A program made the translations under genes and the position numbers. The notes under the pieces are model-generated. The model was not told the origin of the DNA. It made no database searches and saw only the letters and a program-made list of their open reading frames with translations. A DNA stretch of 64,000 nt from a virus (Duplodnaviria; Caudoviricetes): the IMG/VR virus record IMGVR_UViG_3300002220_000568, positions 1,660 to 65,659 of that record; one strand, given 5' to 3'. Of the stretch, positions 1-64,000 are shown piece by piece; positions within the stretch are counted from its first letter, which is position 1; every line of letters begins with the position of its first letter.

Positions 1-133
1 AACCTAACCCAGCTTTCTCGAGATGTTCGAGTAAAAGCTTTGGCTTAAGCGGACTCTTACTGAAGTTTCCGTTTATGTCCGACTGAAGTACTTGTTTAGG
101 ATTGTAAAAAACCCGTATCTTGTTTGAGCGCAT
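1..133 (-). CDS. 5' part of a gene running off the left edge; possibly histone-deacetylase (HDAC/AcuC) family
   Basis: Hand-translated: ATG at 133, MRSNKIRVFYNPKQVLQSDINGNFSKSPLKPKLLLEHLEKAGLG, open to the edge. Promoter at 151-183. Family call rests on N-terminal resemblance only. Confidence 0.4.
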   Translation of the reverse strand, partial: MRSNKIRVFYNPKQVLQSDINGNFSKSPLKPKLLLEHLEKAGLG

Positions 134-222
134 AGTATTAGAATTATACTGCAAATATAAAAAAACTGGCTGACAGGAAAAAATGCAGGCTGACTAAAGA
201 CTTACGCAGTTACTAGGGAGTA

Positions 223-813
223 CTATGCTGGTATGCCAGCTTCCTCCAGCGCTTTATCGAACGCAACCTGATAGATGATCTTCTCAGCACTGTTACCTTG
301 GAAATTTGCTGACTTGGTTGGTGGTAACATTCCTAATGAAGCCATGATATTTGCTACTGCATCCATATCATCTTCATCTTGATGGCTTGCTGGATCAGCT
401 GCAACTTCTCCGTCTCGAAGTCCGATTCTCCAAGCAGCTACATACTTCTTATGCTGAGGTTCCAATTCAATAATCCGATCAATGAATGGTTGCAGAACTG
501 GACCTGGACCCCATTCGTTGTATACTGCTTGCATTCTAGCGATAAGCTTTCCTGGATCAGTAATCACTTTAGCCATTTTACCAGCATTACCGATTGCGAT
601 CTGCAAAGGCGTCATGGAATCGCGCGTATTGATTTTGCGCTTACTAAGCTCCTTAGCTCGCATCTCGTCTTTAGCATTGACTTGATAGTAATCAGAAGTT
701 CCGTTTGCAGATCCGTATCCTCCACGATAACCATACGGTCCACGTCTGTGGTGTCTCATCTCGTTTATTTTTGATTCATTAATGAATGACGTAAATGACA
801 TTACTAGTGACAT
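223..813 (-). CDS. Late virion/internal-head protein with capsid-targeting-like leader
   Basis: N-terminus MSLVMSFTSFINESKINE; TATAAATA at 833-840 upstream. Confidence 0.65.
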   Translation of the reverse strand: MSLVMSFTSFINESKINEMRHHRRGPYGYRGGYGSANGTSDYYQVNAKDEMRAKELSKRKINTRDSMTPLQIAIGNAGKMAKVITDPGKLIARMQAVYNEWGPGPVLQPFIDRIIELEPQHKKYVAAWRIGLRDGEVAADPASHQDEDDMDAVANIMASLGMLPPTKSANFQGNSAEKIIYQVAFDKALEEAGIPA

Positions 814-859
814 AGGTTGCTGGCTTTATACTTATTTATAACCAGCAACCGACACCCGC

Positions 860-1117
860 TTAGGGCTTCAGAAACACTTGAGTAGTGACTTGTAAACTGC
901 GCCAAGCTTGACGAGTAAAATCCCAATAAGGAACCACTCTTGGTGAGGATTGACGAACACCGGCAGGATGACCACTCGTTGGAATAGCAGACAACATTGT
1001 AGTCCCGATCGCTTCCCTGAGAGTGCCGTCTTTTTTGACATAATAGAATGAAACAACTCTCTGGTTGAGAGCTGTCCGAAGGTCTTCGGCTGTCATTGGT
1101 GGAAGTGAGTTACTCAT
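860..1117 (-). CDS. SH3 beta-barrel / WYL_2 (DUF2693-like) protein
   Basis: VSFYYVKKDGTLREAIGT...YWDFTRQAWRS pattern; own early promoter. Confidence 0.7.
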   Translation of the reverse strand: MSNSLPPMTAEDLRTALNQRVVSFYYVKKDGTLREAIGTTMLSAIPTSGHPAGVRQSSPRVVPYWDFTRQAWRSLQVTTQVFLKP

Positions 1118-1273
1118 GGCGAAAGTGTTAGTTGATTAATATGAAGTAAATTTAACCAATATGATTGAAAGGAAAAAATGGTAGTGAAAATAATTTGTAC
1201 TAGTTACTAGGGAGTAATACATATAATGCTGTGGCAGGTCGGAGTCTACCCGATCTTCGTCCTCAAACGAACC

Positions 1274-1297
1274 AAGCCAACCCGAGTGGGTTGGCTT
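1274..1297 (-). terminator. Intrinsic terminator-like hairpin
   Basis: aagccaaccc-gagt-gggttggctt, 10-bp stem just after the 1313 stop codon. Confidence 0.6.
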
Positions 1298-1312
1298 CAG
1301 TTGATATGATAT

Positions 1313-1870
1313 TTAGATTGCTTCGACTGGTGCGAAAATCTCTGCGACCTTAATGTCTTTTGCTGCAAGTTCGCGTTCGAGGTTTTTCATGCAAACTGGG
1401 CCGATTCCAGTGTATATTGATTCAGGATGTGTAAGTGTTAAACCACAATGGCAGCATTTGTTCTCGTGAAAGAGGGCAACTTTGTTGTGAACGAGTCCAT
1501 CAACAGTTGAAGGAGTTCCTCTAAGAACAACTGGATTCTGAATGGCTCCGACCATCCATCTGAAAACTTGAGCAAGACGATCATTTGCCGGAACTTCACG
1601 TGATACCCACATACGAATTTGTGGTTGGTCTGTGAAAATCAAACCTGCATAGCGTTTGCGGGTTTCGCCGTCACCAAGTAAACTGATCCATACGTTATAC
1701 GCTGGCAATTTGATCTTGCGATCTTTCTTGTCGCGTTTTTGACGAATGATGGCTGTGAAGTGTGAGCCAGTTTCGACATTACGAAAGGTCAATATTGCGC
1801 GACCGGCAAGTGCAAGTACCGGAAGAGCAAGTGGGTTGACGTTTGGACGGGGTGCGGTTAAGTTTTTCAT
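1313..1870 (-). CDS. DUF6011-like zinc-binding protein
   Basis: CCHCGLTLTHPESIYTGIGPVC motif. Start moved to ATG 1870 (MKNLTAP), downstream of the promoter at 1895. Confidence 0.7.
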   Translation of the reverse strand: MKNLTAPRPNVNPLALPVLALAGRAILTFRNVETGSHFTAIIRQKRDKKDRKIKLPAYNVWISLLGDGETRKRYAGLIFTDQPQIRMWVSREVPANDRLAQVFRWMVGAIQNPVVLRGTPSTVDGLVHNKVALFHENKCCHCGLTLTHPESIYTGIGPVCMKNLERELAAKDIKVAEIFAPVEAI

Positions 1871-2051
1871 GTGGCGTGTTTGATTAATTATAAGGCAAAT
1901 ATAACCAGATTCCACGAAAGGAAAAAATCAGAGCAAAATTTATCTTTACAAATACTGGTGTTGGTCGGAGTATACCCTCTGCGGTTGTCAGCCGAACTAA
2001 ATATAGAGTAAATCTAATACTTTAGTTCGACAGTAAAAAATCAGAGTACTA

Positions 2052-2591
2052 TTAATTCGAGATTATTGAATATGCTAAACCTACTTTTATTCGTTCACTC
2101 GTGCCTAGCCCAAGATAGAATCTTGCCCAATCACAGAGTGGAATAATACCGATTACCCCAAAGTTATAGTATTTCTGGATATTGCCGAAGTAATAAGCCT
2201 TGCTGTCAAAGGTATTTCTCTCGCTTATGTATATCTCCTTACCTATGGTTAGTCCAATAGCCGGACCTATTTGAATAGATTCATTAATTTTAAACAGGTA
2301 TCCAGTATTTACTGAGTATAGTCTGATTCTATGTGGATCATATGCAGGCCTGTTCTCGTCGGTTTCTTCGCCGCCATATGTTGCTGCTAAATTGCTGCCA
2401 ATGTTAATGTAAAACTGTTGCAGTACAACAGTTCCATGAATTGCAATGTTCGACGAAGCATATGTATTAATGTCAAAGATCGATCCACCGAACCCAAGTT
2501 CTAGAATTGGTTTCTTATTATGGAAGTTACATTGCTGCGAGTACAATAGACTCGGCATTACAAGCAATAATATACAAAGCAGTTTTTTCAT
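2052..2591 (-). CDS. Secreted outer-membrane beta-barrel-like protein
   Basis: Signal peptide MKKLLCILLLVMPSLLYS|Q; alternating beta-strand patterns (ELGFGGS, YINIGSN, IGPAIGLTIG, FYLGLG, VGLAY). Confidence 0.55.
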   Translation of the reverse strand: MKKLLCILLLVMPSLLYSQQCNFHNKKPILELGFGGSIFDINTYASSNIAIHGTVVLQQFYINIGSNLAATYGGEETDENRPAYDPHRIRLYSVNTGYLFKINESIQIGPAIGLTIGKEIYISERNTFDSKAYYFGNIQKYYNFGVIGIIPLCDWARFYLGLGTSERIKVGLAYSIISN

Positions 2592-2593
2592 AA

Positions 2594-2857
2594 TTACTTT
2601 TTTTGGTTACGACTTACATATTTAGTGATTTCGATTTCAGCTAGCGCATAAAGTGCTCCACCTGCTTGCTTAAAATAAGCGCTTGGGAAGTCCCTACCGT
2701 GTTCCCTACAAAGGGTTCGAGTAATAGCCCAAAGTTCCTCGAATGTTAGCTTCTGACGAAGAAGATCGTCCAAATCTGCAGAATCCTTAGTAAGTGGAAA
2801 GTTCTCTTCAACAAACTTTTTGAGGATAACTCTCGACTGATCGGCCGTGATTCTCAT
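2594..2857 (-). CDS. Hypothetical protein
   Basis: 87-aa ORF directly after promoter 2884-2916. Confidence 0.65.
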   Translation of the reverse strand: MRITADQSRVILKKFVEENFPLTKDSADLDDLLRQKLTFEELWAITRTLCREHGRDFPSAYFKQAGGALYALAEIEITKYVSRNQKK

Positions 2858-2965
2858 ACCATTGTGAGTTTAGTTAAACATAAGCTAATATAAAACATAT
2901 GGCTGAAAGGAAAAAATCCCGCAGGAACTCGCCACAAATTCCCACGGGATACCCGAAACACAGGT

Positions 2966-3151
2966 TTATTCGGTAACTTCTGCAAGGTCTTGTGAAAGTA
3001 TCCAATCTCGCAGGTAGTCCATTTGCTGAGTAAATGGTAAACCTTTAATATGAGGAGCCTCAATAAAATCCAATAACTGTTGGTCAGTGAGCTCTTGCAG
3101 ATTGATATATGCATACTGCTCACGAAAATAATCGCGGATTTGTTCGATCAT
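2966..3151 (-). CDS. Hypothetical protein
   Basis: 61-aa ORF directly after promoter 3173-3205. Confidence 0.65.
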   Translation of the reverse strand: MIEQIRDYFREQYAYINLQELTDQQLLDFIEAPHIKGLPFTQQMDYLRDWILSQDLAEVTE

Positions 3152-3205
3152 GAGTTATAGTTTTAATGTAAGGCAAATATAATCCAAGATTCTGACAGGA
3201 AAAAA

Positions 3206-4105
3206 TCAATCAGTTAAATACCTGAACTCTTCGTCAACCTGAGTTTTTAGTTTTTCTAAAGCTTTATCTCGAATTTGTCTAGTCCGTTCAGGAGAAATTT
3301 TAAGATCCTTTGATATCAAGTCCAATGTTTTGGGCTTATTGACCAGACCATAAAACTCTTGAATTACCTGGCGTTCGGTAACATTTAGATACTTCAATTT
3401 AGTAAAGATCTCTTTTCTAATCGTAGACTTCATGTCGCTCGAGAATTCCTCAGTTGTCAGATCCTGGGTTGGAGGAATAAGCGAGTCTTCGTTTGGATAC
3501 CGATCGTCATCAGTAGAATCAAAAGATCCGTCTATTGAAACGGTCTCGATCTTGCAGTTAATTGATAAACTCTCAACATACTCATCTGAGTACTGGTGGT
3601 TTGGGTTTAAAGTATTTAGATAATCTGTAATTTCTGAAAAAACAGGTTTACGACCTAGTTCCTGCTCGAGTACTCTTTCTGCTCTTCTTAACTTGTGCAT
3701 AGCACTTTGTCTATCGCTAGTTATCTTAACAGTTGGATGTATCTGCGAGATATACTTGAGAATACTGTCTCTTATCCACCAAACAGCATATGTAATAAAC
3801 TTAACTTCTCTGGTTTCGTCAAACTTATGAGCTGCTTTAATTAATCCTAGATTTCCTTCATTAACGAGATCCTCAATCGGAGCAAACACACTGAACTGGT
3901 TTGCAACACTAATTACAAACCTAAGATTCGAGTTCACTAATTCATTGAGCGCGACTCTATCCCCGGCCCGGATCCTTTTTGCTAGATCTGCTTCTTCGCT
4001 CATGGTAAGCGAGAAACTCAGATCCTTTACATCAGCTAGATACTGATTGAAAGACTCTGATTTATCTGCAGTTGTTAGCGGTCTGCTTATTACTAGTGGT
4101 TTCAT
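3206..4105 (-). CDS. RNA polymerase sigma-70 factor, RpoD/SigA-like, lacking region 1.1
   Basis: Region 1.2 YLADV; region 2 NLRFVISVANQF, DLVNEGNLGLIKAAHKFD, KFITYAVWWIR; region 4 TLDLISKDLKISPERTRQI. Confidence 0.95.
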   Translation of the reverse strand: MKPLVISRPLTTADKSESFNQYLADVKDLSFSLTMSEEADLAKRIRAGDRVALNELVNSNLRFVISVANQFSVFAPIEDLVNEGNLGLIKAAHKFDETREVKFITYAVWWIRDSILKYISQIHPTVKITSDRQSAMHKLRRAERVLEQELGRKPVFSEITDYLNTLNPNHQYSDEYVESLSINCKIETVSIDGSFDSTDDDRYPNEDSLIPPTQDLTTEEFSSDMKSTIRKEIFTKLKYLNVTERQVIQEFYGLVNKPKTLDLISKDLKISPERTRQIRDKALEKLKTQVDEEFRYLTD

Positions 4106-4114
4106 ATTCTTATA

Positions 4115-4396
4115 TTAACGAGAAAGTCTCTTGCGTCTCCGAGTATCAGACGTTTGATTAAGATCATATACAATCGATTGTGCAATAGTCCGTATGGCAA
4201 GATCATGTTCTGGGGATACTGTCTGTATCGTAGGTATTGTAATAAGAAAGTCTCCATCTTGAAAATGTCCAAGATAAAGTCTGATCTTTCCACGTGTACG
4301 ATTGTGTATTTTAAAATCCCAAGTACGTACATCCAATAATATGGAATTATCTCGACGCTTCCATGCATCCGGTTCTGGTAAATGGTAGTTCATCAT
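4115..4396 (-). CDS. Hypothetical protein
   Basis: 93-aa ORF after promoter 4415-4447. Confidence 0.6.
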   Translation of the reverse strand: MMNYHLPEPDAWKRRDNSILLDVRTWDFKIHNRTRGKIRLYLGHFQDGDFLITIPTIQTVSPEHDLAIRTIAQSIVYDLNQTSDTRRRKRLSR

Positions 4397-4447
4397 ATAG
4401 AGTAGTAATTATTAGCTAAAATAATTAACTAAACTGACAGGAAAAAG

Positions 4448-4627
4448 TCAGTACTTACCAGTATTCTGAATGATTGAATATCTTACTTTATATACAACTT
4501 CATTAAGTGTATCAAAGAGTCTTGGGTTAAACAGAATTCTGCAATTCTTGCTGCAAAACCTATCTAATTCGTCTTGTGTTTGGCACGCATTCGCGCCATT
4601 TGTAAATTCCTCAATTTGTTTTTCCAT
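4448..4627 (-). CDS. Small hypothetical protein (59 aa, not in the ORF track)
   Basis: Hand-translated MEKQIEEFTNGANACQTQDELDRFCSKNCRILF...GKY; follows promoter 4647-4679. Confidence 0.6.
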   Translation of the reverse strand: MEKQIEEFTNGANACQTQDELDRFCSKNCRILFNPRLFDTLNEVVYKVRYSIIQNTGKY

Positions 4628-4689
4628 TGTCTAGTTATTAAGGTAAGCAAATATAATCCTATCCCCCAATAGGAAAAAATCCGCCATGT

Positions 4690-4896
4690 TTATACTTTAT
4701 TTTTCACGCTACGCTCTCGTCTGCTTTTCAGATGTTTATCTACAATATCATCTAACTCTTGCAGTTTCTCACGTTCGTATTCGGTAATAATATGTTTTTT
4801 ATACCGTCTCCATGCTGGGCCAAACCCAAAGCCGAAAATCATACCGACCATATATCCAATTATGATACCGGCCATAAATACTAAGAACATTGGCAT
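4690..4896 (-). CDS. Small membrane protein
   Basis: N-terminal hydrophobic helix followed by a charged tail. Confidence 0.55.
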   Translation of the reverse strand: MPMFLVFMAGIIIGYMVGMIFGFGFGPAWRRYKKHIITEYEREKLQELDDIVDKHLKSRRERSVKNKV

Positions 4897-4922
4897 TGTT
4901 TATCAGTTTTTTATTTGTGAAA

Positions 4923-5267
4923 TTAATTAATTATTGAACTCTTAAAGTGAATATCAATGTTTCCGTGACTAGACATTCCACTTGCACCATGGTTTTTTTC
5001 ATCTTTTATGAACTCTTCTTCAGGTGAAAAGAATACATATACTCGGGATGTATCTAACAGCGACGGATTTTGCGGTATACAGTCATTCACTAAATAATTA
5101 GGTTTATACCGGGTCTTATCTCCAAGACTGATACGAGAGTATAATATAGAATTAACTGAGTATGATTCATTTGCATGAAAAATTGTAACACCATTGTAGA
5201 CAACATCCTGTATACATAGTAAAATGTCTCCACTTTTATATTTGGTGTTAAATGCTAAATGATCCAT
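4923..5267 (-). CDS. Hypothetical protein
   Basis: 114-aa ORF in a tightly packed operon. Confidence 0.55.
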   Translation of the reverse strand: MDHLAFNTKYKSGDILLCIQDVVYNGVTIFHANESYSVNSILYSRISLGDKTRYKPNYLVNDCIPQNPSLLDTSRVYVFFSPEEEFIKDEKNHGASGMSSHGNIDIHFKSSIIN

Positions 5268-5516
5268 CTAGTTGTATTTTTTTATTTGTGAAATCATTTG
5301 TCTGAAGTTAAGTTCTTCCTCGAGAGCAAGTTCAGCAATAATCATACCTTCTTCTACTGACCAAGTCTCATTTGGATTTGGCACGAACTTCTTTGTTTTA
5401 CCAAACATGGTATAAACGCCAGTTACCAAGTTTTGGCGATCGGTTCTTAACCAGACTTTGCCTAGTTCAGTATTCCCGCTCGAGTGTCTCTCAATAACAG
5501 GCGTCCAGTTTATCAT
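5268..5516 (-). CDS. Hypothetical protein
   Basis: 82-aa ORF; ATGA overlap with the upstream gene. Confidence 0.6.
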   Translation of the reverse strand: MINWTPVIERHSSGNTELGKVWLRTDRQNLVTGVYTMFGKTKKFVPNPNETWSVEEGMIIAELALEEELNFRQMISQIKKYN

Positions 5517-5821
5517 AACCCTAATTCCTTTCTTGATTCGTCATCCCAATTTGCAGGTACTTTTGCATCTATCATATATGCATAGTCGCTTGCAGCCCGG
5601 TCGAGTTCATTGAATTTAACGTCTACTGTAAGGTAGCTACCAAAATCATGAGGATTACTCTGTATGAATAATTTTGCTTGTTCTGGTGGTTCACCGAATT
5701 CTCGTATCAATTGATTTAAAAATGTACGACACTCTTTACGAGCAAGGTCAGGCTCATATGTTTCGCCTAACTGTTGACAGGGTTCGTCATACGGTACAGG
5801 TCCAAAGCTTAAATTTTCCAT
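5513..5821 (-). CDS. Conserved phage hypothetical protein
   Basis: GPVPYDEPCQQLG...NPHDFGSY; after promoter 5838-5870. Confidence 0.7.
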   Translation of the reverse strand: MENLSFGPVPYDEPCQQLGETYEPDLARKECRTFLNQLIREFGEPPEQAKLFIQSNPHDFGSYLTVDVKFNELDRAASDYAYMIDAKVPANWDDESRKELGL

Positions 5822-5873
5822 CTCTTATTAACGTTAAGTAAATATACCACAAATTATCAAAAGGAAAAAATCA

Positions 5874-6083
5874 CTATTCTTCAGGTATTTCAGAACTGTT
5901 ATGCTTCAGTTTTCGAGAGTACTTTTGGCCTGAACAACCTGCACAACTACATGGAGATCCAGTTGATTTGAAAACATAGAAATCTCCGGTCTTATTCAAG
6001 AAAGACTTCCATAGATTATGTTTTTTCAATCGGTTTTTAAATTTGATCTTGGTCTTGCGCTCTCGCTCTGCTTTATTTGTCAT
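5874..6083 (-). CDS. Small basic protein with CxCxxC motif
   Basis: Start moved to ATG 6083 (MTNKAERERKTK); PCSCAGCS; AGTATATT box at 6103-6110. Confidence 0.6.
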   Translation of the reverse strand: MTNKAERERKTKIKFKNRLKKHNLWKSFLNKTGDFYVFKSTGSPCSCAGCSGQKYSRKLKHNSSEIPEE

Positions 6084-6112
6084 GGAATTCTGTTGTTTTT
6101 TTAATATACTAT

Positions 6113-6262
6113 TAAAAACGAGATTGGGACCCAAGCAGAAGGGTCCCAATCTATTCGACGGATTAGGTCGAATTTAAAGAAAACAGCATACTGTTTTCGC
6201 TTCCTAACTAACTAACTTTGTATCCATCTAACTAAACCTATGTATCAGATCCTACCCTACAC
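6113..6262 (-). ncRNA. Candidate structured small RNA with three tandem hairpins
   Basis: Perfect stems 6179-6186/6191-6198, 6153-6159/6167-6173 and 6121-6132/6141-6152; late promoter GATAAATA at 6268-6275 upstream; T-run after the last stem. Confidence 0.45.
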
Positions 6263-6287
6263 GAAATTATTTATCTATGACTTAAAA

Positions 6288-6542
6288 CTAACTTTTCTCG
6301 AGTTTCTTGGGCTCGTTAATAGTTACGTTTGGTTTAAATATCATACTAGTTAAAAAGGATATACCCCATGCTTGAATTGCAGATATAATCGGTAATTCAA
6401 AAAGTTCAGGCATAAGCCAGTTCCATAACCATTTGATTGGAAATGCAAGAAGAAAAGATATAATAATACCACCAATTACTGTTAGTACCGCTACTCTAAT
6501 CTGTCTCTTTGCTAGTACGCTAGGCTTTAATTGTTCGTGCAT
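6288..6542 (-). CDS. Membrane protein, paralog of 7028-7318
   Basis: Two hydrophobic segments; WLWNWLMPELFELPIISAIQAWG; ATG at 6542 preferred as start. Confidence 0.65.
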   Translation of the reverse strand: MHEQLKPSVLAKRQIRVAVLTVIGGIIISFLLAFPIKWLWNWLMPELFELPIISAIQAWGISFLTSMIFKPNVTINEPKKLEKS

Positions 6543-6598
6543 TTTATTAAATGTTGCTTTAATTCTTCTACAATCGAAGATCAAAAGGTTTTAAATAC

Positions 6599-6633
6599 GA
6601 AACGCTAACCCGTGCTTTATAGGTTAGCGTTTC
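6599..6633. terminator. Terminator-like hairpin
   Basis: gaaacgctaacc / ggttagcgtttc, 12-bp inverted repeat. Confidence 0.6.
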
Positions 6634-6730
6634 TTATCAGTTAGTCTTTGAGTGGTGACTTCCACTACAACTGATAGCCATTGCCGCCTCGCGACCTTGT
6701 GTTTAAGGCTTTACGGTTGGACTTCGCTTC

Positions 6731-6985
6731 TTATATAACTTGCAAGAACTTTGTATCGCCAACAAAAGTTTTTCCTTTACGAAACTTAGTACCGACGATT
6801 TGTCCTCTATCATCAAGCAAAAATTCTTGAGCAAGATGAACAAGAAAACCTCGGCGGATCCGGTTTTTTAAAGTTCTGTTAGTTTCTTTTCTTAATTCTC
6901 GATAATCTGACATTGACATATTGTCAGGTCTTTCATTGATTGGTTTTGGCGCAGTTGGCAAAACTGTAGCATTACGATGTTTCAT
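6731..6985 (-). CDS. Small basic hypothetical protein
   Basis: 84-aa K/R-rich ORF; the frame stays open for 21 more codons after the TAA. Confidence 0.6.
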   Translation of the reverse strand: MKHRNATVLPTAPKPINERPDNMSMSDYRELRKETNRTLKNRIRRGFLVHLAQEFLLDDRGQIVGTKFRKGKTFVGDTKFLQVI

Positions 6986-7027
6986 AAGTATTGTATAATT
7001 TTAAGAAAAATATATGATAGTAAAAAT

Positions 7028-7318
7028 TTAAAAGATAAGAGCATTAATAAACCAACCAACAAATAGGGCTACCCATGGATGTAATAATCGTGAAACCATT
7101 TCATTCTTCATATCATATTCTTTTGGTGTTATATAATGGCTGTGAAATAGTCCAATAACTAACATTAACCCAATCGCTTGATAAAAAGTCAGAACAGGAA
7201 GATTCTCGAAGACAGGTAATACAAACCAACCCCAAAACTTAAAGAGTACTAGACCCCAAGAAAAACTGGTGTAAACAAGTAATAGTCCAACGATGATAAT
7301 TGCGATTATAAGTTCCAT
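7028..7318 (-). CDS. Membrane protein, paralog of 6288-6542
   Basis: Three hydrophobic segments; FWGWFVLPVFENLPVLTFYQAIG. Confidence 0.7.
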   Translation of the reverse strand: MELIIAIIIVGLLLVYTSFSWGLVLFKFWGWFVLPVFENLPVLTFYQAIGLMLVIGLFHSHYITPKEYDMKNEMVSRLLHPWVALFVGWFINALIF

Positions 7319-7323
7319 CAGTA

Positions 7324-7539
7324 TTATTTTTTAAGTTTGCGTTTAATTTCTGCTTGCAATTTCAGTTGGTCATTGAGATCAGTTGGCACGTTTAATACGC
7401 CCATTTCTCTTGACAACTGTTTCCAGTTAGGAAGATTTAAAAATAGTCGACGCAGCCCGTCAACATAACCAGATTTAAGAGCCTTTAATTCCTGGTAATC
7501 AGGATTGTCTCGCCTCAGTGTTTTGTTTGAATTTGACAT
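7324..7539 (-). CDS. Hypothetical protein
   Basis: 71-aa ORF in operon. Confidence 0.55.
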   Translation of the reverse strand: MSNSNKTLRRDNPDYQELKALKSGYVDGLRRLFLNLPNWKQLSREMGVLNVPTDLNDQLKLQAEIKRKLKK

Positions 7540-7657
7540 AGAAATTTATTTACTATATTTGGTTTTAAGAGATCTTAGTATAAACTCTCGATATCCTTGC
7601 ATCGACCGATTTGGAAGTTTCATAGCTTATTTTACTTGATCTGTTGATTTAGTTTTA

Positions 7658-7921
7658 TTAGTCACTATCAATCCAACCGGTCTTGCGGCCATTGGTTTTT
7701 CTTAAGTAATCAAATGGAGTAGGATAGCATATCGTTTTACCAAAGCGGCCGACTGGTACTTCCATCCAATTTTGAGTTAGCTTATTCCACTCTGTTTTCG
7801 GAATCCATTTAAAGTTCCAGAACAGATATACTATTGCAAACACGGCAAATGCAATTGGAAAGAGAATGTATATTGTCAAAAGCAATACTAGAAAATACAG
7901 AAATCTGAAGAGGTGTTTCAT
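7658..7921 (-). CDS. Small membrane protein
   Basis: Long N-terminal hydrophobic stretch. Confidence 0.6.
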   Translation of the reverse strand: MKHLFRFLYFLVLLLTIYILFPIAFAVFAIVYLFWNFKWIPKTEWNKLTQNWMEVPVGRFGKTICYPTPFDYLRKTNGRKTGWIDSD

Positions 7922-7955
7922 ATTGATTTGTTTTACTTAGTTTATATTTCAGTTA

Positions 7956-8342
7956 TTATAACTCGAGGGCTTCCCAACGCAATTCATCACCGCTACCACA
8001 ATTAACGGTTTTAAGCTTAACACAATATTCGATGTCTTCAAATTCGCACATTACCTGGTTACCGATGATCTCGATTACTCGCATTAATTCTGATCTGTTT
8101 AGATCACGAACATATGCTCGAATCATTGAGCCAACTTTTGGTGCCTTTGCTTTATTTTCAGCAACTGAGACAGGCCGGTCAGGTTCTCTACGCAAAGCTT
8201 CTTGTTCAGCATAAACGATTGCCTCAATGTCAGAAACCATCTGGTCAAGGTTATCAATACTGAATTCAATATACGTGATACCTTCTCCATAATTAAGGAT
8301 GGCATCTTTAATCTTGTTTCGAGTTTCTTTTGAAAAGACCAT
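7956..8342 (-). CDS. Hypothetical protein
   Basis: 128-aa ORF after promoter 8365-8397. Confidence 0.65.
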   Translation of the reverse strand: MVFSKETRNKIKDAILNYGEGITYIEFSIDNLDQMVSDIEAIVYAEQEALRREPDRPVSVAENKAKAPKVGSMIRAYVRDLNRSELMRVIEIIGNQVMCEFEDIEYCVKLKTVNCGSGDELRWEALEL

Positions 8343-8404
8343 GACGTATCAGTTTGATTGTTAAGCTAATATAGAACTAATTTGCGTCAGTAAAAAATCC
8401 AGAC

Positions 8405-8599
8405 TTACTTATAATAGGCCACGACCAACAGCACATAGCCGGCTACAATAATAAGAGCCTCAAGCATATTTAATGCGAGCATGTACCAAGGCATTTTTAC
8501 ACCATCTGGTTTTTTTACAAGTAGCGAAATTGCGCCAACCAAAAAACGAGAGGCATTAACTCCAAGAATGATAATGGCAAGCAAGACTAACATATTCAT
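8405..8599 (-). CDS. Small two-TM membrane protein
   Basis: Two hydrophobic helices; after promoter 8623-8655. Confidence 0.65.
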   Translation of the reverse strand: MNMLVLLAIIILGVNASRFLVGAISLLVKKPDGVKMPWYMLALNMLEALIIVAGYVLLVVAYYK

Positions 8600-8655
8600 G
8601 TGTTTGGTTTTTAATTGTTTAAGCTAATATAGAACTAATGGACGAAAGGAAAAAA

Positions 8656-8988
8656 TCAGTATGTTCCGTTTCTTATTTTGTCCCAAATATTATCAACATA
8701 ATCTTTACATTCTTTCAAGCTCCAACTGGTTACGTCCTTAACTGCTTTGACTGCTCGCAACTTAGTTTCGTCATTGTAACACTGGATCATGAAGTCACGG
8801 TCGATAACCGAAAACACACTTTTAGGCGAGGCAATAAACGTATTACAAGAGCCTTTCCTGAACGTAAGCTGACCAGTATTGTCAATAGAAGACGAGGACG
8901 GTGCGTGCAATGTTCTAAAAATGATGCGATCTTCCAATGTTTCAAGCTCTATACAGAGCGAGCCGTTTTCCAAATAATAAATTTTCAT
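8656..8988 (-). CDS. Protein with a C-terminal ribosomal L7/L12-CTD-like motif
   Basis: KLRAVKAVKDVTSWSLKECKDYVD resembles the bL12 segment [24 protein letters not shown]. Confidence 0.6.
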   Translation of the reverse strand: MKIYYLENGSLCIELETLEDRIIFRTLHAPSSSSIDNTGQLTFRKGSCNTFIASPKSVFSVIDRDFMIQCYNDETKLRAVKAVKDVTSWSLKECKDYVDNIWDKIRNGTY

Positions 8989-8999
8989 AATGATTGGTT

Positions 9000-9215
9000 T
9001 TAGTCTTGATCAAGTTTACAGACTTCTCTTACAATTTCTAGGTCTTCGACCTTATCATACCCAACTCCACCACTTTCAGTTATAATGTACATAACTCCAG
9101 TTGGGCTTGGATCATGTTTCGCTGGAGTTACTCTACCCCATCCACGAAGTTTGCCTTTACCCCATGGGTACATGACTTCATACAGATAACCTGGTTTTAC
9201 TTGGCTTGCGTCCAT
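9000..9215 (-). CDS. Hypothetical protein
   Basis: 71-aa ORF in operon. Confidence 0.55.
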   Translation of the reverse strand: MDASQVKPGYLYEVMYPWGKGKLRGWGRVTPAKHDPSPTGVMYIITESGGVGYDKVEDLEIVREVCKLDQD

Positions 9216-9234
9216 TGTCTTGTTTGTTTAATCG

Positions 9235-9567
9235 TTAGTTATCATCATGATCCGAACCATAATTAATGGAATCAATATGATTACACAAAGCTTGAACTTT
9301 ATCTTCATCTTTCCAGAATTTGATTCTATTCCAGAATTGATCTTTACATTTAGTTCGACAAAAAGCTTGTTGATATGATTTCTTAATAAATCGTTTATTA
9401 CACATAGGTCCAGCACACTGACACTGTTCGCCTACTTTTTTCTTTTTATTAAAGGCATAAACTGTAGCAGATGTTCGCATTTCTGATTTTATATCATTAA
9501 CAAATTCAGTAGATGATATAAAGTAATCATCATATTGCATTGATAATGCGTATGCTTCGTCTCCCAT
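9235..9567 (-). CDS. Cys-rich putative zinc-binding protein
   Basis: CQCAGPMC...FCRTKC; after promoter 9585-9617. Confidence 0.6.
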   Translation of the reverse strand: MGDEAYALSMQYDDYFISSTEFVNDIKSEMRTSATVYAFNKKKKVGEQCQCAGPMCNKRFIKKSYQQAFCRTKCKDQFWNRIKFWKDEDKVQALCNHIDSINYGSDHDDN

Positions 9568-9623
9568 TGTAATTAGTTTGTAATGCTAAAATATTAAGAA
9601 TAGTCGAAAGGAAAAAACCCTAG

Positions 9624-10118
9624 TTAAACTCGCATGAAGACTTCATTACTAGGGAGTGGACAGTTTTTGATCCAGTGTATGTTATTTTTAACTTTCCAGT
9701 GTGACAGGTTGACATTGCTCGGTATTTGGATACCATCAAACACATTGAGTCTTAATGACTTAGACCCAGTACCTAACCGCCATATGAGCATTTCATTAAG
9801 ATTAAGGAATGGTTCTACATCAGACTGTTCGTGTAGAGTTAGTGTAACACCGTCTACCAGGTTTAAGATCTTAGGAACGTTGCGAGACAGACTCGTATAG
9901 ACAATCAGTTTTGCTTCGTTCATGGCCAGATTCTTCAACAGCTCGATGGTCTTTGGTAATTGGCCTTCAAGTAAAGGTTCTCCGCCGGTAAGCATGATTG
10001 TCTCGAATGGTTCAGACCAGTCTACGACAGGTAAAGCTGCCAAGTCGTGGTCTTTATTACAGCATCCTTCGCAAGAGCGATGGCATTTTTCCGTAACGAG
10101 TAATCTCAATGACCGCAT
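9624..10118 (-). CDS. Short radical-SAM (4Fe-4S) family protein
   Basis: CxxxCxxC motif (CHRSCEGC) and LTGGEPLL. Confidence 0.8.
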   Translation of the reverse strand: MRSLRLLVTEKCHRSCEGCCNKDHDLAALPVVDWSEPFETIMLTGGEPLLEGQLPKTIELLKNLAMNEAKLIVYTSLSRNVPKILNLVDGVTLTLHEQSDVEPFLNLNEMLIWRLGTGSKSLRLNVFDGIQIPSNVNLSHWKVKNNIHWIKNCPLPSNEVFMRV

Positions 10119-10170
10119 AGTTCTTCAGTTTAATAAGACAAATATAATACCAATAGTTTAAAGGAAAAAG

Positions 10171-10380
10171 TCAGGCTGATTTAATTCGCTTGTATCTAAG
10201 TTTGAAGAAACCAGTTTGGATACCGACCAACCATGACGTACCAGTAAAGAGGTCGAACCTCCCGTCTTTTAGGTCATGAACAGTACCTGACATTCCAATG
10301 TACGGATTTCTCGAGCCGTTGCCGTTACGACAAGGCGGAAGCCACGTGATTTTTATCTGATCTCCATTTTTGATTGCCAT
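10171..10380 (-). CDS. Hypothetical protein
   Basis: 69-aa ORF after promoter 10399-10431. Confidence 0.6.
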   Translation of the reverse strand: MAIKNGDQIKITWLPPCRNGNGSRNPYIGMSGTVHDLKDGRFDLFTGTSWLVGIQTGFFKLRYKRIKSA

Positions 10381-10438
10381 ATTACTCAGTTTAGTATAGC
10401 TAAAATACTAAAAAGAAATAAGAGTAAAAAATAGAGAA

Positions 10439-10744
10439 TCATTTCACTGGTTCAAGAACATCGAGCGTCGAATCGACATTTGCTTTTCTACAGGTCAGGA
10501 TCTCTGCCCATTCGTATTCCTCGCGTGATACCGCTGACTGAATAGCTTTGTCTATTCCTTGTCTATATAGCTCTAACAAGTATACATAGTATTCTTCAGT
10601 CCATTCTGTATTTTTCTCGCCAGTCTGTTGGCGTATCTCTTTTTCTAATTTATCAAGGGTTCTTCCGATCTGGCGTTTGTTACGACCAGCTTTTTCAAGG
10701 ACTACCAGTATTCGATCGTGCATGCTATCAATAGGTTCTCGCAT
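10439..10744 (-). CDS. Coiled-coil protein with a UVR-like C-terminal motif
   Basis: IDKAIQSAVSREEYEWAEIL; late box at 10801. Confidence 0.55.
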   Translation of the reverse strand: MREPIDSMHDRILVVLEKAGRNKRQIGRTLDKLEKEIRQQTGEKNTEWTEEYYVYLLELYRQGIDKAIQSAVSREEYEWAEILTCRKANVDSTLDVLEPVK

Positions 10745-10868
10745 AACGTATTGGATTAGAATTAGTTAGAGTAAGTCATACATGCGACTATCTCTATTAC
10801 TATTTATTAGTATACAAGTTCTACAACTTATACAATTTATACAAACTACTTGTATAATTTCTCGCATG

Positions 10869-11165
10869 AACGATCGTATTCAAAGTGTAACTAACCTACA
10901 AGTTGTTGTTAACGATCGGTACTCAAATGATCTGCTTTCTGCTAACGATCGGTACTCAAATGCTAGGTTCGCAAATTGTAACCGATCGTTAGCGCAAATT
11001 GTAACCGATCGTTAGCGCAAATTGTAATCGATCGTTAGCGCAAATTGTAACCGATCGTTAGCTATTTTGTTGTGTATCAGCCTGGTCTGGGACAAGGCTG
11101 GTAGTCTGTCACAGAATTCCTATGACTTTCTCGAGTCTGCTTTCTGCTAACGATCGGTACTCAAA
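10869..11165. repeat. Iteron-like repeat array with CGATCG core (candidate replication origin)
   Basis: Four tandem 23-mers gcaaattgtaa(c/t)cgatcgttagc at 10971-11062; inverted-orientation aacgatcggtactcaaa at 10911, 10944 and 11149; exact 30-bp direct repeat at 10931-10960 and 11136-11165. Confidence 0.85.
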
Positions 11166-11211
11166 CTATAATAGACAGATTACCTATCACAAGTAGATCT
11201 ATTGGTCTCTA

Positions 11212-11244
11212 TTTTTTCCTTTCGCGATTATTATCTATATTTAC
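11212..11244 (+). promoter_or_regulatory. Early promoter, the only plus-strand copy, divergent from the 14 minus-strand copies
   Basis: ttttttcctttc-gcgattattatc-tatatttac; same 12-nt spacer. Confidence 0.85.
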
Positions 11245-11262
11245 TCTATCAATACAAGCGAC

Positions 11263-11373
11263 ATGAAAATCCGAGCTTTGATTCTTTATTACAGTCTGCT
11301 TCGCAAAGTTGGACTGTTGCGCGAAACTTCCAAGTCAGAAGACTATTCTGAGCTGATCGCAGACGGAACCTAG
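11263..11373 (+). CDS. 36-aa peptide (not in the ORF track)
   Basis: Hand-translated MKIRALILYYSLLRKVGLLRETSKSEDYSELIADGT; ATG 18 nt after the promoter. Confidence 0.45.
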   Translation: MKIRALILYYSLLRKVGLLRETSKSEDYSELIADGT

Positions 11374-11428
11374 GCTCGAGATTTTCTTGTGGCTTAGTAG
11401 TACAATAATCTAAACTAAAAAACAAACC

Positions 11429-11662
11429 ATGAAAAAGATCATGCTGATCCTGAGTCTCGCGATTTTCGCGAGTTTGTCATTTACAAGTTGTTGCCCGGAA
11501 TCCTGCCAAGCAGAACAAGTTTCTTTGCCTAGCTTAGCAGCAGACCAAGCTTATCTCGAGGCAGAGACTGATCGGTTTAAAGTCTATTCTGTTCGAATCA
11601 ATTCGATCAACTATCTCGTTACGGTCAGTCATACTGGCTCAGTAGCAATGTTGAAACAATAG
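11429..11662 (+). CDS. Small lipoprotein
   Basis: MKKIMLILSLAIFASLSFTS|C lipobox; A-rich Bacteroidota-type initiation region. Confidence 0.75.
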   Translation: MKKIMLILSLAIFASLSFTSCCPESCQAEQVSLPSLAADQAYLEAETDRFKVYSVRINSINYLVTVSHTGSVAMLKQ

Positions 11663-11664
11663 CC

Positions 11665-11880
11665 TTTACTCCCACCGCCTGGCTGTTACTCTAGGAGGCC
11701 TTCTGGCTGTTGCCTGGAGGCACTCCTGGAAGCACCAGAACAGCACCCCTGGTTGCTCCTGGAGGTGTACCTGGATCACTAAAATGTCACTCCTGGAGGC
11801 ACCCAGAAGCACTCCTGGAGGTGCCCCAGGTACACTTTAGGCTGCTATAAAAATGTATATCAGGAGTGACAACATATCAC
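11665..11880. repeat. GC-rich CTCCTGGAG/CCWGG repeat and inverted-repeat cluster
   Basis: Nine CCWGG sites in 11678-11830; inverted repeats gtgtacctgg 11765-11774 / ccaggtacac 11826-11835 and tgtcactcctg 11785-11795 / caggagtgaca 11861-11871. Confidence 0.8.
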
Positions 11881-12014
11881 TTTTACTTTTTTCCCGTACC
11901 CCCAAGTACTGGGCCGGTTTCTCCAACCATTTTGCCAGGTTTCCTTAATTCTTTTATCTAGGTTCTCTATGATTTCTTGGATTCTTGGATTCCCCCAGGC
12001 TAGAGGATTTCTGT

Positions 12015-12053
12015 AAAAACAAAAAATCTCCCGGGTTGCAGGAGATTGTTTTT
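12015..12053. terminator. Bidirectional terminator-like hairpin between converging units
   Basis: aatctcc / ggagatt stem flanked by A- and T-tracts. Confidence 0.6.
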
Positions 12054-12067
12054 ATTAAAATTTCGAA

Positions 12068-12274
12068 TTATATTGCTTCAAAGATAACCCAGCCTGTATT
12101 ATGAGATGGTGATACTTTGTATTTCCCTTCAAATTTTAGCCAGCCATCTAGGCATATTTTTGTAAATTCTGCATTTGAAGCAATAACTTCACATTTGATT
12201 CCAAGTTTCAGTTTATCAAGTAGTTCACCTCTTGTTTTTGGACGAGATATTTCCATTGTTTTGATTATAGCCAT
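12068..12274 (-). CDS. Hypothetical protein
   Basis: 68-aa ORF; alternative start ATG 12256. Confidence 0.55.
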   Translation of the reverse strand: MAIIKTMEISRPKTRGELLDKLKLGIKCEVIASNAEFTKICLDGWLKFEGKYKVSPSHNTGWVIFEAI

Positions 12275-12277
12275 TAT

Positions 12278-12487
12278 TTAATTTTTGGGTTCGTGTTTTT
12301 TGTTACAATCGGTAATATACCAATCTATAAAGACTAAGGTTGCTGGTACTAATTCAGCAATGAATATTTCAAGTATATTTAAGCCTTGAGTAAGTAGATA
12401 ATACCCAATAGAGACTCCTATTATTGCACTAATAAGTCTTCTAAGATTTATCATACACAAGTTCCTAAAGAAAGCTGAGTTTATCAT
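12278..12487 (-). CDS. Small membrane protein
   Basis: Two hydrophobic segments. Confidence 0.5.
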   Translation of the reverse strand: MINSAFFRNLCMINLRRLISAIIGVSIGYYLLTQGLNILEIFIAELVPATLVFIDWYITDCNKKHEPKN

Positions 12488-12509
12488 AGAATTAAGAATT
12501 TTATCTTAT

Positions 12510-12791
12510 CTATTTCGCTTTCTCTGGTACTAATACGAGTTCATATTTTTCAACTTCACATTGATCCAATATGTCTTTTATATACTTATCAGATTTTGCA
12601 AATAATAAAGCGGTACTCACATGATTCGCTTGTCCCCAAACTTTACCAATTTTACTGAATTTCATTTTCAAAACCTTAGTTTCTATATTCTTTGGATCTG
12701 CCTTTTTAAGATCATATACTCTATGACTAGGCACACCTCCACCTTTCCAATATAATCCACTAGGTATATGCTTTACTTTATATGCAAACAT
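12510..12791 (-). CDS. Conserved phage hypothetical protein
   Basis: YKVKHIPSGLYWKGG...KFSKIGKVW pattern. Confidence 0.65.
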   Translation of the reverse strand: MFAYKVKHIPSGLYWKGGGVPSHRVYDLKKADPKNIETKVLKMKFSKIGKVWGQANHVSTALLFAKSDKYIKDILDQCEVEKYELVLVPEKAK

Positions 12792-12827
12792 AATATTGTT
12801 TTATTTTAAAGGTTTGAACCCTTTCAA

Positions 12828-13082
12828 CTAAACCGATTCGTCTATCCATGCCTTAACTTCCAACCAATATTGCATATAAGAAGGGGTTTCAACATAGATT
12901 TCTTCATCAATCAGTGCATCCGTTTTAATAATTTCATCAACGACTTCTTTTGATAGTCTTTTTGAATTAAGAAGAATTTGCTCTGGGTATTCGTGATTTG
13001 TGAGCATTGAGCTACCAATGTACCCCGGAACATAATCTTTGAACTTTGTAACTAATTCCTGTGCTTTTTCTTGCGGTGTCAT
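12828..13082 (-). CDS. Conserved phage hypothetical protein
   Basis: MTPQEKAQELVTKF...YWLEVK pattern. Confidence 0.7.
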   Translation of the reverse strand: MTPQEKAQELVTKFKDYVPGYIGSSMLTNHEYPEQILLNSKRLSKEVVDEIIKTDALIDEEIYVETPSYMQYWLEVKAWIDESV

Positions 13083-13099
13083 GTTGTTTAAGTTTTATT

Positions 13100-13381
13100 T
13101 TAACACGGATAAGAATTATCATCATCAAAATCCTCAGCCTCAGTATTAAAGATCAAATGTATACTTGCAATCAATACAATAATTGCAGAAACTTTGCCTT
13201 CTACTGAATTAACAAACCACATAACATCATCTGTTATAAAACTACCAAGTAACCAGGCAATTATGCCTATAACTAGGATTACAATTAAACCAGCTAAAAA
13301 TTTTTCTTTCATATCAATACGGTGAAAAATAATCATTATTAGTAAACTGCCCACTAAAACTAGAAGTATCGCCAGTTCCAA
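13100..13381 (-). CDS. Multi-pass membrane protein
   Basis: Three hydrophobic helices and an acidic tail. Confidence 0.6.
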   Translation of the reverse strand: MELAILLVLVGSLLIMIIFHRIDMKEKFLAGLIVILVIGIIAWLLGSFITDDVMWFVNSVEGKVSAIIVLIASIHLIFNTEAEDFDDDNSYPC

Positions 13382-13639
13382 AAAAAGAATCTAACCGCTT
13401 ACCATTAATATCTCGAGTATACGGTTCATTCCATAAATTATCAATCTCATAATTCTTAGGCAAAAAATTAGTAAATGATAAAGGCTGATAATTTACATAA
13501 TCACTGAAAACATTTCGACCCGTTAAAACCCAATAAAAAACCAAATACCATAAACTGCTAATGCAGCAAAAACTGGTATAAAAATAACCAATTGGGCCAA
13601 ATACAAAATTCGAATAAACATTCGTTTAATGTGCTTCAT
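13314..13639 (-). pseudogene. Membrane-protein gene split by a -1 frameshift in a T6 run (pseudogene, recoding or sequencing error)
   Basis: ATG 13639 gives MKHIKRMFIRILYLAQLVIFIPVFAALAVYGIWFF, with a stop at 13523. One extra T at 13535-13540 joins it to YWVLTGRNV... of track ORF 13314-13544. Confidence 0.55.
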
Positions 13640-13667
13640 ACTCTTAATTTTAAAATAATATACTGAT

Positions 13668-13985
13668 TTACTTGACTTCCTGGTTACCAACTGGTCTCAA
13701 TGATGCAAGATCTGCTTCCAACCGGTTCAATGTATCCTCAATCTTTTGCCATTCATCCAAATTAACAAGTCTTGGATTAATACACTCAATTGACCCATCT
13801 GTCTGATTAACAGGAAGCACAATAACCCTAGCCTCAGGAACAGCCTTCTTTATAACCTCAGATGAGTCCTTTGCCATTAGCCAAATCTTTTCTTGACTCA
13901 TACCCAATACAGGTACTCTAACTACCAAAATGAGATCTGGCTTACTCAATCTCTCGGTAATAAGTTTTGCCATTTTACTATCCAT
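13668..13985 (-). CDS. Hypothetical protein
   Basis: Start moved to ATG 13985 (MDSKMAK). Confidence 0.6.
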   Translation of the reverse strand: MDSKMAKLITERLSKPDLILVVRVPVLGMSQEKIWLMAKDSSEVIKKAVPEARVIVLPVNQTDGSIECINPRLVNLDEWQKIEDTLNRLEADLASLRPVGNQEVK

Positions 13986-14112
13986 AAAAACAATTGTTAA
14001 TTTTCTGTTTTTTACTGTACAAATGAATCTTAGTTTTAGGATTATGTGCTGGTGCACCAGCGAAAGTACCCCACACACGGACGAAAATAAATAAAAGAAA
14101 GAACCGAATACC

Positions 14113-15537
14113 TTGACAATCTGCAGAATCGTATTAGACTCATATGATGGACCGTTTAGTACTCAAAATTTAGATATACAACTAGATACAGTACAAACTT
14201 CTCCTAGCAATAGAATACTCTTACTGCCTGAACCAGGTGGAGGTGGACCACCTATTGAAATTGTAATTACTGTACCGAGTAACAACTGGTCAATACCAAC
14301 CTCTACTAGCTCTCATATTAGACTAACTGGACCAGCTGGTACAGTACTTGATGTAGAATGGAATGATGGTGGAACTAATACATATACAATGACAGGTTCA
14401 CCAGTCTCACTCAGTCATACTTATGCGACTGCCGGTAATTATACAATAACCATAAATACAGACACTGATCAACTAACTGCCATTTCAACTAGAGTTGTTC
14501 CAACCCAAATCGAAACTGATATTATTCCAGCAAATATTACAAATCTTAGTTTTAATAGTAATAGCCCACTTGTTGGATTAACTGGCGCTATTAGTAATTT
14601 ACCTACAAACCTAACAGATTTAGGAATGACATCAAATGATTATTCTAGTCTAACTGGAACAATTGCACAATTTGGGTCAAGTTTAGAATTTTTAAACTTT
14701 TCAAACGGATCAGCTGACAATACTGCTATAACTGGAACAATTGCAAATTTAGCATCTAGCGCTCTTACCTGGATTTCATTTGATCGATTCATTAATTTAA
14801 CTGGTACTATTGATAGTTTTGCAAGTACACAAACTACATTAGAAACACTTAATCTTGAAGATAATGGAAATATTACTGGAAGCATCTCAAATCTTCCAAG
14901 TACAATGCGAATTATTTATATACGAAACCAAACTGGAATAGCAGGTAATATTAGTTCACTAGCATCTGGTCTATGGACCCTATATTTAAACAATATCAGT
15001 ACGACACTAACTGGTTCAATTAGTAGTCTACCATCAGGTTTAGAAAGTCTTACAATTATCTCAGCTGGTACAAATTTAACAGGCTCAATAAATAGTTTGC
15101 CAACTTCACTGCATACATGTATACTAACCTCTGTAAATACTGGAAATAATTTAACTGGTTCACTAGATGGAACACTACCAGCAAATTTAGCAAGTTTTGA
15201 ATTAATTGGAGTAGGCTCAGGTATGACAGGCGGAAATATTGCAAATTTATCAAATTGCAGATCTGTAGAATTAACTGGTTTTTCTTGTTCATACTCATAT
15301 ACTTCTACTACTTGGACTAGAACTGGCATATATTTAATTAGAATTTTACCGGCAGCAACATATGGACTAACTACAACTCAAGTTGATAATTTATTAATTG
15401 ACTTATCTACTGCACCATGGGCAGGTTCAGGAACTCGTATTTTAAATCTTGGTGGAAATAATTCAGCTAGATCAGCTGCATCTGATTCAGCTGTTGCAAT
15501 TTTACTTGGTTTAGGAGTTACTGTTACAACCAACTAA
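14113..15537 (+). CDS. PKD-like plus leucine-rich-repeat-like protein (putative fibre/adhesin)
   Basis: VEWNDG...SHTYATAGNYTITI (PKD-like), then about 10 repeats of about 24 aa (LTGSISSLPSGLESLTI-type); TTG start; late box at 14086. Confidence 0.7.
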   Translation: MTICRIVLDSYDGPFSTQNLDIQLDTVQTSPSNRILLLPEPGGGGPPIEIVITVPSNNWSIPTSTSSHIRLTGPAGTVLDVEWNDGGTNTYTMTGSPVSLSHTYATAGNYTITINTDTDQLTAISTRVVPTQIETDIIPANITNLSFNSNSPLVGLTGAISNLPTNLTDLGMTSNDYSSLTGTIAQFGSSLEFLNFSNGSADNTAITGTIANLASSALTWISFDRFINLTGTIDSFASTQTTLETLNLEDNGNITGSISNLPSTMRIIYIRNQTGIAGNISSLASGLWTLYLNNISTTLTGSISSLPSGLESLTIISAGTNLTGSINSLPTSLHTCILTSVNTGNNLTGSLDGTLPANLASFELIGVGSGMTGGNIANLSNCRSVELTGFSCSYSYTSTTWTRTGIYLIRILPAATYGLTTTQVDNLLIDLSTAPWAGSGTRILNLGGNNSARSAASDSAVAILLGLGVTVTTN

Positions 15538-15570
15538 TAATCACTAATAATCACTAATAAATATAAATAT

Positions 15571-16647
15571 ATGATAACACTTAAAAACTTTACACAATGG
15601 GTAAATGAAGCTGCTGAACCTGTACAAAATACAGGTGGTGCGCTAAATCAAGAAGTTAGATTTTCATTTAACTTTGATAGTGGAAAATATCTTGAATCTG
15701 AAATACCGGCAGATCAACTTGAAAAATTAAAAACCGATTTAAAACCAATAGTTACTGAACTGTCCATTCCAAAATATCTGAATGGACAAACAAATATAGA
15801 ACTAACTGCCTCTACTTCAACACTTAGGCTAATGCCAGAATTCATCCAGAAACTAACTGCTGCTGGGTATAAAGGTTTGACTGGACAAGCTGACCCAAGC
15901 GGCAATGACTTATTAGCATCAGCTAGATTAATGACAGTTGAGACTCTGATTACTAAACTATTGGCTGAAATGCTAAAAACTACACCACAAGCACTAAAGA
16001 CTAAAGTAACATTTACTAAGATTTCTAAACCTAATCAAGGAGGAGGAGCAACACCAGAAGAACAAAAGGTTTGGCAATACATATCAATGAAAGTAACTCA
16101 AACCGGAACACCAATTCCAGAAGCAGTAAAAGTTCCATGTGGAATAAAGGACCGTTTGTATAATGGTAAGATGGGAATTTCAACTAATAACTATGTAGGA
16201 TATGCTGCGGACCTCATACTCACCATACCGGCTACCAATACAATAACAATATCATTCAATGCGCTTGACATCCCAGATATGTTCTATATTAAATATAGGG
16301 ATATTGAATTTCTCAGTCAATTTCAAGGGTCAGCTAGACATGCTCCAAATTTAGCAAAGATAGTAGATTTAGAACAAAAAATAAATGCTGAATTACAAAG
16401 AGCAGGAAGTACTAAAACTCTGAGAGAACTTCAACCAAATGCAATTGCCCAAGATGGAACATGGATTGTAGCAAAAGGACAATACCAAAATGCAGCAACT
16501 GGGATTTATTCAGTTACGGTAATGAAATCTTGGGAAAACGATGATTTTAAAATTAGAGTTTTTTCTCCATTAGCTGCAACTAGATTTACCATATCAACGA
16601 TGTGTCAAGCTGCTAATGCTGACCAATTACTAGCAAAGCAGAGCTAG
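15571..16647 (+). CDS. Late virion protein with capsid-targeting-like leader
   Basis: MITLKNFTQWVNEA; TATAAATA at 15562; FNFDSGK resembles an OmpA-like start. Confidence 0.65.
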   Translation: MITLKNFTQWVNEAAEPVQNTGGALNQEVRFSFNFDSGKYLESEIPADQLEKLKTDLKPIVTELSIPKYLNGQTNIELTASTSTLRLMPEFIQKLTAAGYKGLTGQADPSGNDLLASARLMTVETLITKLLAEMLKTTPQALKTKVTFTKISKPNQGGGATPEEQKVWQYISMKVTQTGTPIPEAVKVPCGIKDRLYNGKMGISTNNYVGYAADLILTIPATNTITISFNALDIPDMFYIKYRDIEFLSQFQGSARHAPNLAKIVDLEQKINAELQRAGSTKTLRELQPNAIAQDGTWIVAKGQYQNAATGIYSVTVMKSWENDDFKIRVFSPLAATRFTISTMCQAANADQLLAKQS

Positions 16648-17152
16648 TCGATCTAATGCCAAAAACTACAACGACTGTACAACTATTACTATCTGGGAAT
16701 TTATAAAGTGATATTCCTATCATATGTTGCATGGTTGAACCATAATTGATTAACATATTTTGTAAATGAGGTTTTGAATTTTCCCAAATATCATAAATTG
16801 CATTTCCTATATCTAGTGAATCAATAGTTTGCCCATTTGTATATTGAATTGCAAAAATTAAATTTTCAGATAAAATAGTTTCTCCAAATTCTTTACCTCT
16901 ATCAAACAGTTGGGGTAATAATTTGGTATTTGGTAATGCTTTGGTTTGAGTATGACTTAGAGTCGATGTGCGAACTATCCAATTGGCGTGATGATTTGCC
17001 GCAGAATCAAATGAATTTGCTCGATTAAAAATTGGCAATGAATATCCAGCTCTTACTGAATTTAATTTATCAATAAATACTTGTTCTATTGATTGGGAAA
17101 AACTCGAAATCCCTAAAATTAAGAATGAAATTACAATTAAAATAGATTTCAT
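16613..17152 (-). CDS. Secreted CAP/SCP-domain protein
   Basis: Start moved to ATG 17152; signal MKSILIVISFLILGISSFS|Q; NSVRAGYSL...AANHHA...LSH...SENL...WENSKPHLQNML...IGIS. Confidence 0.8.
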   Translation of the reverse strand: MKSILIVISFLILGISSFSQSIEQVFIDKLNSVRAGYSLPIFNRANSFDSAANHHANWIVRTSTLSHTQTKALPNTKLLPQLFDRGKEFGETILSENLIFAIQYTNGQTIDSLDIGNAIYDIWENSKPHLQNMLINYGSTMQHMIGISLYKFPDSNSCTVVVVFGIRSTSSALLVIGQH

Positions 17153-17191
17153 ATTTCTTGCTTTATTATATTTTACCAAATATTGATAAAA

Positions 17192-17213
17192 AAAGCCGAA
17201 TGAATTCGGCTTT
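17192..17213 (-). terminator. Intrinsic terminator for the minus-strand late operon
   Basis: aaagccgaa-tgaa-ttcggcttt; long A-tract on its left gives a U-tract on the minus strand. Confidence 0.7.
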
Positions 17214-17350
17214 GTGTATCCAAACGCATAAAAGAACTGGTGGAACGCTACGAACCGCCTTTGACAAAGCAAATAAGCGAAGTAAAACTATTGGAAGAAA
17301 CGGTAAAGAAACACTTGGAAAAGATGGCCTTTAAGATGGAAACCCTATAA
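17204..17350 (+). pseudogene. Orphan fragment resembling the C-terminus of a type I R-M HsdM methyltransferase
   Basis: Open frame ...SKRIKELVERYEPPLTKQISEVKLLEETVKKHLEKMAFKMETL*; no ATG upstream of the HsdM-like segment; matches the recalled HsdM tail pattern RxKELAERYETPLP...LExKVxxHLxKMGF. Confidence 0.6.
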
Positions 17351-17414
17351 AAAACGAAACCCACTAGTTTGAATTGCTTCAGGGACTAATGGGAATAAGA
17401 TAATTAATAAGTAT

Positions 17415-18149
17415 TTACTTCTTTACTGGCGGAACAAACTTATCATCATTTTTATCTTTAATCGGATCGGTCATTTTCTTTGGATCCTTTTTCAATAAAT
17501 CTGCTTTTTTTGGCTGATTTTTTGGATTAAAATTTGGGTTTGAGTTCTTAGGCGCTTGTTTAATTTTTAGTTTTGGAAATCCACCCTGTTGTTTTTTACG
17601 GCCTTCCATTAATTCTTCATCATCGTCATCAACGAGATCAGTTTCGTCTTTGAATAAACTTGTTCCTTTAGCTACTAATTCGCCCGAATCTTCATCTGGC
17701 GTTTCAGGAACATCACCAAATTCGTCTCTATTCTTTTCGTATTCATCTTCTACATCAAATTCATCTTCGACTTCGACTTTTGCTCTACGTGCAGATTTTG
17801 CTGCATATTCAATAGAATATGTTAATTCCTTACTGTTTTCATCAGCATCATCTAATTTCAATCTTACGTCAAATGGCTTTCCACTCCAAGTTTCAAATCC
17901 AAAATCTCTAAGATTTAAAGTTTCCGGTGCATATTTAAAGTCCTGATCAGATACACTAATTTTAATAGTATTATCTACTACTTTTGGACTACGATTACCT
18001 TCAAAATTTCCATTAACAATAAATGTTGCTAATTTTATAACTTCTTCTGGTACTTCTTCAACTGCTACATCATCAGCAGTAAGAGTATCAAACTCTTCAC
18101 TAAAATTTTCATTAACAAAACCTGTAAAGTTTAGAACAAATTTTTTCAT
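17415..18149 (-). CDS. Acidic/basic bipartite late protein with capsid-targeting-like leader
   Basis: MKKFVLNFTGFVNEN; D/E-rich middle and K/P-rich tail. Confidence 0.7.
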   Translation of the reverse strand: MKKFVLNFTGFVNENFSEEFDTLTADDVAVEEVPEEVIKLATFIVNGNFEGNRSPKVVDNTIKISVSDQDFKYAPETLNLRDFGFETWSGKPFDVRLKLDDADENSKELTYSIEYAAKSARRAKVEVEDEFDVEDEYEKNRDEFGDVPETPDEDSGELVAKGTSLFKDETDLVDDDDEELMEGRKKQQGGFPKLKIKQAPKNSNPNFNPKNQPKKADLLKKDPKKMTDPIKDKNDDKFVPPVKK

Positions 18150-18166
18150 ACTTAGGTAAAATATTT

Positions 18167-18514
18167 TTACTTATTTTTTCTTTTTTCGTACACCCCAGAA
18201 TGGCGACGATAATGTTCAGGCTCAATTTCTTCCAGATCGCCAAGATCAAGTTCTAATTCGTCGTATGGTTCTTCAAACTGATCATCTTCGAGGTCATCAA
18301 CTAGTGTATCATCAGCTTCCTCTGGCATTTCATTATTAAATTGAGGTTCGAAATCTTCTGGATTATCCTCAGTAATTTCAAAAGCTCCACACTCAGAACA
18401 TGTTCCATCTTCTAAGATGCTCGCATTACAACAATTTGAAGTTTTATCAAGGCCTTCACCTTGATTATACATTTCATTAACGAATTTTCCAAATCCGACT
18501 ATAAACTGTTTCAT
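18167..18514 (-). CDS. Acidic late protein with CC-x9-CxxC motif and capsid-targeting-like leader
   Basis: MKQFIVGFGKFVNEM; SNCCNASILEDGTCSECG. Confidence 0.7.
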   Translation of the reverse strand: MKQFIVGFGKFVNEMYNQGEGLDKTSNCCNASILEDGTCSECGAFEITEDNPEDFEPQFNNEMPEEADDTLVDDLEDDQFEEPYDELELDLGDLEEIEPEHYRRHSGVYEKRKNK

Positions 18515-18529
18515 TTAATACTAATTATT

Positions 18530-18976
18530 TTATGGTTCAATATCTCCTTCGATTGAAGAACCTAACATTTTGTCATTGAATTCATCATATGCAGTAACTG
18601 CATCCTTCATAGCCGTATTAAGATTCTGCAAATCAGCCTTTAAACTTTCAACCTTAGTTTTATCCTCATCACTAGTTGGGTTATTTCGGATTTCCTTAGG
18701 TATTTCCATATATTCCTTTTGCTTGTCTTTAAATGCAGTAATTGCAGCACGCCTAGTTGTATCAATTTGTTCGAATTCTTCTTGTTCGGAAAGTTCAGTT
18801 TCTTCAGCAGGCGGAGTTTCTAAACCTGTTTCTATATCTGATGTAGTATCAGTAGTTGCTGGGATTGGTTCAACTCCAGCAGGCTGAATAGGTGCAGGTG
18901 TAGCAGTTGGTTCAGGTACAGATGGATCAACTTTTTCAGATTCCTTTATCCATTCCTCATACATGTGAATTGGCAT
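18530..18976 (-). CDS. Acidic coiled-coil late protein
   Basis: MPIHMYEEWIKES; late box at 18999. Confidence 0.7.
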   Translation of the reverse strand: MPIHMYEEWIKESEKVDPSVPEPTATPAPIQPAGVEPIPATTDTTSDIETGLETPPAEETELSEQEEFEQIDTTRRAAITAFKDKQKEYMEIPKEIRNNPTSDEDKTKVESLKADLQNLNTAMKDAVTAYDEFNDKMLGSSIEGDIEP

Positions 18977-19033
18977 ATCTATTAGATACTTTTGTTTTTA
19001 TTTATCTGCTTTCTGGTAATAAATAACTATACG

Positions 19034-19375
19034 ATGAACATTTTAGCATTTGATCAATGGGTTAATGAAACTTCACGGCCTTTACGAAATCTTAAGGACT
19101 TGGACATTAATAGACGATATAAAGGAACTCGCTATGATTCTGAGTTATTTCCAAGATTTAGACGTTTACAATCTAGAATACAGCAATTAGATAAATCGCC
19201 AAATTTACAAACTTGGTTTATTATGATGCAAAATTCAGATAATGAATTCTATACAATGGTTCAAACTGGTGCATTAGGTCAACCTGATGTTAGGGAATTA
19301 TGGAGAGATCTAACTGGTCAAAAATCTGCAAGAATGAGAAAATATAATTTATCAGAAAACTATGATGAGCCGTAA
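19034..19375 (+). CDS. Late protein with capsid-targeting-like leader
   Basis: Start moved to ATG 19034 (MNILAFDQWVNET); late box at 19018. Confidence 0.7.
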   Translation: MNILAFDQWVNETSRPLRNLKDLDINRRYKGTRYDSELFPRFRRLQSRIQQLDKSPNLQTWFIMMQNSDNEFYTMVQTGALGQPDVRELWRDLTGQKSARMRKYNLSENYDEP

Positions 19376-19859
19376 TAGACGAAGACCTAAACCTTATAAA
19401 AAGGACGGCGACTTATTTTTTGGATGGAATAATACTAAATGGTTTATTCGTGAATTTAGAAATATGTATTCTAGTGAGCCATCATATTTTTCTAAAAAGC
19501 GAATAGAATCTGGTATTTCATTTATCATTGGGCAAACTGCCATGATTCTTTTTATCATATTCAAATACGCAGATATTGACATGTACGATTTTATAATGTG
19601 GGCATCTCTTGAATTTGCAGTTGGTGGGTACATTACTTATCAAATACAAAGGCAAAAACGAGATTATCGAAATTATTATGATAATGAATATGATGAATAC
19701 GGTGGGAATGGAGGATTCGAGGGTGATCACTATAGAAGAGATAGAGAATATAACCAATATCCTAATAATCGCGAGGGTGGGTTTAGAGATGATCAAGGTG
19801 AAGATCCAGAGCCAACTGCTCCTCCGCCAAACGCTGGATCTACCCCATATCCTATGTAA
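19362..19859 (+). CDS. Two-TM membrane protein (holin candidate)
   Basis: Two hydrophobic helices and a charged low-complexity tail. Confidence 0.55.
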   Translation: MMSRNRRRPKPYKKDGDLFFGWNNTKWFIREFRNMYSSEPSYFSKKRIESGISFIIGQTAMILFIIFKYADIDMYDFIMWASLEFAVGGYITYQIQRQKRDYRNYYDNEYDEYGGNGGFEGDHYRRDREYNQYPNNREGGFRDDQGEDPEPTAPPPNAGSTPYPM

Positions 19860-19861
19860 TT

Positions 19862-20563
19862 TTACTTGGACAAAAGAATTGAATCTAATTCATCAAGCCA
19901 AATGAATAATTCTTCAATTAACATTGGCCCACTTTCTAATTTGTTAGAGTCCTTTGTTATTAAAGCATTAGTGATTTGCAAAGTAAGAGAAATTTGAGAT
20001 AATATAGTATTAATGACTTCGAATAATTGCCAGCTTATTAAACCTTCCATTTCTATTTCATCCTCTGCTATATTAGTAAATTCAATAAATGAATCTATTG
20101 CCAACGGTAAATCTAACCAATCTCTAACGTCAAATGACGATAAGTGGTGAACTCCTTCTTCTTCTTCACCATCTTTTACCGAAACTCCCATAATGACTGG
20201 GTAAATATTAATAAATTCTAATGTCTCATCTTTTATTGGAGTTACTTCACCAATTTTAAACAAGTACAAAATATTCATAGGTACAGGTTCTACTTTTTTT
20301 GGTGAATCGATTAGTTCAATTATTTGATCGCACGTTATTCCAGTTAAAGCATGTGAAAACATTACTTGAATAATGTCCTTATGTTTATTTAATAATTTTA
20401 ATAGATCGCGAAGAGTTACTTCATCTGTTAGTTGAACTGAATACCACAAATATCTAGAGATTGGGAAAGTAGATTCACTAATATCTTTGTCTACCCAAGT
20501 AGCAGAAGACTCGTCCCAAAATGAAAAAAATATTCCATGTTTTTTAATTGTTATCTTTTGCAT
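19862..20563 (-). CDS. Acidic hypothetical late protein
   Basis: 233-aa ORF; TATAAATA at 20571. Confidence 0.7.
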   Translation of the reverse strand: MQKITIKKHGIFFSFWDESSATWVDKDISESTFPISRYLWYSVQLTDEVTLRDLLKLLNKHKDIIQVMFSHALTGITCDQIIELIDSPKKVEPVPMNILYLFKIGEVTPIKDETLEFINIYPVIMGVSVKDGEEEEGVHHLSSFDVRDWLDLPLAIDSFIEFTNIAEDEIEMEGLISWQLFEVINTILSQISLTLQITNALITKDSNKLESGPMLIEELFIWLDELDSILLSK

Positions 20564-20640
20564 AGATTATTATTTATAGCGAGAACGTATAGTAGATAGT
20601 ATTAATTTTGTTAAATAAATAACTAAAAAGATTAGAATTC

Positions 20641-22548
20641 ATGATTGAATCGTTTATTAAACTAGTAGGTGAATCTAAAGAAATTACAGAAATGGGAATT
20701 TCTAGTGTTTCTAAATTGACAAATAGTTCTATTGGTGAGCGTCGTAGATGGAGTGAAAAAGTTAAGGAGCTTAGCAAATTATTACGAGAAGTAAAGTTTA
20801 CTGATATTACAATGGAACAATATGGTGGGGCCCGCATGTACTATCCAAGGTTTAATAATCAACAAATTGTACAATTAATGAATGAGTTAAAAAGCATAAA
20901 TCAGTCTAGATTTACTACCGGAATAGGAAAATGGCGTGATGTTTACCCAAACGATAGTGACGCAATTTATATGAAAACTGATGGACCTGATGAATTTCAA
21001 AGGAGTCATTTTCCAAATGAGGGAATCCCAACTGGTATACGCAATTCAGGATTGAGTATGAAATTATATAGAGCGCTTTTGAGAAAAGTAAAATATATTT
21101 CATCAAACACAGGCGGAACATTAGCAAAAGATTTTGTTTGGGCTTCACTATTACAAACAAAAGTCGATGCAACAACTGGACAAAGAGCAGAAGATGATGT
21201 GTTAGCAGTAGTTGGGCCAGCTAATTGGTTAGCTCTTGACAAAACAATGGCAACTCAACATATAGTAAATGTTGTTAGAGAATTCATAGAGATGACGATA
21301 TCCTTCTCTAATACTACTCCAGATAAGTTTGATATGGATGATGAACTTATTGAAGTTTTACCAAACGAATTTTTATCAAATTTAAGTTCTGAATACTTAC
21401 AATCTCTAAAAACGGAAGGTCGAATAACTAGTGAAAAATTGGCTGAAATTACTGCATCTAGGGGTAGAGCAGCACAAGCCCAACAAGAAGAAGAAAATAG
21501 AAGAGCTGAAGCAGAACGACTTAGATTAGCTGAGGTAGAAAGAGTAACCAGAAAACGTCTGATTGCTAGACTTGCAAAGTATGGTGCTGACCCAGATGCA
21601 GATTGGAATATTGGAGATTTTATTGTAGTTAAACAGTATTTGTATCAAAGCGATTATGAGCCATTACCGATTAGAGAAGTTGCACAATTGCGTAATGGAG
21701 AATATAGAGCACTAGGTATTAGTCAAATGATTAGAGTTCAAAGAAATGAAATTACTATAACTGATGCGCCGGATGCTAGAACAACTAGAGATAAAACAAA
21801 ATGGGTAAAAGTAAATATTGATGAAATCCCAGATTTAGATGATGTTAATTTAAGTCGTGAAGAAAAACAATATATCGAAAATAAATTAACACCAGCAGTT
21901 GCCGCACAAAGACAAGAAACAATAGTTAAACAAAGACAAGAACAAACAGATCAAGCACATCAAGAAAATACAGAGCGTCGTAATAATAATTCAACATACG
22001 GTTTTTATCCAAGAACAGCTGGTGAAATAAAGGAAGCTCTACGAATCCGACCTACTCTTGGAATGTATAGAGATTTGTTAAAATCTTTTAAAGACAGAGC
22101 CTTTATACAAGGGATGGAATACATTATATTGGGACCACCTCAAAGACTTGCAATGCGTAATTACTTTGCTGTACCAGTATATATTCCATGGACTGGAAGA
22201 TCTAATAGACCGCGACCTGCATCAATAGAAGAAATACAAAATGGTTCTGCTCGTTTAAATAATGCAGTAACTGGAAATACAATAGATGCGCCATACTTAG
22301 GATTAGATTTGATGGCATATCCATTGAGTGAAGTAACTACAGCTGATAAAATTGCAGCACGAGGAGGTCAACATTTCTATGTAGCTGGACATCAAAATGT
22401 ATGGGGTGTTTTAGCAAAAAGTGAATATGGAACTCTTAATACAACTCGACAGCAATTCATTTATTTAAAAATATACGGGCCGTTGGGTAGAAGTGTATCA
22501 GTTAGATTAGATCTTCTACGAAACATAGGAGCCCCTATATCTCTTTAA
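20641..22548 (+). CDS. Large late protein with a GNAT-like segment and coiled coil
   Basis: MIESFIKLVGES; HFPNEGIPTGIRNSGLSMKLYRALL...YISS...AKDFVWASL resembles GNAT motif A. Confidence 0.6.
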   Translation: MIESFIKLVGESKEITEMGISSVSKLTNSSIGERRRWSEKVKELSKLLREVKFTDITMEQYGGARMYYPRFNNQQIVQLMNELKSINQSRFTTGIGKWRDVYPNDSDAIYMKTDGPDEFQRSHFPNEGIPTGIRNSGLSMKLYRALLRKVKYISSNTGGTLAKDFVWASLLQTKVDATTGQRAEDDVLAVVGPANWLALDKTMATQHIVNVVREFIEMTISFSNTTPDKFDMDDELIEVLPNEFLSNLSSEYLQSLKTEGRITSEKLAEITASRGRAAQAQQEEENRRAEAERLRLAEVERVTRKRLIARLAKYGADPDADWNIGDFIVVKQYLYQSDYEPLPIREVAQLRNGEYRALGISQMIRVQRNEITITDAPDARTTRDKTKWVKVNIDEIPDLDDVNLSREEKQYIENKLTPAVAAQRQETIVKQRQEQTDQAHQENTERRNNNSTYGFYPRTAGEIKEALRIRPTLGMYRDLLKSFKDRAFIQGMEYIILGPPQRLAMRNYFAVPVYIPWTGRSNRPRPASIEEIQNGSARLNNAVTGNTIDAPYLGLDLMAYPLSEVTTADKIAARGGQHFYVAGHQNVWGVLAKSEYGTLNTTRQQFIYLKIYGPLGRSVSVRLDLLRNIGAPISL

Positions 22549-23287
22549 TCGGGTGCATTTCGTAAAAGGTAGTTAGCCTTTTTCTAAACATAATATAATA
22601 GTCTCTAATATCTCTAGATGACATCGTAAATGTTTGAGGTTTATGGTCACTTTCATTTGATATTAGAATTCTACAAGTATTTACCTGTATTTGCATTCTA
22701 TCCCAAACTGCTACAGCATAGGCTGCAACTTGTAATTTATAATCGTCAATCCACTTTTCTTCCTTTGGTTTTTTGGCTGTTTTGAAATCAATAATTGCAT
22801 AGTCATCTGATATTAATTGTGATAAATTATCTAATGTCCCAGCATACCCACCATTTCTAGCAGTCCATATAAATTTTTCCTGTGCTATTACTTTCTGTAT
22901 ATCATTAAACGATCCAGCTCTTATGTAATTGTAAAAAAGTGCACCACCAACAATTTTTGCTCTATTATCAAATTTGTCAATTTCATCATCTAACCTAGAA
23001 AGAGATAGTGTTTCATTTACCCTATCATAAGCAGGCATTGATATAGGTAAATTTAAGTATATTTCACAAAGTCTATGCATAACAGTTCCTCTATTCGTAG
23101 CATCTGAACTTATTTCATTTGCTTTATGTTCTCCAATCCGGCCTTTCCACTTATCTAACCATTCCTTATCTCCAGTTTCTCCGAGTACGGAAGTGACACT
23201 TGGAAAAATTCCTATTGTTTGAGAATCCTGAGTAACTTGGTAGTATCTAAAACCGTCTAAACTAACTCTCTTTATTGTCTCACTCAT
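22535..23287 (-). CDS. PD-(D/E)XK (RecB/Cas4-like) exonuclease
   Basis: PSVTSVL, GTVMH, YAGTLD, IIDFKT, LQVAAY. Confidence 0.9.
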   Translation of the reverse strand: MSETIKRVSLDGFRYYQVTQDSQTIGIFPSVTSVLGETGDKEWLDKWKGRIGEHKANEISSDATNRGTVMHRLCEIYLNLPISMPAYDRVNETLSLSRLDDEIDKFDNRAKIVGGALFYNYIRAGSFNDIQKVIAQEKFIWTARNGGYAGTLDNLSQLISDDYAIIDFKTAKKPKEEKWIDDYKLQVAAYAVAVWDRMQIQVNTCRILISNESDHKPQTFTMSSRDIRDYYIMFRKRLTTFYEMHPIKEI

Positions 23288-23326
23288 TCAAATAAATAAT
23301 TTTAATGCAATTCTTTTACAAAAAAT

Positions 23327-24733
23327 ATGAAAACAGTTTACATGGTTAAGACTTTCGATGACTTTGATACACATATGAATGAAAGTGGAGCTTGGGATTG
23401 GTTAACTGGCAAAAAATCAAAAAATAAAGATGCTGAGAATACTGAAAATCCTACTCAGCATACTGACCAAATAGAAGATAAGTCTTCCGATTTAGAAGTT
23501 AACTCCTTTTATAAGGAATTAGAAGACTTTGCTAATTCTGGAAAATCAGTTGTCGTTCAGTCAAAGGGTAATATGCAATATTCAGAGCTAGTTAAAAAAA
23601 TACAAATGGGTCTTGATTTTCTAGGCTTTAAGTTGCCAAATCACGGAATAGATGGACTATTTGGGCCAGAAACAGCACATGCAATAGAACAATTTAATGC
23701 AAGTACTAAATCAAATACTCAACCGGTTGATGAAAGCCTTTTACCGTTTGGCGCATATTTTAAAAATATTTATGAGGCAGCAAATGGAAAAATTTCGCCA
23801 GATGCACTTGAAAATATTGGAGAACCTGGGAAACAAGATGGACCACACAAGTTAAATGACGAAGCAGCAGCAGCATATGATCAAATGAAAGCAGCAGCCG
23901 AAGCAGACGGAATTACATGGAAAATAAACGATTCATATAGGGATTATGACCAACAGGTTAAAACTGCAAAAGAAAAGGGTTTATATAAAGATGGCGGGCT
24001 TGCTGCAGTACCTGGAACGTCAAACCACGGTTGGGGGTCAGCTGTTGATTTACAATTAGACACAAATGCTCTTAATTGGTTAAAACAAAATGCTGCAAAA
24101 TTTGGTTTTTCTAATATTTCTAGGGAACATTGGCATTGGGAACATAAATCTAGTATTCCATCTGCTCAAAATGCACCACAATCAACTGCAAGTTCAACGA
24201 TTTCATTAATTGATGGAAATTTAATAAAGAGGTTGATATTTAATTTAAAGAATCGGGGATTTAATAAAGAAACATTGGCAAAATATGCAACATCCGAACC
24301 AACCTCTTCTGGAAATACTCAAAATCTTAATGATGATGCATTCTATCGTTCGATTTTAAAAATGCTAGGAGCAAACGAAACTCCAGAAAAGATGAAATTT
24401 TTGAAAGCTTGGCGACAAGCTGAAGGAGGTAAAGCTGATTATAATCCATTTAATACCACGAAAAATTTAAGGGTATCAGGTATTAGAAATTATAATAGTG
24501 TTGGAGTTAAAGAATATCCAAATGCTGAAACTGGATTATCCGCAACCGTTGCTACCTTACGGCTTCCATATTATAAGAATCTAGTATCTCTTCTACAAGA
24601 TGACAGCATAACAGCTGATCAATTAGCAAATAGTCCAGACCTTAATACTTGGGGAACAAAAGATGGAGTTATTAAAGTTTTAGCCGGTGGAAGAGTTAAT
24701 CCACCAGCTATTGCAACGTCACAAATTGCTTAA
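23327..24733 (+). CDS. Modular peptidoglycan hydrolase: PG-binding + M15 (VanY-like) peptidase + lysozyme-like domain
   Basis: GIDGLFGPET (PG-binding); INDSYR...PGTSNHGWGSAVD...EHWHWE (M15); AWRQAEGG...NPFNTT...GVKEY. Confidence 0.85.
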   Translation: MKTVYMVKTFDDFDTHMNESGAWDWLTGKKSKNKDAENTENPTQHTDQIEDKSSDLEVNSFYKELEDFANSGKSVVVQSKGNMQYSELVKKIQMGLDFLGFKLPNHGIDGLFGPETAHAIEQFNASTKSNTQPVDESLLPFGAYFKNIYEAANGKISPDALENIGEPGKQDGPHKLNDEAAAAYDQMKAAAEADGITWKINDSYRDYDQQVKTAKEKGLYKDGGLAAVPGTSNHGWGSAVDLQLDTNALNWLKQNAAKFGFSNISREHWHWEHKSSIPSAQNAPQSTASSTISLIDGNLIKRLIFNLKNRGFNKETLAKYATSEPTSSGNTQNLNDDAFYRSILKMLGANETPEKMKFLKAWRQAEGGKADYNPFNTTKNLRVSGIRNYNSVGVKEYPNAETGLSATVATLRLPYYKNLVSLLQDDSITADQLANSPDLNTWGTKDGVIKVLAGGRVNPPAIATSQIA

Positions 24734-25803
24734 TTAGAAAGAGGAATCTTTATCGCAGCTTGCGATTGATACCCAATTATTTCAAAATCAGATATGTCAT
24801 ACTCAGAAATGTCTTCAACTTGACGGTCTGCAATCTTTAGTTGAGGAAGAGGAAAACTATCTCTGGTCAATTGTTCTTGCATCATCGGCACTTGGTTAAG
24901 GTAAATGTGAGCATCTCCAATTGATGCAATCAATTCGCCTGGAACCATGTTAACATGTTTAGCTAGAATTTCTAACAGAAGACCATACGATGCAAGGTTA
25001 AATGGCAGTCCTAATGGAATGTCATTGCTACGAATGTTGAACATTAGAGATACTTCATACACTGGAATATTTCTAGTCTTTAGTATTGAATCAGTCCAAT
25101 GTGTGTCTTCCTGTTTCATCTGTGGAGCATACAGATTGTAGTAAATATCGATTCTTTCCTGACGAGAAAGTAGTCTAGTATAAAGCTGGAAAGAATAATG
25201 ACATGGAGGAAGAGTCATCTGAGGAATTTCTGGAACGTTCCAAGCGCTAACAATCATTCTACGATCTTCTGGATTGTTTTTGAGCTTATGAATGATATTC
25301 TTTATCTGATCAATCGATTCTCCATTCCAAAATTCTCCAGAAATTTGCTTTCCATCTTCTGATTTATTTTGAATATCGTAATTAAATACTTCCCAATTTC
25401 TCCATTGTTTTCCGTATACTGGACCTAACTCACCCCAAATGCTAGCAAAAGATGGATCATTTTTTATCATCTCAATAAATTCAGCCTTATCCATCTTCTT
25501 ACCTGTTCCAGGAATACATTGATTTTCGAATTTTTTATATGCGTCGCCGACCCAAATGTTACAATCATTGTCTACCATATACTTGAGGTTGGTTCCACCT
25601 TTTAAAAACCATAAAAGTTCTACAATAATTGCTTTAAAATATACTTTTTTTGTTGTAATTAATGGAAAACCATCACTCATTTTATGTCGAATAGTTCTAC
25701 CAAAAACTGAAATGTTACCAGTACCAGTTCTATCACCTTTTACTGTGCCATTTGTTAAAATGTCTGAAATTAAATCACTATACTGCTTATCCAGAGTATT
25801 CAT
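24730..25803 (-). CDS. thyA: Thymidylate synthase
   Basis: DRTGTG, GPVYGKQWR, LPPCH, RSND, PFNLASY, GDAHIY. Confidence 0.97.
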   Translation of the reverse strand: MNTLDKQYSDLISDILTNGTVKGDRTGTGNISVFGRTIRHKMSDGFPLITTKKVYFKAIIVELLWFLKGGTNLKYMVDNDCNIWVGDAYKKFENQCIPGTGKKMDKAEFIEMIKNDPSFASIWGELGPVYGKQWRNWEVFNYDIQNKSEDGKQISGEFWNGESIDQIKNIIHKLKNNPEDRRMIVSAWNVPEIPQMTLPPCHYSFQLYTRLLSRQERIDIYYNLYAPQMKQEDTHWTDSILKTRNIPVYEVSLMFNIRSNDIPLGLPFNLASYGLLLEILAKHVNMVPGELIASIGDAHIYLNQVPMMQEQLTRDSFPLPQLKIADRQVEDISEYDISDFEIIGYQSQAAIKIPLSN

Positions 25804-25821
25804 ACGTTAAATTTTTTTAGA

Positions 25822-26268
25822 TTATAGTTTTACTCCGAAACCGGTAAAAGTTCCAAACATAGGTAATTCATTTGACCCATAATATATCAAAACTGTCCCA
25901 GACTCTCGCAATGTATCATTTACAATTGATCCTTTTCCTGAATATTTAAAAACAATAAGAACACAGTCTTTTCTATATGTAGAATACGGAATATACTCAT
26001 ATGATATACCATCATTTTGTAGAATGGCAGATGTAGTAATTTCATTAGTTTCTATTGCAAGTTTTTCATGATTAAATGAGGTAATATTCCAAATATTTGA
26101 GTATTGCTTATTATAATCATTGTACTGCTTACATACTATATGCAAATTACCTGAATAGCGTCCTTCTATTTCGTATTTCGGTTTAACTGTTGTATATTCA
26201 ACAAGTTGATCCTTATCACATGAAATTAAAAAAATTGCTAATAACCAAAAAAGTTTTTTAATCATCAT
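25822..26268 (-). CDS. Lipoprotein
   Basis: MIKKLFWLLAIFLIS|C lipobox. Confidence 0.7.
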   Translation of the reverse strand: MMIKKLFWLLAIFLISCDKDQLVEYTTVKPKYEIEGRYSGNLHIVCKQYNDYNKQYSNIWNITSFNHEKLAIETNEITTSAILQNDGISYEYIPYSTYRKDCVLIVFKYSGKGSIVNDTLRESGTVLIYYGSNELPMFGTFTGFGVKL

Positions 26269-26281
26269 TTGTATTTACTAA

Positions 26282-26647
26282 TTAAAATTGAAAATCTATA
26301 TTTCTAGTAGGTATGGAACTTCCGCCCATTTCCCAAATATCCCCGTCTTTTGGAGCAGGCCTATCATATTCTGCTCTCATTTTTTGAAGAGATGAAATTA
26401 GCCGTTGATAATCGACTTGTTGTTTGAGATCTAACCATTGTTTATTTAATAATTCAATCTCGGTATCTTTAAAATTTTTAGATACACCATTTGGTTCTAT
26501 TAAAATCCAATGATTTGAATTAATAATATTCCAAATAGTCTTTTGGGTTATTGAATAAAGGAATAACATCCTAGATTCTTCAGGTTCTAGGTAAAGGACT
26601 TTTAACCGGTTGAATATTTGATTGCCCAAATCTATTAAATCTTTCAT
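26282..26647 (-). CDS. Hypothetical protein
   Basis: 121-aa ORF in operon. Confidence 0.5.
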   Translation of the reverse strand: MKDLIDLGNQIFNRLKVLYLEPEESRMLFLYSITQKTIWNIINSNHWILIEPNGVSKNFKDTEIELLNKQWLDLKQQVDYQRLISSLQKMRAEYDRPAPKDGDIWEMGGSSIPTRNIDFQF

Positions 26648-27254
26648 TATGTTCTGATATTTTTTGTTCTAACCACTCATACTTAACTGGTTTATAGTCA
26701 GTTAAACACGCAGATACTGGATATGCATTTTTTATTGGATATATTTTTTCATGAACATGTCCATATGCATGATAAGTATCATGATATACTCCATTATGCT
26801 CTGCTATTGGATAGTGAAATAGTACGATTTTTCTTAAAAAATCATAACCGTATGGGTAACCAGTTGGACCTTTACATTTTATAAAAATTTCTTTATAGTT
26901 TGTAAATTCAATAATATTTGCTACACTACGTAATTCTTTTTGCCAAGTTTCATCAATGTGGCTATCATGGTTTCCCCATATCCAAACAATTTTACCAGGC
27001 AAATCTTTCATTAACTCTTTAATATATGAAAGTTTAATTCTTGGCATAGATATGTCGCCCAAGAAAAAGACAGTGTCATCTTGATCAACTAATGAAAACC
27101 AATTAGCTACAATAGTTTTATCATGTTCTTCAATTGACGCAAAATTATGATACCCAGTTTCAAATTTTAAAATATTTTCATGACCGAAGTGGATATCACT
27201 AATAAACCAAGTTTTATCGCGATCATATAATAAAGACGGATCAAATTTTCCCAT
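26580..27254 (-). CDS. Calcineurin-like metallophosphoesterase
   Basis: SDIHFGH, LGD, GNHD, HYP, GHVH. Confidence 0.92.
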   Translation of the reverse strand: MGKFDPSLLYDRDKTWFISDIHFGHENILKFETGYHNFASIEEHDKTIVANWFSLVDQDDTVFFLGDISMPRIKLSYIKELMKDLPGKIVWIWGNHDSHIDETWQKELRSVANIIEFTNYKEIFIKCKGPTGYPYGYDFLRKIVLFHYPIAEHNGVYHDTYHAYGHVHEKIYPIKNAYPVSACLTDYKPVKYEWLEQKISEHNERFNRFGQSNIQPVKSPLPRT

Positions 27255-27370
27255 ATTTTAATTATACTGATAGTCGTTAATAAGTTTATTGCTGAAACCT
27301 TCAATATTCATATACTAATTGAGCCAGTTTGTTCTAAATCAGATAAATATTTAAAAATAACCAAATCATA

Positions 27371-28903
27371 ATGTACACAAAATTAACAAAAAATATAAAA
27401 ACCAGCAATACAGTAGGTGAAATTCCTACAAATACAGATTTTTCATTAACTGATGATATTCTGTATAATATTGCAGACGGTTATGTTTACAAATTAGTTC
27501 CAAAAACGGTATTAGCGGTAAAACGTGTATCTAAAGTTTTTACTCAAGATATTGATAATATCACAATAACTGCTAGTTTTGATAAAGATATGTATTATCA
27601 AAATGATAAGGTTCTATTATCGTTTACTGTAGAAAATAGTTTAATAGTTAAAGTGAATGGAGAAGTGTCATCTACTCACGAAGGAATATTGGAAATGATT
27701 TTCGATGTACCTGGTGAATATACCATTACTATATATGCAGAAAATGGAGATTTAGAATTAACAAAAACTTATACAGTAAACATTTTGCCAATCCCAGTTA
27801 ACAAATTAAATACTGTTTCAGCAATCGGTGATCCTGATTTACCTATACAAGGTCGAGCAATTTATATTGATACGACATACATTGGAACAGATTCAGATGG
27901 AACAATTGCAAAACCATATAATACTTGGGCTAGTGTCCCTAAAGTTGAAAAAGCAACTTACCTATTTAAAAGAGACACTGTTATTATAACAGATAGAGGT
28001 CTTGGTGAATTCCTCAATAAAGAAAATGTCCATTTTGGAGCATATGGAAATGGCACGCTTAGACCACATATTAAAGCAATCGCTACTTCAGGCACTGCAT
28101 TTTATATTTTAGCAGTACGACAATATAATAATGCTGACTTAGCTGCACGAACGAGTACTAAGCTTGTAGGTTTACAAATATCTGCCGATACACCAGCTTT
28201 GTGTATTGGAATGAGACTAGGTTCTAATTTACAAATTGATAGTTGTTATATTCATGGAACAACTTGGGGATGGAGAGAAACTGGCGGAAAAGTTGGAGAC
28301 CCTAATCGTATAAAGAATGTGTCAATCAAAAATACCGTAATCGAAAATACATTAGATGATGGTATATACTTACAACACGTTGACGAAATTAATTTGGAAA
28401 ACATTGAAATTTTAAGAAGTAACCAAAATTGGAAACCTGGAGTAGACCAAAGTGTTGCAGCTGGTGATGGTATACAATTAAATGCTGTAACTCGAGTACG
28501 AATTAAAAATATAAAGATTGATAGATCTGATACTGGAAATAAATTCTGTTTAATTATTGCAGGCTTCTTTGCTAGAACAGATGGAAATTATCTCATAATA
28601 GAAGATAATACATTTATATCGCCTAAGAAAACTGATCAGGGTGGGGCTGTCATTTATTTACGAGATTTCCAAGATGATAATCTTGAAGTGGTATTTAATG
28701 GTAATAAATTAATTGGTGAAGGGCCTTATGGTTTAACTGGAGTATGGTATCAAGCATACAAAGGAACTTTTAAATCAGAAAATAACATATATGACAGTTT
28801 AGGTTACGGTATTCAAAATATATCAAATTCTCCATTATGTACTTCAAAGAATGATGTATTTACAAATTGCGGAAGAAATTTGGTCAACGTACAGCTTGTG
28901 TAA
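27371..28903 (+). CDS. Right-handed beta-helix protein (tailspike/depolymerase-like)
   Basis: Parallel beta-helix repeats (IDSCYIHG, IKNVSIKNTVIENTLDDGIY, GDGIQL, DTGNKFCL); late box at 27342. Confidence 0.75.
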   Translation: MYTKLTKNIKTSNTVGEIPTNTDFSLTDDILYNIADGYVYKLVPKTVLAVKRVSKVFTQDIDNITITASFDKDMYYQNDKVLLSFTVENSLIVKVNGEVSSTHEGILEMIFDVPGEYTITIYAENGDLELTKTYTVNILPIPVNKLNTVSAIGDPDLPIQGRAIYIDTTYIGTDSDGTIAKPYNTWASVPKVEKATYLFKRDTVIITDRGLGEFLNKENVHFGAYGNGTLRPHIKAIATSGTAFYILAVRQYNNADLAARTSTKLVGLQISADTPALCIGMRLGSNLQIDSCYIHGTTWGWRETGGKVGDPNRIKNVSIKNTVIENTLDDGIYLQHVDEINLENIEILRSNQNWKPGVDQSVAAGDGIQLNAVTRVRIKNIKIDRSDTGNKFCLIIAGFFARTDGNYLIIEDNTFISPKKTDQGGAVIYLRDFQDDNLEVVFNGNKLIGEGPYGLTGVWYQAYKGTFKSENNIYDSLGYGIQNISNSPLCTSKNDVFTNCGRNLVNVQLV

Positions 28904-28953
28904 AACCTAATGTATATTACATAGTAAAAAAAACAAATTTAAAACAAACGTCT

Positions 28954-29151
28954 ATGTACTATCAGGTAAAAATCAGATTTGAAGTTGATCAAGAAAACGG
29001 CAAAATCAAAAAAGTTAGAGAAAATCATCTAGTTAATGCGAATTCTGTAGGAGAGGCAGAGTCACTCGCTTTGGAAAGATTTGGTCGTGGGATTTCTCCG
29101 TGTTTTATTGAAAGCGTTCAAGAATCCAAAATAATTAGTGTTCTTGAATAA
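28954..29151 (+). CDS. DUF4494-like protein (Bacteroidota family)
   Basis: Start moved to ATG 28954; YQVKIRFEVDQENGKIKKVRENHLVNANSVGEAE. Confidence 0.7.
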   Translation: MYYQVKIRFEVDQENGKIKKVRENHLVNANSVGEAESLALERFGRGISPCFIESVQESKIISVLE

Positions 29152-29169
29152 TTAATAGTTTACAGCAAT

Positions 29170-29195
29170 AAAAAAGCCAGATATCTGGCTTTTTT
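29170..29195. terminator. Bidirectional terminator
   Basis: Perfect 26-bp palindrome aaaaaagccagatatctggctttttt between converging genes. Confidence 0.85.
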
Positions 29196-29215
29196 TGTGT
29201 GAGTTAGTTAATATT

Positions 29216-29443
29216 TTAATTTTTAGTAGAATATGGTGTTTTATCTCCACTTTCAACACGCCGAAGTATTGCCATTTGTCGGTCCGATGCTCGACCTTTT
29301 TGTTTGTTCATTATTGTGTCCAGTACTTCATTTGCATACTTATTATTATACAAAATATTTCGCCAATATTTTTCAGATTTTATTTCATGCGGAAATTTAT
29401 TTTCCATAATTGAAAACTCATCAAAGGTATGTATAATAGTCAT
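29216..29443 (-). CDS. Small protein with capsid-targeting-like leader
   Basis: MTIIHTFDEFSIMEN. Confidence 0.65.
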   Translation of the reverse strand: MTIIHTFDEFSIMENKFPHEIKSEKYWRNILYNNKYANEVLDTIMNKQKGRASDRQMAILRRVESGDKTPYSTKN

Positions 29444-29685
29444 TCACCTGAAATATTTTTCATTTTCGCAAATTTATGCTGCTGATATCGAAAGTAAAAA
29501 GATAGACCAAAGAATGCACCCGCTATACAGTACATAATAAAATTCGCGCTCCATAAGTCGCCAGCTAAAAGAATCAGCCAATATTGCACAACATCGAATC
29601 CAAAAGGATTGAAGAAGAGGCCCGTCATCATTGTCCAATTCGCAAGGTTGGTCAGCCTGTGTATTTTCTTTAAATGTACTGTCAC
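29440..29685 (-). CDS. Small membrane protein
   Basis: GLFFNPFGFD...ANFIMYCIAG; GTG start. Confidence 0.65.
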   Translation of the reverse strand: MTVHLKKIHRLTNLANWTMMTGLFFNPFGFDVVQYWLILLAGDLWSANFIMYCIAGAFFGLSFYFRYQQHKFAKMKNISGE

Positions 29686-29761
29686 TATCCATTGGTGTAT
29701 ATGATTTCATAACAAATTTTCATAAGTTAAGGAGACTTTAACTAGTTCTCATAGTTATTTA

Positions 29762-30010
29762 TTACCAAGCCGGATGCTCGCCAATTTTATCTAATGCACA
29801 GTGAAATCCTTGTAATCTGGTTTTAGCTTCAAGAAAACACCCGCATAGTTTACATTGAATAAAAGTTGGATTAAAGTGTTCACACGTTTTGCATATTGCT
29901 AATCTGCGAGTTTTTTCAGCCTCAGAAACAAATACTTTATCTAAAATTTTACTTAAAAATGATGGATTTAATTTTGGTTTTTCTGAGCCTTCACAACATG
30001 AACTAGCCAT
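29762..30010 (-). CDS. Cys-rich metal-binding protein (DUF6171-like)
   Basis: RLAICKTCEHF...QCKLCGCFLEAK...HC. Confidence 0.7.
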   Translation of the reverse strand: MASSCCEGSEKPKLNPSFLSKILDKVFVSEAEKTRRLAICKTCEHFNPTFIQCKLCGCFLEAKTRLQGFHCALDKIGEHPAW

Positions 30011-30028
30011 ATTTGTTACTTATCATTT

Positions 30029-30412
30029 TTATAATCGATACTTTGTATACGATTTTTCTTCAATTATTGTCGATTCAGTTAAGTTATTTATAGCTCGCTT
30101 AAGTTCAGAACGTTCGTCATTTGTAAAATAAACAGATCTGGCAAAATCTAGAAACTCACCATCAAATTGATGGTGTAATTCTTTGTTTCGAAGGTTATCT
30201 TCGATTTCCCATAGTTTTAAATTCACCCTACACAATTCATCAAAAATCTTGGCAACCTCTTTATTTGATAATAAATTGATTGACAGATTTGCTAAGATTA
30301 CTAATTCAGTATCGATGTTTTTAAGTTTAATGGGATCTACTATTTTAGCTTTTTTTATTTCCAGAATACTCAATTTGTCAAGTAATTCTCCATTTGATAT
30401 TTCAACTTTCAT
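30029..30412 (-). CDS. DUF6165-like protein (glycosyltransferase-associated)
   Basis: VEISNGELLDKLSILEIK...LWEIED...ARSVYFTNDERSELKRAIN. Confidence 0.8.
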   Translation of the reverse strand: MKVEISNGELLDKLSILEIKKAKIVDPIKLKNIDTELVILANLSINLLSNKEVAKIFDELCRVNLKLWEIEDNLRNKELHHQFDGEFLDFARSVYFTNDERSELKRAINNLTESTIIEEKSYTKYRL

Positions 30413-31291
30413 TTATAACCATTTTTTTATAGATTCAAATACTTGATCTGGTGTTATTGATGTATGACATTCAAACTGCTGACTTGTATTTTTATGTAAA
30501 GGACACCAATACCAATCGTCAGTATCAAATGCAAAATCTAAATTTACTTTATTCCAACAACCATGGCAAACATTAGGATTAGAAATTCTAATATAATCAT
30601 CACACGATATATCAAATTCATACCAATCCTCAGTAAAATTTGCGATCATTGCAACTTTTTGTCCAAGAGCATGAGCTAACCAAGTAAGACCAGATGAGAG
30701 CCCTATAAAAAATTCAGCGTGCTCTATATAATTTGCAACTTCCGGTAAAGATAATCCTAATTTCTTCTGTGCTTTATTTGGCACACCATTAAAATATGGG
30801 CTTTCACCAAATAACTCATCACGGTCTATAACAACTGGAGTTAGCCCAACCTTTCGAAACTTTTGACACAATTCATTCCAGTATAGTGTTTCACGTTGAC
30901 TCTTTTTACCAGTTGGGTGATTCCAGTATTTTAATTGTGAAGTAGAATGACAGCTAATAACTACATACTTTCCCTTTATTGGTCTTTCTGTTTTAAAACT
31001 ATCAACTATTGGCCTGATATATGGTGCATCAGTATACCCTAATTGTTCAGCGATACCGGCTTGCAATGGCTTATCAAACTTATGAATAATATTGATTACC
31101 GTTTCGCAATCCGGTATTCCAGAGGTATATTGAATATTCGGAAATGCTTTTTTAAAAAGAGTTTGATGGTATGGATTGCCTAATTTAATAATGACATCAT
31201 GATCAGAATCATTTATAAATTTATTAAAATATGGCATTGCTGCAATACAGTCACCTAATGGATAACCAATGACTATACCTATTTTTGGCAT
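30413..31291 (-). CDS. GT9-like Aah/TibC-type O-heptosyltransferase
   Basis: LGDCIA, HSTSQLKYWN, FFIGLSSGLTWLAHA, C-terminal CHGCWN...WCP...FEC. Confidence 0.85.
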   Translation of the reverse strand: MPKIGIVIGYPLGDCIAAMPYFNKFINDSDHDVIIKLGNPYHQTLFKKAFPNIQYTSGIPDCETVINIIHKFDKPLQAGIAEQLGYTDAPYIRPIVDSFKTERPIKGKYVVISCHSTSQLKYWNHPTGKKSQRETLYWNELCQKFRKVGLTPVVIDRDELFGESPYFNGVPNKAQKKLGLSLPEVANYIEHAEFFIGLSSGLTWLAHALGQKVAMIANFTEDWYEFDISCDDYIRISNPNVCHGCWNKVNLDFAFDTDDWYWCPLHKNTSQQFECHTSITPDQVFESIKKWL

Positions 31292-31930
31292 TTATTGATA
31301 TAGATTATTTTCGTATAAATTAGTAACTTCTCGGATTACTCTAATGACATCTAATGCATCTTGTACTGCATCATGTGTAACTTTATCACTAATACCAATA
31401 CGAGACATACACGTATCCAAATTAGGTAATCTTTCATCATTTAACCAATCTGTAAAAATTACAGTAGGGTCAATAATTCTCTGGTTTACTTGAATAAAAC
31501 TTGACCAACCTGGAAGTTTTTCTAAGAATAATTTATCAAACGTTCCAAAATTTTTGCCAGCAACATTAATTTGAAGTTGCCCAGTTTTAAAGCCAGTATG
31601 CGGCAGAATACCATTTCCTATGAGCCATTCATATAATGCTTTAACTGCAAGGCCTTGACTCATAATACGATGATTTTTTCGTATATTTGATCTATCTTCA
31701 CTAGTTTTTGCAGTTTGTAGAGATGCAAGAATTTGCATTATCCAATTATTCAAATTTAATGCATATGGCTGACCAGTATAAAACGGGTGTTCAATAATAC
31801 ATGAAAATTTTGGAAGATCAATTAATGGTAAAATTTTTACAGTATCTTCAATAACTGCTCCAATCTGTAAAATTTGACAAGACTCTGGATCAAGACCAGT
31901 AGTCTCAATATCAATAGAAACAAATTTCAT
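31292..31930 (-). CDS. DEDDh 3'-5' exonuclease
   Basis: IDIETTG, NFGTFD, HDAVQDA. Confidence 0.9.
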   Translation of the reverse strand: MKFVSIDIETTGLDPESCQILQIGAVIEDTVKILPLIDLPKFSCIIEHPFYTGQPYALNLNNWIMQILASLQTAKTSEDRSNIRKNHRIMSQGLAVKALYEWLIGNGILPHTGFKTGQLQINVAGKNFGTFDKLFLEKLPGWSSFIQVNQRIIDPTVIFTDWLNDERLPNLDTCMSRIGISDKVTHDAVQDALDVIRVIREVTNLYENNLYQ

Positions 31931-31951
31931 ATTAATGATTATTTTTAACTC

Positions 31952-32188
31952 TTATACTATTTGAATTAGTGTTTGGTTTTCAATTGCTTTACGAATCCAT
32001 CTCATTAATTCAAAAGTTCTAAAATCAACACTGAAGTATACATTTTTAAATTCGCTTTCATCTTTTGTATCAAGTTCAAGAGCATAAATTGAATCATTTA
32101 CTGTTATGTAATAAGTAATTACACCATTACAAACATGATGTAATTTACATTTACCCTGAACTACTATTTCCTTTAGTGAGTGTGTCAT
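31952..32188 (-). CDS. Conserved phage hypothetical protein
   Basis: ITYYITV...ELMRWIRKAIEN. Confidence 0.65.
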   Translation of the reverse strand: MTHSLKEIVVQGKCKLHHVCNGVITYYITVNDSIYALELDTKDESEFKNVYFSVDFRTFELMRWIRKAIENQTLIQIV

Positions 32189-32474
32189 TATCTTTTTGTT
32201 CTTTTATTAATTTTACTAGAATATCTCCGTGACAGGCTTTAGGTTTACACCAACACCCTAGAACTTTCCCATCTAATTCATGGAGATTTTCCATAATATG
32301 AGGTTGCGTTCTAGCCCAATCTTCATATTTTGCAACAGCTTCTTCACGAGTTGCAACTTTAAATTTGGCTTGAGTTGGTGAATCTAAATGAGTAAATGGA
32401 TTACCCCATTTGCTGGGCCGACCGATATACACATCATATCGTTCTTTCTTACAATGTACTACGCTAGTTTCCAT
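32151..32474 (-). CDS. DUF4326 protein
   Basis: VYIGRPSKWGNPF...LDGKVLGCWCKPKACHGDIL. Confidence 0.9.
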   Translation of the reverse strand: METSVVHCKKERYDVYIGRPSKWGNPFTHLDSPTQAKFKVATREEAVAKYEDWARTQPHIMENLHELDGKVLGCWCKPKACHGDILVKLIKEQKDNDTLTKGNSSSG

Positions 32475-32766
32475 TTTGTTTAAACCCTAATTTAAGAAGT
32501 AGAAGTTCTTCACTACTTCGTGTAGTTGTTTCCCTTAAATTTACAAATTCTGTTGCTGCATCCATTGCTAACTCAATAGTTTCTTGCAACTTTAGTATAT
32601 CGTTTGGGCACTGATATTTTTTATAAAAATTAGTTACCCCCATATCATTTATAACAATCAAATGCATATCTTTACCGCCAATACATTTTTCCTGTATAGC
32701 ATGTAGTTTAACATTGATATTAAACTGATAAGTTCGGTATTTGAATACTTTGTTAAATTCGTTCAT
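32464..32766 (-). CDS. Hypothetical protein
   Basis: 100-aa ORF in operon. Confidence 0.6.
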   Translation of the reverse strand: MNEFNKVFKYRTYQFNINVKLHAIQEKCIGGKDMHLIVINDMGVTNFYKKYQCPNDILKLQETIELAMDAATEFVNLRETTTRSSEELLLLKLGFKQNGN

Positions 32767-33616
32767 AAACTATACGTAAAAATGGTAAAATGTCTGTTGC
32801 TGTAAAACCTGCTGCTCCTGCATGGCCGCCGCCTCCTCTTCGTAAACAAATATCGGAGCAATCAACTACGCCATTACTGTATAAAGAAAATTTCCAAATT
32901 CCACGATCATAATAAAAACTACAGAACCCAGCATATCCATCTTGGTGAAAATCAATACCAAAATTAATTGGGTTAAATCTATCTCGATTAACTGCAGCAA
33001 ACAGATGACCGTCAAACATCATATCGAATCGCTTTTCGTATATTTGTTTAGCTTCCATTACTAAACTGCTATAAATATAACGACCTTCTTCATACATTTT
33101 AGTAATTGCAGTTTTATCTAAATGCAAAGCCTCTGTAGCAGTTTGCCAACTGTCCCATTTAGCTCTAGCTGCATATTGAAAAAGTAAAACTTCTAATTCT
33201 TCGAATGTTCCCATGTGACCAAAACAATCATATCTGCCTAATAGCCTAACTGCTTCTGGCATATCTTGGCCAACATTTATTGTCTCCCAAGTTAATTCAC
33301 AAGCTGCTTTAGTTGGGTCTATTGCAAATTGAAAAAATGGATTATTTTGAATTTCATATCTCAAGTTTTTATCAAATTCTCTAATCGCAGAAATATGATG
33401 ATCTATCCATAGAACTTTACGGCCTTCATTCAAAAACTTTGTAAAGGTTTCTGTTGAAAATGACACATCTACGATAATAAGATCACCATCTGGTAAATCA
33501 GGAACAGGCTGACCATAATCATATGGTATCATTATACAGTCCATATATTTTTCTTTCACGATAGCGGCACTAGTCCATCCATCAAGATCGATTCCGTGGT
33601 AAATGCAAATTGTCAT
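32753..33616 (-). CDS. DHH/DHHA1 phosphoesterase
   Basis: YHGIDLDG, IDHH, GGGGHAGAAGF. Confidence 0.9.
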   Translation of the reverse strand: MTICIYHGIDLDGWTSAAIVKEKYMDCIMIPYDYGQPVPDLPDGDLIIVDVSFSTETFTKFLNEGRKVLWIDHHISAIREFDKNLRYEIQNNPFFQFAIDPTKAACELTWETINVGQDMPEAVRLLGRYDCFGHMGTFEELEVLLFQYAARAKWDSWQTATEALHLDKTAITKMYEEGRYIYSSLVMEAKQIYEKRFDMMFDGHLFAAVNRDRFNPINFGIDFHQDGYAGFCSFYYDRGIWKFSLYSNGVVDCSDICLRRGGGGHAGAAGFTATDILPFLRIVYERI

Positions 33617-34062
33617 TGCTGTCTTAGTTTTTTTCGTAATTTAACTAATCGTGAAATGAATTCACGCTTAGTGAGAACTGTTTCATTTTCATTAGATCTA
33701 CCAATTTCATGAGTTAATGTTGCATCACCTGAAGCCAATAGTGCTCCCCTAAATGATGGACTTCTAAACAGAGCATCGTATGCTCGGTCTAATAACTCTT
33801 GATACTCAGGCGATGATCTTTTATAACTAACGCCATTCCAATATAGAGTTTGATCAGTTTGCCACCTTTTTTTCTTACCTTTAAATTTAGCAGCTTTCCC
33901 TACTAATTTGCAAACTGCTTGTTGCATTGGGACACTTGAAAATTTAAAACTTTGAAGAAGACCTTCCATTGAATTGCATTCCACCCCATCAAATACGAAA
34001 GGGTGTGGTGCAAAATTACTTAAGGCATTTGATGGGTATGCTTTACCTGAACCTATATCCAT
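33613..34062 (-). CDS. NADAR-family protein, T4 gp30.3-like
   Basis: PSNALSNFAPHPFVFDGV...EGLLQSFK...TLYWNG...FRGALLAS...LTKREFI parallels T4 gp30.3. Confidence 0.85.
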   Translation of the reverse strand: MDIGSGKAYPSNALSNFAPHPFVFDGVECNSMEGLLQSFKFSSVPMQQAVCKLVGKAAKFKGKKKRWQTDQTLYWNGVSYKRSSPEYQELLDRAYDALFRSPSFRGALLASGDATLTHEIGRSNENETVLTKREFISRLVKLRKKLRQQ

Positions 34063-34075
34063 TAGTTTGTTGTCA

Positions 34076-34498
34076 TTAAAAGGGTAAATCGTCGTCTACA
34101 TCATTAGACTTGACATGTTCAATATCTTCTTGTGGAATTTTTCTACCACCCTTTTTTGCTTTACCTGGAAATAAATCAGGATCGTCGAAAATATCTGACC
34201 CATCATCTTCTGGTTCAACACTAGCTCTTTTTTCTCCAAATACTCGCCAAGCTTCAAGTGCGTTATAATACTTTCCATTAAACTCGCGGCCTTTAATATC
34301 AAACGATACCTTTACTGTATCGCCCAATGTGAAAGAATCGATCATATCACATTTTTCTTGAACAAGTTGAAAAATTATTTTTTGTGGGTATTTACCCGAG
34401 TCAGTTTCAATTACGAATTCTCTTTTTTTGAATCCTTTATTGAAAGTAGCAGTTGGCATAATTTCAGCCAATGTCCCAGTTAATTCAAATGCGCTCAT
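34076..34498 (-). CDS. DUF3127 OB-fold protein (SSB-like)
   Basis: FKKREFVIET..KYPQKIIFQLVQEKC...FDIKGREFNGKYYNALEAW; C-terminal DDDLPF. Confidence 0.9.
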   Translation of the reverse strand: MSAFELTGTLAEIMPTATFNKGFKKREFVIETDSGKYPQKIIFQLVQEKCDMIDSFTLGDTVKVSFDIKGREFNGKYYNALEAWRVFGEKRASVEPEDDGSDIFDDPDLFPGKAKKGGRKIPQEDIEHVKSNDVDDDLPF

Positions 34499-34509
34499 AT
34501 TATGTTGTG

Positions 34510-34995
34510 TTAAAAATTTGGGTTATTTACTCGAATGTCGTAATCTGTAAAACCATTAAAATCAAGGTCATCAGATTTGAGTCTACGGTCTAATGTATCA
34601 CCTGGCATTATTCTCAAAGTAAGACGCTCTCTTATAATGGCTGATGGAATATCAATAAAAATAATAAAACATTTGGCCCTATCTTCTGGTTTAATTTTTG
34701 ATATACCAGCTGGCGTCATAATGAAAATATCATCCTCATTGAACTGTTGTTTAGTAGTTCCGTATAACCAACCATTAAATCGAACATACTCATAGAACTC
34801 GTCATTTTCTATCATCCGAGTTGCATCTTCTTCAGATATGAATATGTAATCTTTTCCATTTATTTCATGTGGTCTAGGAGGCCGAGTTGTCATACTGATA
34901 GATGGTGTAAATCCACGATCTATAAATTTAGCTCTCAGATAATCTTTACCCGAAGCAGCTCGACCTACTAAAATAATGCGTTTATGTTCACTCAT
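34510..34995 (-). CDS. gmk: Guanylate kinase
   Basis: GRAASGKD P-loop; TTRPPRPHEINGKDYIF. Confidence 0.9.
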   Translation of the reverse strand: MSEHKRIILVGRAASGKDYLRAKFIDRGFTPSISMTTRPPRPHEINGKDYIFISEEDATRMIENDEFYEYVRFNGWLYGTTKQQFNEDDIFIMTPAGISKIKPEDRAKCFIIFIDIPSAIIRERLTLRIMPGDTLDRRLKSDDLDFNGFTDYDIRVNNPNF

Positions 34996-35009
34996 ATAAT
35001 TTTGGTTAT

Positions 35010-36302
35010 TTAGTCTTCTCTGTCATCTTCATAAATATGCTTAATGACTGGGAATCTTAACGAATTTTTTCCATGTTGATCTTGAGTTTCTTCAAAATAC
35101 TGAACGGTAATTGTTTTACCTAGAATTTCATTAGGGTTTTTATAAAATAACCGTCTTTGCTCAAGAGAAAATCCTGAACCTACACTAACTGGATCGCCTT
35201 TATGTAGAATTTGGACATTCTTTAACATTTCTTCTTCTATTTCTTCGCCATTTTCAATTATTCGCATCATGCCGATCTCATATCCAATGACTTCATATTC
35301 AGCATCTTCCATTTGTTTTACTTTAAGAAGATTTGCTGATCTTTTACCTTCATACTCAACGTCTTTACGTAGCATGATACCTTCATATCCAGCTTCTTCT
35401 GCATCTTTAACCAATTGATCAAAATGTTCTTGGCTTTCGACTTGTATTTGTTCAAGAACTTTTGCATTATTTAATTGGTACATCCCAAATAATGCGTTTA
35501 ACATAATTTGCCGTGCAACAAAGGTTGTTGTTCCAGATTCATTAATGAATTCATCAAGTTCAAGAAAATCAAATACTTGATACATTGGATTTTTAATAGT
35601 ATGATCTTTTATTCTGGCTTCTTTAAGAATGCCTTGAAAATCTTCCAACCCATTTTCTTTCATTATGCAAATTTCGCCGTCTAGCACTTTATTCTTAAGA
35701 TTGAGTTTCTTAAGATCTTCTGCTAACACAGATAATGTGAAAAATTCTTTACCTTTTCTTGAAAAGAATCGAACATCACCAGCTACATCAAATATTGCTA
35801 AACACCGTAATCCATCAAGTTTACGACTTGCCCACCAAAGTTTTGTTTCAAATACGACCTTCTTTATGTGGTCACGAAACTTTTGAGCTAACGCTACTTC
35901 AAAACTTGGAACTGTTTTTGGAAAAACTTTATTAATTAATGATCCGGTTGCTCGTGTTTTAATATTACGGTCTATAACATCATAGAGGATCTCAGAAAAT
36001 TCTGAATATTTGTCAATTAAACCATTTACTGCTGCTATTGCAGTGTGACCAGTGATGCGGCGTGTGCTCAAATCATCAAGAAGAATAAACAGATCATCAT
36101 ACTCATTTGAGTTTAGCTCTGGGTGCTTTCTTAAATTATCAGAGGTAACATAATATTGGTTAAACGGTGTATACACATACGTAAACAGTTTCAAAAGAAA
36201 CGGTGATTCGTATTTTTTAAGAATTTCTTTCTTTGCATTTGTTGAAGAAGTAGATTTCATCTCATTGATGAATGCTTCTAATTGAAGTAAGTCATTTTTC
36301 AT
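35010..36302 (-). CDS. ATP-dependent DNA ligase (T4 gp30-like)
   Basis: KLDGLR, LDGEI, VFD, EGIMLR, LLKVK, VGSGFS, LRFP. Confidence 0.95.
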   Translation of the reverse strand: MKNDLLQLEAFINEMKSTSSTNAKKEILKKYESPFLLKLFTYVYTPFNQYYVTSDNLRKHPELNSNEYDDLFILLDDLSTRRITGHTAIAAVNGLIDKYSEFSEILYDVIDRNIKTRATGSLINKVFPKTVPSFEVALAQKFRDHIKKVVFETKLWWASRKLDGLRCLAIFDVAGDVRFFSRKGKEFFTLSVLAEDLKKLNLKNKVLDGEICIMKENGLEDFQGILKEARIKDHTIKNPMYQVFDFLELDEFINESGTTTFVARQIMLNALFGMYQLNNAKVLEQIQVESQEHFDQLVKDAEEAGYEGIMLRKDVEYEGKRSANLLKVKQMEDAEYEVIGYEIGMMRIIENGEEIEEEMLKNVQILHKGDPVSVGSGFSLEQRRLFYKNPNEILGKTITVQYFEETQDQHGKNSLRFPVIKHIYEDDRED

Positions 36303-36341
36303 AATATTATTATACTATATTATTGACAATTGGACATAAAA

Positions 36342-36364
36342 AAACTGCACCAATGGTGCAGTTT
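36342..36364 (-). terminator. Intrinsic terminator
   Basis: aaactgcacc-aat-ggtgcagttt with A-tract on its left. Confidence 0.7.
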
Positions 36365-36383
36365 ACATAATATTTCAAATATT

Positions 36384-38147
36384 TTAGAAATCGGTATCTA
36401 CTGAATAATTCATAGGCCCATTTATTGTTTGAATTGTCCATCTTGCAGTATCATTTCCAGTATTTCCCCATAACTTTCGCTTTATTTCAACGTCTGCATT
36501 ATTTATAGCAGTAAGATTTGGATCTTGTTGATTCATTAAATTTAATTTTGGTCTAATTGTACTAGTAAACCAGTTGTTATATAGATCCTGGCCCTTTCTC
36601 TCATCATCGCCGCCTTGAAAATTTAAAACACTACCTTTTGCTGGTTTCCAAAATGCAGTATTTTTAAATAATGCATCAATTAATTCAGAAATTTCAATCG
36701 CTTTTTTATCATCTTCTGCAGTTCTAGTGAAATCACCGACTGCATACAATGTTACGTTTCGGTTAGTATCCATTGCCCATTTAATATCAAATATTGAATT
36801 GGGATCATTTTGTAGTAATTGAACTTTTACTGCGCCAGACATATTTCCTGAATCAATTGCAGTACCAATACCTCGCATTGCCGTATCCCATGCAAATTTA
36901 TATTGCCCGCCATTTACACCAGACTTTAATAGTTCAAGTTTACCTTCATTTATATGTTTGAATTTTAAAAGTTCAATATGTCTAGCATAGCTAAAATAGT
37001 TAAAAGCTAACATTTCGTTAATAGTAAAAGTTGCTCCGCCTGGAGTTTTTACCGAAATTGCACCAGGTTTAGGTTTTTGTTGCTGAGTAGCTGGTTGAGC
37101 TGGAGCATTAGCTATAGGTTGAGTTACTGGTTTAACAGATACTTTATCTAAATCTGCTTGTGTTAAACCGGTAAGTTTAGTAGTTAATGCATCTGCTGTC
37201 GCTTTATCAATTGTAGTCGTTGGTGGTTCTGGATTACCTTTTGTTAATAATGAAATTGCTCGACCTGTTGCGTCTCCAAACTTTCCATCCGCTCCGCCTT
37301 TTGCTGCAATAAAATCAGCTGCAGGTTTTACAGTTTGATCAACTGCACCTTTTGCTAAAATTCGTTTTTGTAGATCTTGGACAAGCGGATTAACACTAAG
37401 ACTCTTTGTTAAATTTTCATATGATCCAGTTTGTGTATTTGGTGCAAGTGTCGTAGTATTAGTTGTCGCGTTTGGCGCAAGTGTAGTAGTGTCAGTAGTT
37501 ACTACTGGATCTGGTATATTTGTTGAAATTGTACTGGCAGACTTTAAATTGAAACTTTGTTGTGCAGTAGGCGCTAATAATTCAGCCATTTGTGAATAAT
37601 CGTATAATTTAACTCCATCGACGGCAGTAGTCTCCTCAGTTATTACGATTTGACTAGTTGTTGGAAGCTTAGACAATTCTGATTCCTGAGTAGGCACTGG
37701 GAATGTTTGAATAGGCTGAACCTTATCCAAATTAGTAAAAATATTTATTGGATAAAAGGATAAAACCCCAGAAACTATAGTATTTCCAAGAGCGTTTGCT
37801 CTAGTTGGTTGAACATTCAAAAAACCTACCAACTCAGCATTAATCATTTTGTTTGCAATTCTATCAGTGATTAATGTTGCTATATGATTGAGCGATTCCT
37901 GTCTAACTAGTTGCTGATCAGCATTTTTAGTAACTATTTTAAATTCATATCGTACCTTTTCATTTGGTTCTTTAGGCTCAACGATAACAATTTTTATTCG
38001 TTTATTATCGTCTTTTGTTTTTAGGATAGTATCTTTTTCTCCTTTAATTTTAGTAACTTGCTTTTCTTTGATATTTTCAACATTATTAATTGGGGCAGTT
38101 ACAAGTTTAGAAAAGTCGTCAAAACTTTCAATTATGATTCCGTTCAT
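36384..38147 (-). CDS. Late virion protein with leader, Thr-rich linker and PG-binding-like domain
   Basis: MNGIIIESFDDF; TTTTLAPN repeats; VQDLQKRI...ADGKFGDATGRAI. Confidence 0.7.
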   Translation of the reverse strand: MNGIIIESFDDFSKLVTAPINNVENIKEKQVTKIKGEKDTILKTKDDNKRIKIVIVEPKEPNEKVRYEFKIVTKNADQQLVRQESLNHIATLITDRIANKMINAELVGFLNVQPTRANALGNTIVSGVLSFYPINIFTNLDKVQPIQTFPVPTQESELSKLPTTSQIVITEETTAVDGVKLYDYSQMAELLAPTAQQSFNLKSASTISTNIPDPVVTTDTTTLAPNATTNTTTLAPNTQTGSYENLTKSLSVNPLVQDLQKRILAKGAVDQTVKPAADFIAAKGGADGKFGDATGRAISLLTKGNPEPPTTTIDKATADALTTKLTGLTQADLDKVSVKPVTQPIANAPAQPATQQQKPKPGAISVKTPGGATFTINEMLAFNYFSYARHIELLKFKHINEGKLELLKSGVNGGQYKFAWDTAMRGIGTAIDSGNMSGAVKVQLLQNDPNSIFDIKWAMDTNRNVTLYAVGDFTRTAEDDKKAIEISELIDALFKNTAFWKPAKGSVLNFQGGDDERKGQDLYNNWFTSTIRPKLNLMNQQDPNLTAINNADVEIKRKLWGNTGNDTARWTIQTINGPMNYSVDTDF

Positions 38148-38229
38148 ATTGGTTTTTTATTTTTATGACATTATTGCGTTTGTTTATTTATTTTAGTTTC
38201 ACTACGGCTTTCCTAATAAATAAAGGTAT

Positions 38230-39345
38230 ATGAATAAGTACGTATTTGAATTTGCTCAGTATTCAGAGCAACCTTTAATCGAATCGACATTTGGTATACT
38301 TGGAGATACTGGTAAGCGTTCAAAATTTGGTGAACAAACTGGATATTTTAAAAGGCTATTAGAAAAAGCTTCTAAACTTGGGGTTGATGCATTTGTATTT
38401 ACTGATTTTTCAGATAATGGAGTTACCGCTTGGAAAATAAAAGACGGTAAATGGGTTGCTGAAAATAGAGGTTTGCCTAAAGTTTTTTATAATAGAAGTT
38501 TTAGAAGTAGACCATATGTTAAGGGCACTTCAAGTACGAAATATTTAGTTGAACGCGGCTGTATTCCGATAAATTCTGCTAATTTTAGAAAGGTTGCATT
38601 AGACAAACATTTAACTTATGAAAGTTTGAAAAATGAAGATCTTGGTGAAATGGGGTTACCATATACTGAAAAATATAGAGATAGTATCCTTGTAGAATTT
38701 TTACACAATCATCCATCTAGTATTTTAAAACCGAGATTTGGTTCTGGTGGAAAAGGTATAATGAAAATTACCAAGAATGGAAATTCGTATGATTTGCACT
38801 ATAAAGATAATCATATACATTGTCCAGAAGATCAATTAATTGAAAGAGTAAAATCTATTAGGCAAAAATTAAAAACTACTGATAGACTGTATATTATCCA
38901 AGAATGCATACAATTACCAAAATATCAAGATTCAGTTTTTGATATTCGCGTAATTTATCAAAAAGGAGCAAATGGCAAACCATTAAGAACTGGAATGGCT
39001 GCTAGAGTAGCTGCGCCAAATAGAATAACTGCAAATTTACATCAAGGAGGTGGAAAAGCACCATTAAGTTCAATACTTGAAACTTTATTTAATCAAAATA
39101 TGGAAGGTGCAATAGCTGAATCCATAAGAAACCATGCAAAAAAAGTATTTGATTTACTTGAAAATAAAGTAGGTCCAATTGGAGAAATTGGAATTGATTT
39201 TTTAATAGACCAAGGTGGGAAAGTTCATCTTATTGAAGTTAATTCAGTTCCAGGTAGAAATCTTTTTAAAATATTACCTGAAATACGAGAAGCTGCAATA
39301 CAAAGGCCTGTCGAATATGCAAAATTTCTTCTTGATAAAAAATAA
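38230..39345 (+). CDS. YheC/YheD-like ATP-grasp ligase
   Basis: ILKPRFGSGGKGI, YIIQECI, FDIRV, TANLHQGG, EIGIDF...LIEVNSVPG. Confidence 0.9.
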   Translation: MNKYVFEFAQYSEQPLIESTFGILGDTGKRSKFGEQTGYFKRLLEKASKLGVDAFVFTDFSDNGVTAWKIKDGKWVAENRGLPKVFYNRSFRSRPYVKGTSSTKYLVERGCIPINSANFRKVALDKHLTYESLKNEDLGEMGLPYTEKYRDSILVEFLHNHPSSILKPRFGSGGKGIMKITKNGNSYDLHYKDNHIHCPEDQLIERVKSIRQKLKTTDRLYIIQECIQLPKYQDSVFDIRVIYQKGANGKPLRTGMAARVAAPNRITANLHQGGGKAPLSSILETLFNQNMEGAIAESIRNHAKKVFDLLENKVGPIGEIGIDFLIDQGGKVHLIEVNSVPGRNLFKILPEIREAAIQRPVEYAKFLLDKK

Positions 39346-39369
39346 AAGGCAAGTAAATTACTTGCCTTT
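39345..39369. terminator. Bidirectional terminator
   Basis: aaaggcaagta-aat-tacttgccttt between converging genes. Confidence 0.8.
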
Positions 39370-39394
39370 AACTGTATTAATATAATGAATTTAC

Positions 39395-40069
39395 TTAATT
39401 CGTAGGCATGCTTTCTTCACTTGCAGACTGTTCGCTTGCAGACTGTTCGCTCTGTCTTTTTCGCATAGAATCAATTTGATCATCAAGGCTTCTCATTTGC
39501 ATTATAACTGGGTTTAATGCCATAGCAATACGAAAACTTCTTTGTGCTTGTTCCAAGCCAGAACCCTTATATCGATTAATAAAGAATGCACATGCTTCAA
39601 TGGCAGAAGCTTGAAGAACACAGGCTTTTGTATTTGGTGCAGATACTCCATCAGAAGATGGCACATCTGGCATAGTCATTCGAGAAAGAGCTCCAGTAAA
39701 ACCCATATAGCAATTCATAAGCATAAATGCCTCATTTGGTCCAGCAAATTCAAATTTACCTTGACATGCATTTTTTATCCATTTAGCGTCGTCTTTATCA
39801 AGATTAACTTCCCAAAAACCAGTACGTTTTTGAATTGCAATTTCAGTAGGGGTAAGTTCCTTTTGTAATTCTGGCGGGTTTACCTCGTCCATTGAACTAG
39901 TCGAATCGTCATTCTCCATTTCGACTACTGGCAAAGTATTTTCGGCGGTGTCATCATTTGAAGTATTCAGACTTTCATGAATAACTTCATCATTGATTTC
40001 TGGCGGAGATCCTTGAACTGAAGGGTCACTGTTTTCTAACAGTTGATCTGTAATAAGTGGTTTTTTCAT
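39395..40069 (-). CDS. Hypothetical protein with acidic N-terminus
   Basis: Start moved to ATG 40069 (MKKPLITDQ); GGTATAAT at 40096. Confidence 0.7.
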   Translation of the reverse strand: MKKPLITDQLLENSDPSVQGSPPEINDEVIHESLNTSNDDTAENTLPVVEMENDDSTSSMDEVNPPELQKELTPTEIAIQKRTGFWEVNLDKDDAKWIKNACQGKFEFAGPNEAFMLMNCYMGFTGALSRMTMPDVPSSDGVSAPNTKACVLQASAIEACAFFINRYKGSGLEQAQRSFRIAMALNPVIMQMRSLDDQIDSMRKRQSEQSASEQSASEESMPTN

Positions 40070-40128
40070 TATATTGAATTTAGTTTTATTAAACAATTAT
40101 ACCGATATAATGAATTAAAGTTTTAAAT

Positions 40129-40872
40129 TTATAGTAAATATGGGCATCTTTTGCTCATTTCTTCTCTATTTACATATTCGTTTAGAAACGGAATTATCAT
40201 ACTACTTTCAACATGATGCTTAAACCATTCTGGCATATGCCCGACATAGTTTTCATAAACAGTGAAATATAAGTTTGCAAGTTCAGGTTTATATAATTTG
40301 AAATTTTCCATAGCCATAAAAACTTGACCTCTTTTTTTCGTTGTTCCTATTCGTACTCTCATTAATTCAGTATTTAATGCACTGTACATAGATTCAGCAA
40401 TCTTCTGAAATGAATGCACAATAGGATGGCGATTTACATTCATAAGAATTGGTTTACCATCTATTAATTGTCTAACACTAAGAATTTTGCCTTCGTGAAT
40501 AACTACTTGATATTGATCTTCTATATTTGGCCGAACAAAATATAATGAGCCTTTTTGTATAGGTTCAGTATTTAATTTACGTCGAGTTGGGTATGTTCGT
40601 ATTTCGGAAATTGGCGAAATTACAGTAATTGGAGTTTGCATTTTACTTGCATGAAGTCTATTAGAAACAAACTTTGGTATGAATGGCTTCCCAGGTAAAC
40701 GATTAAATACTTGATATGTAGAAAAAGCATTTGGCGAAATTTTGATAACTACATCTGCCTTTCTATCACTAAATAGATCAGGCATATCATTTTGAGTATT
40801 TTCACCGACCAATCCTATTTTTTTAGTAAATGTTTCAATTGATGGTTGAAATGTGTCAAATGTTTTTATCAT
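40129..40872 (-). CDS. Possible degenerate RimK-like ATP-grasp protein
   Basis: YQVVIHEGKILSV...KIAESMYSALNTELMRVRI follows the RimK C-domain pattern but lacks the D and ExN residues; leader MIKTFDTF. Confidence 0.45.
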   Translation of the reverse strand: MIKTFDTFQPSIETFTKKIGLVGENTQNDMPDLFSDRKADVVIKISPNAFSTYQVFNRLPGKPFIPKFVSNRLHASKMQTPITVISPISEIRTYPTRRKLNTEPIQKGSLYFVRPNIEDQYQVVIHEGKILSVRQLIDGKPILMNVNRHPIVHSFQKIAESMYSALNTELMRVRIGTTKKRGQVFMAMENFKLYKPELANLYFTVYENYVGHMPEWFKHHVESSMIIPFLNEYVNREEMSKRCPYLL

Positions 40873-43229
40873 TTCGTTGTGATTAATTTTCCTATTTTAA
40901 ATATAGATTCGTTTGTATCAGTTGATGGCTGTTCAACATTAATAACCTCTGGTGGAATTGTATCAGTTTGCCAACTATTAATTACACGTTCACGTATTCT
41001 AATTTTTTGTTCTTCAGTTATTTCGCCAGCCTTTAGCATTTCATCTAGAGAAGCATCAAGTCTTTCCAATTTAGGTTCATTTGATATTTCTCCAGAATAA
41101 TTAACGATTGGTGAAAAATATGCTTTAATTACTGGATTTTCTTTAGAAATTGGATGTTGTGCATCGATATTTGAATCTTGGCCAATTGCATCTAATACGC
41201 CCTTAGAATAATTATTTAAGTTTGACTTTTTAAAGTCTTCGGGTGTTTTTAAATCTATTGAACCTCGATAGTTTTCTTGATATGCTTGGTTATTTATGTT
41301 AATTGCCGCACCGACTACTCCCTGTTTAGCAGTAATTACATCTGCGCATGGATTAATAGAATCAGTTTGCTGTTTAAATTTTTCAATTGCACTATTTGCT
41401 TCGCTTTCAGCAGTTTGATATTGCTGAAATGCAGCAGGGTCGGATGCCTTTAGTGCAGCTTTAGCCTTTTGTATTTCTGCTAAATCCATAGCATTGTCTT
41501 CCTGTTCATAAACCCTAGCTAGTATTTCAGCAACTTGTGACATTTGCGGAGAAAGTTTAGTTTGTACAGCCTGTTTAGTTAATTCAGTAACATCATCTGC
41601 TGAATCAGCTTTTTGAATATAGCGCCCGCATTCTGTACCCTTCAATGCAGCTTTTAACATAAAGATAGGTAAAGATTGCATAAGTTTGTACCATTTGGTT
41701 CCAGCCGTTCCTGCAAAATTTACAAAGGTCTTTGACCCATTTATTAGCGCTTCTGGTGCATTTTTAAATAAGGACATTGTTTTTGTAATATCTGGAGAAG
41801 TTTTAGAAATTAATTTGAAAAACTCAGGATCGTCCAGCATCTTTTTCATAACTTTACCTAATTCTTCTGGATTTCCTTTTTTTATTGCATTTGCCAACAT
41901 TTTATCTGCACCCTTCCATGTTTTGCCAGAGGCTAATGTTTGCATAACTTTTTTATTTCCAGTAATGCTCAATAATCCTACTTTTTTACTCATGATATTT
42001 TCAACTAATTGCTTAGAGGCATCATTAATTATAAAATTATCTTTTAATGTAGCATTCTTTACTGCTGGAAACATAGTATCAAACTTTGCACTGGATTTCT
42101 TTATTGCATTGACTGTTAAGTCATCTAATTTACCAAGACTTGATAATACCTTATTAGACGCAGCAACTCTTACAGCAGCCTGTGCTCCAGGATTTAAAGC
42201 TTTGCCAGTTTTAGAAATAGCTGTTCTATTTGCTGTAGCAACGGCAGCATTTCCAACTTTATCTACAGATTTGGTTAGAGTTTTTTTACCAGCCTTAGCA
42301 GTTGCCGCCGATAATAATATTTTACTAGCCTCATCTGCTTCTTTAGTAAAAATATTAAGTTTTGCAATAGATTGATCGAGAGCAGCTGTCATTTTTGGTA
42401 CAGCCGCATTTAGTTTAAAAGCACCAAACGTTAATTTATCAACAGCCTTTGCTAGAGTTGGAACTAATCCCTTTAGCATATTTAAACCAGTTTTTTGTAA
42501 CCATTTAGACATGCTGGCTAGCATACGACCTATTGATTTTACTATTGTTGGATTTGACGTAGCTTCTGCACTACCTTTAAATAAGAGAGCGCCAGCACGT
42601 CCACCGCCATGTTTAAATAGACTGCCAAATAGCAAACTTGCAGGTTTGGCAACTGCTTTAATTCCAATTTTTAATGGTGCAAAAATCTTAGCTAAATCAA
42701 AACATGCAATTAAGTTAATGACGCCCATTAGATAATTTTCCCTAATGAAATAAATTAATGCATTTAAACCATTAGCGACAATATCAACTGGAAAACCTAA
42801 CCATGAAGCAGGAACCAATCCGATTAAATCTAAAATAAAATGGAACACACCAATTGGTGAGCTATCTTCGGTCATTGCATTCCATGCAGATTTTAAAGTA
42901 GAGAGAACATTCTCATTTACTGCAATTAGCTCAGTTAAGGTTTTTTCGTATATTCCAAATTCTGTTAAAAGTACAGGATCATATTTCTTTAATAAAAGAA
43001 GATTTTCATTTATATTAATATGACTAAGGTGCTCATAGTTATCTAAAAGATATAATTGATGCGCTATATTTCTATCAACATTATCATTAGATACTGTTTC
43101 ATTTATTGGATAAATTAAATTAACAAATTTACTCGAAAGAGACTGCAATTCAAGTAGAGATTCTCTTATTGCTGTTAATTTTGGATCTTCTTGTACAAAA
43201 AATTCTCCTATTGATAATACGTGATTCAT
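40869..43229 (-). CDS. Large internal/ejection-protein candidate with a PT-TG-like domain
   Basis: MNHVLSIGEFFVQE; HFILDLIGLVP...DIVANGLNALIYF...YLMGVINLIA; A/K-rich helical region; TATAAATA at 43251. Confidence 0.65.
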   Translation of the reverse strand: MNHVLSIGEFFVQEDPKLTAIRESLLELQSLSSKFVNLIYPINETVSNDNVDRNIAHQLYLLDNYEHLSHININENLLLLKKYDPVLLTEFGIYEKTLTELIAVNENVLSTLKSAWNAMTEDSSPIGVFHFILDLIGLVPASWLGFPVDIVANGLNALIYFIRENYLMGVINLIACFDLAKIFAPLKIGIKAVAKPASLLFGSLFKHGGGRAGALLFKGSAEATSNPTIVKSIGRMLASMSKWLQKTGLNMLKGLVPTLAKAVDKLTFGAFKLNAAVPKMTAALDQSIAKLNIFTKEADEASKILLSAATAKAGKKTLTKSVDKVGNAAVATANRTAISKTGKALNPGAQAAVRVAASNKVLSSLGKLDDLTVNAIKKSSAKFDTMFPAVKNATLKDNFIINDASKQLVENIMSKKVGLLSITGNKKVMQTLASGKTWKGADKMLANAIKKGNPEELGKVMKKMLDDPEFFKLISKTSPDITKTMSLFKNAPEALINGSKTFVNFAGTAGTKWYKLMQSLPIFMLKAALKGTECGRYIQKADSADDVTELTKQAVQTKLSPQMSQVAEILARVYEQEDNAMDLAEIQKAKAALKASDPAAFQQYQTAESEANSAIEKFKQQTDSINPCADVITAKQGVVGAAININNQAYQENYRGSIDLKTPEDFKKSNLNNYSKGVLDAIGQDSNIDAQHPISKENPVIKAYFSPIVNYSGEISNEPKLERLDASLDEMLKAGEITEEQKIRIRERVINSWQTDTIPPEVINVEQPSTDTNESIFKIGKLITTK

Positions 43230-43271
43230 TTAATGATGAGTCATTTGTATTATTTATAGGAGAACTTATAG

Positions 43272-44339
43272 TTAAAGAGTACTTGCTATGCTATATAAAA
43301 TTTTCTGATAATCTGCAGGTGAACAATCAATTAAAAATTTACAAATTTCATAAAACTCATCAACTGAATTAAATGTCATTGCTGGGTGAAACCCACTTTT
43401 ATAACATACTGGTATAACTCCAGCGATAATAGATTCGTATATTCTAGCAGGAATAAAACCACGATCAAGATATAAATCTTTACTAACGTTTATAGACACT
43501 ATTGAATTACATAAATGTTGCCAAATCTTAGCACGGTCAGTTCTAGGAATTACTGTAACTAAATTCATACCTTTGGTACATTCTCGAATACTAGAAGTGT
43601 CCTTCGTTGCAAGTGTCATCCTAAATATACGCTGGTCAAACATAAATTGGTGTTCGACTTCATTAATAATATCAAAAATTATTGGATTTTTGTGATGCCC
43701 TGATTTATAATTCATGAAATCTAAATTTCCATAGAATATTATGTTTGCCTCTTTTGTAAGTTGATTTGCATGAATGTCTAAGCATTCATTAAGAAAATTT
43801 TTACTTACTCCAGGAAAATGAATAGATGGAATCATTACTTCAATGCCAATTTCATCTAACCTATTTTTAAAAGTATCGCTAAGAGATAAATCAGTATCTA
43901 AAACGATAATTTCACTTGGCAAATATCCAACAGACAGAGCATGCTGAATAAGTGTTTCGAATCGATATGTGTCTTTTAATTTTTTTGATAAGGTAGAAAG
44001 ATTTCGAAATCTAGCTTTGAAAAAAAGTTTTGAATATGTTTTATGAGAAATTTCAGCCCATACTTGATCATACGAAAGCCTATATTTTTCAATTAATTCA
44101 TTAGAATAATTATTCATTAACTGACCAATTTGTCCTTCTGGAAATTGAGGTCTAGAATAATGAGAAATATCATCCATTGTCGTATCTATTGGGCCATCTA
44201 AATAATTGTAAAAGTCAAATTTATCAATACCAAATACCTTTGATATTGAATCGAGTAAACCGACTTGATAAAAAGAATGACCTGGTATATCATCATCAAA
44301 TATTCCAATTTCTCCGAAATATGCGTATAGTGCTTTCAT
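43272..44339 (-). CDS. GT-B glycosyltransferase, T4 DNA beta-glucosyltransferase-like
   Basis: IIFYGNLDF..KSG and SIVSINVSKDLYLDRGFIPARIYESI parallel BGT segments IYGGSFRSG and AIAALIIGDKNYNDNFITLRVWETM; similar length. Confidence 0.65.
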   Translation of the reverse strand: MKALYAYFGEIGIFDDDIPGHSFYQVGLLDSISKVFGIDKFDFYNYLDGPIDTTMDDISHYSRPQFPEGQIGQLMNNYSNELIEKYRLSYDQVWAEISHKTYSKLFFKARFRNLSTLSKKLKDTYRFETLIQHALSVGYLPSEIIVLDTDLSLSDTFKNRLDEIGIEVMIPSIHFPGVSKNFLNECLDIHANQLTKEANIIFYGNLDFMNYKSGHHKNPIIFDIINEVEHQFMFDQRIFRMTLATKDTSSIRECTKGMNLVTVIPRTDRAKIWQHLCNSIVSINVSKDLYLDRGFIPARIYESIIAGVIPVCYKSGFHPAMTFNSVDEFYEICKFLIDCSPADYQKILYSIASTL

Positions 44340-44340
44340 A

Positions 44341-44577
44341 TCAGATTAACTTAAGATCTTTTAATATTGCTAAGTATTTTGCTTTTCGCAAGCGGCTTAC
44401 TGCTTCTGCTAATTTTTCTTCAAACTCCCGGTCTGTCCAATTTCCATACACAAGCATCCTATCTGCTGTAATAGGTACACTTGTGCCAATTTCACAATAA
44501 AGAAATGATAAACCTTCAGATTTTGCTGACAAAATCTTATCTCTAAGAGTTAGTTCTTCATGAAACTTATATCCCAT
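44341..44577 (-). CDS. Small hypothetical protein in the FkbM-GT operon
   Basis: Start moved to ATG 44577 (MGYKFHEEL), 78 aa. Confidence 0.55.
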   Translation of the reverse strand: MGYKFHEELTLRDKILSAKSEGLSFLYCEIGTSVPITADRMLVYGNWTDREFEEKLAEAVSRLRKAKYLAILKDLKLI

Positions 44578-44587
44578 ATTTGTAATA

Positions 44588-45382
44588 TTATAATTTAACT
44601 GCTGCGAAATGTGTAATAAAATGTTTGCTACTTGCAGCCAGAGCATTTACATAAATTCTATCAAAATTATTTCTCATTATTTGCATAATTTCTTCGAATT
44701 TTTCTTCTCTGTTTTTAGAAAGGTGAGTGTAATGAAAGTGATATTCGATAATGGCAATGCGTATGTTAGACCAATCTCTAACTGCTTTAATGAGGTCATA
44801 TTCTAAACCTTCAACGTCCATTTTTAAACACGTTCCTTTACTAATCGCTACATTTATATTCTCTGCCGAAACTGTAGTAATTTGTCGTTTGTTAATATGA
44901 AGAGTACTATGTTTTCCAGAATCAGTAGATAGATACAAATTAGTTTCAGTATCATCATTTGGAACCAATGCTTTTTCTACTATTTCGCATCGATCTGCTA
45001 CGTTATTTAGTATTAGATTTGCCTTTGCAAATTCAATATTCGCTGGGAAAGGTTCATACGCTATAACTTTTTGAATTCTAGGAAATTGAGTTAACATGCG
45101 AGTTGCAAATAGCCCAATATGAGCACCGGCATCTATCCAAATATCTTCTTTATTTAGGTCTTCTAAAGATAAGGATGGGAAACCGTGCCGGTATTTTTCT
45201 GCAAATAATGGACTAAAATATTCACCGCCAGTTGGCTTAACCGACACATTTTGATAAACATTCAAATCTATTTCCGATTGCGATCTTACTAGAAATTGAT
45301 ATTCATGATATTTGGTCTTCTTTGTAATAAGACGTAATGTTCCAGCAGTTCTAGCTTCTTCAATTGTACACAGTACTGACAT
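44588..45382 (-). CDS. FkbM-family SAM-dependent methyltransferase
   Basis: WIDAGAHIGLFA, IAYEP, LKMDVEGLE. Confidence 0.9.
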   Translation of the reverse strand: MSVLCTIEEARTAGTLRLITKKTKYHEYQFLVRSQSEIDLNVYQNVSVKPTGGEYFSPLFAEKYRHGFPSLSLEDLNKEDIWIDAGAHIGLFATRMLTQFPRIQKVIAYEPFPANIEFAKANLILNNVADRCEIVEKALVPNDDTETNLYLSTDSGKHSTLHINKRQITTVSAENINVAISKGTCLKMDVEGLEYDLIKAVRDWSNIRIAIIEYHFHYTHLSKNREEKFEEIMQIMRNNFDRIYVNALAASSKHFITHFAAVKL

Positions 45383-45412
45383 AGTTTGTATTTTTAACTA
45401 TTATACTATGCT

Positions 45413-45709
45413 TTACTTATCCTGGTTTAAATCAAATGGCGTATCTTTAATATTAATCTCAGATTGATTTTCTGGATTAACACCAGAGTCTTGATACATA
45501 GAATCTTTTGGTTTTTCCAATTTTTCAATATCTTTGCCTTTTACTGGAATTGACCTATTATCAACGGTCATAATCTGATAAGAATTATTCATTGGATCAA
45601 CACCAATGATTACACCAGATTTGCCATTTTTAAGAATTATACGCTGCCCTGCAGTATATTTGGAAGTTCGTGGGTGAACGAGGGTTATATCCTCAGCTTC
45701 ATTTAAACT
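45413..45709 (-). CDS. Start-less 98-codon -1-frame extension of 45703-47241 (SH3/KOW-like)
   Basis: Hand-checked open frame SLNEAEDITLVHPRTSKYTAGQRIILKNGKSGVIIGVDPMNNSYQIMTVD...LNQDK*, joined at an A9 run. Confidence 0.7.
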   Translation of the reverse strand, partial: SLNEAEDITLVHPRTSKYTAGQRIILKNGKSGVIIGVDPMNNSYQIMTVDNRSIPVKGKDIEKLEKPKDSMYQDSGVNPENQSEINIKDTPFDLNQDK

Positions 45710-47241
45710 TTTTTTTTGCTCTGATCTAACTCGATATAATGAGTTTTAAGTGCAACAATATTCTTTTGGATAGATTCTCGCAGATCCTTTAGTTGTGCTT
45801 CATATTCTGCAGTCAATGAAGTATCTTCCATTACTGCATCAAGCTTAGCTATAGAATCTTCAAGTTTCTCAAGGTCTCTATCAATTTGTGCTTTTTCTTC
45901 ATCTATACGCTTAACGTTTTGGTCTCTTTCTGTTAACTGTATAGAATACAATTCGCTAACATCATAATGGAAATTTTCCATTACATAATTATGAAATGCT
46001 AGTCCTTGCATTTTCTTAATTACTCTGGTATTTCCTAATTTTTCAAATACGTATTGTGTATCGCCAATTGTGAAAACTGCTGAGTCTTTATCTAACCTCT
46101 CGTTAATTAATTTCTTTCCAAACTCTAAGTTAACAATCATATCTAAATTATTAAATACTTTAACTAAATTAGATCGAATGTCCATTTGTTCCATCATAAA
46201 GATTTGAGAAAGATCAATTTTCGTTAAATCGTCAACAACCTTTCCGTTTAACTTAAGTTGTAAGTTTCCAGCTTCATTAATTGCAAATGCAATTTCAAGA
46301 TTTCGGCCACGTGTGTATATTTCATTCATTCGTTCTTTAAATCCTAATCTAGCAAAAGCTTCGCAGACTTCATAAAAGTCAACATACTGTTTAGCATCAT
46401 TTGGATTAATAGAAATAGGATCTTCTTTTTCAGAAAGTTTAACAAATGCATTTTCAAATAATACAACTGCTTCTGTATCAGAAATTTTATGAAATGGCGC
46501 AATAATTGCAGTTACTTTTGCATCGCCATTACCTAAACCAATATTAAATTTTCCATGATTTTTTGCTTCAACCATGCTTAAAGTATTCACTAATCTATTA
46601 ACAATTGGTAATTCAACACGACCTCGCATTTTCATTTTGATTGAATCAGAACCAAACGTTTCAGATAATAGGGATTCTTCCAATACTGAGATAGCTTCAT
46701 TATACAATATTGAACTAGTTTGACGCATCTCAAATATTGCGTTCATAATTTCTAATTTTGGCCTATTGCTATCAATATAGGTATTTAGCTCAGTTAAAAA
46801 GGCCGCAACTTTTGGATCATATGAAAATTTATTCATTGACTCAAAAATCATACTCATTGCTCTAAACTCAGGAACAACGGCTAACGTTTTTTCAATATGA
46901 TTCACAGTATTAATAAACATCGGATCGCTACCGATGTTGGATTCCTTTAACATTTTCAGTTTCAAAGAAATCCCAGCTTCTTTAGCCATATTCTGTAAGC
47001 TCTTAGTTGGTTTTACTGCCATTTTTCTAAATTTAGCAACTACTTCTTTAAGATTTTCATTAACTGTTGCTTCTGCAAGATCAGATAAATTAGAAAGAGC
47101 TGATTCAAGAATTTGATCAGAAGGTACACCAAGTAAGGTTGAATTGTTTATGGATTCGAGAACAACTCGTACTACTGCACTATCTTTAAGATTAGAGTTA
47201 GTGGTCAGTTCGTTTGTTAATTCTTGTATAAGGTTGTTCAT
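45703..47241 (-). CDS. Late structural protein (head/core candidate) with C-terminal coiled coil
   Basis: 512-aa ORF; late boxes at 47261 and 47289; many L/I-x-E sites. Confidence 0.75.
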   Translation of the reverse strand: MNNLIQELTNELTTNSNLKDSAVVRVVLESINNSTLLGVPSDQILESALSNLSDLAEATVNENLKEVVAKFRKMAVKPTKSLQNMAKEAGISLKLKMLKESNIGSDPMFINTVNHIEKTLAVVPEFRAMSMIFESMNKFSYDPKVAAFLTELNTYIDSNRPKLEIMNAIFEMRQTSSILYNEAISVLEESLLSETFGSDSIKMKMRGRVELPIVNRLVNTLSMVEAKNHGKFNIGLGNGDAKVTAIIAPFHKISDTEAVVLFENAFVKLSEKEDPISINPNDAKQYVDFYEVCEAFARLGFKERMNEIYTRGRNLEIAFAINEAGNLQLKLNGKVVDDLTKIDLSQIFMMEQMDIRSNLVKVFNNLDMIVNLEFGKKLINERLDKDSAVFTIGDTQYVFEKLGNTRVIKKMQGLAFHNYVMENFHYDVSELYSIQLTERDQNVKRIDEEKAQIDRDLEKLEDSIAKLDAVMEDTSLTAEYEAQLKDLRESIQKNIVALKTHYIELDQSKKKV

Positions 47242-47298
47242 TCAATAGCTATCTTTTTTTTATTTATTTAGATTAATCGTGTTAACTTTATTTATCTG

Positions 47299-49266
47299 TT
47301 AATCAGTTAACGTTTGTTGCGAACCTGGTATATTAATAGCGGCCGATGCATTAATTGTTTTAGGTACCCTAGGCTGTACAGTTGTTTTTGCAGGTCCTTC
47401 TATTTCACTAGATTTCTGTAAAATTTGTTTTTCTTCTTCTAATTTAGTAACCTGTTCGCGAAGTGAACTTAGTTTCTTCTCATTTTGTAAAGAAGATTCG
47501 CTATCTTTTTGTGAAGCTAATAAACTCGCATAATTAACAGATGATACCCAAGTTCCAGTATAAAACAGCGTTTCCGTTCCATCAGTTTTTGACACTAATG
47601 TAATAAAAAATTGATTATCGGTCATTGATAATATTTGGATAGCCTGGTCTTTAGGTATTCTAAAAACAAACTCTCCTCTACTTGGACTAGCTAATTTATT
47701 ATCAGCTAGATTTTCATAAATAAACTTACCAGTCTGCCCAAAATTCAATTTAAACAGTGAGTTATTATTGAGGTCTATTCGTTTTTGATTAGTATTATCA
47801 GTTGGATTAGCTTGGTATGCTGTAAATTTTATAAAATTGTCAACTGGGTCAACCGGTAGAACTAATCGACCTTGCCCATAAACTACTTGATCAGTTTCGT
47901 TTTTAATACTATTTAATGCATTACCTTGACTCATCATAATATCCATTTGCTTAATTGGGATATATTCTTTAACTGTCACGGTTTCGATTTTAGTTTCAAC
48001 GAATGGTATTGGCGGAACAGGAATGACATTTATTCTAGTAGACTTTGGCGCAAATAAATTAGAAAGCTCAAAATTCTTTTGTACTATTTTATTATAAACT
48101 CTCATAGATTGTGGGCCATCTGGCAAATTTATTTTTGCTAATTTTTTGCCATACCTATTTGGGTTCATTACGCTAACAGCAGCAGTTTTTATTACCTGGT
48201 CTCCAGTTAATGTGTTTATTAATCGTAAAGTATAATCAATTGACATAGAAACTGCATAACCTGCTTCCTTTAAGATAGGTCTATATGTAAGGATTTCATC
48301 AAATTGGTCCTGTTGATAAATTATAGCATTCCCAGTAGGATATAATTCGGTACCGATTTGTTCATATACTTGTAATTGATGAGAAAAAACCCAATTATTA
48401 TTTGGGCCACTTTCATTAAGAGTAGCAATGAATGAATCTGGGAAAGCTCCATCCCAAGTTGCATAAAATTCAATGTAGTCTCCATCTTCTGCTTCTTGGA
48501 TAATACATCCAAGCGCATCAAATTTATTTACTTGGGCAACTGATCCTTCGTAATAATTAATGAATTTATACCGGTCATATGCTATATTATTTGGTGCATT
48601 GTATTCTTCATAGTTGGCTTCTGCTAAATATACAGTGATTGGAGCATCTTTAATAAAGCCTACGCCATTTGTAATATTCCAAGAAAATGAAAGATTTCCA
48701 AACTCTGCATAATCCTTATCTAGCCATGGAGCAGATGGAATTTTAACGTCAACATATCTATCATATATCGTATTAGCAATAAATAGAGGTTGTGTATTAT
48801 ATGTAAATATCGTTTGTGCTGTTGCTGCATCAAGTAAAATAGTAGCTATTTGAACCTGTTTAAGATTATTCATCTTATATTTTGCACCAACTATAATATT
48901 TTCAACTTCACTAAAATTAAAACCTGAAGCAAAATGAAATCGTAATGTATCCATTACTAAATTTGAGCTTAGTGTTGGATTGAGTGCAGTTTCTGTAATA
49001 TTTGGGTCATATTGTGTATATATTGGAATGTTTGTCGGATCAACATATACTACTTTGGACCCACCTACTGAAACAACACTTAAATTTCTTGAATTATGAG
49101 TAAGTTCAATATCGCCATCACTATTATAAATTTGATATGTGTCAACATTTTTATTGTCAACAAAATAATACTCCGTACTTAACATAGGCGGAGTTGGATC
49201 GCTTAATGGAGTTGCTCTAAACTCTAAAATGCAATAGTTAGAAAGATTTACAAAGCTTGAATTCAT
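47299..49266 (-). CDS. Large beta-rich structural protein
   Basis: 655-aa ORF in the morphogenesis operon. Confidence 0.7.
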   Translation of the reverse strand: MNSSFVNLSNYCILEFRATPLSDPTPPMLSTEYYFVDNKNVDTYQIYNSDGDIELTHNSRNLSVVSVGGSKVVYVDPTNIPIYTQYDPNITETALNPTLSSNLVMDTLRFHFASGFNFSEVENIIVGAKYKMNNLKQVQIATILLDAATAQTIFTYNTQPLFIANTIYDRYVDVKIPSAPWLDKDYAEFGNLSFSWNITNGVGFIKDAPITVYLAEANYEEYNAPNNIAYDRYKFINYYEGSVAQVNKFDALGCIIQEAEDGDYIEFYATWDGAFPDSFIATLNESGPNNNWVFSHQLQVYEQIGTELYPTGNAIIYQQDQFDEILTYRPILKEAGYAVSMSIDYTLRLINTLTGDQVIKTAAVSVMNPNRYGKKLAKINLPDGPQSMRVYNKIVQKNFELSNLFAPKSTRINVIPVPPIPFVETKIETVTVKEYIPIKQMDIMMSQGNALNSIKNETDQVVYGQGRLVLPVDPVDNFIKFTAYQANPTDNTNQKRIDLNNNSLFKLNFGQTGKFIYENLADNKLASPSRGEFVFRIPKDQAIQILSMTDNQFFITLVSKTDGTETLFYTGTWVSSVNYASLLASQKDSESSLQNEKKLSSLREQVTKLEEEKQILQKSSEIEGPAKTTVQPRVPKTINASAAINIPGSQQTLTD

Positions 49267-49267
49267 T

Positions 49268-50089
49268 TCATCTGTTTCGTATTTTAATAGTTAACCATCT
49301 TGGCGATACATATGCGGCAACACCTAAAAATGGTTTTAACTGCGGTTGCTGTTCTAATGTAGCACCGTACCCAATAACAAAACCTAATCCAAGATATGAT
49401 GATGGTTTCTTGTTTATTTCTTGTTCAACTCGGGTTATTCCTGACATACTTACTTTTGCTGGAAATGCAGTACTTGATACAATACTTGCCATTCCAGTTT
49501 TTTTATCTCTACTAATTCCAAAATCGACACCTATTCCAATTGTAGTAGTAAGATCAATTTTGCCAGCTTTAATTTTATTATCTATGATTGTTGCTAACAC
49601 TGTGCCAGTAACACTATAATAATTATTAGTATCATAAACCTTGCCCTCATCAATTGCGATAGTTGAATCATTTAGAATGTAACTTCCATTACCTGAATTA
49701 GCTTTAAGATCTGCAATTATTTGATCTTTCATTACAATTTGGGTTTGTAAATATGCAATCATTTCTTGGTTTTTTGCAACTTTACCAATTAATTTAAGAT
49801 ACTTATTGTATATATCAGAGTATTGATTTTTTAGCATATCTGAAGTAGCAGTAAGTAGTTTTATTTCAGATTTACTATTAGAGTATTGGTCTTTCCAAAA
49901 TTGCATTGTATCTTTAGCTGCAATTAAATTATTCGAAAGAATTGATTCTTGTTGTTTTAACTTCACATTTTCACTGGCCAAATTATTAGTTTTAATAATC
50001 GACCACGTAAGAGCAATTGACATTACTACAAATAATCCAATTACTATTGAAATAATGTTTTTAGTAAAAAAAGACTGTACGGTTTTCAT
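49268..50089 (-). CDS. TM-anchored coiled-coil protein with beta-rich C-terminus (spanin-like candidate)
   Basis: Start ATG 50089; N-terminal TM, coiled coil, YLGLGFVIGYG...FLGVAAY. Confidence 0.55.
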   Translation of the reverse strand: MKTVQSFFTKNIISIVIGLFVVMSIALTWSIIKTNNLASENVKLKQQESILSNNLIAAKDTMQFWKDQYSNSKSEIKLLTATSDMLKNQYSDIYNKYLKLIGKVAKNQEMIAYLQTQIVMKDQIIADLKANSGNGSYILNDSTIAIDEGKVYDTNNYYSVTGTVLATIIDNKIKAGKIDLTTTIGIGVDFGISRDKKTGMASIVSSTAFPAKVSMSGITRVEQEINKKPSSYLGLGFVIGYGATLEQQPQLKPFLGVAAYVSPRWLTIKIRNR

Positions 50090-50099
50090 TGTTGTTAAT

Positions 50100-50339
50100 T
50101 TATTGATTAATACTTTGTAAAATTTCAAAAAGATTAGGTGTCTCGCCAGTTTCGCTCTTAATTTTATCTATTAGAAATCGTTCAGATTCACGAGCAGTTG
50201 CTAAATCTAATTCAATTTGTTGTTTCTGTTGACTTAGCAAAGTTGCTTGCTCTAATAAAGAATTCATTGAAACCTCAATGCGCTTATATTCGGCAATGAT
50301 TTTCTTGATTTCAAGTAATTGGTCATTGGTCAAATCCAT
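50100..50339 (-). CDS. Small coiled-coil protein
   Basis: 79-aa heptad-rich ORF. Confidence 0.65.
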   Translation of the reverse strand: MDLTNDQLLEIKKIIAEYKRIEVSMNSLLEQATLLSQQKQQIELDLATARESERFLIDKIKSETGETPNLFEILQSINQ

Positions 50340-52000
50340 TAATACATTCTTAATTTTATACCATGACTAACTAACGCATCATAAATCGCATGCAAATAAT
50401 GTTCGCTAAGCCCAGTTGAAACAGCTTGGTTAATCATAGGTTCTTCTTTTTCTACTTTAGAATTTGATTTAGATTCATCTACTGTGATTTTTTGGCCTTC
50501 TGTATTAGTTACATTATTCGTAGAATTAATAATATTACTGATGTTTTGGTTATTACTTACTTGTGAGGCATTTACTGAGTCTAATGCTGCTTGCACTTTT
50601 GCTAAATTTTCATTAACTGAATTAAGCTGTTTTGATTCAGGTGAAGTTAATATCGTTTTGACAATATCAGCATTTAATTTCTTATCATTAGTTTCTATTC
50701 GAGCCTCATCAATATTAGGTAATAGCAATGGATCATTTATTATGGTAGGGTCAATTGTTTCATTATTAGTTTTAGGTAATAATGAAAATACATCATTTGA
50801 AGATTTGGATTCTTTAATTGAGTCAGGCCGGCTCTCATTAATAAAGTTTGACATATTAAGAACTTCAGTATTCGTACGAACATCATTAGTAAGCATTGGA
50901 GTCACACTGTCTACTAAATATGGTTGGCTATTTGAAATTTGACTTGGGCTAAAATCCATTATATTATTGAGGTTAGTGGTTTCTATATTTTCGATTACTT
51001 GTGAAAAGCCTTCATTTAAAACGTTTACTATTTCTTCTCGGGTATTTGGTTCTCTTAACATTTCAATAAGGACTGTAGATGGAGAATTAAACAAACTATT
51101 ATTAGTTTGTGAAGTTTGCATCTCGATCAAATCCTTAGTCGATTTAGTTAATTCAGTTAATTTATCAATACTTACTACAGAGGTAGGTAATAATGAATCG
51201 GCTAATTTTCCATCACTTACAGGTTCAGTGAGTATACGAGTACTTGTGTCTATTTGTTTTACTTCAGGACTTTCGATATTTGCAATAATACTTGGAGTCA
51301 ATTCAGTAGAATCAGACTTAGTGGATTCACTATTAATACTTTTAGTAATATCAGATAAGGTATCTTGAGCTACTTGATATGAACTTCTAGTATCTACTGG
51401 TTCTACTGAGATAGGTTCTTCTTTTTTTATTAGGGCTTCGTTAGCTTCTAATATTTTATTAACATCTGCTTTTGTTGCAATTGGGTCTTCTTGAATAACT
51501 CTAGGTAATGGAGTAGTTTCAGGAAGTACGGTATTTACTGTATTTTGTATAGTTGAACTTGGTAAAATTTCAGGTTTATCAGTTGATATAATAATTGGAG
51601 CTTTTTCAGTTTCAATTGTATAATTATTAGTAATAGACTCTGTTGTTTTTTCAATTTTTTCAGACGACGGTGATTGTACAATATTCGCTTGTTCAACATT
51701 AACATTTATGATGGGCTCCACTGTATTATCATTAGTCAGAGTCGCAGCGATTTGGTCGATCTCATTTTTTGTTGAAGAATCTGCTGTTTCTACTTTAATT
51801 TGATCTGTACTTTCTGGTGAACCATCATCTATTAGATCTGATATTTCACTTGGTGAAATATCCAAATCAATAGGGTCCTCTATGCCTGCAGCAGTTTCAG
51901 CGATTTCGCTAGGTTTAGCAATGTCTGTATAGTCAGTAGTAACTTCAGGCAAATTATCGAACTTTTCCAAGTTGTCATCTAAAACGGTTTCGTTATCCAC
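50339..52000 (-). CDS. S/T/E/D-rich low-complexity protein (position fits a tape-measure/gp29-like gene)
   Basis: 553 aa; follows the gp26-like pair; late box at 52018. Confidence 0.6.
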   Translation of the reverse strand: MDNETVLDDNLEKFDNLPEVTTDYTDIAKPSEIAETAAGIEDPIDLDISPSEISDLIDDGSPESTDQIKVETADSSTKNEIDQIAATLTNDNTVEPIINVNVEQANIVQSPSSEKIEKTTESITNNYTIETEKAPIIISTDKPEILPSSTIQNTVNTVLPETTPLPRVIQEDPIATKADVNKILEANEALIKKEEPISVEPVDTRSSYQVAQDTLSDITKSINSESTKSDSTELTPSIIANIESPEVKQIDTSTRILTEPVSDGKLADSLLPTSVVSIDKLTELTKSTKDLIEMQTSQTNNSLFNSPSTVLIEMLREPNTREEIVNVLNEGFSQVIENIETTNLNNIMDFSPSQISNSQPYLVDSVTPMLTNDVRTNTEVLNMSNFINESRPDSIKESKSSNDVFSLLPKTNNETIDPTIINDPLLLPNIDEARIETNDKKLNADIVKTILTSPESKQLNSVNENLAKVQAALDSVNASQVSNNQNISNIINSTNNVTNTEGQKITVDESKSNSKVEKEEPMINQAVSTGLSEHYLHAIYDALVSHGIKLRMY

Positions 52001-52033
52001 AAAATTAATCTTTTTATTATTTATTCACATAAT

Positions 52034-52066
52034 AAAAAGGTTCGACTTATTCAGTCGAACCTTTTT
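52034..52066 (-). terminator. Intrinsic terminator
   Basis: 14-bp stem aaaaaggttcgact / agtcgaaccttttt. Confidence 0.8.
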
Positions 52067-52298
52067 CTAATTCCATTTTAGTATTTAAGTTTGTTCCTGA
52101 TTCTTGAATTAATAGATTCAAATAGTATCGATATTCAAAATACGGTAACTTATATAGACTGTCAAACGATTGATTAAGCTTCACTGCTAAAATCCGGTTA
52201 ATCTCAAATAAGTTCGTTAAGTCCGCCTGAAATAAAGAAAAGATCTTTAACCGTGAAGCCGGACTTTGAAAAAAGAGGTGATGACGCAAGTTTTCCAC
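52047..52298 (-). CDS. Small ORF in the +1 frame overlapping the gp26-like gene (chaperone-extension-like)
   Basis: DLTNLFEINRILAVKLNQSFDSLYKLPYFEYRYYLNLL; its only ATG lies 95 nt inside the upstream gene. Confidence 0.6.
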   Translation of the reverse strand: MENLRHHLFFQSPASRLKIFSLFQADLTNLFEINRILAVKLNQSFDSLYKLPYFEYRYYLNLLIQESGTNLNTKMELEKGSTE

Positions 52299-53217
52299 AT
52301 TTTGGACAAGTAGTTGTCACCATTGAATGTCTAGCAGACTCAACTAATTTTACAAATTTTGTTACAAAGGTAAATTTATTAACATGCCAAGCAAAATTGT
52401 TTTTAGATAGATCATAATATGCTTGTTGAGAAAATGTTGACCAATCTTGGATAATGTATGGAGCAATTGTTATGAAGGCTTTATCTATTTTTCTACCATC
52501 TGCTTTAGCTTGAGAAATTCTAGTTCGTAATTTTTCAACTACTCCAATCGTTGGCATGTAAATATAGAAGGTTTCATTAAGTTTCTGAGACTCTATTTCA
52601 AAACATTTATATTGAGAATTATAAAATTGTAAAATTTCGTCAGGAAAATCAATGAAATTTAACATTGGACTTATTACTTGAACCTCATCACTCCATTTTT
52701 CAGCATCCGAACACGGTCCTGGACATGTAAATTTTATAAATAAGGCATTTTGGTTTTCAGGAAAAGTAATTTCCTGTACTAAAAAAATAAGAGCAAGTCT
52801 ATCTAATTCAGAAATATCTCGCCATGTCATAAATGACCGAGTACCCTTTATTTTTATTCTACAGCATTTTTCAATGATAAAATTTAATGTATCATCTACA
52901 TCAAGTCTATCATTTTCATCCATAGTTGACCATTGCCTAACTTCAGAAACTTGAGCAGCTCTAATAGTTATTTCAGTTCCTTCTGGGTAAAACATACCAC
53001 GAGATGGTAGATTTTCTAAAGGTATTGTTTTCCAATGAGAATCATTTGCTCCACCAATAGTTGATTCAAACATTGGTGATATTGATCTACCTAAATTTGG
53101 TGGGTTTTGTGTAGTGTGGTCTACTACTTTATTAATATCTTTATTCTTTCCGTGAAGTTGATCTTGCTGTTCTAAAAAAGCACTACCTTCTTCAACAAGG
53201 TCAGGAGTTTCAGCCAT
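52204..53217 (-). CDS. T4 gp26-like baseplate hub assembly protein
   Basis: LPSRGMFYP...IRAAQVSEV, FTCPG.C, IYMPTIG, TCPKCG. Confidence 0.8.
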   Translation of the reverse strand: MAETPDLVEEGSAFLEQQDQLHGKNKDINKVVDHTTQNPPNLGRSISPMFESTIGGANDSHWKTIPLENLPSRGMFYPEGTEITIRAAQVSEVRQWSTMDENDRLDVDDTLNFIIEKCCRIKIKGTRSFMTWRDISELDRLALIFLVQEITFPENQNALFIKFTCPGPCSDAEKWSDEVQVISPMLNFIDFPDEILQFYNSQYKCFEIESQKLNETFYIYMPTIGVVEKLRTRISQAKADGRKIDKAFITIAPYIIQDWSTFSQQAYYDLSKNNFAWHVNKFTFVTKFVKLVESARHSMVTTTCPKCGKLASSPLFSKSGFTVKDLFFISGGLNELI

Positions 53218-53254
53218 TAAAATTCGATTATTTTACGAATTTATTTATTGACTT

Positions 53255-53710
53255 TTATATAAGAAACTCCAGGAAAGTTTTTGCTCGGCCCTCGCTCTTA
53301 GATTCAGTTAAGCGATTAAGTGTTTCTGGGTAAACTTCTACAAGTTTTAAAGTTTTTGGATCTCTAAGAAATGCGCGTATTGTTTGGGTTTCACGATCAA
53401 TTTTCAAAGCTTCAAATTTACCAAAAATTACAGTTGGTTCTTTTTTAGCATTAGTAAAAGTAGAATTAACCTTTACTCCACTAATTCGTGACCCCCTCTT
53501 AAACTGTTGATTAAGTTGATTGATACTATTGGCGAATGCATCAATATTCACAGGGACAACCCTAGATAGATCAGAGAGTGGAAGAATCTTTATAGCTATG
53601 CCATTACTGTATGGCGACTTAGCTGCCGCAAAATTAAAATCGGACTTTCCATAAAATGGAAGACCTTGCATAGCTTGTTGCCGCTGACCGAATGACATTA
53701 TTGGAATCAT
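53255..53710 (-). CDS. Hypothetical structural protein
   Basis: 151 aa; C-terminal LTES...AKTFLEFL. Confidence 0.65.
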   Translation of the reverse strand: MIPIMSFGQRQQAMQGLPFYGKSDFNFAAAKSPYSNGIAIKILPLSDLSRVVPVNIDAFANSINQLNQQFKRGSRISGVKVNSTFTNAKKEPTVIFGKFEALKIDRETQTIRAFLRDPKTLKLVEVYPETLNRLTESKSEGRAKTFLEFLI

Positions 53711-54045
53711 TAGACAAAACTTGGTAAATTTGTAGTTCCTAAAAGAACAATCGTTCCATCTACTGGAGCAGTTAATTTAGCAATTTGAGCATAAAAAGTA
53801 GCACCAGCTAAAATTTTAATAGCGACACCTGTTCCATCAACACCTTGTGCTACGGTCCATAGTGTAACATCTTGTGTAATTGCTGCAGAATTATGAATTC
53901 CAAACCAGCTTGGAGACATTACACCAATTGATCCAGGGATTCCACTATTTAAAATTGCTCCACCTGGGTTAGTATCAGTAAAGACTGGCGCATATAATGT
54001 ATTATTATTTGAGTGTTTTTGTAAGAATTTCGCAATTGGCGTCAT
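53710..54045 (-). CDS. Small beta-rich structural protein
   Basis: 111-aa ORF in the late operon. Confidence 0.65.
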   Translation of the reverse strand: MTPIAKFLQKHSNNNTLYAPVFTDTNPGGAILNSGIPGSIGVMSPSWFGIHNSAAITQDVTLWTVAQGVDGTGVAIKILAGATFYAQIAKLTAPVDGTIVLLGTTNLPSFV

Positions 54046-54060
54046 TGTATAAAATATTTT

Positions 54061-54819
54061 TTAGCAAGCACAATTACTTACTGCAGAATTACTCTTTGTG
54101 TAAATAACCAGACCATTTACGATAAGACTATAACCACGGCCTCCTTCTGTGTCTGGACTAGCATTAACTATATCTATTCTATTTATCAAACTGTGTGCGT
54201 CCATAGTTAATGGATTTACAAAATGCGCATAAAATGTATTTAATGGCATTACTATAGGTTGAGTACCTGGTATGATTCCACTTGGTCCAATTTCTTCATC
54301 TGCATTTATACCAGTCCACATATGAATAAAGCATTTTTGATCTTCTGGTATAACATCAGACCCGCCTTTATCAACAGATGAAAATTGAATGAATAATAAA
54401 ACACCTTTAGCGTAGTTTTTTTCGCTATTTAGTAAATAATATCCTGGTACACTAGATGGACCATATACACCAGAAGGTTCAATATATTCAGTATCTTGGC
54501 CTAATGGATAATTCTCTGGGTTAATACCAATCCAATTAACTGGTGCAGGCTGAAGACTTAGAGTATGTAATCGATTATCGAAAATAGTTAGGGTTTCACC
54601 TGCACATACTTCAAAATTTATAACATTTTGATTATCAACTGGATAGATAAAATTTGCCAATGAAAAAGCAGCGTCTATAGCAGATCTATTGAATACACTT
54701 AATGTTTTATCAATAGCCCGAAGACTTTTTTTGCCAGATGAAGTAGACGAACATAAATTAGCAAATGCAGTACTAACTCTTTTTTGAATAGGATCGTCAT
54801 TATATTGAATATATGCCAT
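54061..54819 (-). CDS. Hypothetical structural protein
   Basis: 252-aa ORF in the late operon. Confidence 0.65.
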   Translation of the reverse strand: MAYIQYNDDPIQKRVSTAFANLCSSTSSGKKSLRAIDKTLSVFNRSAIDAAFSLANFIYPVDNQNVINFEVCAGETLTIFDNRLHTLSLQPAPVNWIGINPENYPLGQDTEYIEPSGVYGPSSVPGYYLLNSEKNYAKGVLLFIQFSSVDKGGSDVIPEDQKCFIHMWTGINADEEIGPSGIIPGTQPIVMPLNTFYAHFVNPLTMDAHSLINRIDIVNASPDTEGGRGYSLIVNGLVIYTKSNSAVSNCAC

Positions 54820-54834
54820 TTTATTGAACTATTT

Positions 54835-55587
54835 TTATGGGTCATGTGGTTTTTTCAAACCTGATAGCTGAGGCTCGCTTCCTCTAGCAACTAATTCGTC
54901 ATACGTTGGTGTACGATGAGTTGTTTTCTCTGTATTATTTAATCGAGGAGACTCTGTAGTAGTTGATGGAATATTAGCGATTGGTTGGTCAACTTGTATA
55001 GGCCGCTCAATAATAGGAGCAAGAGGTTCAGGTTTTTGAGTAGTTGTAAAAGAGATTTCATCATTTTTAATTGAAGGAATTGGCTGATCCTCTACTATTA
55101 GGTTAGGTTCTTCAATACCGTTATCTTCAATTACTTGTGTTTGCTGTTGATTTTCAGCAGGCCGTATGTAATCAATAAGGGCTTTAATATAACCTAATGC
55201 AACAATAGGAAGAATACCACCACTTATAAGACTAAGTATTCTCTTTTGATAAATTAACTCTTCCTCAACTAGCCCAAATAATTCTATCCAACTTTGAAAA
55301 TTCTCTGCGTGAACGTATGCATAATATGTATTGCCCATAGCTTGCATAGCTGTTAAAATAATAAAAAGCATCCATACTATTCCCTTATTCATTTTATCAA
55401 GGGCAATAATGGAAGCTAATGACGCAGCTGCTCCAATTTCAAAAGCAATTGCTAAACTAACAGCTAACCAATATGGATTAGTTAGAGAGAAAAAATCAAT
55501 TACGTGAACTGTTGAAATTAATGAAGTTATCGCATACAGTATGGTAAATGCACTAATTACAAAATAGTGCACAGTTGTTTTTTTCAT
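54835..55587 (-). CDS. Four-TM membrane protein with a P/T/E-rich tail
   Basis: Hydrophobic helices (LAIAFEIGAAASL, ILPIVALGYIK). Confidence 0.75.
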   Translation of the reverse strand: MKKTTVHYFVISAFTILYAITSLISTVHVIDFFSLTNPYWLAVSLAIAFEIGAAASLASIIALDKMNKGIVWMLFIILTAMQAMGNTYYAYVHAENFQSWIELFGLVEEELIYQKRILSLISGGILPIVALGYIKALIDYIRPAENQQQTQVIEDNGIEEPNLIVEDQPIPSIKNDEISFTTTQKPEPLAPIIERPIQVDQPIANIPSTTTESPRLNNTEKTTHRTPTYDELVARGSEPQLSGLKKPHDP

Positions 55588-55883
55588 TTATAGGATTCCA
55601 ACTTTTTTAGCTCTTCATCTATTGCAGTTTGTCGGTTTACATCAAATATTTTGCGGTCAGTTGCCTGGATCATGCGCTTTTCACTTTTTAAACCTTCAAT
55701 TGTTATGGATTTTTGCATCTCAACTTTAGTAGGAATTGAATCTAACCTAGTATTAATTAGCTTATCCTGTTTTTCAAGTTTACTTAATTTACGAGAAGTT
55801 CCACAATTTTGAATGAATAGTAGTAAAAACGCTAACCCTAAACCAACAATGATTTTAGCGATATGCTTTTCTGTGAAAGTCAT
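55584..55883 (-). CDS. Lipoprotein with coiled coil (o-spanin-like candidate)
   Basis: LAFLLLFIQN|C lipobox; late box at 55900. Confidence 0.65.
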   Translation of the reverse strand: MTFTEKHIAKIIVGLGLAFLLLFIQNCGTSRKLSKLEKQDKLINTRLDSIPTKVEMQKSITIEGLKSEKRMIQATDRKIFDVNRQTAIDEELKKLESYK

Positions 55884-55903
55884 TAGTGTTTGTTTTTGTT
55901 TAT

Positions 55904-56410
55904 TTATTTCGCAGTCATTAGATTACTAATCCATGCATATATTATTTCATATTGCATAGCCCCCAATGCCAAAAAATAGACAAGCATACTTGCGGAAAAT
56001 AGCCAAAATGCTACATATATAATATTCCATATATTAGCAGTTGGCCGATATTTTATCTGAATAAGATACGCATAATAATTGTCGTCTTTAATTCGTTCAG
56101 TTTTGGCTTCGATTAATTCGCCAAGATCAGCCTTTTCAAATAGTGGCTTTTTTCGACCTAGTGATTCAAAAACTCTACTGCGCTCCAATTCAAGAACTTC
56201 ATCTCCCATCATTAATGTTTCAGGTTCCAAATTTAAAGCGTAATATGCCCGATTTCTTCGGTCAAGACGCATTCCGTTTTGTTTTAATGACCCGTCTTTC
56301 AAAAAACGTTTCATTGTTTTGTTATAAAATCGCCAATTTACAAAATTACGAATAACTTTTTTTAGAGTATCGTAAAATGTTCGTGGACTAATTATTTCTC
56401 GAAGTGTCAT
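55904..56410 (-). CDS. Membrane-anchored hypothetical protein
   Basis: 168 aa with a C-terminal TM helix. Confidence 0.7.
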   Translation of the reverse strand: MTLREIISPRTFYDTLKKVIRNFVNWRFYNKTMKRFLKDGSLKQNGMRLDRRNRAYYALNLEPETLMMGDEVLELERSRVFESLGRKKPLFEKADLGELIEAKTERIKDDNYYAYLIQIKYRPTANIWNIIYVAFWLFSASMLVYFLALGAMQYEIIYAWISNLMTAK

Positions 56411-56412
56411 TA

Positions 56413-57066
56413 TTAGAAGTATTCGTTAATTTGTTCAACCATATGCGGGTTATTTTCTAAAACTCGATCTTTTAACATTTTTCGTGCTTTACGAATTTTA
56501 GTTTTTACCGTATTCAAATTCATTTTATATTTGTCAGCAATATCATTACCCTTCATTAGATTGATTTCTTTATCTATGAGGATTTGTTTTTCAAGACTAT
56601 CTGGTAATCCAAATAATTCAAGGTGTGTCATTGCAAACAAAGATTGTAAGTATTCTTCTCTTTCTAGAGTAACAGCAGACAAATCTTCAATAACTGGTGA
56701 CTTAACTAAACTGTCAAGTTTAACAGTCATTTGATGTGTTATTTTGTGTTTATGCAAAAGAGCTTCATTTTTTGCAATTGTATAAATCCAAGTAGTAAAT
56801 CTAAACTTATCATTATATGACTCTAATCCTTTAAAAATTTTAAATAATGTATTATGCAAAACTTCTTCAGTCTCTATTGGGTCATTAAAAAACTTCCAAA
56901 TAAAAAATTTAAGTTTTGGATACATAATTGAGGCTAACCGGTTTCTGTCTTTTTCTGTGTAATTTTTACTGTTAACTTTTTCAGCGAGTTCTTGCATTTC
57001 ATCGTTTAACTGTTTGTTGATTGCATCGTAGGAATTCATAAGAGTTGGGTTTTTTTTGGCATTCAA
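56413..57066 (-). CDS. ECF-type sigma-70 factor
   Basis: EEVLHNTLFKIFKGLESYNDKFRFTTWIYTIAKNE; region 4 DIADKYKMNLNTVKTKIRKAR. Confidence 0.9.
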   Translation of the reverse strand: MNAKKNPTLMNSYDAINKQLNDEMQELAEKVNSKNYTEKDRNRLASIMYPKLKFFIWKFFNDPIETEEVLHNTLFKIFKGLESYNDKFRFTTWIYTIAKNEALLHKHKITHQMTVKLDSLVKSPVIEDLSAVTLEREEYLQSLFAMTHLELFGLPDSLEKQILIDKEINLMKGNDIADKYKMNLNTVKTKIRKARKMLKDRVLENNPHMVEQINEYF

Positions 57067-57798
57067 TTATTTTAAAAAGCGGTGCTGTGAGTTCTGATCT
57101 TTCCAGTGTTCGTATCGTTTAATCAATTGAATAAGAATTTCTTTGCGCATAACGTCTTCCTCATTAAAAGTATGTACTGCTAAACCAGGTAGGCCATCCA
57201 TAATTTTAATAAAATCAGGAAGAGCTATTTGATCTCTAGCTATATCAGATTGGCTAACATCACCACAAACTAATGCCTTTGAACCCTTTCCTAGTCTGGT
57301 TATAAACAGCATAAGTTGTTTAAAATTAGCATTTTGTGATTCATCTAATATCATCAGACAGTCATCAAACGTTGCTCCACGCATATGAGCTAATGGTCTA
57401 AATTCAATGACGCCGACCTCTTCAAGCCAGTCAATAATTCTTGGATCCCGCAGTAATTTTACTAAATTCGATCGATAACTTTCCATATATGGATCAATTT
57501 TTTCTCGAACATCACCGGGTAAGAATCCAAGTTTTTCGCCTGACTCTTGAATTGGTTTAGATAGAATGATTTTTGTGATTTTGCCAGAAAGATATAGTTT
57601 TAGCGCTGCATAGCAGGCGGTAAAGGTTTTACTTGTTCCAGCTGGACCATAACAAAACGTAATATCATTTTCGAATATTGCGTTTAAATACTTGAGTTGT
57701 GATGGTTTAAACTTTACTGGGTGCAAAGAATTTTCATTAAATTCAGAATCTGTTTTTTTCTTAGTTACTTTTCGTGGTTCTCTTAGTTGTTTTGCCAT
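57067..57798 (-). CDS. phoH: PhoH-family ATPase
   Basis: GPAGTSKT, LGFLPGD, RPLAHMRG, LDESQN, GDVSQSD. Confidence 0.95.
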   Translation of the reverse strand: MAKQLREPRKVTKKKTDSEFNENSLHPVKFKPSQLKYLNAIFENDITFCYGPAGTSKTFTACYAALKLYLSGKITKIILSKPIQESGEKLGFLPGDVREKIDPYMESYRSNLVKLLRDPRIIDWLEEVGVIEFRPLAHMRGATFDDCLMILDESQNANFKQLMLFITRLGKGSKALVCGDVSQSDIARDQIALPDFIKIMDGLPGLAVHTFNEEDVMRKEILIQLIKRYEHWKDQNSQHRFLK

Positions 57799-58150
57799 TC
57801 GTTTGTTTTTTTTTCACCTGTGTACAAAGATTTTTCTGTAAAGTTCTGCACTTAACGCACATTTCATAGTCTTCTATCTCTTCAAAAAATTTTGTTGCTC
57901 TTTGTAATACGCCTGTCCATTCATCTTTTTTTGCAATTATGTCAACTTCTTCTTCTAGAATTTTTATCTTTTTAATATATATGACATCAAGATCTGATAT
58001 TCTAGCAGAATCAATTGCATCAATCAACCTAATAAAAATTTGTTTTTTATTAGACAAATAATTGGCAGCTTCATCAGATTTTTTCATTTTCTTGTTGTCT
58101 ATATTTTTCAACCATTTCTTTATATTGTCGAAGTTCTTCAGTATCACCAT
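57761..58150 (-). CDS. Hypothetical protein (true start probably near 58090)
   Basis: FFEEIEDYEMCVKC UVR-like motif. Confidence 0.6.
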   Translation of the reverse strand: MVILKNFDNIKKWLKNIDNKKMKKSDEAANYLSNKKQIFIRLIDAIDSARISDLDVIYIKKIKILEEEVDIIAKKDEWTGVLQRATKFFEEIEDYEMCVKCRTLQKNLCTQVKKKQTNGKTTKRTTKSN

Positions 58151-60092
58151 TACCGTAGAACCTACTAGTTAATTCACGATAGTTAGCAATGTAATCTTCA
58201 TTGGACTTTACATTAGACCCAGAACTTCTAGCAATGCCTGAAGTATTTAGTGAATTAATTGTACCATAATCATATTTGGTTCCACCTGCATTATAATAAA
58301 TTTCTTTCAAGTATTTTTCATGCACTTCTGCTAAATAGCTAGGACTCACTCTATCTAATTCAGAATTAGCAATTTCCCAAAAATTCGGCGATTCAAAAAA
58401 TGCTGATATATTAACACAGGTCATTGCCAAATCGTCATTACCACTTTGGCTTCGATATGTTCCATTTTTAGTTCTACCAAATGATCCAAGTTCATGTAAT
58501 GTTCGAAATTCATTAGGTAGTATTTTATTCACAGCTGTTAAATATTTAAAACGTTCACAAAACTTTATCTTGTTCGTCATTGTTAGACGCAATCCTGGTT
58601 TCCAGGTTTGGGATACTTCTGTATGTTTTGAAAAGACAAGCATCCCACTCCAAAAGTTTTCATTTTTAGTGATCTTCTCTAAGATATACTCGCCTTTATG
58701 ATTTAGTTCTACTAATAATCGAACTTTTTCTGGTTGAAATACATTAAATAATATGTGTTCTAGTGAATTACAATACTGGTTAATGTCTTTAGTATTTGTA
58801 CGAAATGTACCAACCTGAACCAATGCAAATATATCAGTTTCAACTTTTATGAAATCCTTAACTAATTCTAACATATTTAACGGAAGAGCTACAAATTTGA
58901 AAATATTAACAATTGAATAATCTCGATTTAGACCATCTGCTGTATCAACTGATAAAATATACGTGTTTCCATCATTCCGAATGTCATCTATTGTTAATTT
59001 AGCCATATTTGGATGAAATGATAAACCGTCAAGCAAATCAATAACATCTGGTTCTTGTGCCCAATCTGGAATAACATAGTCGGTTTTAAGATTAAAAAGT
59101 TTCTTAAGTGTTTTTGAGGATAATAACAATACATCAGATGAAAAAAATTGTAAACCATATTCTTGATTGAAATCTTCTTCAGAACCTAAGTTTGCAATTG
59201 TAAATTTTTTCCAATTTTCATCTCTTCCTGGGACTTGCCACCAGTCTACTCGTAATGGTACATATTCACTACGCCCTTCTACAGCATCCATATAAATTTC
59301 ATAGAATTTATTCATACCGTTAGGAGTCGATGTAATAATAATCTTAGACTGAGTGGATGCTGAAATAGTTGGGTAAATAGCCCGATAAAAAAAGTTCAAG
59401 TATGATGGGTTAATGTGGGCAAACTCATCAATGTATAGCAAATTGATAGCAAAACCAATACCTGTATTTTTAGTAGTTGTTCTACCTATTAATCTACAGC
59501 CATTGTCAAATTTCATAGACATTACATTGTTAGAAATACAACCAGGTTTTAAAAAGAATGGCAAATTTTCAAGTATAGATTTAATTTTATCTAAAACTTC
59601 TTTAGTTGTTGTTGCAATATTCGCTACAACTAGAACATTCTTATCAGTATTAAATATTAGAAACCATGCAATAAAGATAGCTGACATTACAGATTTACCA
59701 ATCTGCCGAGACGCATCTAATATATTAAACCGATTTTTCTTAAATGCACTTAATATTTCTTCTTGGTAATCCCTAAGTATTATTTGTTGAATACCCTCTT
59801 CTGTCATTACTTGCGCATACTTATTTGCAAAATAAATAACATCTGCTTTACATTTACGAATTTCCTCTACTTCTTCAGGTGTATATTCAAAAATTAAATT
59901 AGCCTTTTTCCAAGAAACTTCATTATCTTTAAATGGTGAATTTCGTACAGTTTTTATATCAATTGCACCATTTTCAATATCATCTAATAATTTAGTATAT
60001 CGATTTGTAGTCCAAATCGCTAAATTATCCTGATCTAAATTCGATAATTTTATCGAAGATGATCCACCTGTATTCGTTATAAAGTCTTTCAT
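58074..60092 (-). CDS. terL: Terminase large subunit (T4 gp17-like)
   Basis: ASRQIGKS (Walker A), LLYIDEFA (Walker B), STPNG, SVDTADG, NDDLAM. Confidence 0.97.
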   Translation of the reverse strand: MKDFITNTGGSSSIKLSNLDQDNLAIWTTNRYTKLLDDIENGAIDIKTVRNSPFKDNEVSWKKANLIFEYTPEEVEEIRKCKADVIYFANKYAQVMTEEGIQQIILRDYQEEILSAFKKNRFNILDASRQIGKSVMSAIFIAWFLIFNTDKNVLVVANIATTTKEVLDKIKSILENLPFFLKPGCISNNVMSMKFDNGCRLIGRTTTKNTGIGFAINLLYIDEFAHINPSYLNFFYRAIYPTISASTQSKIIITSTPNGMNKFYEIYMDAVEGRSEYVPLRVDWWQVPGRDENWKKFTIANLGSEEDFNQEYGLQFFSSDVLLLSSKTLKKLFNLKTDYVIPDWAQEPDVIDLLDGLSFHPNMAKLTIDDIRNDGNTYILSVDTADGLNRDYSIVNIFKFVALPLNMLELVKDFIKVETDIFALVQVGTFRTNTKDINQYCNSLEHILFNVFQPEKVRLLVELNHKGEYILEKITKNENFWSGMLVFSKHTEVSQTWKPGLRLTMTNKIKFCERFKYLTAVNKILPNEFRTLHELGSFGRTKNGTYRSQSGNDDLAMTCVNISAFFESPNFWEIANSELDRVSPSYLAEVHEKYLKEIYYNAGGTKYDYGTINSLNTSGIARSSGSNVKSNEDYIANYRELTSRFYGNGDTEELRQYKEMVEKYRQQENEKI

Positions 60093-60820
60093 ATTAATGC
60101 ATTAACGTCATCTGATAAATCGTCTATTGAGTCTTCTGTGACTTTTTGAGAAACTCCAAATTGTTCCATTACTTGAAGTTTTTTACCTGGATGGGTTAAA
60201 TGGCGATCGTCATCCGGTTCTATTTCCTCGACGATTATATCTTTCATTATATTTTTTGTGCCTGCTGTTATATAAAAATCTTTAGGCTCAGTAATTAGTG
60301 GTGTAACAGAAGATTGTGATCCGCGTTGAGTAATATCCTGGTTCATCTTCTTATATGTATCTTCTAAGAACAAAACATAATTCGCTTGTGTTTTTATAAC
60401 ATTAGTTAATTTATCTTGCAATTGCCCAAATACTTCAAAAAGTCTTGGGTGAGTATTCCCTTGATTTATTTCCTCAGCTATCTTTTCAATAGCCATGCGT
60501 AATGTTTTTAATTGAAAAAAGATATTTTGAATATTTGAATTATCTAAAATTCGTTTTTGTACTAAATATTCATTTGAGTCAATTACTCCTAAATCAACAT
60601 AAAATTTGAGCATAGAGCCAGTTATTTCCTTAGCCTGTTTCTCAAACTTTTTATTCATTTCCCCGAAATCTATCGGTGGCGCAGCAATAATTTCACCCAA
60701 TTGTTCGTCAATCACATCTTCTTCCGGAACATGCGGATTATTAGAATAACCGCGCAATAAATCTTCTAATTCGCCTCGAATTTGAGACTTTTTTTCTTTG
60801 TTAAAAACTGGTTGGGCCAT
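60089..60820 (-). CDS. Putative terminase small subunit
   Basis: Helical protein immediately upstream of terL; HPRLFEVFGQL. Confidence 0.5.
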   Translation of the reverse strand: MAQPVFNKEKKSQIRGELEDLLRGYSNNPHVPEEDVIDEQLGEIIAAPPIDFGEMNKKFEKQAKEITGSMLKFYVDLGVIDSNEYLVQKRILDNSNIQNIFFQLKTLRMAIEKIAEEINQGNTHPRLFEVFGQLQDKLTNVIKTQANYVLFLEDTYKKMNQDITQRGSQSSVTPLITEPKDFYITAGTKNIMKDIIVEEIEPDDDRHLTHPGKKLQVMEQFGVSQKVTEDSIDDLSDDVNALI

Positions 60821-61065
60821 TAGTTTATCCTATTTTCGTTTTTATCTAGTGCTGGATTAGCAAAGATTTTTAATTGCTTAACTGCCTCAATATGTTCATA
60901 GATAAAAGATTCCATATATCGTAAGAATGAATCTAATATTGCATTTGAACCGAACATTTGGTTAGATAGTGATTTTCTTAAAACCTGGTCTTTATATCTA
61001 AAGCCTAAATGCAAACGTTTATCTTTTCTATTATAAACTGTCCAATATATAGAATTTCTTATCAT
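60820..61065 (-). CDS. Conserved hypothetical protein
   Basis: 81 aa; translationally coupled to its neighbours. Confidence 0.6.
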   Translation of the reverse strand: MIRNSIYWTVYNRKDKRLHLGFRYKDQVLRKSLSNQMFGSNAILDSFLRYMESFIYEHIEAVKQLKIFANPALDKNENRIN

Positions 61066-62693
61066 AGTAATGTTAGTTTTTTACGGTTTGCTTTTTTTGC
61101 TTTTATTTCTACATTTACTGCACCTAATGATGTATCTGAAATACCTTCAGCATAAGAATTTCCATATCGATCAGTCCAGCCACCTCTAATTACTGGAAAT
61201 TCATCTATTTTCATTATTATATCATTAAATTCATCCAGCCCAACAAATGAATTTTGATCTTTTTCTGGATTTTGTATAAATGATAGTTCATTAAGTTCTG
61301 ATACGACTGAGATACTTACAGAGTCAACACCATTAACGGATTCGACTACTGTAATTAAATCACTCTTTGGCACTCTATCATTACGTGATAATTTAATAAA
61401 GTAATTACCAATTACGCTTATGTTCAATACATATTTTATAAGAGTTGGATCAAGTAATGAGATTTCGGTTGATACTGCTTTTGTACCAGATCGCTCTATG
61501 TATTTTAAAAGCTCATTTTTTTGAAATTGAGTTAATACAAATTTGTCCAATCCTAACTTAAAATAATCAGCACTGGTTTTAAAAAGTTGAGTAACATCAG
61601 GTATCAAAAAGACATTAATCAGTCGTCTGTCTAATTCATTAAGAAAAACTCTAACTGTTGAAAACATTTGCATTTTGTGTAATAACACCTCATAATTATC
61701 AATATTAACAAGTGCAAAATTCTTTGATGCTTTTGGCGCAATAAGTCTAGTGAGTTCAATATCCTCAGGATCAACTCCAAAACTCGGTGGGCTAATTGTA
61801 GCAATATCAAAATATTCGTTTAGGTTTATTTCTTCGCCTAGTGGAGAAAATGCAGTTTCTGCAAAAGTAAATCTTACTTGGGCTGGATCATCTACTCTAA
61901 TATTACCACCAGCACCTTCAGATACTAAGTATTCTAAAATGATTTCACTACCTGCATCAGGAATTCTGCCCATAGATCCATTACCAAAATATAAGTCAAG
62001 GCCATTTGTTATGCCGGTTCGAGTAATAAAGCCCTTTGCATTTCTTGGAATATCAAGTAATGATTCATATTTTGTCCATTGTTCTCCATTTACATAGCAA
62101 TTTACTTTAAATTGATCAATATAAAAATTATTTGGAAAACCTATACTAAAACTGTCTAGGGGTTTACCTTTAGCTGTAACCGTTTGACTTTCAATATTTC
62201 CTTGTCGAATACTAAAAACTGCCATTGTTTCCGCACCAGTTAAATTGAGTCTAACTTCATCTTGTGGCAATTCCATAATATACGTTAATCCATTGTTTGA
62301 ACAGGTAAGTCTAAACATATTATTTAGAATTACTTTATTCGTAGTTGGTATTATTCCAGGTTTTCTCAATAATCGAACTTGAGCAGTTGATCCAATTGCC
62401 CTACTTGGGTTATGGCCAGATAATGAAGCTAAACTATAAATAGAAGATGCTCTAGACGCTTCATTTATATTTAGTTCTGTAATTGAATCCTCGATATAAT
62501 AGAAAATTAATTGGCTAAGATTTTCAAAAACTATTAATAATTGACCAAACGGAGAAGCTGCAGTAAAAATAGCTCGTCCTTGTTTAAATGTTTCTTGAAG
62601 ATATGTGATAGTTTCGCCAAGTATATCAGAGATTCTAATCTTCAAACTTGTGAAGAGTCTCAATGAACTATTTTGACTTGAGAGGTTGGCCAT
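61062..62693 (-). CDS. Baseplate wedge protein (T4 gp6/baseplate-J-like)
   Basis: ASIYSLASLSGHNPSRA, DLYFGNGSMGRIP, YLVSEGAGGN, GGWTDRYG; TATAAATA at 62717. Confidence 0.85.
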   Translation of the reverse strand: MANLSSQNSSLRLFTSLKIRISDILGETITYLQETFKQGRAIFTAASPFGQLLIVFENLSQLIFYYIEDSITELNINEASRASSIYSLASLSGHNPSRAIGSTAQVRLLRKPGIIPTTNKVILNNMFRLTCSNNGLTYIMELPQDEVRLNLTGAETMAVFSIRQGNIESQTVTAKGKPLDSFSIGFPNNFYIDQFKVNCYVNGEQWTKYESLLDIPRNAKGFITRTGITNGLDLYFGNGSMGRIPDAGSEIILEYLVSEGAGGNIRVDDPAQVRFTFAETAFSPLGEEINLNEYFDIATISPPSFGVDPEDIELTRLIAPKASKNFALVNIDNYEVLLHKMQMFSTVRVFLNELDRRLINVFLIPDVTQLFKTSADYFKLGLDKFVLTQFQKNELLKYIERSGTKAVSTEISLLDPTLIKYVLNISVIGNYFIKLSRNDRVPKSDLITVVESVNGVDSVSISVVSELNELSFIQNPEKDQNSFVGLDEFNDIIMKIDEFPVIRGGWTDRYGNSYAEGISDTSLGAVNVEIKAKKANRKKLTLL

Positions 62694-62797
62694 TTACTAA
62701 AGGTATCTTTTCTTATTATTTATATCCCATTTGAATTAATTCAAATACTTAAGTAAACCAACTATAAATAATCATAGTATAATAAGTACGAATATTT

Positions 62798-63203
62798 GGG
62801 GTCGGCAGGTTATTGACGTAAGTTTAACCGGTTAGACTTGCACGCCGAGGATGATAAATCTCGATAAACTTATCAAACACGTAAGTGGCAACACTTCATT
62901 TTGGAGCATTGTTAACGAGTCTCTCGTTAATGAAAGCGTTGAAGAACTAGCATTAGTTGCTTAAACATTGGGCCGCACTTGCCCAATTTCATACGACCAA
63001 ATGTGCGAATGCGGGAAAAGGGCAATAAGTACCGCTTTGAAGATTGTCGAAGCCCAATATCGGCAAGTATTCACTGACTGAGTCTTATGTCAGCTCAAAA
63101 AATAAAGGCAAAAAATTTGTCGGCTTAGAAAAACCGAATAAGCGTGTGAATGAAAGTTTAATTTGTTGCTTGGCGGACGTGGGTTCGAATCCCATCGGCT
63201 CCT
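62798..63203 (+). ncRNA. ssrA: tmRNA (transfer-messenger RNA)
   Basis: 5' GGGGTCG pairs with 3' CGGCTCC including G3-U70; T-arm gtggg-ttcgaat-cccat; tag frame 62887-62964 GNTSFWSIVNESLVNESVEELALVA* after TAAGT. Confidence 0.92.
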
Positions 63204-63220
63204 CGATTTAGAGAAAGATC

Positions 63221-63250
63221 AAAAATAGCAGCTAACTGGCTGCTATTTTT
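63221..63250 (+). terminator. Intrinsic terminator after tmRNA
   Basis: aaaaatagcagc-taactg-gctgctattttt. Confidence 0.85.
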
Positions 63251-63268
63251 GTGTGAATAAATAACTGT

Positions 63269-64000
63269 ATGAAGACTCTAAACACAGATGACATTTTTCT
63301 TAGAAATTTATCAATATCCTTTCTTGATTTATTAAATAGCGTAATGACTATAAATATTGCAAGAAATGATAGTACCGAAACGTATAATGTTCCATTTATG
63401 TATAATTATGGAACAGATGAAGGTTTTTTAAAAGATTTTTATATTGGACTACCTGCTGATTGCCGAATTCCAGTAGCAGAAGGGACATATGATATGATTC
63501 CTAGAGGAATTGTTACGCTAAATTCATTCCAAATAAAAAGTAGTGATATTACTAATCGTTTCGTTAGGGGTCAGTTTACTCAAACGGAAAAGAATATAAA
63601 AGACGAAAATATTCTTACTGGGTATTCTGCACAACTGTATGCTTTACCTATGCAAATAAAATTCGATATCAAAGTTATAACAGCTAGCATAAATCAAGCA
63701 TTTAAAATTGCAGAAAATATTTTAGATCTAACTTATAGCAATAGAGTAATGTATTTTAGATATAAAGGAACTCGTATTCCAGCGCAATTTCATTTTCCAG
63801 AAAATGAAAATATTGATAAAAAGTACACTTTCACATATGCAGATAATAATAAACTGCTTTTGAATTTATCAGTTGAGGTGGAAACATATTTCCCAAGTTT
63901 CGAGCAATCTTCTAAAAGGTTGAGTAGAAATATAATGGAACGCATTCAATTAAAAACATTTGATCAGAATGATAATTTAATCAATACTAATTGGGTAGAT
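63269..64000 (+). CDS. T4 gp15-like tail sheath stabiliser/completion protein (runs off the right edge)
   Basis: Hand-translated MKTLNTDDIFLRNL...NVPFMYNYG...IPRGIVTL...ALPMQIKFDIKV; open for 244 codons; late box at 63256. Confidence 0.7.
   Translation, partial: MKTLNTDDIFLRNLSISFLDLLNSVMTINIARNDSTETYNVPFMYNYGTDEGFLKDFYIGLPADCRIPVAEGTYDMIPRGIVTLNSFQIKSSDITNRFVRGQFTQTEKNIKDENILTGYSAQLYALPMQIKFDIKVITASINQAFKIAENILDLTYSNRVMYFRYKGTRIPAQFHFPENENIDKKYTFTYADNNKLLLNLSVEVETYFPSFEQSSKRLSRNIMERIQLKTFDQNDNLINTNWVD

Follow-up and report, generated by a model that had tools for sequence, protein, structure and literature searches.

We describe a three-gene operon of an uncultured PAU-like jumbo phage from a freshwater lake (genome approximately 270 kb) which encodes a methyltransferase (MT) of the FkbM family, a 78-aa orphan protein and a glycosyltransferase (GT) of 355 aa, and we consider it probable that this operon is a DNA-hypermodification unit in which 5-hydroxymethylcytosine (5hmC) made by a hydroxymethylase is glycosylated by the GT, with O-methylation of the sugar as a possible further step. 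The 355-aa GT and its relatives most likely represent a new family of 5hmC DNA glycosyltransferases that add a sugar to the phage's own DNA. The available sequence of the source phage is a 65.6-kb contig corresponding to 24% of its genome and the window analysed here is a stretch of 64,000 nucleotides of this contig (Table 1). The three-gene unit under an RGTATAAT promoter outlined in a preliminary description of this DNA was confirmed. The three ORFs are tightly coupled on the minus strand with a AGTATAAT box ahead of them. The gaps are 10 nt between the MT gene and the 78-aa ORF and 1 nt between the latter and the GT gene and the three therefore form one translationally coupled unit. A megablast comparison of the operon region with phage records gave no match.

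Table 1 Features of the operon and related elements, with positions in the window
Feature	Position	Strand	Basis or class
FkbM-family SAM-dependent methyltransferase (MT), 264 aa	44588..45382	-	PF05050, phrog_8156
78-aa orphan ORF, variable operon slot	44341..44577	-	ORF call; no Pfam/PHROG match
GT candidate, 355 aa, GT-B fold, proposed 5hmC DNA glycosyltransferase	43272..44339	-	AlphaFold model, context
AGTATAAT promoter box of the MT/78-aa/GT operon, context CATAGTATAATAG	45400..45407	-	middle / DNA-metabolism class
Second AGTATAAT box, ahead of the DNA ligase / guanylate-kinase-like / gp30.3 operon	36309..36316	-	
Third AGTATAAT box, ahead of the phosphoesterase / thyA operon	27261..27268	-	
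TATAAATAA late-type box ahead of the adjoining gene for a 786-aa protein, marking the downstream end of the operon	43250..43258	-	
Canonical thymidylate synthase thyA	24730..25803	-	PF00303, 306.6 bits; PPCH and GLPFN in alignment

The assignment of the third gene product as a GT-B enzyme is borne out by its AlphaFold model (pLDDT 90.4, pTM 0.90), which displays an unambiguous two-domain GT-B fold over its full length. Foldseek returned 278 PDB chains at E <= 0.001 with the top matches listed being nearly all GT-B enzymes, and VIA Z scores to GT-B enzymes range from 16.4 to 12 across residues 1-355. The best VIA matches are the GT4 enzymes PglH (6eji, Z 16.4), PimA (2gej) and BshA (6n1x) at Z 16.4-15.5, and the T4 alpha-glucosyltransferase (AGT), the T4 beta-glucosyltransferase (BGT) and the DNA GT of phage HY126 (PDB 9iqz/9ir0) match at Z 14.6, 14.2 and 13.7 respectively. 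Foldseek E-values were 1.6e-7 for 6eji and 2.7e-6 for the BGT structure 1qkj, and the Foldseek TM score to T4 AGT was 0.53-0.54. T4 AGT belongs to CAZy family GT72 and T4 BGT to GT63, both of which glucosylate the hydroxymethyl group in duplex DNA. The preliminary description had drawn a parallel to T4 BGT from length and C-terminal motifs; the length and the fold agree but the likeness of the motifs was not upheld, as hhalign of the GT alignment against T4 BGT gave a probability of 0.5%. The relation is one of fold and not of sequence, and with no Pfam match to PF09198 (GT63) the GT was ruled out as a sequence relative of T4 BGT.

Searches with the GT sequence of the PDB (phmmer and profile), PHROGs, Pfam and cultured phages (tblastn) gave no match, and its more than 238 homologues, the closest at 98% and 88% identity, are every one annotated as 'hypothetical'. 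When 1.84 billion proteins were searched with the profile, the family alone was returned (58 clusters), and a search of 185,579 species genomes returned one match, located on a 254-kb phage-sized contig; judged by such sequence searches the family is closed, unannotated and found almost only in phages. Across 33 members R266, R269, K287, R299 and E302, candidate nucleotide-sugar binding residues of the C-terminal domain, are invariant, with equivalents kept in divergent subfamilies. K108, R110 and R112 are likewise invariant in the GT family and are candidates for a basic DNA-binding groove, as is D148-T149-D150, a candidate counterpart of the catalytic Asp100 of T4 BGT, which follows N-domain strand 144-147 of the model, and the invariant N-terminal motifs PGH..YQ, LKARFRN.S and DTD were found in no other family. 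No Pfam threshold was reached by any GT member: among the 33 there was no match to PF11440 (T4 AGT, GT72) at E <= 10 or to PF00534, and CgeB-type PF13524 gave weak matches in three (best E 0.0031, below the gathering threshold). The C-terminal P-A-R-x-Y-E-x(4)-G of the GT resembles the nucleotide-sugar binding motif of the GT4/CgeB group, from which the GT differs in having a context of DNA metabolism and not of glycan synthesis. The grouping with CgeB- or LPS-type envelope enzymes which the preliminary description had named as contrary evidence was not seen, the profile linking the family to nothing else.

The FkbM assignment of the MT holds well, with a match to PF05050 at E 2.8e-13 and 50.8 bits (cut-off 22.7 bits) in addition to a match to phrog_8156 ('methyltransferase'), and there is a secondary Pfam match to TRM5-TYW2. 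A search of the PDB with the MT sequence gave no match. The SAM-binding glycine-rich motif D84-x-G86-x-H88-x-G90 is invariant across 24 relatives and the model (pLDDT 90.6) has a class I methyltransferase fold, close to that of the FkbM structure 2py6 (Z 12.4, rmsd 3.0, 18% identity). In the Foldseek and VIA results the RNA base methyltransferases RlmCD, Trm5, TYW2 and RlmG are among the leading matches, level with FkbM, in a list of VIA Z scores that is flat from 13.1 to 10.8, and the modelled fold holds no clue to the substrate. As RNA base methyltransferases are also among the nearest structures, O-methylation of a sugar is only one option for the MT. We think it rather unlikely, though worth weighing, that the GT glycosylates 5hmC in DNA and the MT is merely co-transcribed and leaves the sugar alone, its methyl group going to a nucleobase, to the hydroxymethyl group or to some protein or small molecule. 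These structural matches and the TRM5-TYW2 hit are in keeping with such a role, as is the absence of the MT with retention of the GT in four lineages (L002, L003, L037, L039) and in every one of the seven small-phage clusters described below, and this dispensability argues against sugar O-methylation. Set against it is the linkage of MT and GT, which is kept in 71 of the 75 loci of the jumbo clade that could be assessed, even where GT identity is as low as 40%, and the loss of an MT from beside a retained GT is what would be expected of a decoration made after glycosylation. Characterised FkbM-family members are moreover hydroxyl O-methyltransferases, sugar hydroxyls included (e.g. NoeI), although we know of no FkbM enzyme acting on a DNA-linked sugar.

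The 78-aa protein, described earlier as an unknown protein, has neither a Pfam nor a PHROG match and no look-alike in the Atlas, and tblastn did not find it in any of 80 related loci. In 33 of 75 related loci its slot is filled by an MBD4-type DNA glycosylase (4e-29 to the MBD4 glycosylase domain), with the other loci having unrelated small ORFs in this slot or leaving it empty. Two loci encode the MBD4-type glycosylase and the GT without the MT. In the complete relative G001 the MBD4-type gene is at 212506-212922.

The operon had been placed under a promoter class used by DNA-metabolism genes and the context supports this, the box being kept in relatives and its other copies in the window serving the ligase and thyA operons, the former of which includes a guanylate-kinase-like gene. 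The distance from the AGTATAAT box to the MT start codon is 18 nt. Counted as a bare 8-mer, RGTATAAT occurs in the window about as often as expected (9 copies vs 9.1) and its non-random feature is position, not abundance. Of 49 distinct relatives, 29 have an exact GTATAAT approximately 30 nt ahead of the start of the MT gene and most of the remaining ones have AGTACAAT or AGTAAAAT variants of the box. In the complete relative G001, 16 of 32 copies of the box are intergenic when compared with an intergenic share of the genome of 8.7% (binomial P 1.7e-9), and the genes it precedes include those for topoisomerase II, gp32, UvdE and a NUDIX protein in addition to the thyA operon and MT-GT. The AGTATAAT class is also found ahead of non-DNA genes (SPFH, ClpB, CAP, PG-binding). 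A ATAAATAA box lies upstream of the genes for the 786-aa, 512-aa, 553-aa and 337-aa proteins, of baseplate and ATP-grasp genes and of other presumably late genes, and this late-type box is absent upstream of the MT. In all relatives the operon is flanked by conserved late genes for proteins of 655, 512 and 786 aa that are presumably structural; a search of cultured phages with the 512-aa protein gave no match. A generic sigma-70 and terminator scan yielded nothing further.

The preliminary description held that the thyA in the window carries the dUMP-specific Asn and that the acceptor base must be made elsewhere. The dUMP-type Asn is indeed kept (GLPFN), with a Leu three residues ahead of the catalytic Cys, and the acceptor base does not come from this thyA. 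Contextual support for a source elsewhere comes from four near-complete relatives (G001-G004; 100, 94, 84 and 81% complete), each of which has a second ThyA homologue beside a dCMP deaminase. The best solved relatives of this homologue are the CMP hydroxymethylase MilA (1.5e-23) and T4 gp42 (4.7e-19), with thymidylate synthases ranking behind them. Asp residues occupy the sites equivalent to E. coli L143 and N177, and D169 is retained (DFVCT, RSND, PTD), in line with the published dCMP hydroxymethylase signature of N177D, L143D/E and a kept D169 (PMC13326640); Asp at N177 together with D169 is seen in G001, G003, G004 and the smaller-phage locus L201. A gp42-type dCMP hydroxymethylase is thus encoded in all four near-complete relatives, where the gene is located approximately 100 kb from the GT (in G001 at 107604-108494), and none was found on the 65.6 kb (24%) of the source phage genome. 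No sugar nucleotidyltransferase was found in G000-G004, which fits a common host NDP-sugar as the donor.

Divergent GT members (25-34% identity) were identified in seven loci of other phage lineages (L200-L206) using scans from alignments; single-protein scans with P0182 and P0176 gave no matches. All seven loci encode a P-loop kinase and a UDG-superfamily glycosylase (at 7348-8001 in L201) followed by the GT, and a gp42-type hydroxymethylase is directly adjacent in three and 2-6 kb off in two, with the hydroxymethylase signature present in L200, L201, L203, L204 and L206. Next in these loci come a DNA polymerase of family A or family B and a dCMP deaminase, and no structural genes adjoin them. 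In the related megaphage LR756500 an orthologous hydroxymethylase (50% identity) lies 1.4 kb from a true T4 BGT homologue (6e-37) and no member of the 355-aa GT family was found, and the clade of the source phage has no BGT homologue.

The gene layout, the folds, the limits of the family, the promoter class and the conserved neighbourhoods are observed. From them we infer that 5hmC in DNA is the acceptor, and likewise which sugar is donated, in what order the steps run and what the MT acts on, as follows. The gp42-type dCMP hydroxymethylase would form 5-hydroxymethyl-dCMP that is incorporated during replication, the 355-aa GT would move a sugar from a host NDP-sugar onto the hydroxymethyl group of duplex DNA and the MT would then, most likely, O-methylate the attached sugar. 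In many relatives the MBD4-type glycosylase would remove deamination-derived 5-hydroxymethyluracil or thymine opposite G. A role of the GT in DNA glycosylation, as proposed in the preliminary description, is likely from its context: its promoter class is common to replication and repair genes whereas the structural neighbours use ATAAATAA, all four near-complete relatives encode the hydroxymethylase, 33 of 75 loci have a DNA glycosylase gene within the operon, the divergent members lie in clusters of kinase, glycosylase, hydroxymethylase and DNA polymerase genes, and LR756500 with its orthologous hydroxymethylase has a BGT homologue in place of the GT family. The restriction of the family to phages also favours DNA modification, as does the finding that verified phage DNA GT-B enzymes give the same Foldseek profile, with matches to T4 BGT and PglH at 1e-5 to 1e-7 (bioRxiv 10.1101/2023.12.21.572611).

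It is improbable in our assessment that the MT/GT pair instead modifies a virion protein, such as the structural product of a neighbouring gene, or a glycan of the host envelope in the manner of CgeB/LPS-type enzymes. The evidence in this direction, which also counts against DNA modification, is the location of the operon within a block of presumably structural genes in all relatives, a GT fold slightly closer to GT4 enzymes that serve in glycan or lipid synthesis than to T4 AGT and BGT, and the weak PF13524 matches, and FkbM enzymes are frequent in glycan clusters. Also against DNA modification are the position of the hydroxymethylase, off the contig and approximately 100 kb from the GT in the jumbo clade, and the occurrence of the AGTATAAT class ahead of SPFH, ClpB, CAP and PG-binding genes. 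A protein or envelope target is however difficult to reconcile with the non-late promoter, with the DNA glycosylase within the operon, with the divergent members of unrelated phages that lie beside dCMP hydroxymethylase in nucleotide-metabolism and replication clusters, or with the absence of the family from cellular genomes and of any HMMER link to envelope GTs.

That the GT acts on 5-hydroxymethyluracil (5hmU) or 5-hydroxycytosine (5hoC) in DNA instead of 5hmC is very improbable, for although ThyA homologues can produce either base (PMC13326640), uracil derivatives are the business of MBD4- and UDG-type glycosylases and PAU gp179/gp180, weakly similar to the GT family, flank a 5hoC-type D169N ThyA homologue, the linked hydroxymethylases have Asp at N177 (dCMP substrate) and a kept D169 and are not of the 5hoC type. 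The similarity of PAU gp179/gp180 (hhalign E 2e-4 to 7e-4, probability 26-46%) is a lead only, since gp180 has no homologue among 5.8 billion proteins and the hhalign likeness could not be strengthened; the BFVD rank 2 match H9NC57 (385 aa) may be PAU gp180. The glycosylated 5hoC systems of RB69, DLP3 and RL38J1 likewise combine a ThyA homologue with a dNMP kinase and DNA glycosyltransferases, but their synthases carry D169N (PMC13326640) and the retention of D169 in the GT-linked synthases leads us to expect hydroxymethyl and not hydroxy.

The pathway we favour, with 5hmC as the acceptor, resembles that of T4 in that the hydroxymethylase of the clade is a pre-replicative ThyA homologue with a gp42-type active-site signature and the GT-B enzyme is of approximately 350 aa and expressed with DNA-metabolism genes. 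In three of the divergent-member loci the GT directly adjoins the hydroxymethylase, as b-gt lies beside gene 42 in T4, and the divergent clusters hold a dCMP deaminase and a nucleotide kinase. It differs from T4 in the lack of detectable sequence homology of the GT to BGT, in the distance between GT and hydroxymethylase in the jumbo clade and in the coupling of the GT to two enzymes that T4 lacks, an FkbM methyltransferase and a DNA glycosylase. No clear dCTPase was identified in the jumbo-clade relatives, where G001, G002 and G004 gave weak, sub-threshold dUTPase_2 matches; the dUTPase_2 match in L200 is clear. Phage GT-B enzymes from 5mYOX/TET or ThyS clusters (GT53, GT66, GT94) have the same fold and the same matches to T4 BGT and C. 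jejuni PglH, and GT-B types are frequently linked to thymidylate-synthase homologues and dCMP deaminase (10.1101/2023.12.21.572611). Those GT-Bs differ from ours in coming from post-replicative methylase/dioxygenase clusters, and a sugar methyltransferase (FkbM, O-methyl) is not mentioned in the text consulted.

Glycosylated 5hmC is a classic phage defence against restriction enzymes and CRISPR. If our reading is correct the GT family would be a third family of 5hmC DNA glycosyltransferases, unrelated in sequence to the others, common in freshwater jumbo phages and smaller uncultured phages and missed by Pfam and PHROGs. That the GT is recurrently found with a DNA glycosylase, drawn from one or the other of two unrelated superfamilies, suggests that quality control of modified cytosine is built in. 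More tentatively, and with less confidence than we place in the glycosylation itself, the DNA of the clade could contain O-methylated glycosyl-5-hydroxymethylcytosine and the new GT family be habitually paired with a proofreading DNA glycosylase. The glycosylase, of the MBD4 type in jumbo phages and replaced in smaller ones by a non-orthologous enzyme of the UDG type, would then be a dedicated proofreader of deaminated modified cytosine. To our knowledge no methylated-sugar DNA chemistry has been described and this would be the first methylated-sugar base hypermodification. The FkbM partner could methylate the DNA-linked sugar, a chemistry that would be of interest for tools that tell modified cytosines apart.

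The 64-kb window is part of an IMG/VR viral contig 65.6 kb long which, because its CheckV completeness is 24%, we regard as a fragment of a ~270-kb jumbo phage. The large terminase has its closest counterparts in Sphingomonas phage PAU, Tenacibaculum phages and uncultured megaphages. The methyltransferase (MT), 78-aa and glycosyltransferase (GT) genes are coupled, with intergenic gaps of 10 and 1 nt, and the next gene downstream has its own promoter box.

Coordinates of the operon, promoter boxes and other features discussed in the text
Feature	Position	Strand	Remark
MT gene, 264 aa	45382..44588	-	ORF call
Small gene, 78 aa	44577..44341	-	ORF call
GT gene, 355 aa	44339..43272	-	ORF call
AGTATAAT box	45407..45400	-	operon promoter box
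TATAAATAA box	43250-43258	-	next downstream gene (786-aa protein); separate from the operon's box
ATAAATAA box, examples	43250-43258, 47242-47312, 52001-52071		window
ThyA	24730-25803	-	357 aa
Region of second possible GT (292 aa)	30029-31930	-	weak GT9 (heptosyltransferase) match, E 0.0024, below cut-off
DNA ligase operon	32753-36302	-
Guanylate-kinase-like protein	34510-34995		within DNA ligase operon
YheC/D-type ATP-grasp gene	38230-39345
MBD4-type glycosylase, example	L010:9612-10031		HhH-GPD
435-aa ORF	L200:14413-15720		C-terminal part is the hydroxymethylase
Megaphage LR756500 cluster (L185)	LR756500.1, 145624-158478		uncultured 462-kb megaphage
PAU gp182 region (L199)	JQ362498.1, 131657-141184

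The 355-aa GT has no match in Pfam, PHROG or PDB sequences. A model built from 33 homologues (pLDDT 90.4) predicts a GT-B glycosyltransferase fold, with VIA Z scores of 16.4 for PglH, 15.6 for PimA, 14.6 for T4 alpha-glucosyltransferase, 14.2 for T4 beta-glucosyltransferase (BGT) and 13.7 for the phage HY126 DNA glycosyltransferase, and Foldseek concurs. The predicted fold does not by itself reveal the acceptor. Its GT4-like character and the location of the operon among late genes are the only two points fitted by the alternative that the GT/MT pair glycosylates a virion protein or the envelope, and phage GT-B enzymes verified to act on DNA likewise match PglH and BGT to an equal degree (bioRxiv 10.1101/2023.12.21.572611). 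Profile comparison with T4 BGT gave no sequence homology (probability 0.5%), so the BGT-like motifs of the preliminary description find no support and only fold and length agree. More than 238 homologues, none of them named, lie on contigs of up to 270 kb, and when 1.84 billion representative proteins were searched with a profile, only 58 clusters came back, with no link to any other GT family; the clustering with envelope enzymes that had been set against DNA glycosylation was not seen there. Divergent subfamilies at 25-34% identity retain a characteristic set of residues, PGH..YQ, LK.RF.N.S, D(T/S)D, GN, R..R, (S/T)K..Y and PR..E. A single occurrence of the family was found in 185,579 species genomes, on the 254-kb contig L281 (CAIWBA010000291.1, 254,203 bp), binned into an uncultured Bacteroidetes MAG and evidently a phage genome of the window phage's clade. 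This binning, the window's GC content of ~32% and the Tenacibaculum/Flavobacterium phage relatives give a weak hint of a freshwater Bacteroidota host. The second possible GT in the window stands downstream of a TAGTATAAG box, with a DnaQ-like exonuclease on one side and a DUF6165 protein on the other. Homologues of it occur in the relatives G001 and G002 only, as domains of 911- and 784-aa proteins adjoining a Glycos_transf_1 domain.

The 264-aa protein is an FkbM-family methyltransferase (Pfam PF05050, E 2.8e-13) whose model (pLDDT 90.6) has a generic class I methyltransferase fold, with the FkbM structure 2py6 among its best structural matches and several RNA methyltransferases scoring equally. 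Across 80 IMG/VR loci the jumbo-clade gene order is 655-aa, 512-aa, small gene, MT, variable slot, GT and 786-aa, kept down to 40% GT identity. GT is present in all 75 assessable loci and MT in 71, 33 of which carry an MBD4-type glycosylase in the slot; two of the 75 have this glycosylase without MT and two have neither. MT may be a sugar O-methyltransferase, a candidate role compatible with the known activities of FkbM enzymes, the near-constant pairing of MT with GT, and the loss of MT from lineages retaining GT. The slot protein matches the mammalian MBD4 glycosylase domain over its whole length (E 4e-29) as well as Pfam HhH-GPD, and retains the Asp of the GIG..D motif; MBD4 excises T, U and 5-hydroxymethyluracil opposite G. 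In the window the slot is occupied by the 78-aa ORF, unrelated to this glycosylase, with no Pfam or PHROG match, no counterpart in related loci (tblastn, 80 loci) and no Atlas look-alike, and no MBD4-like gene was found in the 24% of the genome at hand.

As had been proposed, the window ThyA is canonical and of dUMP type, with the acceptor base probably made elsewhere: each of the near-complete relatives G001-G004 encodes a second ThyA homologue of ~295 aa adjoining a dCMP deaminase. Among solved structures, MilA CMP hydroxymethylase and T4 gp42 are its closest relatives, ahead of every thymidylate synthase. Asp occupies the positions equivalent to E. coli L143 and N177, and D169 is retained, the signature separating dCMP hydroxymethylases from thymidylate synthases and 5-hydroxy-dCMP synthases (Lee et al. 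2026, PMC13326640). The window phage's own hydroxymethylase was not found on the 65.6-kb contig (24% of the genome). Aligned with E. coli-type enzymes, the window ThyA shows two large insertions. A search of G000-G004 detected no sugar nucleotidyltransferase, and the donor is therefore likely a common host NDP-sugar. The relatives' genomes yielded no clear dCTPase candidate. The guanylate-kinase-like protein of the window's DNA ligase operon might serve as the dNMP kinase acting on the modified nucleotide; other products of this operon are DUF3127, a homologue of T4 gp30.3 (E 1e-56) and a phosphoesterase of DHH/DHHA1 type.

Seven loci with divergent GT members (L200-L206) were drawn from viral and metagenome collections, and in all seven a P-loop kinase, a UDG-superfamily glycosylase (PF03167) and GT are consecutive. 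A gp42-type hydroxymethylase directly follows GT in L201, L203 and L204 and lies within 2-6 kb in L200 and L206, while L202 and L205 end before the region where it could be judged. Where the hydroxymethylase adjoins GT, the loci repeat the T4 layout, in which b-gt adjoins gene 42, with a GT non-homologous to BGT. Further along are a family A or family B DNA polymerase and dCMP deaminase, with dUTPase_2 in L200. A DNA glycosylase gene adjoins the GT-family gene almost always, and the pairing survives a switch of superfamily: the smaller phages have a UDG-type enzyme, the jumbo clade an HhH-GPD enzyme of MBD4 type. Such non-orthologous replacement suggests functional pairing, for example in removing deaminated modified cytosine. 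The L200 hydroxymethylase ORF has homing-endonuclease-like NUMOD3 motifs in its N-terminal part, representing either a fusion or an unrecognised intron/intein arrangement; ThyA matches in PTm1 and MaF61 are likewise in two pieces.

Megaphage LR756500 has the clade's terminase and 655-aa gene, a hydroxymethylase 50% identical to the clade's and no detected GT-family member. Lying 1.4 kb downstream of its hydroxymethylase is a genuine homologue of T4 BGT (E 6e-37, 26% identity across 357 aa); no such homologue was found in G000-G004 or L200-L206. A 248-aa ORF resembling a MobA-like nucleotidyltransferase lies nearby, as does a 612-aa ORF carrying a GGGGT motif, and the region possibly represents a richer hypermodification cluster. 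In MaF61 and LR756502 the only ThyA is canonical, and a GT of this family is lacking. The DNA of PAU is reported to be heavily modified (PMC7824862), and its ThyA homologue gp182 has L143E, D169N and N177D (EYPC, RSNN, FD), the 5-hydroxy-dCMP synthase (5-hydroxycytosine-type) signature (PMC13326640). Flanking gp182 are four unannotated proteins of 385-410 aa (gp179-181, gp183) and RmlB, RmlC and RmlA homologues, which suggests that the modification reported for PAU DNA is a glycosylated, perhaps rhamnose-type, 5-hydroxycytosine. The GT-like paralogues gp179 and gp180 (385-391 aa) weakly resemble the GT family's C-domain (hhalign E 2e-4 to 7e-4, probability 26-46%), a possible kinship that is a lead rather than proof.

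The assignment of RGTATAAT to a DNA-metabolism class is supported by where the box lies. Counted as a bare word, it shows no enrichment in the window (9 found against 9.1 expected), although its placement is non-random, directly upstream of MT and of the operons for DNA ligase and thyA, with a near copy before an exonuclease operon; presumed late genes bear ATAAATAA instead. Of 49 distinct relatives, 29 have the box ~30 nt ahead of the MT start, and most of the rest have one-base variants of it. In G001, a complete genome of 270,962 bp with terminal repeats, the box occurs 32 times and 16 of these copies fall between genes, although just 8.7% of the genome is intergenic (P 1.7e-9). Genes downstream of them include topoisomerase II, gp32, UvdE, NUDIX, the thyA operon and MT-GT, but also SPFH, ClpB and CAP genes. 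The MT-GT operon is thus co-regulated with replication and repair genes despite its position within a late-gene block. The ATAAATAA box recalls the T4 late promoter TATAAATA and stands ahead of twelve or more presumed late genes, the ATP-grasp gene among them. Small genes at 5-10 kb are preceded by a TTTTTTCCTTT ... TATATT-type pattern, and the window therefore has three promoter classes.

Taken together, we infer acceptor, donor and methylation from context, and the best explanation is that GT probably represents a new family of enzymes glycosylating 5hmC in DNA. A ThyA homologue combined with a GT-B DNA glycosyltransferase is an already known kind of system; the novelty here lies in the GT family and in its two partners, the FkbM enzyme and the recurrent glycosylase.
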